Source: Lytechinus pictus (taxonomy: Eukaryota). From it: a DNA stretch of 64,000 nt. Positions within the stretch are counted from its first letter, which is position 1. Every line of letters begins with the position of its first letter. Shown piece by piece: positions 1-64,000 of the stretch. The stretch lies in contig NC_087250.1 of NCBI RefSeq assembly GCF_037042905.1, positions 5,334,001-5,398,000 on the forward strand, read 5' to 3'. A model generated the notes under the pieces. The model had not been told where the DNA came from. It worked only from the letters and a program-made list of their open reading frames with translations, and made no database searches. The translations under genes were made by a program, and so were the position numbers.

Positions 1-265
1 CATGCTATCCTATCTCTCGTGCTTAGTAGGCGAGATTACTCAAATTCTCTATTGACTAATATCAATAAAACAGATCGTGACAGGTTGCAGCGCATTCAAA
101 ATCACGCCACTAGGATCATCTTGAAAGCGAAGAATTATATGTTCGGGCCACTCCTTCATTGAAGCATTTGCACGGGTTACCAGTTCACAAAAAAATTATA
201 CAAAGTTGCACTGTTAGTTTATAAGTGTATGCATAGAGTGGCACCCGAATACCTCTTTAGTTTAC
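1..265 (+). mobile_element. LINE (L2/CR1 group) ORF2 C-terminal remnant
   Basis: Reads INKTDRDRLQRIQNHATRIIL and, across frameshifts, LHGLPV and KVALLVYKCMHRVAPEYL. These motifs are typical downstream of the RT domain in L2/CR1 ORF2. Confidence 0.7.
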
Positions 266-1531
266 TTATATTAATACACCGGCTACATTACATACTTTAC
301 CCCCACCACATTGTTTTCAACTTTGAAACAAAAGAGTACTTTTTTAGAGGGAAATAAATACAAATTTCAAAAGTAAAAAAAGGTGTGTAATAGATATGTG
401 CCTTTTACACACACATGTCTTTAAATATAATAAAGACATAGAACAGCATTGTTAGTCCAGGTAGGGATCCTCATTCTTATCATAGCCTTTTACATGATCA
501 TGATGATGGATGCATAAGAAATGTGTGGATGTGCAAACATCGCATTAAGTTCGGACTGGGGTAAGTTGAGCCAGCCAACATGGGGCAAGTTAAGCCATGC
601 TAATTCTTATGGTATCGTATATTAAAAAAAAAACAAATCAATTGACATGCAGGCAGAAAGGAGCAAATTCACATGACAGTTCTTTTATTTTTAGAGGATG
701 TTAGTATTTATAGAGAATAAGCAAGTGAAATATTTTAGATAAAACATGCTGGTTCTTCCCCCATGCATTTGTACATATTTTTTGTGGCTCAACTTACCCC
801 ACAGATGGGCAAGTTGAGCCATTTGACATCGTTCTTTTCAAAGGTGACAATGACTTTCAGTGTGGGGGTAGATAGTTATATATAGTTCCCAAGAATTAAA
901 CTTTGGGGCAAGGTACTTATTTCTTCAAGATGATTCGTCATATCAATTCTAGCAAGCAGAGAGCAAAAGTGTCACAACTCACCCCGCCTTCCCCTACTCA
1001 GTCAGACTACGCCCAATTAAATAGAACATAGCGTAATTTCCATTAAATTGATCAGCTCGACTGGTGTGGCGTAATTGGTAAAACAATGCGATGGTGTGAG
1101 TTTATATTGCGCTTGTGACGGAGGTTTCGAACCTCGCCTCGACCTTCCCTAGATTTTTTAAGTTATAAATTGAGGCAAGATTGTGGTAACCATAATGTGT
1201 CATAGTGTGGTAAATACCGTGTTACCACACGCCCCAAAATCATATATAAACCACATAGTGATAAAACCCTGTGTTTGACACTGTGTTACATACTCTGTTA
1301 CACACTGCTCACATACGTCCCCAAAACATATATTGCACACATGTGTCACATACTGTGGTTTACACCGTGTCATACACTGTGGTATAATACACTGCGTTAC
1401 ATACTGCGTTAAAAACTGTGTTACACAATTTGTTGCACATTGTGGTAGCACTGTGTTCTTTCCATAAGGGTTATACCTCCGACCCCCTATTGTGCTTTCG
1501 TGCTATTGACCTATGCTGATCCTTCCGGGGC

Positions 1532-1585
<54 letters not shown>

Positions 1586-1999
1586 GAGATCAAGTGTATG
1601 GAGAGGGCCGTAGCAAGGTCAATACCTGTCTTCATCAAGCTTTCGGGCACATGCCCTTCATCAGGATCGTAGGGTCCGTAAGTATAGTGTGTTGTTTATA
1701 GTATATATATATATATATATATATATAGTTTTTATAGTTCATATAAAAATTGTGAATTCTCTCGATCCAAGTCATGGCTTGGCAGTTTTTTAAACGGAAT
1801 AAAATATGAAAATCATATGCCTAATGATAATAATTATGATAAAGAATGTTATAACTATTATAACTGATTATTATTATTAATATCTTTAATCATTTAATTT
1901 AAAAAATAACTATTGATTAATGATTATTTTTTTAATTATTATTAATATCATTATCATCATTTTCACTATGATCGAATTGCTTTCTCTTCATATCTTCTA

Positions 2000-2480
2000 T
2001 GCAGATACTGTCAAAATACGTGGTGTTTACATTCAGTCAAACTTTAGATGGGATAAACAAATTTCAGATATTGTAAAAAGGTGCAAAAAAACATATATGT
2101 TCAGACTTGTCAATATTAATATAAACTTCCTACGTCAGACTTGTTCAAATTCACATTGGATATATTTGTCCAATATTGTAGTATCATGTACCGGTATTTA
2201 ACGGAGCACTAACTGATAAACAAGTAAATTATTTGAGAAAAAATATACCCAAAAGAGTTTGTAAAATAATTATCGGTTCGGATTATAAAGGCTATGCAAA
2301 TGCACTATCAAAATGTGGATTAGAATGTCTAGAAAGAAGATAAAAACAAATATATGTATGGAGTTTGCTAAAATCTCTTTCAAAAACCCTCACTGTAATA
2401 ATTTGATACCGAGATTTCATTAAGAAGTGTTCCAAACTTTGCTCGGATAAATTGCAAAACAGGATGTACAATACCATATT
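2000..2480 (+). mobile_element. CR1-group LINE ORF2 3' remnant
   Basis: VKIRGVYIQSNFRWDKQISDIVK and KRVCKIIIGSDYKGYANALSKCGLECLERR; frameshifted. Confidence 0.65.
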
Positions 2481-2938
2481 TCATAGATTTACTAAATTCT
2501 GAATAAAAATATAACTTTCATAGCCTTGATATCAAATCCAATTTTTGTCAATGTGTATTAGTCTCCATTTCAATCCATTTACTATTGCAATTTTTTGTTG
2601 TCTATTATTTATTACATTTTGAAGTTGTATTTATTTACATATTTGTTTTTCATTCTCTGTTATTATATTTGATACATCCTATTTACAGTTTGCTCTTTAT
2701 AAACTATTTAGTTTGTATGTACGCCACAATTGTTATATGTACTTCTTTAAATTGCTGTTGCTTTTACCCATGTAAGACTTGTAAACATGCCCATTTCAGC
2801 CTTTTGGCTGTGTAACATGAATTGCTTTTATGCGAAATAAATCATAATTGAATTCAATGGAAATAAATACTACTATAGTAATGCTGATATATTTCTACTG
2901 TACTAGTACCATGACAACTACTACTAGAAGTAGTGGTA

Positions 2939-3132
2939 CACAGTAAAAAAAAGCACGCTGTTTAAGCCTGTCACTCTAACAACAAGTTGTTTAAACTTTT
3001 TTGTAATTGTTCAGATTTTTAAAAACAAGTTGTTTAAAAAGTTTAAGCATTTTTTTAAACAATTCAAACAAAAGTTGCTAGAGTGACGGGCTTAACCAAC
3101 ATGCTTAAATTTTAAATAGCGTTTTTACAGTG
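2939..3132. mobile_element. MITE with CACAG...CAGTG termini (CMC/EnSpm-like)
   Basis: CACAGTAAAAA...TTTTTACAGTG, internally palindromic, TA on both flanks. Confidence 0.6.
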
Positions 3133-4014
3133 TAGTAGTAATAATATTACTACTACTTCCTCTACTACTTCTACTACTACTATCACTCCTGAATTGAATT
3201 GAATTGAATTGATTATCAAAAATTAAACATTGTAGTTTAAGATTTAACACATTTATAACTATTTAAACCGTTTAAACAACTGTTGTAGGTTCATATAGTA
3301 TATTCCGTTGTACACACATTTTTAAAGAGAGTGTTTACTGTGTAATGAGGTTTCCAGGGGTTCAGGGTACGCCACTAGTAAAAACTATTATGGGATATTT
3401 GCGGAATCATACATCTAGTCTCCGATCAGTGACATTCTTTGCATAATCATATTGAATTTTTTTTCTATCTTTTGTGCCAATTCATTTTATTACCGGGGCA
3501 TGTATGCAACATTCAAATATTGCAGTTGGGTGCTCCGAGCTTGGAAAGCTGCATGTACTTGACTGTGGATTGAAAAAAATCCATGAAGACGATAACAATA
3601 CATCGGAATAATGGGAGTATGAAACTATATTGGGATATTTGGGAATCCCAAAGTTAGCCTTCGATCAACGACAATTCAATATAATGTCATTGGGAGATTT
3701 TTTCAGGAGTTTATGCATTTATTGTAAAGTCAAAATAAATTTACAATACATAAACATAATCGTAGTATGACATTAAAGTACATTTCAATGTGACAAATTC
3801 ATGACAGTGTCATTAAAAAAATGTAGACTTAAGGATGAGACAAAGAAGTCAAAAACAAATGTAGGGGCAAACTATATAAGCAAAATAAATGATTGAGTTA
3901 TAGCAGCCCAAAGGAAAAGGGCTACATGGAAATAAAATATATTCCATAGGTCTGGAAAAAATCTGACGTCACAAATCATCAGAAAAAACGAAAGAAGAAT
4001 AAATCAAAAATAAC

Positions 4015-4195
4015 AAGGGGCCTAAGATAGAATCGTGTGGTACTCCACACTTTAAATTACAAACTTCAGAAGATTTAAAGAGTTAAAATCAACATATTGA
4101 TATCTGTTGTATAGATAATCTTTGAACCATGATAAAACAATTCCTCTGATTCCATATGTTTTTAATTTACTCAATAGTATAATGATCGATAGTAT
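4015..4195 (-). mobile_element. LINE reverse transcriptase fragment
   Basis: LLSKLKTYGIRGIVLSWFKDYLYNRYQYV followed by a degenerate GVPxxSILGP motif. Confidence 0.75.
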
Positions 4196-6785
4196 CAAAT
4201 GCTTTTGATAGATCCATGAAGCCCCGACAGTGTGCTCTTTTTTAATGAACCTGTAATTTTGTCGTATAATTGTAAAATTCCATATAATACACAAGGAAGA
4301 CTAGCTCCGATTCAATGAAATCCTAATTTTATTATGAATGTGAAATCAACCATTTCGGAAGTCGTCATAACAAAAAAAAACTCGATTTTTTTTTCTTATT
4401 TGGTTACAGATTTTGCAGTAAAGGTCAACGTTTATTGAATACATGCATAACATATTATGTTTATTTTATTTTAATATATACATTTACCAATTACAAAGAA
4501 ATCTCAATTTTAAAGATAAGCGAATACGTTTTTTTCATAACTCAAGTTCATGGAATTCTGATGTGACATAGATAAATTGTCAACCTATCACAGTATAACT
4601 ATTTTTTTATTAATATTGCATCGACCATAATATGCTGAATATCTTGTTGGTAATAGACAGATATAGACCCTGTAAAGGGATGGGGGTGTTAAAAATGGTA
4701 GGGTTTTCATTTCAGTTACAAACAGGTTAGACAATATTCTGAAAGTAGAATAATAAACAGATACTATTGCTTTGGTTTAATTTTGGCTTAAATGTGGTGA
4801 AATGTTTAAATTAAACTAGCTGAAAAGTCAAGAAAATAAATATATAAAAAAGGAAAATGTCTAAAACTTACTTCAGTTGAGTTGCAAAACAGCTTGAATA
4901 GTTTGTGAAGGTTCTTAAATAACTAAGGAATTCAGATATGACTTATTTTGTCTACATGAACATATATTTGACAGGTTCATTTTAATATAATAGACAATTC
5001 CAAAATTATATAAACTGAGTGTAGAACAGAATAGTAGTAGGTTAAATGTTGAATGTAAGTTTCGAACGTTTTCATGGTTTTAGACCACTATTCTGGTACA
5101 GCATATATTCAAATGTCTTCCCATCTAATGGGCGTCTATGACGACTTGTTTTTTCTCAAAAGTAAGTACATTAGGTATAATTTCTAAAATCAGATGATTT
5201 ATCTTCATGCAAAGTATTTTAAATATTCGTATGTTATTGAACTGACGTGAATAAATGTCAGATTGACGCACAGATATGAAACAAAATTACAAATCATTCA
5301 GTATAGGGTTAAAAGCGAAAAAGCAGAATATCTCGATTACATCAACGAGATAGACTCCAATGAAAACATCAACATGGTATAATCCAATGTATAACCAAAA
5401 AGAGTTTGAAATACGTAAGTTAGATTGCATAAATTGTTGTTGTTTGTTTTTGAATAATTTTTTAAACAAATAAAATAAAATAAAATTTGAACTTAAGACA
5501 AATATCTGCTATTTTCGGAAATGGAATAACTAAAGTACAGTATTTAGCATACCCATGCAACTGTATATTTTATCCATGATAAATACAGGCATGGATAGAT
5601 CATTACTGAACCATTCAGTTTCATACTGGAAATAGTCTGAAATACCCCCCCCCCAGAAGTGGCATGATATAAGATTTTTTTTCGGTACAAAATGTCAGCA
5701 AAAGCAGCCATTTCAGGAAGTTGAGTAACCAAACTAACTGACAGATGTATATGTCGTAATGAAATACAGGTATGTTATATGTAAAGGCATGTACGTCAAC
5801 AACAAAATAACAACTTATTAAGAAAAGGTTTAAGCAAAACAATAGCAATGTAGGAATATCTCGGTAACATCAACGAGGTGGACTCCAATAAATAATAGAA
5901 TAATTGAAAAAAATCTTGAATAACCCCAAAGTCAAATGCTATATAAAAAGTAGATAAAAATTTTGACAAATTGTGACAAAACAAACACTTTAGGAAATGG
6001 TGTAACCAAGTTTAGTCATGATAAATGCAGGTATGTTTTCAGTTGGTGCATCTTGAGTCCGTGTGCATCTTGAGTCTGAATAGTATGCTATACCCCTTGG
6101 GAAGTAAGATGCTACAATTTTCTTTGTTTTAATCATAAACCCAAAACAGCCATTTCTGCATGGTAGAGTAACCAAAGCAACTGAGGGGTTAAACAATACA
6201 AATATGATAAATATTGGGGTATGTATCTTTAGTGAATACATCTTAAATCTGAAAAGTATGAAATGTCCCTGGTGAAGTAAGATGTTACATTTATTATGTA
6301 TAAGTTGTAAACTAAAGCAGCCATTTCTGGAAATGGAGTAACCAAAGCAACTGAGAGGTTAGACAGTACAAAAAGAAACATAGTTTTCTGTTCATACCTC
6401 TTAAGTCTGAAGAGTGTGGAATGCCCCTAAAGAAGTAAAATGCTACAAAGTAGTTTTTCCTGTATGAATTGTAAACCAACACAGTTGTTTTCTGCTCATA
6501 ATTCACAAAATAATACAGAAAATCGATTTTTGTGAGAATGATTGAGAAATAGCTGTCAAAAACTTGCATGAATATCTCAAGGTAAACAGCAAATCATTGT
6601 TTCCTCTTTTCTTGCTTGATACCTTTTTTTTTTCAAACATACATGGAAATAATCATGAAGAAGAATTTCATTTACTCATCCTGGTGCTGGTAGTCATTCC
6701 AAGTGGATGCTCCTTTTGGTTTCCATTGGAGACGAACCTTTGTGTTCTTAGGAAATTGTTTGGTCGACACGCTTCTCATGTCGTA

Positions 6786-7197
6786 AGGCGACCGCACACC
6801 TTACGATTGGTCTGCGACTCAATTTTGGAATGAAACTTAGTAGAATTATTAGATGCTAATATTGAGACTTGGGATATTTTACTGTGTACTGTTAGAAATC
6901 ATCGTAAGAATACCTATGTTCAAATCTGTGACTATGCTATCATCCTTCTTAGAGTAAAGGCAAATGAATTTAATATCCAGTCGTAATGACGTCATAGCAG
7001 TCGTACGATTTAAAACTAATTTAGCCCTTACTCCAAAATAAAGGCTTGCAATCTTTCAAAATGGTTATATTAGTATACTTTCAATTAATTCTAACCTCAA
7101 ATAAAATGATAGGTTCCATTCACAGTTTCAGAAAATGAGCAAAATGCGATTTGTTCCAAAATCGAATTGCGAACAGTCGTAAGGTGTGCGGTGGCCT
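6786..7197. mobile_element. MITE (PIF/Harbinger-like)
   Basis: TIRs AGGCGACCGCACACCTTACGA / TCGTAAGGTGTGCGGTGGCCT, extending imperfectly inward. Confidence 0.6.
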
Positions 7198-8106
7198 CTA
7201 TGCAACCTTAGCGAGATGACCGCGCCTGGCCTATCAATCATGGTACCAAAGTTTATTTCTAGAATCAACACAAATTTTAGTCAACAATTTTATGGAATGC
7301 TATGTGGTTCAATATATTTCTTTAATATTCATCAAAATCAGTACAATATTTTCAATTATACGATCATTTTTCGTAATAAAAGATATAGAAATTGATAAAT
7401 AAAATGAAGTTATTTTGGAGCAAATTTGACCATATGCTTAAAAATCATTTGTTCTTTGTGAACATGGTGAATGAGGTGACAGGCAACCCATCCCTTCTGA
7501 TGCACTTTTTTTTACAATAAACGTGTACAAAATTTACCATTCAGCTTATGTTTTTACATTCCCACCCACCCACCCCCACACCAACTGTCTAAACAATCAA
7601 CAATAGTTCCAATTCATGATATTACCAAGCCGCGTGTTCATGATGTATGCAACGTTCAAATTTTTCGGTTGGATGCTGCGCTTGAAAAGCTGTAAGAGCT
7701 TGACGTTGGATTAACAAAAAAACATAAAGACGATAACAATAAGTCGGAATAATGGAAGTATGAATCTATATTGGTATATTTGGGAATCCCAAAGTTAGCC
7801 TTCGATCAACGACAATTCAATTTGAAGTTATTGGGTGATATCAATCGTACACAGATTTAGAATCAACACGAATTCTAGTCAACACTTTTATGGAATGCAG
7901 CATACTCCTTCAATATTCATTAGAAATTAATTACAATATATGATATCCTCATACATTTTTTCCTAATTAGAGTCTGAGATACAAATAAAATTAATGTGGG
8001 AACTAGATGTCTCCTTCCTGTGTTTGTGCTTGACCTGTGTTTGGTCATACCCGAAAATAGAGCTATCAGAGGAATATATCTTGCTTTGATCTTAATCTTA
8101 ATTTAA

Positions 8107-8705
8107 AGGACAAGTCCACCCCAGCAAAAACTTGATTTGAATAAAAGGAGAAAAATTCATCAAAACACTGAAAAATTCATCAAAATCGGATGTAAAATAA
8201 GAAAGTTATGACATTTCAAAGTTTCGCTTCATTTCACAAAACAGTTATATGTACATCTCGGTCGGTATGCAAATGAGGGAACTGATGACATCACTCACTC
8301 ACTATTTCTTTTGTATTTTATTATATGGAATATGAAATATTTTGATTTTCTCGTCATTGTCACGTGAAATGAAGTTTCATTCCTCCCTGAACACTTGGAA
8401 TTCCATTATTTTAACATTTTGTGATTCAGGCAAGGAGGTCCTAATCATCAAATTCGTAAAAATTGAAATATTGTATAATTCAAACAATAAAAAACAAAAG
8501 AAATAGTGAGTGAGTTACATCATCAACTCTCTCATTTGGATGTAACTGGCTCGTTTATACAACTATTTTGTTACAAATAAGCGAAACTTTGAAATGTCAT
8601 AACTTTCTTATTTTACATCCGATTTTGATGAAATTTTCAGCATTGTGCTTGTCTGATTTTTCTCTATTGATTTCAATCAACATTTTTTTGAAGTGGACTT
8701 GACCC
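8107..8705. mobile_element. Kolobok-like MITE
   Basis: TTAA|AGGACAAGTCCAC ... GTGGACTTGACCC|TTAA with long imperfect inverted arms. A related partial copy lies at about 10590-11665. Confidence 0.7.
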
Positions 8706-8721
8706 TTAAGGAAATTATTAT

Positions 8722-8920
8722 TTCAATGATAATGATAATAATTGATAATTATGATAATAATAAGAAGAATTATAATATCAATAACAGTGATAACAGTAAT
8801 AAGAATGATAACAGCAATGATCATAATGATAATAATAATAATTAAAATATTAATAATAATAATAATAATGATAATTATAAGAAGAATGATGATAACAATT
8901 ATAAATGATAACGATAATAA
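8722..8920. repeat. Degenerate (AAT)n microsatellite
   Basis: ATA/ATG/AAT triplet run. Confidence 0.85.
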
Positions 8921-8987
8921 CTTTCTCTGAATTGTAAGATTCATTTTCCAATTCGTCAAATGATCTGACTTGAAATAAAGTCATTAG

Positions 8988-9515
8988 TTATTGGACCAGT
9001 AACACCAGTTTGGTATAACTACTTTGCTTCGACTGGAATGCGATTGTTTAAACTGGTCTCCAGTTGATTTTTAATTGGACCAGTTAAAAATCAACTGGTC
9101 CAGTAAACATAAACTGGAAACCAATAAAAATCTACTGAAAACCATTTATTGGACCAGTTGAACCAGTTTGATGAAAAACAATTTAACTGGTATCACTAAT
9201 TTGTTTCAACTGGAATGCAATTGATGGAACTGGTCTCCAGTCGATTTTTAATTGGACCAATTAAAAATCAACTGGTCCAGTAAACATTTACTGGAAACCA
9301 GTAAAAATCTACTGAAAACCATTTATTGGACCAGTTGCACCAGTTTGATGAAAAACAATTTAACTGGTATTACTAATTTGTTTCAACTGGAATGCAATTG
9401 ATGGAACTGGTCTCCAGTTGATTTTTATTGGTCCAGTTAAAAATCAACTGGCCCAGTAAAAATATACTGGAAACCAGTAAAAATTTTACTGGTCTTACTG
9501 GTTTTTCCTTCTGGG
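8988..9515. repeat. About 177-bp tandem subterminal repeats ending in CTGGG (right end of a CMC-like element)
   Basis: About 3 units rich in AACTGG/CCAGT; TTATTGGACCAGT at 8988, 9146 and 9323; ends TTCCTTCTGGG. Confidence 0.55.
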
Positions 9516-11028
9516 ATGTTAGCTCCAATTATCAATGTTACTACTCTGGTTCTGTTTATGATAACTCCCGTAGAACGTTTTGTTGTTAAACGCCAAGCTG
9601 GTATATAACCAATTACCTAGGAAGCATTTTACGTCTAGGTTAATCAGTCATAATGGCTGACCTTGTAGACAACATATAATTACTCTCGGGCCTTTTTGTC
9701 AAAGTGGGGATTCGAACTCACAACCTTGCGATTATGAGTCCAACCACTGAATCACACGATCCGATGTTTCGTTCATGTATCATGTGATGTATTGTTCCAT
9801 GTACTTGTACCTGACAGCGAAATTTGGTAATAAATTCAATTCAGTAATGTGACTGTACGCACGCCGATAATAATTATCCATCGTCATGTGAGCAATGTGG
9901 CGCCAAACTATCAGCGCCTTGTATACAAGTCATAGGCGTAGACTATAAACACAGCATCATGCGATTTCTCACAAAAGTTTGCATCACAATTTGAAATGGA
10001 TACACAAAAGCAAAAAAGGATTAAAATGATATTTCTAACTTACTCTTTTGCAGTGCACCTTGAACCAGATTGTGCAGTTGAAAATGGATTTAATCCATGG
10101 GTTGAGAGTGAAATTAGCTGGGGGATTTTTGTTGCTAAGCGATATCATGCAGCAAGCGCGGCGGAAGTTGGGCTCGGTGGTGTGGGGATTCCCCATCGAA
10201 ATCCGAAATATATTTGATGTATGTAATCTCACAAATTTATTGTAATAAAAATGTTTTTCCCCTTTTTAAACCAGACCTGTTCTGTAAAATTCTATAAAAA
10301 TTGTATAAAATCTTTCCTGCTTTAACAATTTACAGAATAATTTGGTTACTTCTCTTCTTTCTGTAAAATCTGTTGTTTTTTTTTCTTCTGTAAAATATTC
10401 TGTTTTTTTTTCTAGCAGTGTATCTTTGTCCAATCATTCCCCTTTTATATATTTTTTCTTTTTCATTTTTGTTGGATTGACATTCATTTTACCCATAGAT
10501 GAAAGTGTAAAGCAAGCAAACTATTAATGCTCCATATGTACTCTTAAAATGTTTGGCAACATTTTAGGCTCTACTGTCCACACAGCAATCGGTTATAAAA
10601 GTTTAGCTTAATTTCACATAATAGTTATATGCACATTCCGATCGGCATGCAAATGAGAGAACTGATGACATCACTCACTCACTTTTTCTTTTGTATTTTA
10701 TTATAGGAAATGTGATATATTCTAATTTTCTCCTCATTGTCCCGTGAAACATAGTTTTATTTCTCCCTGAACATGTAGAATTACCATTGTTTAACATTAT
10801 ATGGTTCAGTCAAGTTGGTCCTTATTGTCAAATCTGTAAAAAATGAAATATTGTATAATCCAAACAATAAAAAGGGAAAGAAATAGTGAGTGAGGGACAT
10901 CATCGATTCCCTCATTTGCATGTGACTAATTTGTGCATATAACTATTTTGAGAAAAATAAGCAAAATTTTAAAATGTCATAACTTTCTTAATTTACGTCC
11001 GATTTTGATGACATTTTCAGCATTATGC

Positions 11029-11606
11029 CCCCCGGGGGGGGGGGGGCACTCCCATTCACGAGTGGATACCATGCGCGACCATGGGGTCTCGAAAAGCACC
11101 CTAAACACGTAATTTCCATATTCTGAAAATGCACCCCTTAACAAGTATTGACGTGTGAAACCCTACCCTTAACAAGTATTGGAAACAAAATTATACTCTT
11201 GGCAAATGTTCCCTGAAATTAACCCCTACACAAGTACATGAATGTTTTATTGTTACGGGTCCTTCGGTCGTCGGCTTTACCATGTTTACCTTATTTGGTT
11301 TAGTACGACCCCACCTTCTACACCTCGCGCAAATTGGACTCTAAACACGAAGTGTTGGTGCAAAAAGGACATCCTTTATAAAACATTTTAATTTTGTTTT
11401 ATCATCCCCCGCAAATTCGACCCTAAACGCGTAATTGTCCTAGCGAAATAGATACCCTTTTTTCATTATTTTTGTGTTTTTGACACCCTTATCACGTTAC
11501 GTACGTAACGTGACCTATCGTGAAAAAGACATCCTTTTTACGTGTTTTTGTTTTTTTGGTCGCGCATGGTATCCACTCGTCAATGTAAGTGCCCCCCCCC
11601 CCCGGG
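11029..11606. mobile_element. MITE with CCCGGG termini, inserted in a Kolobok-like MITE
   Basis: Arms GAGTGGATACCATGCGCGACCA / TGGTCGCGCATGGTATCCACTC; CATTATGC duplicated at 11021-11028 and 11607-11614. Related inverted fragments lie at about 39390-40180. Confidence 0.75.
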
Positions 11607-11796
11607 CATTATGCTTGTCTGATTTTTCTCTGTTGATTCAAATTTTTATGAGGTGGACTTGACCTTTAAGAGTGTGATATACATGATACAGTAAAACACT
11701 GTTCATGCAACTCTGTTTTCTCTGCAGCATTTATAAAGCGCTTAATACAATATTTCAAGCTTAAAAGTGCCACTCGGATGTTCAGATGATCTCTAC

Positions 11797-12476
11797 ATGT
11801 CTACATCCTGTGGGAGAGATGATCAGGTGACAAAATCTTTGATCTCGTCATGTCTACATCCTGTGGGAGAGATGATCAGATGACAAGATCTTTGATCTCG
11901 TCATGTGTACATCCTGTGTGAGAGATGATCAGATGACAAGATCTTTGATCTCGTCATATCTACATCCTGTGGGAGAGATGATCAGATGACAAAATCTTTG
12001 ATCTCGTCATGTCTACATCCTGTGGGAGAGATGATCAGATGACAAGATCTTTGATCTCGTCATGTGTACATCCTGTGTGAGAGATGATCAGATGACAAGA
12101 TCTTGGATCTCGTCATGTGTACATCCTGTGGGAGAGATGATCAGATGACATGATCTTTGATCTCGTCATGTCTACATCCTGTGGGAGAGATGATCAGATG
12201 ACAAGATCTTTGATCTCGTCATGTGTACATCCTGTGTGAGAGATGATCAGATGACAAGATCTTGGATCTCGTCATGTCTACATCCTGTGGGAGAGATGAT
12301 CAGATGACAAGATCTTTGATCTCGTCATGTGTACATCCTGTGTTAGAGATGATCAGATGACAAGATCTTTGATCTCGTCGTGTCTACATCCTGTGGGAGA
12401 GATGATCAGATGACAAGATATCGGATCTCGTCATGTGTACATCCTGTGGGAGAGATGATCAGATGACAAGATCTTT
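11797..12476. repeat. 53-bp minisatellite, about 13 copies
   Basis: Unit ATGTCTACATCCTGTGGGAGAGATGATCAGATGACAAGATCTTTGATCTCGTC. Confidence 0.95.
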
Positions 12477-14213
12477 GGCCCATATTCTGAAGTCGGGTTT
12501 AACTTAGACCATGGTCTAAGTATGTGCTAATATTATGGGAAGCCAAAAGTGCCAAAATTTTTATAAAGTTGTATATTCACTGTGCTCTTTCCTGATTCTT
12601 CAATGGTGAAGACAAAAATCTATTTATACTTTCTAGACAATTATGAATGATATGAAGCAAAATGAGCTGAAATATGATATCTCTACTGTTAGTGATTTAT
12701 GTAACAATTGGCTATCCATACTTAAACCACAGCTTTAAACCTTAGTTTAAGTAAACCCTAAAAAGACTGAGGGGGGGGGGCTGATTCAGCCTTTAGAGGG
12801 AGCAGCAAAATCAGACAAATATAGGTGAAAGTGTGAACAATATTTGATAAACAATAAGAAAGTTATGAATTTTTTGAAGTTGTCAAAAGTTGTAATCACT
12901 GTTATATCTGCGGGGACTTCAAATTGGTCAAATTTGAGATATTGTGATTCGAAGTGGGGACTTATATTCTGGTTGCTCCTATACTCAAAATGGTTAAAAT
13001 GTAAGATTTTTTTCTTCAAAAGTTTCACTTCAAATTATATATGTAAATAATTGATTAATGTGAATTGGCACTTATGTGAAAATCTCTTATAATTGAGTAG
13101 AGTCTATGGGAAAATTTGTAAGTACCACTTGCTAGAATTTATCTACCCAGTTACCAAAAATGCAAGTGATCTCATTTTTAAAACGGCCATAACTGTCTAA
13201 TACCCTGTCCGATTTCTTTCAAACTTTCACCATGCTATTTTTCTGATTTTTTCTCCTCCTCGCAAACAAATTTTTGGACAAAGGTTGGATTCTCACAGGG
13301 GTTGTCACATTTGATGCTTTTGCCTGCGTAGCCTGTATATATGCAGACATCCAAAAGGTTGTTTCCGTGAATTCTGTGAAATCGCGGAAAATCACTGTCT
13401 TGTCCCTACATAATAGCGGGTATTATCAACGAGAGAAAGCCGTTTCCTCATTAAATCATTAGATATTGTTTTGCTACCAATACAACCTTTTTTTTTTTTT
13501 TGAAGAATTCAATTTCTTTATACTTTGAGCCATTAAGGCTATTCCCAATATCAAGTATGGAATGCTTGAAGTTGATATCATTGAAAAGAATTAAATGAGA
13601 AAATGGCTCGCCATAATTCCCGTCATACATGCTAAGCTTTAACCTGTGACAGCCCTTTAACATTGGCTTGACATCCAGTAAATGATGTGCTATCTCCTAT
13701 ATTAATCTTATTCTTGGACAATTTTCATCCTTCAGAAGAATTCTTTATGAATTAAAAGTGTAATGAAATGTATTCAAAATACCTTTACTCTCAGGATTAT
13801 TTTGGAGTTTCAGAAATTCCTTCCAAATGAATTCTGTTATTGTCTATTCCTTCTGTTCAATGTCTGCTCTGTTAAGTTATATTGTTGAAATCCAGATTTA
13901 TTTAACTTTTCATGAATCTCATGAAAACCCATCTAGGCAGTGGAGATTCAAGTCTTCTGGATCGTGACGTTAAAGGTCAATCCCAGACGTAAATAACCAT
14001 ATTTGATTGATACACATTTTGTAAAAACTCGAATACAGGGTCATAAAGTTAATTTGATATTGATTTGACAATATTTCTTAAACAAATATCATGTCAGAAC
14101 GCACGCATGCATATCAATTTCTTTTGACAACGGCAGCTGAGGACAAGTCAGCACAAAAACTGTTTTCATACAAAATTAGTGAATGTGTTATTGCCTAAAT
14201 TTCAATTGACTAA

Positions 14214-14565
14214 TACCGTGTTCACACGCTGCATCAGCTTTTTTGTTGCGTGTAAACGTGATTAACTTGCATCGGCTCTCGGTGCAGAATCGGCTTGTTT
14301 TTAACATGTAAACAGAAAGCAAATCCTGCATCGGCAATTAGCGCGCATTTCATTTACTTTACCATTATGACGTACTTGTAAGTGCACGAATCTAGCGTTG
14401 TCTTTATTATGACGTATATTGTTGGTGCGCGGATCATTTTAGGTTTTTGCCACGCGAGCTGATTCTGCACCACGAGCTGTGACAGCGTGTAAACGCGGTG
14501 CAAGATTAACCAAAAGCCAATGCATTTGGTTCTGAACCAAAAGCCGATCAAGTGCAAACACGGTA
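14214..14565. mobile_element. PIF/Harbinger-like MITE
   Basis: TAA|TACCGTGTTCACAC ... GTGCAAACACGGTA|TAA (3-bp TAA TSD). A related half copy lies at about 39198-39375. Confidence 0.7.
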
Positions 14566-14880
14566 TAACAGGAAAGCTTTCTCGGAAGGGTCAGGGCCAA
14601 TTCCAACTCCCTTCCCTCCCTTCTGAATCAGTATTGCATAGGAAATGGTCGGACATCAAATTTAAATTCTATGTATTGAAAGAGATATATTACTTTTACA
14701 ACATGTTAAACATGTGTAGTTATGAAATGAATACAATTAAATTCATGAAAGTTAAATGATATATAACCATACTTGCTTTTGTGTTTTTATTGTGACTATC
14801 ATGCAGCAGTATATTGTGGCGTTCGCGCAGAACAATTTGCCCCCAGAATGTCCAAAATAGCACTCGTATGGTAAATAAGT

Positions 14881-15331
14881 GGGCCCCGTTTTACAAAGAG
14901 TTACAATTGATCCAAACAACCGCAACTATGGAAAGCCAGCAACGTCAACATCCAGAATACATGTTTGTTCAAAATATTTTCTAGATAGATGTATATTCAT
15001 ACATTTATATTTTTCTTGAAAATTTGGTTTGCTTCTCTTTGTTTTCAAAGGAAATTTTTAGATTTTTTTAATAGATTTTTTTTAAAGATTTGATAGCATT
15101 TATTCCATTCATCATAAAAACTAATACAAGGCACATACAAAGTTTACATAAATTACATGGGAAAATTGCAGATATTACAATGATAAAATCTGGGAAACAG
15201 TTGAATAAAGTACATGTTTTATAATTTATACATTGTGCAAATGTCCTGAAGAAAAAACTATGAAATTGATGGATTTCCATATACTTGAGGTTTTTATCGG
15301 ATCAATCGTAACTCTTTGTAAGACGCGGCCC
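14881..15331. mobile_element. Harbinger-like MITE
   Basis: GGGCCCCGTTTTACAAAGAGTTAC ... GTAACTCTTTGTAAGACGCGGCCC; same family at about 22445-23018. Confidence 0.65.
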
Positions 15332-15491
15332 AGATTGGTCTAACCCACGTTGTCTACTCTCTCTTTCATATCCTCAAACATGAATTGAACCTTTAGGGGT
15401 TGCTCTAACATCTCCCTGTACATCATGAATAATCATCAAATTAATTAATTCAAATTTGATAACCCATTGGAGTGACTGATATCAGGGCTGT

Positions 15492-17454
15492 AGGTAAAAA
15501 TGGCAGAGGTGAAAATGGCAGAAGTAAAAATGGCAGAGGTAATAATGGCAGAGGTGAAAATGGCAGAAGTAAAAATGGCAGAGGTAATAATGGCAGAGGT
15601 AAAAATGGCAGAAGTAAAAATGGCAGAGGTAAAAATGGCAGAGGTAATAATGGCAGAGGTAATATTGGCAGAGGTAAAATGGCAGGGGTTATAATGGGAG
15701 AGGTAAAATGGCAGGGGTTATAATGGGAGAGGGAAAAATGTCAGCTCTAGGTAAAATATGGCCAGTCTTAAACCCCCATGCAATGAATTGTCAAAAAGCC
15801 CCCGCATGTACATACATTAAATAAGAAGTGCATGTCACGGTTAGGCATTTCATCATCATTGTGTCTTCATCGGCCTAACAATGCTATTTACAAATCCATT
15901 GGAGGTGTACCGTGAACGCTTAAAAAAAAAAATCAAACGACAGATATTTTTTCATTCAATTTATCAGGAGCAAAATGAAACTGCACTTAACTCATTAATC
16001 ATTTTATAACATTCCTTTTTGTCTGGCGGGTTTTTTCATATCTAAAGTTTTGCCAGGTTTACCGATGCAAAAATGAGGAAGAGTAGACATAAGAAAGGTG
16101 GAGAGACAGAGAGGGTTATGGGGGCGGGGAAAAACATAGAGAACATAGCGGGAAAGCTTAGACGTTGAAATTATCACGAATGATTGTGGTTAAATATTAT
16201 GTCCTTTTTTGTAATGTCGTCTGTACTATTCTTTTTAAATAATTGAATGACAATAAGCATGCGTTCCCAGGCTTGGCACCATGGGTGTCGATCACGGGGG
16301 GGGGGGGGGATATATCCCCCCCCCCCCCAATATTTCAAGTGGGGGGGATGGCCTGTATTATCATCCCCCCCAATAATTTAGGGTAGAAAAATTATAATAA
16401 TGATGATGAAAAAATGAAAAGTTTGATCATGATGATTATAGTGATGATTATAGTATGCCATCAATCAGTTTGTTTCCCTCGCAATTTGTGTATATTGTTA
16501 TTAAATGAAAACATTCTTTTTCAGGACTATTAAACAGATGGGTGGAAGTTCAAGATGAAAAAGAATGAAATGTTTATGTATATGATATTTTTTAACACAT
16601 GACATAAAAGGACCCCAACGAAAAACAACTTTTGTTGATAGGGTGTTCCATCCCACCAGTGGTGAATGAATTAATTTTAATAAATCAATTAATTCAAAAG
16701 GGTGGAAAAACAAACGGGAGTAAAAGGGTGGCAAGATAAATCGTCTAAGGAATGACCATATAGCTATTAGAGTAATAGCCCCACCAATGAAAATATTTGG
16801 GGGGGGGGGACATATCGTTTTGCCCCCCTCCCAATAATTCCGCATGTGCAACTAAAAATAAAATAAGATTGTAATGCTACACTGAAACCAGCAAGCGAGA
16901 TTAAGATACCAACTCGATTTTGATCTAAAATCATGCTAAAAATGTCTGCTTTTCAGATCGGAATATAAAATTTTTCAGCTCGCGCTTCGCGCTCGCATCA
17001 TTTCTGTACCAAAACCCCATACTTTTCATGATTAAATAGGTGAATAGAATGTCCCGTTTTCAGTTCTATACCTCAAAAGAACTCCCGCTTCGATTTGCAA
17101 TAATCTTTTGTTGGATATATATCTTGTTCTTTATTAAAAGCGTCCATTAAATTGTCTTTTTGTCCAGATCGAAATATTAAAATTTTCAGCTGACGCTTTG
17201 CGCTCGCATCTAGATACCCATCTTAATAATTGGTACCAAAAGTGCTTAGAATATCAAGCTTTCACGTCAGAATATAAAGAAATTTTAGCTCGCTCTCTAG
17301 TGAGATACATGTATCTATGCTCCTCATGAGTTACTACAAGCAAACCTAAACATGTACATTTTTCCTGTTTTCATGTCATACTACAAATTTTCAGCTCGCG
17401 CTTCGCGCTCGCATTGTTGGTGAGGTTGAGATATGTGTCTCTTTCTCATGATTC

Positions 17455-17485
<31 letters not shown>

Positions 17486-18796
17486 GCCTGTGTGTGGGGG
17501 TGTAGGGGTGTGTGGGTGAGTTTGTTCGTTTTATATGATCGAGCGTCTTTGGAACGTTGATTCATGATTTTGCCCCCCCCCCCCCAATCTGAAAAATGGA
17601 TCGATGCCCCTGTGTATACATCATGCTCAATCAACAGATCACTATGTACATGTTCCAGATAATTTTTGTCATTTTTTCTTTCGTATGAGTTTAGAATAGG
17701 CTTACTTGTAACACAAATTGAATAAAAAAAAATTTATATAAGTACAGTACACTACAACAATGAAGGAATTTCCAAGAACACCATGCATATCAATCACTCC
17801 CAAATGTCCTAACTTGTGATTTTAGTGGGGGTAATGTTGAAAGATCCCCATCCACAAGAACTTTTGTGTCATCATCCCCCCCCCCAACCAAGAATACTGA
17901 TCGACACCCATGCTTGGCACTGAATATGTAACTGATTATGAAAATCAATAATAATCTTGTTTTGACTGGTAAACCAATTCGGGGTCGATCGAGGGAGACC
18001 GTCTGGTTCAGATTCTTTGCATAAAAGAAGACCCTGAAACTTTACCACTGCATCCAGTATGATATAAACGCCTTGGAAGCGGAAGTACTGTTGGGTATTT
18101 TGTACAACATAAGCAGCACCCTCTTGGTAATTGGCTTGGTATGCTAAAATGTAGAGATTTGATACAAATCTCTGTTATTTTTCAAACAGAAGAAAAAACA
18201 TTGCTTATTATCTAATTGTTATTATTTTTGTTGTAATTTTTTTTCTGACCTAAAAGAACTTCCTTTAGTTGAAATAATTGTGTCATTTTCCCCCTTAACC
18301 AAATCTCCTTTCATTTTGGAGTGAAAACTTTTTTCTCGGCTTTTTAACAAACCAGCACCCCATTTTTCATTAAACTTTCAAAAGTAGGTGGTGCTCACTC
18401 AAGCGGAAACATTTTTCGACAGTTATATCGTCATTTGCTTAAATGGATCTGTACCAATGTTAAAATGTGGAAAAATCTTCAGGATTTCACACTGGCGGGG
18501 GCTTTTTGACAATTCATTGCATGGGGGTTTAAGACTGGCCATATTTTACCTAGAGCTGTAATTTTTACCTCTCCCATTATAACCCCTGCCATTTTACCTC
18601 TGCCATTATTATCTCTGCCATTATTACCTCTGCAATTTTTTACCTCTGCCATTTTTACCTCTGCCATTTTTACCTCTGCCATTTTTACCTCTGCCTTTAT
18701 TACCTCTGCCATTTTTACCTCTGCCATTTTCACCTTTGCCATTTTCACCTCTGCCATTTTTACCTCTGCCATTTTTTACCTCTGCCATTTTTACCT
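15492..18796. mobile_element. Foldback element with about 300-bp bipartite inverted arms (TU-like architecture)
   Basis: Arms 15492-15805 and 18495-18796. The outer domain is tandem 15-mers (AAAAATGGCAGAGGT); the inner domain of about 65 bp is non-repetitive and near-identical in inverted orientation. No TSD recognised. Confidence 0.8.
16280..17912. mobile_element. Non-autonomous hAT-like element nested in the foldback element
   Basis: Perfect 15-bp TIR CATGGGTGTCGATCA / TGATCGACACCCATG; 8-bp TSD CTTGGCAC at 16272-16279 and 17913-17920. Confidence 0.85.
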
Positions 18797-19290
18797 GGCA
18801 CCACAATTTGTGTGATCAGATACGAGGGCCAATCGTAGCGAGCGGTCTTAACGGATCGCACGAAAGTGGGAACGAAGCATATATAGATATATACAACCTT
18901 GTTCCAACTGCCGTGATTTGCGCCACGATTTAAACGGCGTACTAAATCGTGGAGTAATCGTAGTGATCTTATAAGATCGTATCAGATCAGTCGTGGCAAT
19001 CGTATTGATCGTAGAAAATTTTTGAATGGTTTAAAAAATTTCCCGATCAGTTACGAAAGGTCAATCGTGGCTTTCTGAAGAAATCGCACAGCAGTGATGA
19101 GAACGAGGTATTAGGTAACAGTCGGATAAAACAGGACACGAAGAATAAAACGTCCGACAATTCCTTTTATGAAACGCTCCTCTGCCAATAGTGTGATAAT
19201 TTTTTTATTATTCCTGATGAACGTCAGCGCTATTGCAACCATCGTCATAATCAACATAATTATTAAAAGTATCGTGATGCTCCTTACACT

Positions 19291-20469
19291 TTAGAAATCA
19301 TGTGGAAATCCGGTTGGTTCAAAGCAAGAACTTAATATATCATCACGGACAGAAGGATGCTCTGCTTCCTGGTGAAACTTTCGCAGCTTGTCTTCATCAT
19401 CCAATAATTTCGAGACCAGTTTACACATATATGGTGGATACAGAACAACTGCTTCACCAAGTATTTTTACCGATCCATGTTTTTTCCACTCGAAGTATGA
19501 ATTGTATAGGGCATCATTTGAATCTAAAAGATGAATATAATCGACCAATTCCTGGAAGCTTTTGAAATCTTGTAAATGTATGAACGAGTTTGGTGGCGCT
19601 ACGCGCTCATAATCTACCCGCGGTGGACCATACACGATGGGCACGACATCATTCAATAGAGCGTTAGACCAGAACTTCTCGGTGATGTAGTCCCGGCATT
19701 CGCTGCTCTCAAGAGACAGATAAAACTTGTGATTCTTGATTATGTTCCTGCATTCTTTAGAAAATCGATCGCAAGTCATGTTTCCGCAACGACCATACAT
19801 GTCGACGCTTACGTGCTTCGCGAGCGTTTTCACAAATTCGTGGCGGCGCCAGGTTGTTCTTCCGCAATTGGTTGCCGCCCATGCCACCAAGGCACTTTTC
19901 TCCTTCGCCCAATTTCGACTTTCACCTGATGATATTTGTGGAAGAGTTTTGTTGTAAAGTCCATACGGACTAAGAATCGTTGCCGTTGGCATATACGACA
20001 TCGTGTAGTTATATAAACGATCAAGTTTAACTGGTGGCTCTGCATGTTTGGACGTATACCGAGGACTCTCTAAAGAATAAAACACCCATGCCTGATTCAG
20101 TGGGCGTCTCTTCTGCATCTCCGTCCAATCCCAACTCGAACCATGAAAGAACACGATTGCATCACTATTCGCCATAGTTTCATAACTTTTGTCAAGAATA
20201 TAACTAAGCCCACATTCCAGACCTGGGCATTCTGATTTTTTCGGAGTCCCGGGACTCCTTTTGCCCGCCCACACCTGTACCTGACGGTAACAAGATAATC
20301 CCTTTTCCGACTGGCCACTTGCATTTCCATACATCGGAGATCTCGCCCCACGGACTTCCGAGGAGAAACGGGCAATTGATCTAGCTGGTCCATCAGTTGA
20401 CAAACATATTATGATGAGTGCTGCTAAGCAAAATGGTATTATGCGCCTACCATCCTTCCTCTTCATCAT
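19291..20469 (-). CDS. Alpha-1,3-fucosyltransferase (glycosyltransferase family 10), single coding exon, type II membrane protein
   Basis: Basic tail plus hydrophobic anchor (MMKRKDGRRIIPFCLAALIIICLS), then SDAIVFFH, WVFYSLESP, VDMYGRCG, KFYLSLESSECRDYITEKFWSNAL..VVPIVYG, PPNSFIH and YNSYFEWK. The ORF is open to 20595; the ATG at 20469 fits the expected topology better. Confidence 0.93.
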   Translation of the reverse strand: MMKRKDGRRIIPFCLAALIIICLSTDGPARSIARFSSEVRGARSPMYGNASGQSEKGLSCYRQVQVWAGKRSPGTPKKSECPGLECGLSYILDKSYETMANSDAIVFFHGSSWDWTEMQKRRPLNQAWVFYSLESPRYTSKHAEPPVKLDRLYNYTMSYMPTATILSPYGLYNKTLPQISSGESRNWAKEKSALVAWAATNCGRTTWRRHEFVKTLAKHVSVDMYGRCGNMTCDRFSKECRNIIKNHKFYLSLESSECRDYITEKFWSNALLNDVVPIVYGPPRVDYERVAPPNSFIHLQDFKSFQELVDYIHLLDSNDALYNSYFEWKKHGSVKILGEAVVLYPPYMCKLVSKLLDDEDKLRKFHQEAEHPSVRDDILSSCFEPTGFPHDF

Positions 20470-22229
20470 TATTTGATATTTCAAGAAGACCGTAGCTAAT
20501 CCGATGCATTGAGAGAGTGAAATGAAGTGCAATGCAACTTCTCCAACAATATTCACTCTATCGCATTTCACGTCCGATCGAGTATAACGAAGCATAATAA
20601 AATTGAATGAATGGCCATACCTTTAGGCCTATTCATGGAGGGTTCACCGTCGACCTGCCTGTGCTTATGCCTCCGTGTCCCTCCGTGCATGACCTTGGCC
20701 ATTCGACTACAGAGCGTATCAAAATAAAATACACACTTTTGAAAAAAAAATCATCATATAAACGGACATGTTTCAACATCATGAAGCTTTTCCTGATGTA
20801 GTATGTATTATTGGTATAGGGGGTACGAGTCTCTTTTTGTAGATGAATGGCATTATGGATCCCGATAACGCCATCGATCCGCTTGAGTGGGCTCCACCAT
20901 CTAGGCCTCGTTAGCCTATGTCATAAAACTTCGTGAAAAATGACGCTTGCAACCGTTTGAAATGGTAATACACTTATAAAAGTAGACGTAAACTTTATAA
21001 GAGCACTGACATGGACCGTAGTTTGTCAAAAAATTAAAATCTAAAGAGTGTAATTTCCTTTAAAAAATATTTTCATTTGCCGAGCAAATTCCCTCCAGCC
21101 TCCATCCCTACCACCTACCCCAACACCGTCGCAATGAACCTAATTAATTGACGTCAGTGATCATGATTAAAATTGTGATCCAGTCATTGGGAACAGTTGG
21201 GGATTTCTACCTCCTCACGAAAGACTACTGATCCAACAAGCTCAAAATTAAGGCACCTAGCATTTTTGCCATGTTACCTTTACTTCAAGAGTTGCAGCTA
21301 GCGATTCCAGAGATTATGATGTCGTCTATTATGACTCTCCTGGTGATTGTCAGGCTATACGCCATCCAAGAGTATTGACCAATATGTGCCCGTAACTGCT
21401 GTTTATAGTCGCTCGTCTGCTGTTTTGGTCGCATCGAGTGATCGAGTCAGAGTCATCGAACGATCAGGGAGATGCATAAATGGTAAAATGGAACGTCATC
21501 AGAGTCAGATGAGCCCCAAGATTCTTTGAGCGTCTGGCGTTGCACAAGTCAATATCTGATATATCGATGTCTCACACGATTCCGAACCGATCTTTCAATG
21601 GTCTTTGTGGTCTCTTATGGGCTCCAAGACTTCTTGGACCGGTTCGAATAGTCTTTCAGCAGTCTTCCAGGAAGTCGGACTTTTTGTGGTTTTTCAGTTG
21701 TCCTTCAGCGGTCTATTGAACTTCCAAGGTCTTGTTTGGTCTTTCTATGACCATACAGTCTCTCCTTTTTTGCGGAGATCACTGAAAGATCGCCTCATGG
21801 GAGATCCGTGACAGACCAGGGGTCGTATACTTTCAAAGAGTTGTTGTAGGAGTTTATTTTGAAACCAATGTATTGAATGATTCTATTTCCTTTGATGTTA
21901 CCTCTCCTTTGATCTCACCACTTTTACATTGACTCCTTTATTTATCCCGTGCTTTACATTATTATCTCATGCTTAACATTCCCTCTGTTCTTTTCTTCAT
22001 GTTCATTCCATGGTTCAGTTGATTTACTCTGAATGGTTTAGCCTTTAGTAATAAGTCATGTTTATTCATAGAAGCTCATTTATATTCATTCGAAAGCCTT
22101 TTATATTCATGTACTTCTTTTTTATACAAATTATCTCATTTGAATATCTATTGTTAAACAAATTATTCATGCAAATAACACCTGAGGTTGAGGTTGGTAC
22201 ACCACAGGCAGATTACCACAGGCAATCAT

Positions 22230-22385
22230 GGGGCCCGTTGCATAAAACTTTTTACCTGAGAAAACTCAGGTTGTTTTTACCGGAGTAGTTGCCCTGTGAT
22301 AAAGTCAATGGCAGAAATCAGACTGACCTTAGTTTTCAGTTTTTACCAAAGTTTTCTCAGGTAAAAAGTTTTATGCAACAGGCCC
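22230..22385. mobile_element. Short Harbinger-like MITE
   Basis: GGGCCCGTTGCATAAAACTTTTTACCTGAGAAAACT / AGTTTTCTCAGGTAAAAAGTTTTATGCAACAGGCCC. Confidence 0.75.
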
Positions 22386-22654
22386 AAGGAGTCAAGTTGT
22401 GTCTTAACTCTGTAAGGACATACCACGCCGTTATACTCGCCCAAGGCCACGCTACAAAGAGTTGCGATTCATCCGATCAACCGCAAATATGGATGACCAG
22501 CAACGTCAACATCTCAATTCCAAATTTGTTCAGAATGTTTTCTAGATAAAAGATGTATATTCATGTATCGTTCTCTTGGAGATTCAGAGTGCATTCTCTT
22601 GTATTTAGGCCTATATACTAAGGAGGTTGTGGACATTTCTTGTAGAAACACGCA

Positions 22655-22938
22655 GAGGTGTTGTGGCTCAGTGGATAAGTCTCCGGACTGTAAACCACAA
22701 GGTCCGGGGTTCAAATCCCACCACAGCACTATAGCGTCCTTTGGCAAGGCGTTTATCTACATTTGCCACTCTCGACCCAGGTGTGGTAAATGGGTACCCG
22801 GTAGGAAGAAATTCCTTGAATGCTCGATGCGCCCGATCAGGGTAGCCGTGCTAAAGCCGGGGTAATAGTATGCAGCGCTTAGAAAAAATTGTATTAAGCG
22901 CTATATAAATGTTGCATATTATTATTATTATTATTATT
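22655..22938 (+). mobile_element. tRNA-derived SINE
   Basis: A box TGGCTCAGTGG, B box GGTTCAAATCC, core CTCGACCCAGGTG..AAATGGGTACC, (ATT)n tail; inserted in a MITE. Confidence 0.85.
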
Positions 22939-24070
22939 AGAAAAAAAATAGTATGGATGGATTTCCATCCAGTTGAGATTGATTGGATCATTCGTAACTC
23001 TTTGTAAGACGGCGCCCTAAGGAAGTCCTTGGAAAGATTGACAAAACTTTTTTTTAAAGACCTCTTAAAAACCAATGGAATAGTAATAGGGGCGGATTCA
23101 GGATTTTCCAAAAGGGGGCACATTTTCCTGAAGAAAAATCCGGGGGGGGGGGCACATTTTGTATTCTAACGGCATGTTTACATTACAAATTTTAATTGTG
23201 CGGCCTCTAAAAACGGGGGGGGGGGGGCACGAGCCAGCTGTGCCCCCACCCCCCCCCCCCCGTGAATCCGTCACTGGAAATACTATTTTTTTTTCGTAAT
23301 ACGGTGCTATGCATAGGTCATCAAAACAGGAAAAAGTGACATTTGATCAAGAAAGACATGAGGTACTCGTTTTAGGTACCTCTGATATCACTTCAATTTG
23401 GCCCCAAATTTGGAAAATTCATCACAACTGCATAATTTTTTGATTTTTTTTTCTAGACACCTTTGCTGTCTTTGGTATATCGCTGGAGAGCCAGGGAAGT
23501 CTGTAATAGCCGAGAAAATTACTTAATACACGCATGATAGCCTTTCAATGGTTTAACTGATCATCCGACTATCAATCATGTCTATATTATATGCAAGCTT
23601 GCCTTCATACAAGGCCCTGTGTCTGTTAGGATATATATATCAATGCCTACCGACTGGAAAAAAAAAGAGTAGTCACGATCGAAAAGCCGGATGAATGCGA
23701 GAGCTGCGAGCCCAGTCAATATCGCGCTCGCTCATTCTCTACGTCTGCCGCTAGTCTCGTCTCAGCCACAGCTTGAACCCGGATATTGACGAGGAATATA
23801 GCCAAGTCCGAAGGCCTTGTCAAAAGGCTAGATGCAAGCCTAAGCAATATGACAGTCACACAATGCCAAGAATGCGGTCTAATAATTGAGTATAGAATAT
23901 GACTAATAATGGAATATAATAGGCCTATATACCTTGACCCGGTGTGTGCTTCAAAAAGCTGTAATTAAGTTACAGGCGATTGTACGTACTACTGATGATC
24001 CTTGCTTGTGGTAAATAATATCCACCAAAATTTCATTGATGTTGATTTAGCGCCTGAAGGGACCACTGTA

Positions 24071-24318
24071 CATTGCATAAACGCCGGTGTCCGTTAATTT
24101 AAGACCAGCCTGGTATCTTTTTCGTTCTACACCAGAGAGGAGTTGAAACAACACCGATTTGGCGTTAGGCTAACACCCGTTTTGGCAATTAAGCAACATC
24201 AATTAGAGTTAAACCAATATCGGTTTGATTCTTAACGGGTGTTGTTTCAACGCTTCTCTGGTTTGGACCAATGCAAATACCAAGCTGGTATTAAATTAAC
24301 GCCGGCGTTTTTGCAGTG
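24071..24318. mobile_element. CMC/EnSpm-like MITE
   Basis: TA|CATTGCATAAACGCCGG ... CCGGCGTTTTTGCAGTG|TA. Confidence 0.65.
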
Positions 24319-25719
24319 TAGTCGTTCGTAAAGTCTTTCGTAACTTACGTACAGCTCTATGAAACACCTCCCTGATGCGTCTGATGTAGTTCCGTATGAA
24401 ATGAATCTCATAAAATGGTGATGACTTGAATAGAGTTCATAGCAGTATACCGTTTGTGCTACAGTAAACAAAAAGCTGTTTAAGATTATACAACGCATTT
24501 TATAATGTGAACCTGTCAATATTTGTTTAAACAGTTTAAACAAATGTTTAAAATCTTAAACAACAATGTTTGATATTTTATACTCAATTCTCAATAAATT
24601 AAGCATTGTTGTTTAAACCGTTAAACAACTACTGTAAGGGTCAAAGTAAACAGAGGTGTATCAAATTTTAAACAGCGTTTTACTGTGTACAGTCACACCA
24701 ACGAAACCGACTCTCAAGCGACAAATTGTAGTGCCTCTGGAAAAAATATTTTTTTATTTCATTCCATTTCATTTCGTTCTTCAATTTCCAACGAATATAC
24801 TGCGGCACTATGTACGACTGGACACCTATCATGTCGTGCTTATGAAATGCATCGACAGGCCATTTTATATTTAGTTCACTCATGGATAATTTCCTCAATC
24901 CCAATAAGTTACCTATTGCCTTTCCTATTTTCAGTCGGATAAGCAGTACCAATTTTTTGCTGTTCAATTGATGTGTAGAAAAAAAAAATCAAAGATAATG
25001 TGAATAATCGTCTAATCGCAAATGCTTATGTTCAGTGGCGTAATCGCCAGATATGGCGAGCTGAAATGTTTTGAAATTCAGACCTCAAACGGGACATTTT
25101 AATCAACTTTGTAATCATGTACAGGAAACATATTTAAATTAACTTTTGATATTTCTATATTCCGACCTGAGCACGCTACAATCTAAGCACTTTTTGTAAA
25201 GAATGCAAACTAACAACTGATGCGAGCACAACATTTTTGATTTTCCACGTGAAAACTGGATACTTTTTAAAACTTTGATATGGATCATTGGTATCTACCT
25301 AAACCCTTAATACGAGCACGAAGAGCGAACAACAGATTTTGATATTTTGACCTTAAAACTGGACATTTATCTTATGAACAGGATAGTATCAAACTTATAA
25401 AATGATGAGAGCGTGAAGCGCGAGGTCAAAATTGTTGATGTTTCGACTTAAAAACTGGACATTCTAAGCAATTTTTGTAGACTTAAACTGAATCATGGGT
25501 ATACGCAAATAGTTGTGTGAGCGCGAAGCGCAAGCTGAAAATAGTTTTCCAAGACGAACTGTAAAAATTGACATTCTATATATTCACATTAAAAATTTTA
25601 TTGCAAAAGGAGCTAAATCCACTTAATGCGTTTTTCTGTATATCAAAATTTTTAAATTCACCACTTTCCCTTATCCACTGCTGTTTTATTTTGATATATA
25701 TGATAGTTCTTTCATCTTA

Positions 25720-27960
25720 GATGAATGTGTCAAACATGTTTTTTTATAATCATTTATCATGTGTTTCAGGTCACATGAGAAACGTCAAAGGTCACTTAAG
25801 GTCGATAAACTTTGACCATGTTTGGGTATAAACTTGAAATCTTAACCAATGTTAAATGTTTGAAATGTTACCATAACTTAGGAAGGAATATGGGTAGTAA
25901 AGACAAGATCAATGATCATGTTGCACCAATTTGAGGTCACATGATCAAGGTCAAAGGTCACTTAGGGTTAACGTAATTTCACCATGTTGTTGTTTCACTA
26001 ATTACCAAAATAAAACTTATGCAAGGTTAAGGCTTAACTTTCATATAATGGTAATCAAGTAGGCCATCAGTAATTTGATGAATGACTTTCGGGTTACTAG
26101 GCGAAGGTCAAACGTCAATCGGGGGTCAACTCAATTATAATTCAAAAAAAGGTTTAGGATTGTATTTAAGTTTTTATACCAATTTTTGAAATTATCAGTC
26201 AAGATTAACATGCAGATAACGGTTATAAGAAATGAGATGAAAATATGAGAATAATTTCATGTTACTGGTACAAGGTCAAAGGTCATGTCAGATCAATTGA
26301 CTTGGATAAATATTAATATTTTGTTAATAACCTGAAAAATACTTAATAACACTAAATGAAACATGTTTGCATCAACCGATAATATTGGATATCATTGAAA
26401 AGAATGTTTTAGGTCAAGGTCAAATGTAACTTGAAATCAATAAACTTTATTATCAAATAAACGGGGTTTTCTTTTTACTTAGAATAAAATAAATATTCAT
26501 CTTACAAGTAGGGCCGGTAGTTCTTTTCAAATTCATTGCTGCTGCTACATGTTTATTGGATTGTGTAGTGCAGGCGATCTGTCAGAATTTAACTTAGTTT
26601 AAGTTGACAACAATTTGTTGACACCAAATGACCATTAATCTTCTCTAAGTAATCTAAGTAACCAGAAAAGTCAGTCGATTTGGTGACATGCCAACTTGAT
26701 GACTATATCATATGTAATATTCATGAAATATGTTCTTGTACTTTCCGAGCTGTGATGACATGTAAAAAACAATCCTTGGTTAAGATTGAAATGTTGATAC
26801 CACAACATGATATGGGTAGTAAAGCATCACTGATCTACTTCCAAGAGTTTCAGGCTGTCACATGATCAAGGCCAGATATCATTTAGGGTTAATGGACTTT
26901 GACCATGTTCGTGGTATCAACATCAAAGTCTTAACCAATGTGAGGTTTTAAAGTGCCAACATAATTTTGAAAGTGGAAGGACATTAATATTTCATGAAAA
27001 AAAATCAAGTAAATTGATGAATGAAATTTCAGGTCAGTAGGAGGTCAAAGGTTATTTTGGTTAAATATTGTTTTCAACTAAAACAAAGTGGAACGTTTCT
27101 TGCAGCATCACCTGCACTAAATAATTCAATATAACACTAGTGCCGACTTAAAAAAAATACCATTCGTGTAAGATAAATGATTTTTCAAGAAGAAAAAAGG
27201 AACTTCATCTTACATCCAAGTTCGTTGACCTAAAGTGACCTTTTACCTTGACTGAAAAAAATGAATTAATTTGATCAAATTTGTGATCCAAAAAGATCTT
27301 ATAAAAAGTTTCATTTACTGTGATGAAGTATTATTTTGATGATTATGAGCAAAATGTGCATTCTTATCCAAATTAGTAGACCTGGAATAACCCGTGACCT
27401 TGACACAGCAACCTGAAATCATAGTAATTGAATTTCAGATACCTTTCAATCATTATATACATCTTTAACTCAATACTGATTGATAATTTCAAACTTGTTG
27501 AGGATCTACAATCTAATCTAATCTATTTCTAATTTCTTCAATTTTAACCCCGTATTGACCACTGACCTTCACATGGAGAACTGAGAGTCATTTATCCATT
27601 TGCTGACACTTAATGAACTTTTTATGTAAGGTTTATAGAAAAGGACTTGCAAAAATTAGGCCAAGCTCGAAAAACCAAGTTCGTTGTTATGCTTAGGTTT
27701 TGGGTAGTGAAATCACAACATGGTCAAAGTGCATTAACCCTATAGAATGCCCATTGACCCTGATCATGTGACTTGAAACTCATTTAAGATGATCTATGAT
27801 ACTTTATTCCCCATACCCTGTGACCTTCCAAAAATTAAACCTTGGTTAAGATTTACCCAAACAGGTCAAATTTCAGTGAACCTGATTGACCTTTGACCTT
27901 GATCACATATCCTGAAACACATGATAAATTATTAGAAAAAAGCATGTATGACACACTAGT
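25720..27960. mobile_element. Old element with degenerate long inverted arms, rich in AGGTCA/TGACCT
   Basis: TTTATCATGTGTTTCAGG (about 25752) is inverted as CCTGAAACACATGATAAA (about 27910). Motif polarity switches from GGTCA to TGACC near 27150. Confidence 0.55.
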
Positions 27961-28220
27961 TTAACATCTCCCTTATTTAAAGGTATGTTTAGTTTGCTTA
28001 ATTTGGAATACTTATTGGGACTGTAATATGAGTTCGAGTCTATAAGAGTTGAAAATATGAAATGATTTCATTTCTTTGATAAAGTTGTCTGTTTTGAAAA
28101 GCAATAGATTCTTTTACCTGTAAAATGGGGTTTAGGTGTCAAAATCATGATTCTAGGAATACTTGGAAGATGAGACATCGTCGAAAACCTTGTTTTTCTT
28201 GGCCATTTTGACAAATCCAA

Positions 28221-28459
28221 CACTGTAAAAACTGTGGTGTTAAAACTGACACCAATTGGTGTTAATAGAGGACCACACCCTGAGGTGTTAAAATAACACC
28301 CTTGAGATTGAACATAACACCAAAGAGTGTAAATTTAACAACCATAGGTGTTGTAATAACACCTATAGGTGTAAAACTAACACCACCAATTTAACACCGG
28401 TGTAAAATAACTGGTGTGGTCCTCTATGTACACCGGTTAACACCACAGTTTTTGCTGTG
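28221..28459. mobile_element. CMC/EnSpm-like MITE
   Basis: AA|CACTGTAAAAACTGTGGTGTTAA ... TTAACACCACAGTTTTTGCTGTG|AA; repeated AACACC motifs. Confidence 0.75.
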
Positions 28460-30976
28460 AAGGTGGCGGCATATAGGTCACGGTGCAATGGAACAATTGT
28501 TATTCTGAATAACTATAACATTATTATTCTGAACATAATATAACCTTTCAATAATGTTTAGTTTTCAATTTCTCTTTAAAGATCCGGCGAAATCCCAAAT
28601 ATGAACGTAGTGAACCTGACTAATACAACGGGGATATGGAGCAAGTAGAACATTAAGTGTAACGTGGAAGCTTTGCTACCCTTGGTTTCACGCGTAGATG
28701 CGATCGTCAGGCGGTCTGATGTCCATTCCAGGCATTGTTGTGGTAATACAAAAAATCAACAGCTCAGATCAAACAACGAATGAATAACAAATCAATATAA
28801 AAAATTCCATTCATGCGAATAAATTGTCAATTTAATTCAAAATAAGAATCCAAAACTGCTTAAAACTAAAACACAATTGCATAATACTAACGAATAACTT
28901 TGTTGATATCGCCAAATGCAACCGTAGTAAACCACCTTTTCTCCACTTTTTGATATATTTTGGCCTGTTAAAAGAAACAAATCCATATCATAATTTCATA
29001 AAGAAAAATATGAAAGTCAATTTAAATTGTTCATTGAAACATCATTGGCATCTGCCAAATATGAGAATACAAACTTATACAAAACCTGAAAAAACAACAT
29101 ATAAACAATTTGGATTTTTTTTTTGAAAACAAATATAACACAAGGTAGAACAATGTATAATGAATTGTTAAATACAAATAATTTTTGATAGAATAGAACA
29201 GTATACTATACACATATAATTATGCACATGACTTTATCTGATATTTCCCTCGAGATATTCAGTTTATTTCAGGATTATCAACATGCGATTTTTCCTAATG
29301 CCTTAAATTAAGTGTTAATTTTTTTTAATCAACGGTGAACATTATAAACAAAATAGCAAAAAAATTACGAACTGTGTTTTCTGCCAGGTTTCTGGTTAAC
29401 TCACTAGTACTTGTTTTTTTTTTCAGCTAAGAACATTTGATTGGAACCTTTGGAATAAAACAAAACCCGCGTAACTATTTCAAAATTCCATTAAATCGTC
29501 ATATGAAATAAGGGATATATACGTGAGTTCTTACTTTCTTTCGAATTAAAATTATATTTATTTTCACCAAAGATGTACATGCAAATCACAAATGACATTA
29601 CGTTTTAATTTGATTTTCCCCATATTTCACATATAAGCATAATAAAAAGAAAAACCAGTATAACATCATAAGATTCAACGTGATGTATAAATATATCATT
29701 CAGTACTTTAAATAATACAGGAATTTGAAATCAAAGACAATTTAAAGTATATGGTAAAATATGAGAGAACCTGCATAAAAAGCAACAGTTGTTCAGTGTG
29801 CAGGATCAAAACTAATATGGAGAGGACAATAAATCGATTGCAAAACGTTACAATTATTAGTATATAAAGAATAGACATACAAATGATGTTCACACTATTA
29901 CTCAGCCAGAGCTTTTTTTTTGGTAAAAGTAACTGTACAACCTACAAAGGAAAATCGTAAGAACAAAAATCAACATCAATTTGACCGTACATCTGAAAGC
30001 CGCTACAACTGTTCATGGACTTGTGTTCGCAAGATCCTTAATAGACAGATAGAAGAAGGGTCCCACTTCCCCGATTGAAGGGAACAAAAACAAAGGACTC
30101 ACCACAGCCCAGAAAATGGGAAAATTCTCGTTCTGATTCACTAATAATAACAGTGTAAATGAATATTTATAAAAATGTTGATATGCTCAACTACACATTA
30201 CAGTTTCTAGCAAGTAAATCGGAAACAACACTGAATCTACAAGGTTAGAAATACAATTTGGTGAAAAAAATTGACAGAGGTAAGTATGGCAGAGGCAAAA
30301 ACGGCAGACGTAAACTCCCATGGTATATATCGTTAGCATAAATCCCCGGCACATAAGAAAAGTTTTAAGACTTAAATAAATTCCAATTATAATGTGGAAC
30401 TTATAGAAAGGGTAATATTTTGTTCATCTGCACAAATTTGGGAACCCTCCGGGGTGGTGTGTCCTATTTTCTCTTCCTGGACTTATACTAATAATGATAA
30501 CAATAATGATAATAAAGATAGTGATAATGATAACAATAACAATAATAATAATAATAAACAGTTCTTTTATAGCGCATATCACAATTAGGAATAATGTCTC
30601 TATGCACTTCCAAAGAACTTACCCCAGCTGTAGCTTGGCAGCCCCTGCAAATTTTTTCTTTTGCCATTTTACCTCTGTTGTTTTTAACGCTGTCATTTTT
30701 AACTCTCCCATTATTACCTGTGCAACTTTTACCTGGCTGTGATTTCAATGTTATGATTTCCCTGAGATAAATCCTAGCCATGCAGTATGTTATATCTTTA
30801 AACAATAATAAAAAAAGAGAAAATGTTCTGCCTTGAAGCGATTTACAAAGAGTCATGTTTTTTTCTTTCGTTTTCGATATTTATTAAAATTAAAAGGCTT
30901 GGGGTTCGACTTGGAATCCAACAAATAATTCCGAACCATATATCGGTAACACTGCTCCATAATGATTGAATTTTAA

Positions 30977-31909
30977 GGACGTTCCACAGTTATGTTTGTG
31001 CGCATTATGATCTGCGCATAGTTTACACTCTGCTCGCTGACGTCACAATGGATGAACAGGTGATTTATAAGGGGCGGGTATGAGCTGATTTTTCTCATCT
31101 TCTGCACTTTAACTGCAGATCAGATGCATTATTTCATGAAGCTAAAAAATGGAATTATTCCATGGATCATTACAAAAAATTCTCTACAATTTCAAAATAC
31201 TTAATTCTGCAGTGCTGCTAAGAATCACGAATATTACCCCGAGTTTGAATAAATGGTGAAGTGGTTTTGATTTTTTCCTCACATAGATACAAAGCATTCG
31301 GCGCATTTTTGGTGTTTTAAAAAGCACATTTGCTCTAATAAAAATGCTGATAGTTTAAAAACAAGCACATGAACCCCTATTTTTTAATGTTTGTACCTCT
31401 TAGGTATACCTTCCTCTACAACTCGGCAAATTTTGGTGAAAATGACATGGATTTTGAATAAAGTGCAGCATTTATTGTACTTTTGTATTTTGTTACTGAA
31501 ATTTCACATTTTTAGATTGGGATTTTGTTTTCTTTTACGCCATTTTTAAGAACTGACAGTGCTGTTAAACTTAAAATTGCAAACAAATAGCACTATAAAT
31601 AGATTCTCCATCATAACGATACAATTATTAACTCTCTTGCGAAATTTGATGACTTTTTCATGTATTTTGACTGAGTAATAGAGGTTTAAACTCATTGTAG
31701 TTATCTCGGGCGGTCTAAAAATGCCAAATTCTATTGAATGCGCAATTCTTAAGAACATCAAGTTGGGTGAACTTTGAAGCACTATAGCCAAAAACCAAGC
31801 ACATGGACCTATGTAGATTTTTGCACATTTCGAATATTATGGTTCTCAAGTATCTATGTGCAAAGTTTGGTGAAAATGACGTAAATTTCACTTTAACTGT
31901 GGAACGTCC
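30977..31909. mobile_element. Kolobok-like non-autonomous element
   Basis: TTAA|GGACGTTCCACAGTTA ... TAACTGTGGAACGTCC|TTAA: perfect 16-bp TIR and TTAA TSD. Confidence 0.85.
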
Positions 31910-33039
31910 TTAAATGGACATGGTGGTTCAATTGCAGAGCGTCCGCTTCCGGAATGGGGGGGGGGGGGGTCGTAGGTTCCATTTATTTATTTATTTCTGA
32001 TATTTTGACAGGGTAGCCCATTCACCAATAAGTAGTGGTCTTCCATGGGGCCGTGAATAACAATAAACATATTTACAAAATGCTTAACGTATGTACAGAA
32101 TGTTACAGCATTGAGATTCACATTAGGATTTGAATGTAAAACGAAACATTAACAAACTTAGCAGCAAACAAAACGTAGACGGGCACCCGTTTGACGTATA
32201 ATCAAATCCCCGGCCGAGTCATACCAACGATTAAATTTTTTTTGCGAGGCGCTCATAATGTAAAATTCTCTTAGCATTGTATAGAAAGAGAATTGTTATC
32301 TCATTTGAGGGGGAATGTTGAATTGCATGTGATTACGCAACATGCTGTTGTTGCTATGTTAGGTGGAAGGGAGATTTCGGGTTAGCTTTCATTCGCGGTC
32401 ATCACACCATACAGGGCAGTAGCATATTTTTCGCTCTTAACTACATAATGGATACAAATCGGAGTTTAGTAACTCCAACCCCAATGCAGCGTTGGTGAAT
32501 CTGGACTTGATATAGTCCTAGATTCTAAATTGGAAAAGCTGAAAAGCGAATATTTTTATTATCTGAAGAATCCAGCATGCAGCTCGACGCTGCAGTGAAT
32601 GGTGCGAAGACAACCTCTAAAACATTTAAGAAAAAGGCTGTCAGCGCCAATTCGATCTCAACTAAGATGGATGTGGAAATATCGAAGAAATCCCCAAATT
32701 TATCGATAACGGAAAGTTCCAGCGTTCTCAGAGAAGCGGAGATGCACTTCAGGGAGGAAACAAACCATAAGATTGGAAAGATAAGTATCGAAAATACTTG
32801 TTTATCATTTGGAAAAGATTACGAGACTAAATCTTCCATGTTGAATTTAGAATCTGTCGGGGCTGTAGGCCTTTTGAAACGATGTAAATTACTGGTATGA
32901 TAATTTTAATCCACCGACATTTTGTGAAAGACATCTGAAATCATGGTTATGTTATCCGTTCAATTAACATGATTAAGACCCTGACACCTAGGGCATATTT
33001 AAAAAATAACAGATCTAGCCTAAATCATTCAGATTTCGT

Positions 33040-34580
33040 TGTAAAAGCTATCGAAAAGCTCCTAGAAACGGAAAATATAAAGGAGCATTTTTCTCCACCA
33101 CTGATGTTGTTAATCCGTTAACGGTATCGGAAGGAAAGAAACTTCGACTTGTGTTAGACTTAAGACACGTATACCAATTCACACATAAGTTCAAATAAGA
33201 GGAACTTCGAATTTTGGCGGACATGTTTTCACGTAATTTCTTTTTCTTCACTTTCGATTTGGAATCCGGTTATTACCATACTGAACCACATCAGATGTAA
33301 ATATTCTTAGGTTTTAGATGGGAATTTGGGGAGTTTGGCACCCGTTACTTTGCATTTTCTGTTTTACCATTCAAAAGGTCTCAATACAGCTAGTCATTGT
33401 TTCACGAAAATGCTGAGGCCATTAGTCACAAGATGGCGTTCTATGGGCCATAGCGCAATTCTTTATATCGACACGGAATTTCAAGTCATTCCGATAGGTA
33501 TCTGCTCTCGCTGCAAGTCAGATTGTCTGAAAAGATTTTGGCTTGTCAGGACTTATAAGTCAGCTAGCGAGTCTAAAAGCCTTTTTACTCCCCCAACAAT
33601 CGGGTCAATGGTTAGGCTTGCTGATTTATACAGTTTCTATGCAATTTTCCCTACCAGAGAAAAGATACAGAAAACACAAGATTCCATCAGTCATCTTTTG
33701 ACTGCCCCCACCCAATTTGTCTCTGTTCGAGAAATTGCACGCACTGCTGGTTTAATCATTTTAGAATTCGAAGCCATTAATTGGGTCCCTCGCCAGGCTT
33801 TTCTCAATACACATGTGCATGACTGTGGAGTCACGTGATTCCTGGTCAGGTGGAGTTTTGTTGTCCGCAGGTACTAAGGTCGAACTTTAATTTTGGCACA
33901 ACTTGGTTTCCGTCAATGCTACTTCAGCAGTATAATTAGTCGCTAGCGGTTCGGGTTACGGGGGCTTTTTCAGTAAAATTCAACGATTCACTCTTTTCTA
34001 TAGTCTTCGGTCCGAATCAGAACAAAAGGAAATTAAGTTCAACAAACCGTGAACTTCGTGCTATTCTTTATGTTCTAAGATCCTTGGGACCAAAACTATC
34101 TGGTCATAAGTTGAAAAGGTATTCCGACAGCCAAAATGCGTACAGAATAATTTCAGTGCTAGCACTAATTCTTTTTTGCATATTAATTTTGAGTATTCAA
34201 TTATACAACACATGTCTGGAATTCAATGTTACTTTCGAGCCAGAATGGCTTCCGTGCGATTCAAACCAGCGGGCAGATGAATGAAGTAGAATCATTGATC
34301 CAGATGATTGGTCTTTACATCGTAAAGTATTCGTAATGATCGATAGATCTTTCGGTCCACACTCGGAAGATAGGTTTGCATCACATTACAATTCACAATT
34401 ACCACGTTTCAATTGAAGTACTGGAATTCCAGTTGCGAACCTGCCGATTGTTTCACGCAAGACTGGACCGGGAAGAACAATTGGGTATGCCCACCGGTGT
34501 CTGTATATAGTATTGAATGCCGAAAAACACATGATGAAGTATAAAGCAATCGGTACTGTCATAGTGCCTCAATGGCCAGT
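33040..34580 (+). pseudogene. RT / RNase H / methyltransferase-like pseudogene of the PAT-like element
   Basis: VVNPLTVSEGKKLRLVLDLRHV; FTFDLESGYYH; FTKMLRPLVTRWRSMGHSAILYID; ASGSGYGG; SSTNRELRAI; YSDSQN; NQRADE*SRIIDPDDW; DRFASHYNSQLPRFN; DCFTQDWTGKNNWVCPP. Several stops and frameshifts. Confidence 0.88.
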
Positions 34581-35654
34581 TTTCGCCAGACATCGGTCAT
34601 TTAAAAAAAAATAATAATAATAATAAATAAATAAATAAAATTGTTAGCACACATCGTGCTGCCTACCATTCAAGATTTACTAGTATGCATACTACCAGAC
34701 AAGCGTTTGTTTAACGGCCCACTATTCGAATTAATCGTTTTGAGATATGACTTTCTAATGGCATGAGTCCACTCTTGTCCACAAGCGACAATCATGACAA
34801 TATGTAATTTGAATTAAATTGAATTATTTCTGAAGGTTCAGACACAAAAAACTTTACGATTACAATCGGTACTGTCATAGTGCCTCAATGGCCCTTGACT
34901 ACCTTTTGGCCAGTCCTTTCGCCAGACTTCGGTCATTTTCGGAAATTTTTGTTAGCACACATCGGGCTGCCTACCATTCAAGATTTACGTATACTTCGCA
35001 GAGGGCAGGTTATTGGGTACAAATCAGGCAAGCGTTTGTTTAACGGTCCACTACTTTTCAAATTATTCGTTTTGAGACATGACTTCCAATGGTCCTCCTG
35101 TCCACGAGTGACAATATGGTAATTTGAATTAATTTGAATTAATTTCTGAAGGCTCAGACACAAAAACCTTTATCGGATTACAATCGGTACCGTCATAGTG
35201 CCTCAATGGCCCTAGACTGCCTTTTGGCCAGTTCCTTCGCCAGACTTCGGTCATTTTCGGATTTTTTATTTTTTATTTTTTTATTAGCACACATCGTGCT
35301 GACTACCATTTAAGATTTACGCATACTAAATCAGACAAACGTTTGTTTAACGGTCCACTACTTTTCAAATTAATCGTTTTGAGATATAACTTTCCAACGG
35401 CATGAGTCCACTCCTCTTGTCCACGAGTGACAATATGATAATTTGAATGAATTTGAATTGATTTCTGAAGGTTCAGACACAAAAAACTTTTACGATTGCA
35501 TGATACGTTATAACTATTTGTAAATTTCGGATCAATGACAGACAAAATTAAATACTCTATCATTTTGTATGGTATATGATTGATTTAATTTTCAGAATTA
35601 CAAATATTTTGCACTCGAAGTATACCGTGTCCATGAGAGACGGTTATAGATCTT

Positions 35655-36120
35655 AGCCCATGAGCGGCACATTATTAGCCCATGAGCGGCACATGATTAG
35701 CCCATGAGCGGCACATGCTTATACAATATAGAAATGGATCTTATACAAAGAAAATTATGGATTTTAGCCCATGAGCGGCACATACTTAATAATGGATCTT
35801 ATACAAAGACAGTTATGGATTTTAGCCCATGAGCGGCACATGCTTATACAAAATAGTAATGGATCTTATACAAAGACAGTTATGGAATTTAGCCCATGAG
35901 CGGCACATGCTTATACAAAATAGTAATGGATCTTATACAAACACAGTTAAGGATTTTAGCCCATGAGCGGCACATGATTATACAAAATAGTAATGGATCT
36001 TATACAAAGACAGTTATGGATTTTAGCCCATGAGCGGCAAATGCTTATACAAAATAGTAATGGATCTTATACAAAGACAGTTATGGATTTTAGCCCATGA
36101 GCGGCACATGCTTATACAAA
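35655..36120. repeat. 67-bp minisatellite inside the PAT-like element
   Basis: GCCCATGAGCGGCA occurs 9 times; 67-bp period at 35825, 35892, 35959, 36026 and 36093. Confidence 0.9.
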
Positions 36121-36699
36121 GATTGACGTCATGAAGTCTTATGTAGTTGTATTGTTGACGAACTGAGTTATATAATTTGGATTACAATTGCGATATATTA
36201 TATGCTGATGTTCAGAGTCAAAGATTGGATGTCGATATTCCGTGTTTTTATTATATGACCTACGACATTATCTTTGACATTTGTTTGGTAAATTAAACAA
36301 TAATAATTTCAGGTTTAGCCAATTCGGCGAAACTATATCATTTATAGTTCGAGCAACTGTCTTCCACATCTTGATCGATAAATCGACAGCGATACATATT
36401 GCAAATATTTTCAACTCTTAAGTATTATCTTAAGCTGTGTAATCCTTTGTTTTTGGTATCAAAGAAGGCAATGATAGCCGTACACACGTCCGCAATTTAG
36501 TCTTGTCAGAAAATTGTCCCGATTTGCAACTTTATTTACTGCCATTTCTTTTTCAGAATAAAGTTCTTATCTCTGGAACATGGGCCGAATCAGTTCTTCA
36601 GACACAAAGATTACAACCAACATGTATCTTCTTGAGTTAACGTCCTCTCCACAAGATTCCGTTTTGAAGTCCAAGGCACCTGCTACTATGGGCAAGTAC

Positions 36700-37200
36700 T
36701 TGGGTGGCTGGAAGCGTTAGAAGTTATTCACAAACCAACACGATCTACAGGCATTTCCCGTGAGGCCAGTACATCTAGTCTTATACGTTCAACACTTGGC
36801 GAAATCTGCAGCAAGCATTTCTCCGATCGACACCGCCATAGTATACGATAGGCACACACTCTGGCCGATATCCCACCACCTCCTACTGATAGCTCTATCA
36901 TCAAATCGGCCGTTGATCAATCTCGTTGAAGCCTAGCTAAATCAAAATCACCAAAAGAACCAACTACGTCTTCAGACTTAGCTCAGCTGGTAGCAGATAA
37001 AGGAGGTCAGGACACATCTGTGTCTGATCTTCGTCTTCTATATCCTTCCACTCTCGGAACGCACAGTTTACGAGCTGGCCGAGCAACGGAAGCCGCTTCA
37101 AGCTTCGTTAATGAGAGATGTTTTGCACGGCAAAGGACATATACTGAAAAGATTCAATTTCCAGCAAAATATCCGTTGCAAGAGCAATGAAGCTCTGAAT
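36700..37200 (+). pseudogene. Tyrosine recombinase remnant
   Basis: GTHSLRAGRATEAA (HxLR box) at about 37056-37100; upstream ...SDLRLL typical of DIRS recombinases; internally deleted. Confidence 0.7.
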
Positions 37201-40200
37201 TATAACGTTTTAATCATATGTCAAAAGGTCCAGCTCTTTCGTGCTGATTTTGTTTGTATGGGATAAGTTTGTTTTAATTTTCACTGTGCTGAAAATGGTA
37301 ATAGATTTTTCGTCATATTTGTCTTACTCTGGTTTTTCACGCGTAAAGACAAAGAGCAAATACTTTCACGGTTGTACTTTTAATAGTTTGGAAGTTCAAA
37401 TGTACAACATTGGCGTACAAATATGTTAATACTATAGTTAATACTAGTTAGTATAATTACTCCTCTTGATTCCATTCGATCTTTTACCTCGCATTATTTG
37501 TTTTGAGGTGTCGGTGACCGCACTCTCCCAAGAGTAAAACAATTATTAAACAAATTGATTACAAATATAACAAACAATTTTGTTTGCTTTTGTTTGTGTG
37601 AAGTAAGGAGACTGAAATGAGATTGTAAAATTCTCTTAGCATTGTATAGAAAGAGAATTGTTATCTCATTTGAGGGGGAATGTTGAATTGCATGTGATTA
37701 CGCAACATGCTGTTGTTGCTATGTTAGGTGGAAGGGAGATTTCGGGTTAGCTTTCATTCGCGGTCATCACACCATACAGGGCAGTAGCATATTTTTTCCC
37801 CCCAAGAATTCTTTTATCGCAGAGATTTATAAAACCATATTTTAGGGGGTCAAACAATTTATTTCTGTACAAAAATCGGAAAGGATTAGTAAAAACGTAG
37901 GATGACCTTGGAGCTATTTTCTTTGTTTGCTCGATCGCCTTAATGGGGTCGGATAGGAATTTCAGAGAATTTTCCTTATTTGGTTTAGCTCTGTTTTCGC
38001 CTATCTCAAGGTCCATGGTTTTGCTTGCAGTACGCAAGCAAAATCTTACAGTTATCAAGTTGAATGATAACTCAATTTCTAAGATTCGATAATTCAATAT
38101 TTTGATTATCGTTTCATAATTCTAATTATTAAGAAAATCCATCGTTCAGTTCAGTGTAACTGACATACGACCACTAAGATGTCAAAATAATATTGATGTT
38201 TCATGAATATGCAACCATTATACATGTTATATACGAGAGCAATATTCTTTAGAATGTGTAATCATGACGATTACTAGTATAGTCTTAGTAATTCAAATCA
38301 GCATGCAAGCTGAGTTAGATGCCAGTTGTTGCATTATGTTTTCGAGGTGTTGTTAATTTGAGGACGAAAGTGTTATTTGTTTTGAGGTGTCGGTGACCGC
38401 ACTCTCCCAAGAGTAAAACAATTATTAAACAAATTGATTACAAATATAACAAACAATTTTGTTTGCTTTTGTTTGTGTGAAGTAAGGAGACTGAAATGAG
38501 ATTTACAGTTTGCAAAGGGTAACAATAACATGTTAAGTTATGCAGGGCCCGCTGGTAGAGCCATATTTATCTCTGAAGTGCATGGCTACCCTAGGTAAAT
38601 ACACGTTATCATTATAAATATTATTATTGTTATTATTCTCTGACTTCTTAATAAGGCTATCATCCTTTCCACATAAGGAGATGTGATGGGTTAACTATTT
38701 TTCTCATTGTCATCCCGGAACATAATTGCAGTCATTGCATTGAGCTGAAATGTCGGTCAAGTCATACTGTAGATAGGGATTGGTTGTTGATTTCCGCAAT
38801 CGGGTTGACGAACAGGGTTTCTATTGAATTGAATTGAAAAGGTTTTTATTTAATATTGCACTTAGCACCCAAATGGGCTGAAATGTGAATAATTTACAAG
38901 AGTAAAATTCACATAACTGGTTAAAAACACAACTTGAAATAAAATAAATATAATCCACTTTAATACAGCCTGTGAACATGCACACAATAAGAAAAAAGGC
39001 AAAGTGAAATGTAAAGACTTTAACCCTAAATAGGCAGGGGGGGTATTGAATCAACCACCCCCTTGACATAGGCAGGGGGGGTATTGAATCAACCACCCCC
39101 TTGACATTTTCTGCGATCATTTCGCCGAGCGAAATTTTTTTGACCGCGCCACTCATCAAGTTTATACGGTTAAGTCTTGCGCATCTTTTGAGACCAATAC
39201 CGTGTTTACACTTGATCGGCTTTTGGTTTAGAACCAATTTAAGCCGATGCAGAATCGGCTTTTGGTTTATCTTACACTGCGTTTACACGCTGTTACAGCC
39301 TGCGGTTCAGAACCGCGAGCCGATGCAAAAACCTGAAATGATATACGCACCAACAATGTACCGTTGTACGTCATAATAAAGACTTACATTGACGAGTGGA
39401 TACCATGCGCGACCAAAAAAACACGTAAAAAGATGTCTTTTTAAGATAAGGCACGTTACATACGTAACGTAATAAGGGTTTCAAAAACACAAAAATAATG
39501 AAAAAAAAAGCCAGGGTATCTATTTTCGCTAAGAAAGCTTCGTATTTAGGGTCAAATTTGTGAGGGTACAGAAACTTAAGACTAAAATGTTTTATAAAGG
39601 ATGTCCTTTTTGCCCCCAAAAGTACGTGTTTAGAGTACGATTTGCGCGAGATGTGAGGAGATGGGTCTATACTAAACCCAATCAAGTAAAGGTAAAACCG
39701 ATACCAATTGAAATGTCGCTGTACTTGTTTAGGGGTCCAATTGGGGGAATACTTGCCACAAGTGTCGTTTTGTTTCTGATACTTGTTAAGGGTCGGTTTT
39801 TACACGTCAATACTTGTAAAGATAATACTTGTAATACTTGTCAAGATAGGGCACGTTACGTACGTAACGTGATAAGGGTGTAAAAAATACTAAAATAATG
39901 AAAAAAAAGGGCTAGGAAATTTACGTGTTTAGGGTCAAATTTGCGAGGGTATAAACAATCAAGACTAATATAAAGGATGTACTTTTTGCCCCAGCAGGAG
40001 TCAGCACCACTACGTGTTTAGAGTACGATTTGCGCGAGTTGGGCTGTACTAAACCCAATGATGTAGGTAAAGGTAAAACTGAGGACCGACGTCCGTGTTT
40101 GAAACATCGCTGTACTTGATTAGGGGTACAATTCAGGGAATACTTGCCAATAGTATCGTTTTGTTTCCAATACTTGTTATAGTCTAGGAGATAGGGGGCT

Positions 40201-41616
40201 TTATTCAGAATTTTTGGTGTGAAAGGTTTGACAGGCTTATCCGGGGTAAAATTGTGTGCTGATTCCAAAAATGTCAGTCTTATTGACCGTACTCACGACA
40301 TTTTGGCCCATTTTTGACCAAAAATGACCATTATGACCACTCTTTGGAAAATGGTCCCTTAACAGACTGCTTTTGTGCCCACATTTAATTAAAAGGGTCT
40401 ATCCTAAGTAGAAATGCACCCAGATTCCAGATAAAGTGGTTTCATTAGCCAAATCACAATAGAAGTGGTCATTTTGGCCACGTTTTGACCAAAAATGACA
40501 ATTTTGATGATTTTTTTTGTCCGAAATGTGTTACAAATATTGATCAGAACTACGATTGGATGGCTTTAGAAATCCACATTTATTTTAAAAATGTGCGCTA
40601 GATCATAACAATCAACCTCATGTAATTTATTCCATCAGTTTTGACTTATGAGGGTCATTTTTGATACTTTAGACAGAACTGACCATTCGCTCAGTTTTGC
40701 ATAATAAACTGTGCAAATCGGCAGGAATTTGAGGTCTTCAGCTTGTTTAATATTCTTCTCTTATAAAATAAGAATGCATTTTAAGTTCTATCTTGTGTAG
40801 AATTTTATGCTGATTCCAAATATATCACTATTAATGATCCTATTGAAAAGCTGATGGCCATTTTGGCCACTTATGTAACGTAACGTGATAAGGGTGTCAA
40901 AAATACTAAAATAATGAAAAAAAGGGCTAGGAAATTCACGTGTTTAGGGCCAAATTTGCGAGGGTATAAACAATCAAGACTAATATGTTAATCAAAACTG
41001 GTGGAATTAATGTCTTTGTTGTTGCTTTAACTTATACGGCGTGTATAAAACATTTAAACAATCTTCCAAATCAAGATCCCAAAATTAATACGTCTTAATG
41101 TTGAATAACATAGAAGTTTAGCGTAGTCTCTCCTCCAGACCCAAATATTTTAAATAGCAAATAAAAAATAATAGATAATAATAAAAAAAGACCTCACGAT
41201 CTTATTAATGTTGAAGAAAATGTAAATATAGCGTAGTCTTTCCTCCAGACCCAGATATTTCGAAAAAAAAAATCATTAAATACAAAAAAAAACAACACAA
41301 TATTATTAATGTTGAATAAAATGAAAATATAGTGTCGTCTTTCCTGTAGACCCACTTATTTCAAAATCACAAATCACTTCTTAAAGAGTCAAAAAGTAAC
41401 TAAGACCCCACTTTCTTATTAATGTTCAATAAGATGGAAAGACTTTGAACTTATACTATATTTTTTTAAACCACCGGGTCTGGAAAAAAGACTTTGGACT
41501 TATATTATTAATTTTGAATTAACCGGGTCTGGAAAAAGACTTTGCACTTTTGTGCTACATGAACGTATTACTATAGGATTTTAGTTTAGAACGGATTCGC
41601 CAAAAATCCCTTCAAC

Positions 41617-41818
41617 TTTATTACATTTGTGGGTAAAACCGTGATTACATTTGTGGGCGATCAAAAATTATTACATTTATGGGTAAAGTGCATTATTACA
41701 TTTGTGGGTGAAATTATTACATTTGTGGGTAAAGTGTTATTACATTTGTGGGCGTTATTACATTTGTGAGTGAAGTGTTATTACATTTGTGGGCGATTAT
41801 TACATTTGTGGGTGTAAC
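41617..41818. repeat. Tandem TTATTACATTTGTGGG repeats, about 9 copies
   Basis: 16-bp core with short variable linkers. Confidence 0.85.
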
Positions 41819-42439
41819 AGGGGGGCATGTAGGCTAATTCTGACACAGGGACATACAGGCCTTCTCGGTTTTAATTTTTTTAAGTACCATTTTATTTTTA
41901 CAATATCGAATGCATTCTTCACCAGTGCATTTATTTAAATTTGACAAATAAACCAGGATTTTTCACCGAGAAATAAGCCCCCCCCCCCGAAAAGGAGCGA
42001 AACTTGGAGGAGAGGGACATCACTTTCAAGCCCCACCAGTAGTAGAACCGTCTGCGCACTTAATTTTATGTCTGTATTGACGAATCTTAGGAAAAGGGCC
42101 ATTATCACATGCATGACCATTTTACCCCCCCCCCAAAAAAAAAAAAAACCCACACACACATACTTTTTATATCATTATTTTAAATCAATCATTTCGTAAT
42201 TGCATAAGACTACACTACTATCAGCTCTGCTATAGCTTGCAGACTCGACTCGTATGGTAGGCAGAAAGTGGCTATTTTGATACGCGATTACCCTCCCCTA
42301 TAGCGTAATCGCTTTGGACGATAAGGTTTATAGTGCTCTCCGAGGTCGAAAAAAAAATTAAGTTCACGAACATGACTTCAGGTCATGTGACTGAAGTGCC
42401 CTGACTTGAGGTCAACTCTCAGGTGTGCATTTCGATTGA

Positions 42440-42489
<50 letters not shown>

Positions 42490-43616
42490 CATAAACTCCT
42501 CAAAAAATATTTGGAAATCAGACTTTGATCGATAATTTCTTCTCGGTTTTAGTTAAAATCAATGTGTTTAATATTGATATCACTAAATAGACCATTCAAT
42601 TCTCTTTAAAATGATACCCTACATGATATGATTATTATTCACATGGAGACGCGGTGCCTCGAAATGTGGTGCAAAGTCAAAATCTAAAGTTACAAAATGA
42701 CACAATATATTGAAAGTCACTGATCTTTTTTCCTTGGTGACGAGAGACTTTATCAGCGATTTCTTTTTTTATTCACTTTAACATCAATATTAACACGGAG
42801 TTAAATACACCTCTGAACAAGCAAACTCATAACAAACAAACATGCATGAGTATTAAAAACCACGACTCAAACCATGTTATCTCACAGAATCACCGCTACA
42901 TACACCACAACAAAACATCAAAACTAAACGAGCAGGGGCTTGATTTGAATGGACGCAGGAAAAATAATCATGTCCTTTATTGACTCCTCATGACTATTTC
43001 TGCTCGTTTTGCAGATTTTCAATTCAGACCTCATCCAATACTTTTGAATCCTGCTCTTTGGGAGTTGGGAGAAATTAATGGCCAAACTCATATTTCCAAA
43101 CTTTTTTAGGGGTTTATATATAATATGGGTGTGCGTGTGTGAGTGTAGAAAAGTCAATTGCGTCCCCCTCCCCACCTTTGGGGATATATTTCCGACCATG
43201 GTGGTCACTCTTTGTAGTTTTAAAACCAACTTTCGCCATTTACTTTCTACATGTCGCCTTGTTGAGATCTTTATACAACTTTGCCTATGCGCTTTGATGA
43301 GATTGCGTTACGAAATAAATTGTCACGCCACCTCTACATGTCAATGGTATTTCAAAGCTTTCGTACAGACCTGACCTGAAAATGATACTTTAGCTATGTA
43401 TGCTTGATAGGTGGAAGATTATGACACTTCGGTCTTAATTGTGAACATATATATACATCGCATACATTTGTAGTTCCGACACTTCGTTATTCCGAAGGTT
43501 GGAATATTCCAAGGGTTCGTTATTCAGAAGGTTCGTAATTTCGAAGTTTCGTTAGTCCGAAAACGATATCGTCATACTTCTATATGAATTATAACGAACG
43601 TTTTAAAATCCCTTTA

Positions 43617-44436
43617 CAGTGCGTCCCAGAAAAAAACGAAACCGAGATTTATCGATGATTTATCATAACTTAATCAGAAATAAAATAGACAAGTGACCTA
43701 CCATTGTAAAGCTTAGAATCTACTCTTTCATCTGAAACTACTTACATTATTTTTAATTCACGCACGAATGAGCAAAACAATTTCAAAAGGGGATACCAAA
43801 AAGTCACTTGGCGGGCTGTATCTGGGTTTCGAAAGGAAAACCACATTTTTAAAAAGTTCAATATCTGCTCTTTAATTTGATACCTCAATTACAGAAAATG
43901 GTAAATAAATAACAAAGTTCTGGTTATTTGAAATAAGGCTTGAATTTCAATAATTTCATAAAATGAAGAGGTTTTACAGGCTAGCGTCCAGACTCACTCG
44001 ACACACCGTTTCGTTGACGATCAGCCATGCATTAAGTCTTTTGTTAACCGTGCGATAGCTTCTGTGGGAAACCGGTGAAAACACGTTTATTTAATGAAAT
44101 TATGGAAATACAAGCATTGTTTCAAGGGAACAGAACATTTTTACTTCTCGACCATTTTCTGTGATTAAGGTATCAAATTAAAAAACAGATATTGGGCTTT
44201 TTAGGCATGTGATTTCCTTTTTGAATTTCAGATACCCCCCGCAAAATGAGTTTTTGATTTCCTTTATTCAAATTGTTTTTGCTCACTCATGCGTGAATGA
44301 GAAATAATCTAAGTAATTTCAGATGAAAGAGGAGATTCTAAACTTCACAATGGTAGGTCACTTGTCTATTGTATTTGTGATTAAGTTATGATAAATCATC
44401 GATAAATCTCGGTTTCGTTTTTTCTGGGACGCTCTG
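43617..44436. mobile_element. Tc1/mariner-like MITE with long TIRs
   Basis: TA|CAGTGCGTCCCAGAAAAAAACGAAACCGAGATTTATCGATG ... CATCGATAAATCTCGGTTTCGTTTTTTCTGGGACGCTCTG|TA; arms pair for several hundred bp. Confidence 0.85.
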
Positions 44437-47400
44437 TATATGGCAGTTTACAAAAGATTTCAGCTCGCATTTCGCGCTCGAAGTAATTAGTTATTTCCAT
44501 GCGCGTCTAGATCATGATCAGAAACGTTGCTCAGACTGTTCATTTTTTAGAACAAATTCCGGAAATTTCTATAAGAACTAGATCGCTTCTCGCGTTCGCA
44601 TAATTCAATCAGGGATTATGAGATACAATTATCTTTTTTATTAGAATAAAACTAAGGAGTCACTGTTCGGTCTACTCCTTCACAGCTTTGAGCAGCCGAT
44701 CGGGGAAAATGTGAATGAAATTCGCCCCATGACGAAAACATCAATTTGAGAACACTCTATCCCTGTTTCTCTCTTCATCAATTCCCTTCTCCAAGTACGA
44801 CAAACCCTGACTGCCCCAAGCAAGCAATTTAAGTATCAAAACACCCTGGGGGGTGCTTCATCAATATTGTCGCGCGACAACTGTCAGCGCTGACTAAAAT
44901 TGTCAGCGCTGACAATTTAGTCAGCGCTGACAAAAATTGCATTTCATGAAACTCTCGGAGCTCCTCTGACTATTGTCAGATAATTTTTTTTTACAAATCG
45001 TCTTGAACGAGGTTCGCTGACTAATTAGGCTACGCCCACTCCCAAAGTCGTGAAAAAGATGTAAAATTGGTTGATGTTTTCGCCGCGACGATTCGAAATG
45101 AAACGAAGAAATAAGTAGAAGCGAATGTCCCCGGAGAGGTGAATGAGGATTTTACCGTAAGCAAAACCCTTCAAAATGTCGTTCGTATCCCAGGTAACAA
45201 TACAGCGTTGGACCAACGTTGCATCATCGATAGAAGTGCACGCGCATACATCGTCAGACCAACAACATTTCCAACGTCAGTTCAACGTTGTCCAGCAACA
45301 ATGTTTCAACGTTGTCTGGCAACGTTGATCCAATGTTGGCTAAATAGTCAAATACAACATTGCTACAACGTTGGTAAGCAACGTTGCATCATCGATAGAA
45401 GTGCACGTCCATACATCGTCAGACCAACAACATTTCCAACGTCAGTTCAACGTTGTCCACCATCAATGCTCCAACGTTGGTATAATGTCGGCTGAGTCAT
45501 CAATAACAGCGTTGCTGCAACGTTGATGGGCAATGTTGAAGCAGCGATGGACGTGCACTTGCATACATCGTCAGTCCAACTATGTTTACAACGTTGGTTC
45601 AACGCTGTCCAGCAACAATGCTCCAACGTTGTCTGGCAACATTGCTCCAACATTGTTACAACGTTGTCACAACGTTGCTCCAACATTGCTCCAACGTTAT
45701 TCCAACGTATGGCAGTAATTAACAAAGCATTAATTGGTTTCAAGGTAAAGTCCACCATTACAACTCTACACTCTAATCTTTATCATCATGTCTTATCCTA
45801 TCCTAAAATCCTACATCCTAATCTTATATCCTATTCCTATCATCCTACACCTATCCACTGTATCCTGTCATTGACTCCTATATATAGAGCAACTTTGCTA
45901 TACTTGGCACTTTGGCAGAATACAGTTAATATAATTTTGCACACTTAACCTTTAATATTTCACTTAGAATAATATGTTTTGATTATAAATGTTATGGTAA
46001 TGGAGCCACATACTTTTCTGAAACTTTTCATGGTGGAAATATTGAATAAACATAAATACTCTAATTATTATAGCAATATTACCTAAAATTTTGGTCATTT
46101 ACTGATGTAATGAATATTCATGAGTGCATAATCATTGTCCAGATGAGGCAGGTATGGCAGCGTTGGTTCAATGTTGGTCCAACGTTGGGTGACGTTGATC
46201 CAACGTTGGTATAATGTTGGTCCAATGTTGATGGAAAGTTGATTCAACTTTAGTCCAATGTTAGTCCAACGTTGGCGTAAACGTTGATTCAATGTTTGTC
46301 TAATATCGGTTAAATGTTGTTGTAACGTTGATTCTTTGTTGGTCTAATTTTAAACAAATCCAACGATGCGCCATCTCCATCAAACAATTTTCAACACTGT
46401 GCCTTCATCATTTGTCACCTGTTCATGATTCTATCAAAAAACATTACAACTATTATTACAGCTATTCATTTCTTTTCATTCTTTCTGTTACAAGTCTCTT
46501 CACATAATTAAGAGGAATCAAGAGAATTACGTGTGATATTTATTGAGGCCTCTTTTTCTCAAACAAGACTAATACCAAAAAAACATATGCATATGTAATA
46601 AGAATTAAGATGTATTACATTTTCTTGCGAGTTGCAATCTCTGTTTCTATCTACAATTGTTTAATGACTCGGTATGCAATGCCAATTGCAACGTCAGTAA
46701 TCATCACAAAAACTCACATGTGTAATTGCAGTCTCTCAGTATTTACAAAATCTAAAAAGGAGGTCGCGTAACTTGGCCTCACTCAGAGTAACGTAGCTAC
46801 TGCCTACTGTAACTAAAGAGTGCCTCTTTTCGATTAAGATAGAAGTCAACTGATATCTCAATATGCATGGCCATGGCCTAGTCTCGCTCGTGCCATAACT
46901 ATTAAATGATATTTCAGCGTCAAGTGTAGCATGCCTCACATAGCAACTACAGGTTGGACTGCAGTTGGAAAACACTCGGTCCAGGCTAGGCCAGGCAGGA
47001 CCGACCAGGTCAATTCAAGACAGCGTATAATAAATAAGGCAGGAATGCCAGGTAGCAAGTCATTGGGTGATTTCGAGTACGGTGTACGGTGTTGAGAGCG
47101 TGAAAGGGCTGCTGAACCGAGCTCCAACACCAAGCGTAATATTATTTTTCATTGAAATGTATTAAAACTCTAATGATTTGCTCTCATCCTAAATGTAAAA
47201 GATAATTTTACGGAGATGGTTCGTCGTGTTCGCCCCCTGTTCGTGAGCTACAGTTCATCAACACCAACACTGAACTTTAAATCACGATTCTCCCAATCCC
47301 TGGGGGTCGGTGTTGCTGAATGGGGAAATTGCTTGTAGATCATCAACACCATGCAGCCACAGTGCAGTGTTGGGTTCAGCAGATGACAATCAACACCAGC

Positions 47401-47493
47401 CTTCAACACAAACTGCCGGAAATACACCATATTTTCCGAGGTCAATCTCAACACCAGCCTGATTCAAGTACGGTGTTGTCACAACACCAACAC

Positions 47494-48120
47494 TAACCCA
47501 GGGAGCTCCGGCCCTCTCAGCAGGCCGGAGCCCAGGGGCTTACCGTGTAATTCACCATACCCACAGTAGTAGCGTGAAGTATGGTCTAAATAATTATCCG
47601 AATAAATAGTAAAAACAGAAATTAAGCACTTACCACGATTATATGGATGAAGGTCTAACGAGTGGCAGCTTCCTGACATCGAGGCACAGACTGGAACCTC
47701 AAAAAACGAAAAGTTCTGTCGCGGTAGCTCTCCTTCTTTCAGAATTCATAGCAAAATGGCCGTTCGAGACCGGTACCGAGGGTGTAGGGCGCATGCGCGA
47801 ATTTGACAAAGTCTATATGCGCTAGTGCTATTAGCCTCGGTCTCAATCGGCCATTTTGTTTTGAATTCTGAAAGAGGAAAGCTACCGCGACAGAACTTTT
47901 CGTTTTTTGAGGTTCCAGTCTGTGCCTCGATGTCAGGAAGCTGCCACTCGTTAGACCTTCATCCATATAATCGTGGTAAGTGCTTAATTTCTGTTTTAAC
48001 TATTTATTCGGATAATTATTTAGACCATACTTCACGCTACTACCGTGGGTGTGGTGAATTACACGGTAAGCTCCTGGGCTCCGGCCCGCTGCGCGGGCCG
48101 GAGCTCCCTGGCCTGGGTTA
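47494..48120. repeat. 627-bp palindrome (arms about 280 bp, spacer about 65 bp), possibly a Mutator-like MITE
   Basis: Arms 47494-47771 and 47838-48120 are near-identical inverted copies; CACCAACAC directly flanks both ends (47485-47493 and 48121-48129). Confidence 0.85.
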
Positions 48121-50303
48121 CACCAACACCAGATTTCAACACTGTACTTGAAAATCATCCAATGACTGTTGCCTTGCCCTTGGTATCGCATACTCGTTCC
48201 CACTCACACGTATTGCGAGGTTAGTATTAGTCACTCACACAAGCTAATTACGAGGTTAGTTAGTATGTTATACTGTGCAGTGACTGGTGTTAAGTACTAC
48301 TTTACTACTACTTACATCAATATACTAGCGTCGGACTGTACGCGCACAGAAGCTGACTCCGGGATCTTTCGGAGGGGATCAATGGTTGCAGTTACTGATT
48401 ATCTGCAAGTGCAAAGAAAATTCCACTGTAGATTGTAGGTCCTAAATATGCAGCTTATAAGTACTGTTCCAGGTCACTAGATATTCTGGAATTTAATTGT
48501 CTATGTCCACTATCCAGTCCAAATTCTGCCAGATTCTTCAAGTTCAAAATTGAAGGAAGCAGACTACACACACATGACAGAATGAGTCCGACGTCGCGAC
48601 TTATTCTGCGCATCAGAATAGTATGGTATTTTTAAATAGGCACATTTGATGCTTGTATTTCCTTCTTCAATTTCTTCAAGTTATGTGACGGTAGGCCTAT
48701 GACATATCTCGTACTTACTGTGAAAGGCCTAGCCAGCTGCAAAGGACGAGGGCGTTTCTGGAAATTCTGGTCTTGAACTACATTTTTTTTCTTGTTTTTC
48801 TCCTTTATTTTCTACATTAATCGACACATTTGCATCCCCCGGTGCATGCAGCCTCTCTATTCTACCCCATCTTATTTTTGTTTTCCCCTTAGACTTAGTT
48901 TGAGTTCCTCTTTCCCTTCCCATTATTTCCTTCTCTCTCGATTTCTTTTCCCCTTATTGCTGGGGGATACCAAGGGTGACATGGATAGACAAGCAAACTT
49001 ACTTGATCGACACCCCCCCCCCCCCTTGGCCCCATTGGAAATTATGCGAGTAGTCGTCTGTATATCATTATCAATTCTCCAATGAACCAGTTTCTAACGT
49101 TCTCAACACTGTGTATATTATGCCGGGATATTATGTTGACTGTCAAACAAATATCCAACAAACTATAGTTTCCAACATTGTGTCAATGTTAACTGTCAAC
49201 AACTCTCCAATAAACTATTCCAATTACGCTGTCCACGTTGTGCCATTGTCCGTTGTTCAACAACTCTCCATCAAACTAGTTTCCAACTTTGTCAACGTTG
49301 TGCCATTGTCGACTGTCCAACAAATCTCCAAGAAAATAGTTTCCAACGTTGTTCCTTTGTCGGTTGTTCAGCAACTCTCCATCGAACTAGTTTCCGACGT
49401 AGTCAACGCTGTGCCTTTGTTGGCTGTTCAACACCTATCCAATCAAACACGCGTTTCCAACGTTGTGACGTTGTTGGCCGTGTCCAACAAATCTCCAACA
49501 CACTAGTTTCCAATGTTGTGCAATTGTCTGTTGTTCAACAACTTTCCAACGTTGCCAACGTTGTGTCATCGTCGACTATCCTACTGATCTCCAATCAACC
49601 AGTTTCCAACGTTGTGCCAGTGTCAGTTGTTCAACAACTTTCCATCTAACTAGTTTCCAGCTTTATCAACGTTGTGTCATTGTATACTATCTAACTAATC
49701 TCCAATCTACCAGTTTCCAACGTTGTGCCATCGTCGACTATCCAACAAATCTCCATCGAACTAGTTTCTAGCTTTGACAACGATGTGCCATAGTTGGTTG
49801 TTCAACAACTTTCCATCGAACTTGTTTCCAACGTTGCCAACCTTGTGTCATCGTCGACTATCCAACTAATCTCCAACCTACTAGTTTCCATCGTTGTGCC
49901 ATTGTCGACTGTCCAACAACTCTCCAACTAACAAGTTTCCAACGTTGCCAACGTCGTGTCATTGTTGATTGTTCAACAACTTTCCAGCGAACTAGTTTCC
50001 AACGTTGCCAACGTTGTGCCTTTGCTGGCTGTCAACAACTATCCGATCAAACGTGTCTCCAACGTTGTGACATTGTCGACTGTCCAACAACTCTCCAACT
50101 TACTAGTCTCCAACGTTGTGCCATTGTCGACCGTCCAACAAATCTCCAACAAACTAGTTTCCAACTTTGTCAACGTTGTGCCATTGTCGGTTGTTCAACA
50201 ACTTTCCAGCGAACTAGTTTCCAACGTTGCCAACGTTGTGCCTTTGCTGGCTGTTCAACAACTATCCAATCAAACGTGTTACCAACGTTGTGACATTGTC
50301 GAC

Positions 50304-50639
50304 TGTTAAGACCGTGTCAGCATATACCACGTTGTCACAATAACCACAAAGGAGGCGTATTCTAAAATTAGCTTCCTTTTAATACTTGGAAGTATCTCAG
50401 TAGCGGTGCTAGCTTGTAGCATATATTCAACAACTGTGTGTGAATCCTTCAGTTTTGTATTAAAAAACGAAGAAAACTCGGGATCGACCAAGGTCGATGT
50501 ACCTTCGAACGGTCTTGTTTTAGCTGTGACCTTGCTTTGACCTTGAAGGGTAATTAGTCTAAACTCAAGTACATGCAAAAAACCAAACATTTCAAAAGGC
50601 AACAATATCTGAATATCAAAACTATGTCATTCTATGACA
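50304..50639 (-). repeat. 3' LTR (336 bp)
   Basis: TGTTAAGACC...TCTATGACA on +; matches 56097-56433 except for one A in an A-run. Confidence 0.96.
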
Positions 50640-50652
50640 TCCCAACCCCCTA
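50640..50652 (-). other. Polypurine tract
   Basis: AGGGGGTTGGGA on the - strand directly precedes the 3' LTR. Confidence 0.75.
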
Positions 50653-50833
50653 AGCGTGACGGAATGTCACAAATACAACAATCAATTCTTGCGTTAAAAC
50701 TTTGATAAAAAAGGTTCATTAAAATATAATTGTCCAATGTCCATCTTTTCATCTTTGGCATTTTGAATCATTAGGAGCAATTTGTCCAATGTCTTCATAA
50801 TTGTCCTGTAATTAATATCATCGTTCTCAAAGT

Positions 50834-53800
50834 CTAAATGTCTGAACGTTCCTCTCGCTTCATCAGAGATACAAGTTTAGTGATGGGTCTGTTTGCACAT
50901 GTGCCGTCTGCAAACTTCACTTCAACAATTCTTACCAGTCCATCTTGTCCAGGTTTGGTGTCTACTACTTCGGCCATCTTCCAAGACCCACGTCTTTTGT
51001 CATCACCGATGACAAGGACAATATCGTTCTTCTCCATGTTCTCTGCAGAATGTTGCCACTTCTGACGTGGCGTCAACTTGTGGATGTAGCCAAGCCATCT
51101 ATGCCAAAACCCGTCCACCATTTTATTGCAAAGTTCTCTACGTTTGCGTGGATCTCCTTTGTAGTCTTCACAAGGGATGTCTGGACAGGTCAATTCCCCT
51201 CTACCAATAAGAAAATGATTGGGGGTAATTGGAGGATGGTCCATGGGTGAGGAAGACATCGCAGTCAGGGGGCGGCTATTGATGAGACCTGAGATCCTGC
51301 AGAAGATGGTCTCCCATTCCACAAAGGTTAGACGATCCGCCTTCACAAGATGCCGCATAGCTTTCTTTACTTCCTGGACCATGCGCTCAACCGCTCCTTG
51401 GTGGTGAGGTCCTCCTGGTGGTCCGAACTTCCACTCGATTTTGAAACGTTGACAGTGCTCACGGACCTGTGTTTGGTTGAGTTTAAGATTCAGTTCATTG
51501 ATTGTATTGTCAGCCCCTCGGAAACAAGTGGCATTGTCACTAACCATCATGGCAGGTGCTCCTCTAACACTGACAAACCTTTCCAAGGCTTGAAGGAAAG
51601 CCTGAGTTGAGAGGTCCTGGACAACAGTCAAGTGGACAGCCCTGGTAACTGCACATGTGAATAAAGCACAGTATCCTTTGGTCGTGGTATTACGATTCAG
51701 TTTCACCATTACTGGGCCTAGATAGTCTACCAAGGTGGTCTTGAAGGGTGGAGAACAAGGGCTGATCCGGAACTCTGGTAAATCGGCCATTCTCTGGTGT
51801 GCCGGTCTTCCTCTATATCGTCTGCAAGGGATGCAACAACGAACAACACGTCGTGCGATGTTCATGTCGCCTACTATCCAAATCCTCTTCCTGACCTCAT
51901 TCGCAGTCCGCAAATGACCACCATGAAGGGCATGTAGATGTCTATCACGTACAAGGAGGAAGCTAATGTGGCTATTCTTTGGCAGAAGATAAGGATGGCG
52001 AACATCATACGACAAAGGGGCCCTACCAAGACGTCCGCCAACACGATACACCTGTTGGTCCTCATCAAAGAATGGACTGAGTTTCTGTATATTGGGATCT
52101 TGGAAATATATCCCTTTCTGTGCTTGCCTGACCCAATATAGCTCTGCTTCCTTGATCATTCTTTGGGATGGCCATTCAGAGATCTGCCGGATGAGTTGCT
52201 TCAGCCATTGATTCCGTGGAAGCTCCTTGAGGGATAACACCCTGGCCGTGACCATCTGGAGTCTAGACCAACTAGATAATTTGGTTGCATCAACAATTGG
52301 AGAATTCTTGGACACAGCATTCACAGATAATGCGAAAGTCTTGCTGTTTCGGGAGTGAAATTTCTTCCGTTCAGGATCTCCTGGTTTGACGGGAATGTTT
52401 TCAGGTGTCTTCGGCCATGATTGAGGAGGTAATCTCAAGAATCCTGGTCCATCAATGACCTCCTGCATGTCTGTGACATCGCCTCCTCTAGAAATGAGAT
52501 CAGCTGCATTTTCATCTGTGGGAACGTAGGCGATATCACTGTAGGGGTCAAATTCAGAAGTGATCTCACCAACTCGATGGGCAACATATGAGCGGAAGGT
52601 TTTCGATTGCCCTCTTAGCCAACTTATCACCGTCATGCTGTCTGTCCATATCTTCCATCCTTCTATGTTGAGGCGTAGAGCACTTCGGATGGTGTACATC
52701 AATCTGGATAGAAGGAGAAGAGCTTGTAACTCCTTCCGAGGCATACTTGTTTGCTTTAGTGGCGTCACCCTAGACCTGGCACAGACAAAGGATAAATGAG
52801 CTTGTTGACTGTCAGTATGGGACCATCTCAGCCAAACTGTGAAACCCATAGCGTCCTCCGATGCATCGCTAAAACCATGCATATATGCTGTAGGTAGAGG
52901 TCTCTTTCCCCTGTAAGGCTCCGGTATCAGACATCTTGGAATCTCAATGCCATCCATTTTGTCAAGGTCTCTGTTAATCTTACTCATCATGGCATACAAT
53001 TCACTGCTTTTGTCAATAGGGGAGTCCCAGTCAAGGTCTATTTGCCATAACATTTGAAGAAGAATCTTGGGGCGTACCAACAGACCAGAAAGCATTCCAA
53101 AAACATCGTAATAGGATGCCGTTTGAGCAAGAATCTTCCGTTTGGTCAGGGTAGTATCGTCAGAGGGTTTGACCTTCTTCACGCTCAGTGTATCCTTAGA
53201 TAGATCCCAACTGGTTCCAAGAACTGTAGCAGTTTCAGTGTTTTCTGTCTCGTCACATACCTTTTTCACATTAGATTGCCACTTCCTTATGTTGAAGTTT
53301 CCCTTCTTCAGCGTGTCCGTCAATTTAGACTTCAGCTCCAGAGCTTCCTCAGTGGTCCTGACTGACTCATTCAGGTCGTCCATATAGAATTGCTCCGTGA
53401 TTACTTTCTGTAGTTTGTCTTCATCCGGTGCATGTTCACTAGCCACATGTCTGAGAGTGACTATTGCTGCAGTAGGGGAGGGCTTGTCCCCAAATGTAAC
53501 GGTCCTCAGTTCATAGACTTGCATTGGGTAATTTGGATTTTCTCTAAACACAAATCTGTGGAATCTAGCATCATCTGGGGGAATCTTGATCGCCTGGAAC
53601 ATCTTCGAAATGTCAGCGATCACGCCCACTTCATTTTCACGAAACCGGAGGGCTACCTCAAACAGATTTGAGTTGACGTTCTCTCCTTTGATAAGATAAT
53701 CATTCAGGGAATGTCCTTGAAATTTCGCCTTACCGTCATATACAACACGGACTGGAGTAGTTTTTGAGTCTTTGACAACTGCGAAGTGTGGAAGGAACCA

Positions 53801-56059
53801 CATCTTGTTCCCTGTTTCCCTGTCTTGTTGCAACTCATCCTGCGTCACCAGCCGAGAGACACCCCTTTCCAGTTGATCCTTCATTTGCCGACAGTAGACC
53901 TCCCATTCCTTTGGGCGATTTCTGAACTGGTTCTCAAGGCTCTTCTGTCTCTTTACAGCGTACTCATAGTTATCTGGTAACCCTTCTGGAGATCGCTTCC
54001 AGGGTAAGCGGATCTCATAAGAACCATCTGGTAGTTGATTGACACTCTTCATCATGGATTCAGTAGCTCCTTTCTCATCATCAGAAATGCACTTGCATTT
54101 CCTGGGTTCCAAGCCAGCCGTCTCGAGTCCAATGAACTCCTCTAGGGATCCTGAAGCGACCACGTTAACGTAGTTAAGAAGTGGTGCTGTGTTAGATGGA
54201 CCTCCTTGAATAAACCAACCTAGGGGACATCTTACCGCAACTGGTTCATCGGGTCTGCCTCCTCTGATATATTCCTCCCAGACCATAAGGTGAGTATTGT
54301 CCACTCCAAGTAATATATCAATTACTGGTGATGAGGCTTCATCAATATTTACACCTGTCAGGTGGTCATAGGATTTCAGCTGCTCAGGAGTAATGACAGG
54401 TATATCTCCACAGGGTTTCTCGATCTCAATGGCTCTCAAGGGATATGAACAATTTCCTTGGCTATCCTCGATTTCACATTCCAGGATCCTCAGCTTGCGT
54501 TTGATGATGCTTCCACCTACAAGGCTCAGGTCATGGTCCTGGTAACAGTCGCCATCAATTCTGGAAAAGATTCCTGTTCTTACGAGGGTGGCCTGACTAC
54601 CCCCATCTATCAGGATGCGTACAGGGTGTCGTTTGTTACCACATCGCAGAAAACCCATCACAGTTGGTAAGGTAGCCTGCAGTTTCCCTACTTCTGTGCT
54701 TGTAGAAGATTGAACTGAGCTGTTGGAATGCATGGGTCTCACAATGTCTTCTTGATTAGCACTGACTCTTCGACTCTGATATCTGGCATCATCATGGGCT
54801 TTGGTACAAATGGCGGGAAAGTGCTCATCACTACCACACATCTGGACTCGACATGGTGACCTGAACTGGCACTTACTGTGGTCATAAGGTGGCTTGCCTG
54901 AGATACAGTTATTATGGCCACACCTGAAGCAGATGTTGTTAGACTTCATCACATCAAATTTCTCCTTTAGCACAAGAGACCTGAATTTATTGCATGTTTT
55001 CAGATAATGAGATGAGGTCTTTGGGTGCAGAGGGCACTTTGGGATGTGTGCAGTTGATGTATCCTCCCTCGACATGGCTGCGTTGAAGGACTTTGAAACT
55101 CTCTTTGTAGGTTCCAAGCTTTCAGATGTAGTAGATTTTGATTTCTCAATTAGGATGTGCTGTTGATATAGCCATTTGCTGAGTCCTGAGAGGGAATCAT
55201 CAGTATTGTCATCGCGAACACCTTTGTAATACAGAATCCTATGTTCCTCTGGGAGCTTCAACTTGATTTGGCTCAGCATAATCCTGCTATTCATCTCACC
55301 TGCTAAACCAATCGTCTCTGCTTGGCATTCAAAATTCTGAAGAACCTGGATGAAGTTTGCCATTGCAGGAAGATTAACCTTTCCTTTACTCTCATATGGC
55401 TTGAGACTATCCAAATCCTGTAGCAGTCTGTCAACTACTCGGTCTTTGTCATCAAAGCGTTGGTCTAGCATCTCCCATGCTCTTGCTACACTCGAACAGC
55501 TTTTGACCAAGTTTCTTTCCTTCTGAGACATCATTGATTCTGACAACTGGAAGAAACATTCAATCTCCGACAGTTCCTTCGTACAATGTTGGAACATTTC
55601 CTTGAATCTCTGATATTCCCTGATATCTCCATTGAATGTTGGGAATTTAAGTCTCGCCATCCTGGGAGCACAGGCACCTGCAGATTGATTCCGAGAGGTA
55701 GGAGCAGGAGAGCTTGGAGGAGTAGTTGACTGTTGATTGGATGCTTGGTTGATTGATGATGGCGACAGCTGTTTGCTGAGGATTTTCCTACCATCATTAA
55801 TCTTCTGGACAAAGTCTGCCTCACAGTTGACCATCCAGGTTTCCTCTGCTTCAAATTCAACGTCGTTCTCTATTACCTGTACAAGCTCTGCGTGCGTCTC
55901 TTCTACCCTTGCGAACTGTTCCTCGGCCTTGTCGATGTACTGCTTGAGGAGACTAGTATCTGCAGAGTCATTGGAGAGGTTGACAATAGCTGTTAATGTC
56001 CTCGTCAATTGTCCCTTCAGATTGCGCCTCGAAACCTTTAGAGCCTTTGTGTCAGCCAT
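50834..56059 (-). CDS. BEL/Pao Gag-Pol polyprotein (Gag, Cys/His knuckles, protease, RT, RNase H, integrase)
   Basis: RLKFPTFNGD (Gag); ILIDGGSQATL (protease); FLPHFAV, ADISKMF and FYMDD (RT); HGFSDAS and WTDSM (RNase H); H..HGGH..CIPC, VDYLGP, SDNATCF and GAVERMV (integrase). The order PR-RT-RH-IN and these motifs fit BEL/Pao. First ATG at 56059. Confidence 0.96.
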   Translation of the reverse strand: MADTKALKVSRRNLKGQLTRTLTAIVNLSNDSADTSLLKQYIDKAEEQFARVEETHAELVQVIENDVEFEAEETWMVNCEADFVQKINDGRKILSKQLSPSSINQASNQQSTTPPSSPAPTSRNQSAGACAPRMARLKFPTFNGDIREYQRFKEMFQHCTKELSEIECFFQLSESMMSQKERNLVKSCSSVARAWEMLDQRFDDKDRVVDRLLQDLDSLKPYESKGKVNLPAMANFIQVLQNFECQAETIGLAGEMNSRIMLSQIKLKLPEEHRILYYKGVRDDNTDDSLSGLSKWLYQQHILIEKSKSTTSESLEPTKRVSKSFNAAMSREDTSTAHIPKCPLHPKTSSHYLKTCNKFRSLVLKEKFDVMKSNNICFRCGHNNCISGKPPYDHSKCQFRSPCRVQMCGSDEHFPAICTKAHDDARYQSRRVSANQEDIVRPMHSNSSVQSSTSTEVGKLQATLPTVMGFLRCGNKRHPVRILIDGGSQATLVRTGIFSRIDGDCYQDHDLSLVGGSIIKRKLRILECEIEDSQGNCSYPLRAIEIEKPCGDIPVITPEQLKSYDHLTGVNIDEASSPVIDILLGVDNTHLMVWEEYIRGGRPDEPVAVRCPLGWFIQGGPSNTAPLLNYVNVVASGSLEEFIGLETAGLEPRKCKCISDDEKGATESMMKSVNQLPDGSYEIRLPWKRSPEGLPDNYEYAVKRQKSLENQFRNRPKEWEVYCRQMKDQLERGVSRLVTQDELQQDRETGNKMWFLPHFAVVKDSKTTPVRVVYDGKAKFQGHSLNDYLIKGENVNSNLFEVALRFRENEVGVIADISKMFQAIKIPPDDARFHRFVFRENPNYPMQVYELRTVTFGDKPSPTAAIVTLRHVASEHAPDEDKLQKVITEQFYMDDLNESVRTTEEALELKSKLTDTLKKGNFNIRKWQSNVKKVCDETENTETATVLGTSWDLSKDTLSVKKVKPSDDTTLTKRKILAQTASYYDVFGMLSGLLVRPKILLQMLWQIDLDWDSPIDKSSELYAMMSKINRDLDKMDGIEIPRCLIPEPYRGKRPLPTAYMHGFSDASEDAMGFTVWLRWSHTDSQQAHLSFVCARSRVTPLKQTSMPRKELQALLLLSRLMYTIRSALRLNIEGWKIWTDSMTVISWLRGQSKTFRSYVAHRVGEITSEFDPYSDIAYVPTDENAADLISRGGDVTDMQEVIDGPGFLRLPPQSWPKTPENIPVKPGDPERKKFHSRNSKTFALSVNAVSKNSPIVDATKLSSWSRLQMVTARVLSLKELPRNQWLKQLIRQISEWPSQRMIKEAELYWVRQAQKGIYFQDPNIQKLSPFFDEDQQVYRVGGRLGRAPLSYDVRHPYLLPKNSHISFLLVRDRHLHALHGGHLRTANEVRKRIWIVGDMNIARRVVRCCIPCRRYRGRPAHQRMADLPEFRISPCSPPFKTTLVDYLGPVMVKLNRNTTTKGYCALFTCAVTRAVHLTVVQDLSTQAFLQALERFVSVRGAPAMMVSDNATCFRGADNTINELNLKLNQTQVREHCQRFKIEWKFGPPGGPHHQGAVERMVQEVKKAMRHLVKADRLTFVEWETIFCRISGLINSRPLTAMSSSPMDHPPITPNHFLIGRGELTCPDIPCEDYKGDPRKRRELCNKMVDGFWHRWLGYIHKLTPRQKWQHSAENMEKNDIVLVIGDDKRRGSWKMAEVVDTKPGQDGLVRIVEVKFADGTCANRPITKLVSLMKREERSDI

Positions 56060-56096
56060 CTTGCGTTGATAATATACAACCAAGTTGTTGAAGAAC

Positions 56097-56433
56097 TGTT
56101 AAGACCGTGTCAGCATATACCACGTTGTCACAATAACCACAAAGGAGGCGTATTCTAAAATTAGCTTCCTTTTAATACTTGGAAGTATCTCAGTAGCGGT
56201 GCTAGCTTGTAGCATATATTCAACAACTGTGTGTGAATCCTTCAGTTTTGTATTAAAAAAACGAAGAAAACTCGGGATCGACCAAGGTCGATGTACCTTC
56301 GAACGGTCTTGTTTTAGCTGTGACCTTGCTTTGACCTTGAAGGGTAATTAGTCTAAACTCAAGTACATGCAAAAAACCAAACATTTCAAAAGGCAACAAT
56401 ATCTGAATATCAAAACTATGTCATTCTATGACA
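56097..56433 (-). repeat. 5' LTR (337 bp)
   Basis: Direct repeat of 50304-50639; ATTAAA on the - strand at 56171-56176. Confidence 0.96.
56219..56262 (-). promoter_or_regulatory. Predicted LTR core promoter (TATA-like box and initiator, +1 about 56228)
   Basis: The - strand reads TTTTTAATACAAAA, then CAGTT about 28 nt after the TAATA start; this lies upstream of the ATTAAA signal. Confidence 0.5.
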
Positions 56434-59400
56434 GTCGACTGTCCAACAACTCTCCAACTAACAAGTTTCCAACGTTGCCAACGTCGTGTCATTGTTGATT
56501 GTCCATCATCTTTCCATCAAACTAGTTTCCAACGTCGATTCAACGTTAATCCATCAAGTTTTTCCAACGTCCAACGACTTTCAAGTTTCCAACGTGGAGC
56601 CAACGTTGGCTTGTTACCTGGGATTGTATGTAAGGTGATTGAATTATTCGTTGAGCGTAATTATCAAATGAATTACAAGGAAAGAGGATCTTCTGGCAGG
56701 ACCCCTGTCGATACGATCGATAAACTTGACAATACATAATCCAGTCTAGTCCTATACCCGTGTTTCATCATCATCTGCTGTAATCTTCAAAGGGCTCTGC
56801 AGCCTATCACGAAGATGAACTGAAACTTGGACGCACGTTATGAGGAGGAGTGAGGAATATTTTCAAGGTGATTTTGCAGAAGCTTTTGAAAGCTGTCAAG
56901 CGAGACTGCATTAACTATTTGGAAAGGGAGTTTATTCAATTCAGGTACAGATCGTTGGGCAAAGGCAAATTTGTCAATATTGCCTCTTGGACGATATGTC
57001 TGAAAACACTTGTGATTTTTCCTAGTGACAGTGGTGCTTAAAGAGAAGAATTTGTCTTGGGGTATTGCAGCAAGGTCATTTACAATCCTTTACACCATGC
57101 TGAGTCTGCTTACAGTGCGTCGAGAAGACAGACTAGGCCACTTCAGATTGGTGAGCATGCTGGTTACGCTGCTGGTTCTACTGTAATCAGCTAAGACATA
57201 GCGAGCCGCTTGCCTTAATTTGGATTCTTTCCAAATTCTGTGTATCCATGATAGAGTTTCTGTGTCCGTAGAACTATTTCAGGTCCAAACTAGCGACACG
57301 GCTGTCCATACACGTTATTATGATCCGCAAATGGCTGCAATTTTATAAATTTTGCAAAGATAATTCTTTATATTGTTCTACCTTTATGTCATTCTATGTT
57401 ACATATCATAATTTTTCATTTCCTTTGGTTTTGTATTGATTTTGTTTATTTATTTATTTATTTTGTTTTATTTATTTTATACTGCAGGGTAGGCCTGTTC
57501 AGTTCTTAAAACTGCTTTACAAAGGCGCCCTGCAGTTTAAAATACATGTCAAGATAACTATGAACAACAACAACAAACAACATCAAAAATACAAAATACA
57601 AAATATCTAACATCAGAAACAATTAACACCAAAATATAGAGTGGGAAGTGACAATTTAAACATACATAGCATTGTAAATCAATGGAATATCATTTCGCTC
57701 TTTATCAATTCGTATGAAAGGCTTGCTCGGTGTGGTCGGAGATTTCCTTGATCACCAGGCAAACCAGCGTGTGCAATTGTTAATGTACACATATCCTATG
57801 GGGCCATCCTAATTCTGTGTTACAGATATTGGAATTGAACAGGAGCTAAATCACATGGTAATAGTGTGAGTGGTTATTTGGTAAATTTGATGTTCTCAAC
57901 TTATTTAGCACATAGGCTTAGCAAGTCACAAGTCGAATGAAGTGAAGGCTCTCGACAGCTGGCGAGGATTCAGGGGGGGGGGGGGTTATGCGATTGTGGC
58001 AGAGGTGCGTTCACACCCAATAAGAATTAAAATCTAGGTAAAAAAAAAAAATTAGATCCAAGTTTTAAATGGTGCCGCTCGCCGGCGCGGCCGGCCCGTG
58101 GCCGTACTGGTATAGCCTATATAGGCTTAGATCTATCATAAATTATCTTTGACTTTGCGCACCCACGTGAAATGAGCCATGGCATAGCTCTCCCTATTAA
58201 AAAAAGATTGAATGTCCAAATTGGGGGGAGACGATATAATGCTCTTCATTTGTGTGCGATTATGAAGTTCGTTTTGCTTTTATTTTTCTGAGTTATTTTT
58301 TAAAACAAATTACTATTTAGCATCCTATAAATTTTGACACTGAATCTGCAATAGCATCGGTGTTATTGGGGTAAATACATTTAATTATTGTTGATAATGT
58401 CTCTTAATCTGTTTTTTGAAAAATATTGTCGTACCACATAAAGTTAAGAGTCTAGTCACACCTAACCTTAAATAGCATGTAAAGGTTAGAGGTCTCTTCA
58501 TTAGAAAAAAATATAGGCGAATATGTAATGGACCTCATCAATCCCAAGTATTTTTCTGCCTTGAATCTCATATTAAAGTTCCATTGAACAAAGGTCACAG
58601 TCCAGAAATAGTTGGCAGTTTGATGGGGATGCAATTTGCTGCAGTTATGAATTAGGAGCCTATTCATATCTTTTTATTAATTTGATCGTGGCTTTTAACC
58701 GGCAAGGTATCCAAGCGCTATTGGGTTCGAAAAAACTTTTCTTTTTATATTTGAATAAAAAAAAAATTATTGAAAAAACTGTTTTACTATTCGTATGGTT
58801 AATGTGTTAATGACCGTCTTGTTTATAATCAAGTGAAAATTATATGAATTAACGAACATGATTGGTATATTTGATTATTCTCCTTTATGAAATGTCAACA
58901 ATATTCATTGACAGTGGAGTATTTTTCAATGATCACTGTGTAAATCTACATATTTTCTTTGCTACATGTATATCAATGTGATATTATTAATATTTTAATT
59001 TCAGACTATGGATATTTGAACAATATGCAGAAGAAGACGGGTCTGGAACTAGAAAGCTAGGCTCTGACTGGTCTACTACAGAAAGGAATGTGCCAGCGGC
59101 CAATCTAATGAACATGTGGCAGAAGATTTGGCCATGTGTGAAGAAATACTGAGATTGAAATGCTACCACAGGTAAAATGTAGACTAGTAAAATGCGATAA
59201 TGATTACAAATTAAATAATGAAGGATATTTTTTTGGTTGCAGAATGTTAAATCATTAAAACCCACTTCAATGACAATGAAATCAGACTTTGACCAGATTT
59301 TCTAGTTAAAGTCAGTTTGTAATGCAAACATTACATAAACATGAAAGACATATAAAAAAATCAATATGTTTTACATGTTAGCTGCAGGGTCAGCGGAACG

Positions 59401-60813
59401 GTTATGAAAGTGAGGGGGCTGAGCCGAAAGTGGAGGGGGGGGGGGAACTGACCATGCAAAAAATCATTAGCAGATGGTCAATTTTAAATTTTTGTACATG
59501 GTTTCGGAAAACAATGCGGGGGCTGAAAAATGTAAAATGACCATCTGGTTATGATGTTTTGCATGGTCAGCTTGCTCACTTTAAAAACTGTTCTGCTGAC
59601 CATGCAGCTAACATGCACCCCCCGTTTCCGTAGCCCCTGCTCTCACCCCTCAATCCATTTATCACTACTTTCTCATGTGTATGTACATACAAGCAACATT
59701 GTGAGGAATAATTTCTCTATTTAAATTTCTCAGCCTGAGCATGTCATTTATTATTGTTTTTATTTTTGATTAACATAATAAAAACTTGAACCCTTTATTT
59801 ACCCCCTTCTATATGAAACCTGTATGGTTATCAAAAGATGTTTTATTTCCTGTTTTAGACATGTACATATACATGTGAGAATAAATACAAGATTATGGCA
59901 AATATTTTGATAAGTTATTTCAATGCTATTTTTCCTTCAGGTGGAGGCTTCACCCAAACTTTTCAGACAGACATGAGATACAAAGTTACCCAAGTATAAA
60001 TGGTTGAAGGTTTAGGAGAGCCATACAAGAAGGCAGGAAATGTGATGTCACTTGTAAGGTAAAACACTTTTAATTATTACTGCCGCATTTTGGCGAAGAA
60101 AGTAAAGTCACATTAAAAAATATGAAATTACCGGTACTGTTCTCCTCTTTATTTGGTCTTCTACAGTCAATATTTGAAAACAATGACATCTATAAGTGCT
60201 TAGATGCTTAAATTAGATGCTAAATAATTATAGCAGGGCCCGCTGGTAGAACAGTTTTCGAAACTGAAGTGGCTACCCTGGGTAAATATACCTATATTAT
60301 TATTATTATTATTATTATAAATTATTAATGGTGATATTTCTTGGACAGTTGTAAAACAGCCAATATCAATCAATGCTAGATGGTGTGACTGGCTTTCTAT
60401 TGTGGAACCAAGACCCCCCCCCCCCCCGCGCCTGTATGACAGTGATTTAACGGTGGACGTTATAGAGCCATTTGAAGGTTATAAATGAAGAGCCCCTTCT
60501 GCGTGGGGTCTGGAGCAAAGCCCCGGTAGCTTATTTGCATACAATTTAGCAAGCTTATATCACAATGTTATATGCAGTCTCTTTCCTGCTCTTTAATTTC
60601 AATCATCAGCAGCCCGGTCGTGTTATTATTTCTTTTCTTGTCCCTTTTCTTTGCTCCAATTTAGCTTTTGACTAATTACATTCTACCTTCGTTTCCCGCT
60701 ATTGTCATCCCATTTTGTCATCTTTTAATTTATTTCCCATCATGCTATTGCATTACATAGGCCTATTTCGGAATGATTTGTTCTTTCTAAAATGTTCTTC
60801 TTTTGTACTTTGT

Positions 60814-63115
60814 CCCAGATAGCAAAGTATCTGGGGCCCATATGGGAATCATGTGGGCCTACTGGGGCCCATATGTACCATGTAAAACCCATATGTGGCC
60901 CATATGGTCTGTCCCACCTAGAACCCAGATAATAAAACCATATGGGCCCCATGTGGTATCTATATGGGCGATGTGGTCTTATTTCAGGGTCGACCGAGCC
61001 CAGATAGAAACATATAAAACCCATATGGGGCCCATATGGGTTTTCCCACCTAGAACCCACATAATAAAACCATATGGGCCCCATGTGGTATCTATATGGG
61101 CGAAGTGGCATAATTATGGATCGACTGAGCCCAGATAGAAACATATAAAACCCATATGGGGCCTATATGGGTTTTCCCACCTAGAACCCACATAATAAAA
61201 CCATATGGGCCCCATGTGGTATCTATATGGGCGAAGTGGCATAATTATGGATCGCCTGAGCCCATATAGGAACATATAAAACCCATATGGGGCCCATATG
61301 GGTTTTCCCACCTAGAACCCACATAATAAAACCATATGGGCCCCATGTGGTATCTATATGGGCGAAGTGGCATAATTATGGATCGACTGAGCCCAGATAG
61401 AAACATATAAAACCCATATGGGGCCTATATGGGTTTTCCCACCTAGAACCCACATTATAAAACCATATGGGCCCCATGTGGTATCTATATGGGCGAAGTG
61501 GCATAATTATGGATCGCCTAAGCCCAGATAGAAACATATAAAACCCATATGGGGCCTATATGGGTTTTCCCACCTAGAACCCACATAATAAAACCATATG
61601 GGCCCCATGTGGTATCTATATGGGCGAAGTGGCATAATTATGGATCGACTGAGCCCAGATAGAAACATATAAAACCCATATGGGGCCTATATGGGTTTTC
61701 CCACCTAGAACCCACATAATAAAACCATATGGGCCCCATGTGGTATCTATATGGGCGAAGTGGCATAATTATGGATCGCCTGAGCCCATATAGGAACATA
61801 TAAAACCCATATGGGGCCCATATGGGTTTTCCCACCTAGAACCCACATAATAAAACCATATGGGCCCCATGTGGTATCTATATGGGCGAAGTGGCATAAT
61901 TATGGATCGACTGAGCCCAGATAGAAACATATAAAACCCATATGGGGCCAGCATATGGGTTTTCCCACCTAGAACCCACATAATAAAACCATATGGGCCC
62001 CATGTGGTATCTATATGGGCGAAGTGGCATAATTATGGATCGACTGAGCCCAGATAGAAACATATAAAACCCATATGGGCCCCATGTGGTATCTATATGG
62101 GCGAAGTGGCATAATTATGGATCGACTGAGCCCAGATAGAAACATATAAAACCCATATGGGTTTTCCCACCTAGAACCCACATAATAAAACCATATAGGC
62201 CCCATGTGGTATCTATATGGGCGAAGTGGCATAATTATGGATCGACTGAGCCCAGATAGAAACATATAAAACCCATATGGGGCCCATATGGGTTTTCCCA
62301 CCTAGAACCCACATGATAAAACCATATGGGCCCCATGTGGTATGTATATTGGTGAAGTGGCATAATTATGGATCGACTGAGCCCAGATAGAAACATATAA
62401 AACCCACATAGGGCCCATATGGGTCCTCCCACGAATCCATATAATAAAACGATATGGGCCCCATGTTGTTTCCATATGGGCGGTGTGGCTTATCGCCTGA
62501 TCCCAGATAGAGACATATCTAACCCATATGGGGCCTATATGGGTCTTCCCAACTAGAACCTACGAAGTAAAACCATATGGGCCCCACTTTGTATGTATAT
62601 AGGATCGCTTGAGCCCAGAAAGATATGGGCCCTATATATTGGTCCTACCTGAAACAAAAAAAATAAGTAAACCATATGGGCCCTATGCGCCATCTATAGG
62701 GGCGGTGTGATTTAAAACCATATGGGCCCCACTTTGTATGTATATGGGATCGCTTGAGCCCAGAAAAATATTGGCCCTATATATTGGTCCTACCTGAAAC
62801 AAAAAAAATAAGTAAACCATATGGGCCCCATGCGCCATCTATAGGGGCGATGTGATTTATCGCCTGAGCCCAGATAGAGACATATCAAACCCATATGGGG
62901 CCCATATGGGTCCTCCCACGAACCCACATTATAAAACCATATGGGCCCCATGTGGTATCTATATGGGCGATGTGTCTCATCGCCTGAGCCCAGATAGAAA
63001 CATATCAAACCCATATTGGCCCCATCTGGGTTCTACCTAGAACCTTTGAAATAAAGCCATAGGCTCCATGTGGTATCTATATGGGCGGTGTGGCTTATCG
63101 ACTAAGCCAAGATTG
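60814..63115. repeat. 131-bp palindrome-rich satellite (about 17 units) starting at a CCCAG terminus
   Basis: CCCACCTAGAACCC at 61045, 61176 and 61307; the unit has CCCATATGGG and GGGCCC palindromes; the array begins CCCAGATAGCAA. Confidence 0.9.
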
Positions 63116-64000
63116 AGACATATTCATCATCATCATCCGTTAAAGTACAGTCCACCAGGGCCCCGTTGCATAAAATTTTTGCCAGAGTTTTTTACGGCAA
63201 AAAATCAGGAAACTACGGCAAAAAAAAAATTGCCGGAGTTTTCCATTGCATAAAACTTTGCCGGATTTTTTTACGGCAAAACTAGCTCCTGTACCAACGG
63301 CAAAGTCCTAAAAACTCCGGCTAAACTATTTCAAACTAAATTCAAGGCGGCTGCTCAGGATATGTTCCAAGTACCATATACAGTATTCACCTGTCTACGG
63401 CTTCAAGAATAATTAGAAGGGTGACATAAGCCTTGTATCGGCTACGCAATAAGGTAATTACAGAAAATTTCATTTAATTTAGCAATGATAGGGCCTAGGA
63501 AGGTCTAGATTTTAAGTGAAGTGGGGGGAAGAATAGTTGGTGGTTTAAATATCTAAAATTTATTAATCCTGTGACAGCTCAATAATAAAAATCTTTTTAG
63601 ATAGAATCTAGTTCTAGTTTAAGTAAATCTATATGTTTATAGTGTTTTTGAAAAGTTATGCTGTGAATAGAGCGATGCAGTTGGACTTAACCCTTTAAAT
63701 TACTCAAAACATAAGGCTTTAAAGTTGAACTTGAACTTAGACAGTCTGCTCTTTTTTTTGCTACCGTGACCATTATCGCCAGAGCCTCCGGCTGGCGAGT
63801 TGGCCGCTGGATCAACCTCTATGCGATATGCGACGATGTGTTGTTGGAGTACCTCCTAAGCCGCCTCTATTTTTGCTGTTTTTTTACCATTTAACCATCT
63901 TTATAAATCAAAATATTTACAAGTTCTATAAAACATTCCAAGAAATACTACCCTAAATCAACTGAAATACTCAGAAGTATGAGCTAACCTTATTTTAACG

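Follow-up and report, generated by a model that had tools for sequence, protein, structure and literature searches.

How does a retrotransposon begin reverse transcription when no site for a host tRNA 3' end adjoins its 5' LTR? The question is raised by an element on the minus strand of the window, by which we mean the whole 64-kb stretch of Lytechinus pictus DNA analyzed here; a first-pass annotation had read it as an intact BEL/Pao retrotransposon and a candidate for priming with the first nucleotides of its own RNA. Direct-repeat comparison delimited a 5' LTR of 337 nt with TGT...ACA ends (56097..56433, minus strand) and a 3' LTR of 336 nt (50304..50639, minus strand), which differ by a single T indel in a T run (at 56255) and share 99.7% identity over 339 aligned columns. 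The pair is bordered by the TSD GTCGAC (upstream copy, 56434..56439; downstream copy, 50298..50303; both read on the minus strand), and the element lies inserted in a satellite array with units of 51–60 nt and a higher order of 111/171/222 (49173..50297, resuming at 56440 and running to approximately 56610), in whose neighboring units the target site without the insertion, ...GGACAGTCGACAATG..., is legible. A polypurine-rich tract, AGGGGGTTGGGA (50640..50651, minus strand), abuts the 3' LTR on its upstream side.

Between the LTRs, a single gag-pol ORF of 1741 aa (P0001; 50834..56059, minus strand) carries the domains DUF1759, RVT_1, Peptidase_A17, Integrase_H2C2, rve_3, and DUF5641. Pfam scored Peptidase_A17, the Pao family, at 4.6e-38, DUF5641 at 5.1e-23, DUF1759, which represents gag, at 5.6e-09, RVT_1 at 1e-07, and Integrase_H2C2 at 4.1e-05. 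Pao-type pol domains and a DUF1759-type gag in one frame are the coding features of BEL/Pao (Belpaoviridae), and TG..CA LTR ends, a TSD, and a purine tract before the 3' LTR are the structural ones. LTRs that are one indel apart, a 6-bp TSD, and an open 1741-aa frame with all BEL/Pao domains indicate a young copy. The annotation had called the element intact and BEL/Pao. The minus-strand element at 56433-50304 is indeed an intact, autonomous, and recently inserted BEL/Pao LTR retrotransposon of the Belpaoviridae type, a point on which the LTR pair, TSD, reading frame, and Pfam domains all agree. In so complete and recent a copy, the letters adjoining the LTR should still be those written by the last reverse transcription.

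In a large protein collection, the closest proteins to P0001 came from Lytechinus pictus itself (98% identity) and Strongylocentrotus purpuratus (86%), followed by Diadema and a sea cucumber; this group of homologues spans 59–98% identity, and the next relatives reach at most 37%. Members of the Tf1/sushi clade have a Ty3/gypsy-type pol and usually an integrase chromodomain, whereas the Pfam domains and homologues of this element lead to BEL/Pao. The element does depart from the family description in one respect, the PBS for a host tRNA 3' end; because such a site is a descriptive rather than a phylogenetic feature of the family, the assignment to BEL/Pao by protein homology stands. Elsewhere in the window, the minus strand has a 443-codon ORF (19291-20622), probably a host gene with a single exon, that encodes a fucosyltransferase domain (Glyco_transf_10, 2.8e-56) together with the corresponding N-terminal domain.

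Read along the minus strand, the 5' LTR ends in ...GGTCTTAACA (56097) and is followed by GTTC (56093..56096), TTCAACAACT (56083..56092), and then TGGTTG. This bears out the earlier reading of the junction, in which ...CTTAACA runs into GTTC and no TGG adjoins the LTR: the sequence holds no TGG within 14 nt downstream of the 5' LTR end, and the first one occupies 56082-56080. Even this TGG is replaced by TTG (3/3 reads) in another copy of the element that is represented among the reads of X12, one of three rRNA-depleted paired RNA runs with the same species label (X10, X11, and X12; approximately 6% of each run). The copy in the X12 reads leaves the 10-mers discussed below unchanged, has two leader differences (56079 and 56081) just past the 10-mer, and lacks one T at 56255 (8/9 reads).

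For comparison with tRNAs, we used the approximately 190 tRNA 3'-terminal 12-mers that a 2026 survey of metazoan retroelements provides in the sheet tRNA_types of its supplement file 2 (PMC13524379). Compared by eye, the four TGG-containing 12-mers that lie no more than 50 nt from the LTR end have at least four mismatches to every 12-mer in that sheet, and neither the last eight letters of these four nor the complement of the candidate PBS has an exact match in the supplement (PMC13524379). The expectation that the candidate PBS would correspond to no tRNA 3' end therefore held for these approximately 190 metazoan 12-mers. The 64-kb window contains no tRNA genes, and a tRNA scan of 33 fetched loci gave one tRNA (Arg), too few for a tRNA panel. 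A search of Rfam gave no family for either LTR or leader, and two sub-threshold snoRNA-like matches within pol. The TGG positions and the comparison with tRNA 3' ends show that the element has no tRNA 3'-end primer site adjoining its LTR.

To place this junction among its relatives, a profile search provided 88 environmental loci at 26–55% identity, 80 of them from metagenomes and eight from genome assemblies. The best metagenome match (L001, 55% identity) spans 2.7 kb and includes no LTR, the other metagenome loci lie at 27–40%, and the eight genome-contig loci at 26–30%; a search with the single P0001 sequence gave no DNA of close relatives in metagenome, viral, or genome contigs, and one with the alignment A1 none in viral contigs. 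Six of these animal-type BEL/Pao loci (L082, L083, and L085-L088) sit in records labelled as bacterial MAGs or endosymbionts (Nitrospirales, Rubritalea, a beetle Wolbachia, and others) on contigs of up to 2.6 Mb, which suggests that the records include host or eukaryotic sequence. Self-comparison delimited the LTRs of 12 elements, either as a full pair or as a complete copy with a truncated partner, and 11 of these 12 have a TGG site 0–9 nt past the LTR. The site reads TGGTCCTTCGAGCCGGA in nine elements (L038, L040, L042, L048, L062, L067, L082, L085, and L087) and is a variant in the other two; its first 12 letters recur in 13 of the 43 loci with upstream sequence, adding L005, L029, L046, and L083. 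The complement of TGGTCCTTCGAGCCGGA ends in CTCGAAGGACCA, which the supplement of PMC13524379 gives as the 3' end of tRNA-Tyr(GUA). For BEL/Pao, the ICTV profile describes priming by host tRNA from an 18-nt PBS for tRNA-Arg or tRNA-Gly 3' ends (PMC8742986), so that the general statement that BEL/Pao elements are tRNA-primed is true of the profile as of our panel. That a tRNA-Tyr site dominates the environmental panel is an observation in its own right, as tRNA-Arg and tRNA-Gly are the only ones named in the profile (PMC8742986).

A relic of the tRNA-Tyr site in the sea urchin element was considered and rejected: GTTCTTCAA agrees with GTCCTTCGA in 7/9 letters, a score equaled by 2122 of 20000 shuffles and hence not significant. 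The one panel element without a TGG site, L043 (78-100; 34% identity to P0001), continues from its LTR into TTTTTTGCCGACCCCACCAGG and has neither a TGG nor a complement of its LTR, so that non-canonical primer sites do exist in BEL/Pao. We also looked for self-priming in other BEL/Pao loci by comparing the last 150 nt ahead of the gag start codon with the 1.5 kb upstream, which, among the loci whose match extends into gag, gave only local palindromes and short matches. At L065, a separate small LTR element (7698-11673) lies beside the BEL/Pao match and has GGTTATGGGCCCAGTC directly after its LTR, which we take to be a copia-type half-tRNA-iMet site.

What adjoins the LTR of the sea urchin element instead is a complement of the LTR itself. 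The candidate PBS TTCAACAACT is the exact complement of AGTTGTTGAA (56219..56228, minus strand; position 206/337 of the LTR), the proposed nucleotides 1-10 of the transcript and putative self-primer, and the 3' LTR has the identical letters at 50426-50435. The match reported earlier between 56092-56083 and both 56228-56219 and 50435-50426 is accordingly correct to the base. At its edges, C 56229 faces T 56082 and T 56218 faces C 56093; both edges being unpaired, the duplex is exactly 10 bp long, with G-C pairs at 3/10 positions and an energy of approximately -10.8 kcal/mol. The Tf1 self-primer pairs over 11 nt, one more than the 10 bp found here. The 4-nt gap between LTR and paired segment, which the annotation had held to be a weakness, is ordinary for the group, given that the tRNA sites of the other BEL/Pao elements begin 0–9 nt past the LTR. 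A plant survey accepted as self-primers, in its in-silico criterion, complements of at least 10 bp that start 0–5 bp after the 5' LTR (PMC6317226); the element, which lacks a tRNA site, falls within this definition at its lower limit, with 10 bp and an offset of 4 nt.

How often would such a match arise by chance? Among 40000 dinucleotide-shuffled LTRs, 290 (0.7%) had a complement of at least 10 nt at offsets 0–5 after the LTR, and widening the offsets to 0–8 gave 0.85% in dinucleotide shuffles, irrespective of whether the LTR or the leader was shuffled. The chance of approximately 0.002 estimated previously was thus several-fold too low, the shuffles giving 0.7–0.9%, which is still a low figure. 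Real elements provide a second comparison: across the panel of 12 further BEL/Pao elements whose LTRs are defined, the longest complement of this kind between LTR and leader was 4–7 nt, with 0/12 reaching 8 nt, although these represent approximately eight families and are hence not fully independent. When each LTR was paired with the leader of another element, 0/156 combinations reached 10 nt and 2/156 reached 9 nt. A 10-nt complementarity is uncommon against both shuffles and real BEL/Pao elements.

The position of the 10-mer within the LTR bears on whether it could form the 5' end of the RNA. Its first letter is the A in ACAGTT, an initiator-like CA, and the complementarity ends exactly at this proposed start, A 56228 forming the first pair and C 56229 remaining outside the duplex. 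Upstream lies the TATA-like TTTTAATACA (56249..56258, minus strand), recognized as a motif only, with its TAATA at 56255; downstream, 52 nt from the start of the 10-mer, lies ATTAAA (56171..56176, minus strand), the sole AATAAA/ATTAAA in the LTR. The promoter-like setting that the annotation had pointed to is therefore present in all its parts, with TAATA 27 nt upstream of 56228 where approximately 28 nt had been given. On these motifs, a transcript start is predicted at A 56228, and R could start there. A second TATA-like motif, TATAT, is found at LTR position 216, directly after the 10-mer, and could set a start at approximately 56185; in that case the 10-mer would belong to U3 and be missing from the 5' end of the RNA.

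In approximately 6% of each of the three RNA runs, no pile-up of read starts or ends was seen at 56228 or elsewhere on the element, X12 contributing 30 reads in all. Part of these 30 reads fall on the flanking satellite, and X12 is the sole run with reads on gag; X10 and X11 cover the satellite only, save for a depth of at most 1 over 56085-56258 in X11. All X12 reads on the element belong to one strand class (first mate on minus) and, by the usual dUTP convention, probably represent RNA antisense to the element. Their depth is 7.5–9 upstream of 56228 and 5.6–7.4 downstream, and 1 in the last 30 nt at the 5' end of the LTR, the X12 depth rising at approximately 56404. A look-up of sequencing runs gave no RNA run indexed as containing the element. 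Most transcripts of the self-primed Tf2 can originate at a start that does not yield the self-primer, according to passages in PMC5341516, and bulk reads consequently need not reveal the replication-competent start. In the run X9, from a second organism, the assembled contigs include near-identical pieces of the element (55796-55966, 56322-56433, and the 3' junction) as well as the satellite at a word depth of approximately 175. One further X9 contig, of 182 nt, matches the element only at 56209-56241, 33 nt that comprise the proposed start and the 10-mer, and is unlike it upstream; this contig may be an LTR variant sharing only this core, or a graph artefact.

Folding predictions gave an answer that depends on the length of the RNA. 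In RNAs of 149–199 nt starting at 56228, the 10 nucleotides are predicted to pair with the candidate PBS at a mean probability of 0.75–0.95, and from 229 nt upward little of the predicted pairing survives (0.15 at 279 nt, at most 0.006 at the other four lengths). Compared with shuffles, the folds show no excess stability (z of -0.55 and +0.16). In silico folding neither supports nor refutes self-priming.

Taking the anatomy, the complementarity with its rarity, and the missing tRNA site together, we consider it on balance probable that the element primes its minus-strand DNA with its own RNA in the manner of Tf1, and we infer start site, cleavage, and priming as follows. Transcription would begin at A 56228, and nucleotides 1-10 of the RNA, AGUUGUUGAA, would fold back across approximately 136 nt of R-U5 onto UUCAACAACU, located 4 nt past U5. 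The RNase H of the element would then cleave after nucleotide 10, and synthesis from the freed 3' OH would proceed through GUUC, U5, and R; the resulting minus-strand strong-stop DNA would transfer to the 3' R. When the plus strand later copies the 10-nt RNA primer, a perfect site would be renewed in each new copy. A copy this young, whose plus strand had copied the 3' end of the primer, should have letters next to the LTR that mirror the 3' end of the last primer used, and the R start of the element, cut behind nucleotide 10, is the only RNA known to us whose end letters would fit.

The observations can also be read in other ways. The complement may be a coincidence and the primer a cellular RNA paired right after the LTR, such as an internal tRNA fragment (a half-tRNA of the kind found in copia or Ty5-type elements), a tRNA without CCA, or another small RNA; we regard this as possible, if rather unlikely. 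Half-tRNA primers are known from Ty1/copia lineages, as the plant survey relates (PMC6317226), L043 likewise manages without a TGG site or an LTR complement, and chance matches of at least 10 nt, found in 0.7–0.9% of shuffles, gain weight from the very many elements that have been surveyed; the RNA reads, at approximately 6% of three runs, with no start at 56228, are in keeping with it as well. Against this, a coincidence of less than 1% would have had to land also on a CA of initiator type that follows a TATA-like motif by 27 nt and precedes the sole ATTAAA. No such primer is known for BEL/Pao, where the priming passage of the ICTV profile gives only the 3' ends of tRNAs (PMC8742986), and neither Rfam, searched over LTR and leader, nor the tRNA 3'-end catalogue provided a match. 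Alternatively, the pairing may be functional and yet involve no primer, the leader joining the 3' LTR copy (cyclisation) or two genomes joining each other (dimerisation or packaging) in aid of strand transfer or packaging, which we judge improbable. In Ty1, the CYC5:CYC3 cyclisation pairs a region of the 5' leader with sequence near the RNA's 3' end, and the element resembles it in the short complementarity of its 5' leader to sequence close to the RNA 3' end. A start after the second TATA-like motif would leave the 10-mer only at the 3' end of the RNA, as would suit cyclisation, and the loss of most of the 5' fold-back in longer RNAs in silico points the same way. Ty1 also carries a normal tRNA-iMet site, however, whereas the paired segment is the only visible primer-site candidate in the sea urchin element: a pairing of this kind leaves the missing primer site unexplained, and it would occupy the very place, 0–9 nt past the LTR, where the primer sites of the other BEL/Pao elements lie.

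The flanking satellite introduces a further reading, since AGTTGTTGAA occurs seven more times in it on the strand of the element, inside a near-palindrome, GTTGTTGAACAAC. The opposite satellite strand matches the region of LTR end and leader at 16/17 letters, and the insertion point lies 11 nt past a one-mismatch copy (AGTTGTTGGA). All three RNA runs contain satellite reads from both strands, with a depth of approximately 2–15 per direction (56434-56493). Satellite transcripts containing AGTTGTTGAA might hence anneal to the site as primers, or both motifs might derive from satellite-like sequence. We hold either to be very improbable: no defined 3' end is known for the satellite RNA, the presence of the 10-mer within the LTR itself would be left unexplained, BLAST found no similarity between element and satellite beyond the 16/17-letter match, and the element inserted later and has a TSD of its own. 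That element and satellite share the 10-mer may reflect chance, a common protein-binding motif, or a target preference.

Priming by the element's own RNA would have precedents outside BEL/Pao. Self-priming has been established in Tf1 and Tf2 of Schizosaccharomyces pombe and proposed for Tj1 of S. japonicus and for the Tf1/sushi group, in passages of PMC4600332 and PMC5341516, which also describe how the RT/RNase H of Tf1-type systems cuts the RNA and thereby frees the primer. As in these systems, the sea urchin element has no tRNA site, and the site adjoining its LTR pairs with an LTR segment, here the proposed 5' end of the RNA. Tf1, however, is a Ty3/gypsy chromovirus of fission yeast, whereas here the element is BEL/Pao, the host an animal, and the start and cleavage are predicted from sequence. 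In plants, self-priming has been predicted for Tcn1, a gypsy lineage, and TAR, a copia lineage, from the same signature, with 10 bp or more of complementarity beginning 0–5 bp after the 5' LTR (PMC6317226); those predictions cover many elements per lineage and ours a single one, and superfamily and host kingdom differ. With canonical Belpaoviridae (genus Semotivirus), the element shares its coding architecture, Pfam families, TG..CA LTRs, short TSD, and purine tract, but it differs from them in having no tRNA-type PBS.

We found BEL/Pao self-priming in none of the titles and abstracts returned by a full-text literature search (including PMC2206039, PMC4659654, and PMC2656454), a search whose scope takes in few subscription journals. 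The passages drawn on from PMC5445492, PMC3601003, and PMC6317226 do not mention it, and the BEL/Pao surveys PMC3118150 and PMC554778 contain no passage with "PBS", "tRNA", or "primer binding". The first-pass annotation had suggested an independent origin of the mechanism, and the element does stand outside the Tf1/sushi clade; as self-priming has already been predicted in Ty1/copia (TAR) in addition to Ty3/gypsy, BEL/Pao would be the third superfamily rather than the second. Whether a BEL/Pao lineage of sea urchins has dropped the tRNA primer of its distant relatives, which in our panel is mostly tRNA-Tyr, in favor of its own first 10 nucleotides, and so represents a third independent origin among superfamilies and the first in Belpaoviridae, is in our estimation evenly balanced.

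The case for self-priming is a plausible prediction from a single locus, where the pairing has the minimum length allowed by the published criterion and the start is a predicted one. If it is correct, each of the three large LTR superfamilies would include self-priming elements, demonstrated in Ty3/gypsy, predicted in Ty1/copia, and now proposed for BEL/Pao, and exchanging a host tRNA primer for RNA of the element itself would appear to be an easy and recurrent step. The family description of Belpaoviridae would then need correcting, and the failure of annotation tools that seek tRNA sites on such elements would be explained. The sea urchin copy would, moreover, open the mechanism to study in an intact element from an animal.

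Follow-up and report, generated by a model that had tools for sequence, protein, structure and literature searches.

A candidate self-priming site that covaries with the LTR in BEL/Pao retrotransposons of Lytechinus pictus

Introduction

BEL/Pao elements are regarded as primed by tRNA, and tRNA sites are what annotation pipelines search for. To our knowledge, experiments have established self-priming only for Tf1 and Tf2; for the Tf1/sushi group of Ty3/gypsy elements it has been inferred. In Tf1 of Schizosaccharomyces pombe, the primer duplex is 11 nt long and the primer cut is made by the RNase H of the element itself. Self-primed reverse transcription of this element was reportedly described by Levin in 1995 and by Lin and Levin in 1997.

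A BEL/Pao element in the sea urchin Lytechinus pictus raises the question of what primes its reverse transcription. An initial annotation had noted that a 10-mer shortly after its 5′ LTR, TTCAACAACT, is exactly reverse-complementary to a segment of the LTR itself, AGTTGTTGAA, and proposed self-priming from an ordinary promoter. The match is real and every coordinate given for it is correct. Here we analyze the element, its relatives in the same genome, and the introns that interrupt their LTRs. The window, meaning the whole stretch of DNA analyzed, comprises 64,000 nt (assembly GCF_037042905.1, contig NC_087250.1, positions 5,334,001 to 5,398,000).

Results and Discussion

An intact BEL/Pao element with no conserved TGG-type site

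The window contains an intact BEL/Pao LTR retrotransposon, the parts of which are listed in Table 1. This identity, already assigned in the initial annotation, is borne out by a single 1741-aa frame with Pao-type Pfam domains: DUF1759 (residues 142-284), RVT_1 (795-926), Peptidase_A17 (972-1141), Integrase_H2C2 (1369-1416), and DUF5641 (1640-1732). The gag DUF1759 domain, the Pao-type order of the pol domains, the TG...CA ends of the LTRs, and the short target-site duplication are all features of BEL/Pao membership. Pol carries the Pao-type domain set and Pfam finds no chromodomain in it, which places the element outside the Tf1/sushi clade of Ty3/gypsy. The end of the LTR is fixed by comparison of genome copies, since the sequence past ...CTTAACA is different at every 3′ or solo LTR copy.

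Table 1. Parts of the element in the window (positions are those of the window)
Feature	Position	Strand	Remarks
5′ LTR	56433..56097	-	337 nt, TGTCAT...CTTAACA, TGT...ACA ends (strand reading and repeat scan)
3′ LTR	50639..50304	-	336 nt; differs from 5′ LTR by one T fewer in a T run
Target-site duplication GTCGAC	56439-56434 (5′ copy); 50303-50298 (3′ copy)	-	6 bp
Spacer GTTC between 5′ LTR and site	56096-56093	-	4 nt
Putative primer-binding site TTCAACAACT	56092-56083	-	kept in 6/6 family junctions and in the 68% family (spacer there TC)
Proposed self-primer segment of 5′ LTR, AGTTGTTGAA	56228-56219	-	exact complement of TTCAACAACT; 3′ LTR copy at 50435-50426
Exon-exon junction ctgaag/GATTC	56240/56239	-	precise loss of ~803-nt intron
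TATA-like TAATA	56255-56251	-	27 nt upstream of 56228; in 'exon 1' of the long LTR
ATTAAA poly(A) signal	56176-56171	-	53 nt downstream of 56228
gag-pol ORF, single	56059..50834	-	1741 aa; DUF1759, RVT_1, Peptidase_A17, Integrase_H2C2, DUF5641
Purine-rich tract directly before 3′ LTR	50651..50640	-	inferred from sequence only; 68% family has TTTGGGGGGATGGGA in the same position

Copies of the family were sought in the 811-Mb genome. All six distinct 5′ LTR junctions (contigs C6, C7, C12, C13, C15, and C21) read GTTCTTCAACAACTT. The LTR segment AGTTGTTGAA is kept in 23 of the 25 LTR copies listed; of the remaining two, one has a deletion and the aligned sequence of the other ends early. The window copy has a TGG 15 nt downstream, which reads TTTGCTG in the other five junctions of the family. 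As this distal TGG varies between copies, it is not a conserved tRNA site. Nor do any of the 22 family representatives described below have a TGG starting within 5 nt of their LTR end, so the reported lack of a TGG-type tRNA site next to the 5′ LTR stands. The complement of the spacer and site, a 14-mer, has 24 exact matches in the genome. ARAGORN detected no tRNA at the 24 non-element 14-mer loci scanned (18 exact, 6 with one mismatch), and for the 14-mer specifically an internal tRNA fragment is excluded as the primer.

The site and its LTR partner covary among families

A protein search of the genome retrieved one 68%-identical family and several families at 32-33% identity, while a search with DUF1759 yielded 146 gag matches from more than 20 families. 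For comparison, we took both ends of eight elements and, for a further 20, the 1.3 kb preceding the gag domain. Peptidase_A17 and DUF1759 share one open frame in 19 of these 20, and the exception, L091, is another copy of a family already represented, L089. The final set consists of 22 representatives, from which four second copies (B68, G33, L091, L100) and three unusable sequences were left out: F32 has no LTR pair in its pieces, L092 is a rearranged copy of the L090 family, and no LTR end was recognised in L096. LTR ends were guessed by eye before the pairing scan, and genome searches confirmed them in all six families tested. The first guess for L099, outside these six, was wrong and was reset by eye.

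The pairing exists beyond the window: it sits exactly at the LTR end, is conserved, and covaries in about 20 families. In 20 of the 22 representatives, a site of 7-11 nt lying 0-5 nt past the LTR end is reverse-complementary to an LTR segment located 33-230 nt ahead of that end (Table 2). The duplexes of these 20 have 11 different sequences, and the changes are thus compensatory. The test of covariation in related families, which the initial annotation had put forward, is therefore strongly positive. L084 and L086, whose LTR ends were set by eye, gave no convincing pair. In the 68% family, the LTR is 1305 nt long, a length unrelated to that of the window's LTR, yet the same pair is present, 125 nt from the LTR end and with a 2-nt spacer. 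Because offsets of 0-5 nt occur among the families, the 4-nt gap between LTR and site, which had been regarded as a weakness of the proposal, is none.

Table 2. Paired sequences in the LTR and at the site, with upstream exon ends (predicted except in L095) and their complements where available
Families	LTR segment	Site	Exon end / site
Window family, 68% family	AGTTGTTGAA	TTCAACAACT	
L083, L087	GATTGTTAT	ATAACAATC	TTCG / CGAA (L083)
L085	GAATGTTAT	ATAACATTC	ATTTG / CAAAT
L089	GTATTCTAT	ATAGAATAC	
L088, L098, L099	AGTTTTCAC	GTGAAAACT	
L093	AGTTTTTAC	GTAAAAACT	AAGGAG / CTCCTT
D33, E33, I33, L094 (H32: 6 nt)	ATTGAAT	ATTCAAT	AGAA / TTCT (D33, I33); AAGAA / TTCTT (E33)
L090	GTCGAAC	GTTCGAC	TGTT / AACA
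L097	ACTGAAC	GTTCAGT	TGAT / ATCA
L102, long L095 variant	ATTGAAC	GTTCAAT	CGTT / AACG (L102); TGTT / AACA (L095)
L101	GTTAAAC	GTTTAAC	ACAGTTG / CAACTGT

An exact complement of at least 9 nt in the last 300 nt of the LTR was present in 9 of 21 representatives. Of 126 control windows taken further downstream, 2 reached this length, as did 78 of 4200 shuffled 14-mers. A 10-nt complement in the same 300 nt was reached by 18 of the 4200 shuffled 14-mers (21 representatives). Some of the duplexes are only 7 nt long when splicing is left out. When the leader was folded from partner to site, at least six partner bases paired with the site in 15 of 17 families, and in the minimum-free-energy fold of the window leader all 10 partner nucleotides did so. 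This pairing adds little, being expected from the complementarity.

Some LTR copies of two families have precisely lost an intron

Other copies of the window's family have much longer LTRs, of approximately 1140 nt. The extra sequence, approximately 803 nt, lies exactly at 56241-56239 and reads ctgaag/GTACGT...tttgttatttgctacag/GATTCACACACAGTTGTTGAA, with the acceptor end ctacag/GATTC (slashes mark exon boundaries throughout). The short LTR in the window is the precisely spliced, intron-less form of this long LTR, in both of its LTRs. A second case is provided by the L095 family. Most of its copies read ...gccaatgtt/GTAAGTTG...cattgaattacag/ATTGAAC, and one element has the exact junction TGTT/ATTGAA in both LTRs. 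Exact GT..AG removal in intron-less LTR copies is hence observed in two families. Such a precise loss in both LTRs is what would be given by reverse transcription of an RNA that had been spliced in its 3′ LTR copy. A copy of the L093 family was considered as a third intron-less variant; it carries an internal deletion of the intron and is not a spliced form.

These introns change the reading of the sequence around the LTR partner. Almost every family has a T-rich tract and CAG ahead of the partner. We dropped the interpretation of this motif as an initiator, given that the window and L095 families show it to be a 3′ splice site.

The site matches a predicted exon-exon junction in most families

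Over 11 nt, the site of the L095 family, GTTCAATAACA, is perfectly complementary to TGTT/ATTGAAC; only 7 nt match the unspliced sequence. In the 14 further families with enough upstream LTR, we looked for GT sites whose preceding bases lengthen the complement. Each of the 14 has one, adding 3-7 nt to give a total duplex of 11-14 nt. Extension by at least 4 nt occurs at 9 of 19 strict GTRAGT sites, compared with 23 of 1178 of all GT sites. The extending site has the best 5′ splice consensus in six families, and near-consensus donors (GTAAGA, GTCAGT, GTATGT) are found in L083, L089, L088, L098, and L093. In H32 and L090, a GTRAGT site extends the complement by 4 nt and a non-consensus GT extends it further; in L097, a GTAAGC site extends it by 7 nt and a GTGAGT site by 4 nt. 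Many donors have a context in common, GCC(C)AA-NNNN/GTAAGT, and the complement stops directly after this motif.

In the predicted junction partner, 3-7 nt come from the end of a short upstream exon and 6-8 nt from the start of the downstream exon. Compensatory pairs occur on both sides of the predicted junction, as when CGTT/ATTGAAC pairs with GTTCAAT/AACG in L102 and TGAT/ACTGAAC with GTTCAGT/ATCA in L097. On this basis, the site is a predicted perfect complement of 11-14 nt of an exon-exon junction in 15 families, of which L095 alone has the junction confirmed by an intron-less copy, the other donors being predicted, with the tested complementarity itself as one basis of their choice. What counts as independent evidence for the junction is the enrichment at consensus donors. 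A spliced leader most likely supplies its 5′ end as the primer in most of the related families.

The window's own clade behaves differently from these families in that its complement is contiguous and lies 13 nt after the verified 3′ splice site. Its junction extension of only 3 nt comes after common AAG/GT-type exon ends and lacks significance, and a consensus donor is absent from the 68% family. In the long-LTR copies there is a second acceptor (cacacag/TTGTTGAA) 13 nt past the verified one, and we speculate that its use would give an 11-nt junction complement in this clade as well.

Where the RNA may start

A self-primer of the Tf1 kind would be the very 5′ end of the mRNA, a position that fits both the abrupt end of the complementarity and the placement of poly(A) signals. 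In 11 of 17 families, a signal of this kind, AATAAA or ATTAAA, is found after the partner and before the end of the LTR. This amounts to 11 signals per 2045 nt downstream of the partner, in comparison with 3 per 4968 nt in the 300-nt upstream segments, which are richer in A/T. The evidence fits a partner near the U3/R border. The partner could also be conceived as the poly(A) site itself, and we rejected this: ATTAAA lies at most 60 nt upstream of it in only two of 17 families (at -12 in both), against a downstream signal in 11 of 17. RNA reads were of little help, the depth on the element (13, 4, and 42 reads from three raw runs and 4 from the contig run) being too low, with no pile-up of starts or ends and with an ambiguous strand convention of the libraries.

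A further argument concerns the primer itself, which the plus strand would copy as far as its 5′ end. A long tail on the primer would block the second strand transfer, and the 5′ end of the primer should therefore coincide with the abrupt end of the complementarity. This reasoning would place it at 56228 in the window copy. In most other families, it would place it 3-7 nt upstream of the 5′ splice site, implying a mini-exon and a spliced 5′ end. As the complement in those clades takes in 3-7 nt of the upstream exon, the RNA would start upstream of the intron. A/T-rich boxes upstream of the predicted mini-exons lie at varying distances and form no consistent TATA pattern.

The initial annotation had instead proposed a TAATA/Inr promoter from which transcription of the window copy begins at 56228, the A of CAGTT, with the first 10 nt serving as the primer, as in Tf1. 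The two signals that it invoked, the TATA-like TAATA and the ATTAAA, are present at the distances listed in Table 1. The complement ends exactly at 56228, with the next base unpaired, as would be needed if plus-strand transfer calls for a short primer whose 5′ end is the duplex end. The TAATA, however, belongs to 'exon 1' of the long LTR and adjoins the 10-mer only through intron loss; in the long LTR it is about 800 nt away. The T-rich tract and CAG next to the partner are, in relatives, a 3′ splice site, which counts against an ordinary TATA/Inr promoter at this position. By analogy with the other clades, in which the complement includes upstream exon, the start could be near 56242, and the RNA reads, at their low depth, gave no start pile-up. 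A start at this base is accordingly possible but doubtful. If the RNA begins upstream of it, the primer would have a long 5′ tail that might not work, and the window copy may be defective.

Self-priming and its alternatives

Taken as a whole, the data make it likely that this intact BEL/Pao element starts minus-strand DNA with a piece of its own RNA instead of a host tRNA, by self-priming of the Tf1 kind. The site TTCAACAACT, 4 nt past the 5′ LTR, would pair with AGUUGUUGAA of the LTR-derived leader. A cut after the paired leader segment would leave a 3′-OH, which reverse transcriptase could extend through U5. The plus strand would then copy the primer, such that the site is rewritten from the primer in each cycle. 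Rewriting of this kind would explain why complementarity is perfect while the sequences are family-specific. We infer the cut, the primer ends, the RNA start, and the spliced nature of the primer. For the BEL/Pao population of this genome as a whole, self-priming is well supported by the pairing and its covariation. Of the earlier proposal, then, the core has held up, inasmuch as the site pairs with the element's own LTR RNA and covaries across families; the simple promoter picture attached to it is probably too simple.

The junction matches allow a more specific, and more tentative, account: a large radiation of BEL/Pao elements in which splicing builds the self-primer. The transcript would begin within the LTR, a few nucleotides before a 5′ splice site, and removal of the LTR intron (0.2-1.1 kb) would join a mini-exon of 3-7 nt to the downstream exon. 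Only this spliced 5′ end would provide the 11-14 nt complement, and the spliced leader would thereby license the RNA for self-priming. The long LTR would be maintained through a 3′ copy that keeps the intron, and intron-less LTRs like those in the window would be by-products. We regard this account as plausible, though with rather less confidence than self-priming itself.

An alternative is that the pairing forms a regulatory or structural helix in the leader, acting in packaging, dimerisation, control of LTR-intron splicing, or translation, and that the true primer is another molecule. Long-range leader helices are known in retroviruses and Ty1. Moreover, almost every family has, adjoining the partner, a 3′ splice site that a helix could hide or present, and the primer proposed here is deduced from sequence pairing. 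Three observations nevertheless make this explanation unlikely. The site begins 0-5 nt past the LTR end in all 20 pairing families; the end of U5 is set by the first base to be copied, and anything paired at this place is therefore in the position of the primer. No alternative primer site is present, either of TGG type or conserved across families. Finally, a perfect Watson-Crick match that ends abruptly after 10-14 nt fits rewriting from a short primer better than a structural stem.

Priming by a host RNA, such as an internal tRNA fragment or another small RNA, with an incidental match to the LTR, is highly improbable: although the window's site is common to the 68% family as a host-primer site would be, copia sets a precedent with an internal piece of initiator tRNA, the tRNA scan covered the 14-mer loci, and AGTTGTTGAA is abundant in a transcribed host satellite (10 occurrences in the window against 0.3 expected, 7 of the 10 in flanking satellite), a host primer does not predict that eleven different sites each match their own LTR, mostly at their own splice junction, no tRNA was found at the 24 scanned non-element loci, and no site begins with TGG.

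Comparison with known systems

Self-priming of the Tf1 type is described in one paper (PMC5445492), and a list in another includes Tf1/sushi among the known self-priming elements (PMC6934838). As in Tf1, Tf2, and the Tf1/sushi group, the elements studied here have no tRNA site and carry a short site beside the 5′ LTR that is perfectly complementary to their own LTR-derived RNA. The pairing covaries among relatives as it does in the Tf1/sushi group, and the duplex is approximately 10-14 nt here compared with 11 in Tf1. They differ in superfamily, being BEL/Pao rather than chromodomain Ty3/gypsy elements. Unlike in Tf1, the complementary RNA is predicted in most families to exist only after splicing of the LTR intron. 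For the elements studied here, the RNA start and the RNase H cut are predictions.

The published BEL/Pao elements that we could compare are reported to have tRNA sites; one of them is Achilles of Bactrocera oleae, with a tRNA-Tyr site (PMC4580426). Our families resemble tRNA-primed elements of this type in the gag-pol domain set, the TG...CA LTRs, and the single long frame. They depart from them in the site, which is of TGG type in none of the 22 representatives and matches the element's own LTR in 20 of 22. Drosophila copia is primed by an internal fragment of initiator tRNA-Met. Its site, like those described here, is not complementary to the CCA end of a tRNA; it does still match a host tRNA, whereas the present sites differ by family and match their own LTR. 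Ogre of legumes is an LTR retrotransposon with an intron. It parallels our elements in having a spliceosomal intron inside an LTR retrotransposon and in that spliced copies can be reverse-transcribed. Here, unlike in Ogre, the intron is inside the LTR and its exon junction is matched by the primer-binding site.

LTR-type elements with no recognisable tRNA site also occur among the bivalve TRIM elements, according to one study (PMC6934838). The terms PBS, tRNA, and priming do not occur in the main survey of BEL/Pao elements (PMC3118150). Our search of full texts outside subscription journals and supplements returned no paper on self-priming in BEL/Pao.

If the proposed mechanism is correct, approximately 20 families in one animal genome use their own RNA, and tRNA-independent priming extends to a second superfamily. 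It would also explain why tRNA-based site finders fail on such elements, and host defences based on tRNA fragments could not target these sites. The finding bears on the idea that hairpin priming or self-priming preceded tRNA priming; hairpin priming is discussed as a possible ancestral state in a published account (PMC3601003). The exon-junction complement suggests that splicing is linked to the start of reverse transcription, for which we met no earlier description. No result of the analysis was less expected than this apparent link between the LTR intron and the primer-binding site.

Divergence of short-LTR and long-LTR copies

The intron-less copies of the window's family could in principle descend from one another as a clade. 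We rejected this possibility, as the pattern is star-like: short-LTR and long-LTR copies carry 4-10 private differences per 1500 nt and have no shared diagnostic sites.

Long and intron-less LTRs

Precisely intron-less short LTRs accompany long LTRs in a second BEL/Pao family of the same genome, as revealed by comparing elements L103, L104 and L105 with element L095. The intron borders in this comparison are gccaatgtt/GTAAGT...ttacag/ATTGAAC (slashes mark the borders). Because both LTR forms occur in this second family, spliced RNAs from these elements are evidently reverse-transcribed and integrated repeatedly.

At the ends of exon 1, the part of the LTR upstream of its intron, a GCC(C)AA motif is conserved in eight families. 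It lies 3–5 nt upstream of the 5′ splice site and directly 5′ of 3–5 nt of pairing with the primer-binding site. Possible roles for this motif are initiator, CCAAT-type box and splicing signal.

Family context

The genome contains at least 146 DUF1759 and at least 150 Peptidase_A17 matches. Many of these fall within open frames of 1650–1950 aa, which indicates that the BEL/Pao population is unusually rich as well as young. Bit scores for the Pao model are lowest in the window's family (about 136 versus 160–193). In a 68%-identical sister family, five frames that are otherwise full-length each carry one or two in-frame TAG codons, suggestive of readthrough at a stop codon between gag and pol. 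The window's family has one unbroken frame.

Flanking satellite and read depth

The element is flanked by a tandem-repeat satellite, and its target duplication, GTCGAC, is a portion of the satellite unit. The 10-mer of the LTR segment, AGTTGTTGAAC, also occurs in this satellite on the element's strand, seven times within the window. Clusters of AGTTGTTGAACAAC are found on several contigs, C1 and C2 being among the matches listed. In runs X9 and X10, RNA reads map across the flank.

Features and their coordinates
Feature	Coordinates	Remarks
Flanking satellite	49173-50306 and 56434-56600	Periods 51, 60, 111, 222
L103/L104/L105	G000:C2:42221233-42222300, C6:2811380-2811663	Compared with L095
68% sister family	G000:C2:24892719-24897992	Four more copies

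At window positions 56404-56433, some 30 nt inside the LTR, coverage in run X11 falls from a depth of about 7 to one of about 1, in reads from a library of uncertain strand convention. An initiator-like TTCAGAT (A at 56404) lies near this drop, for which the reads are too few for interpretation.
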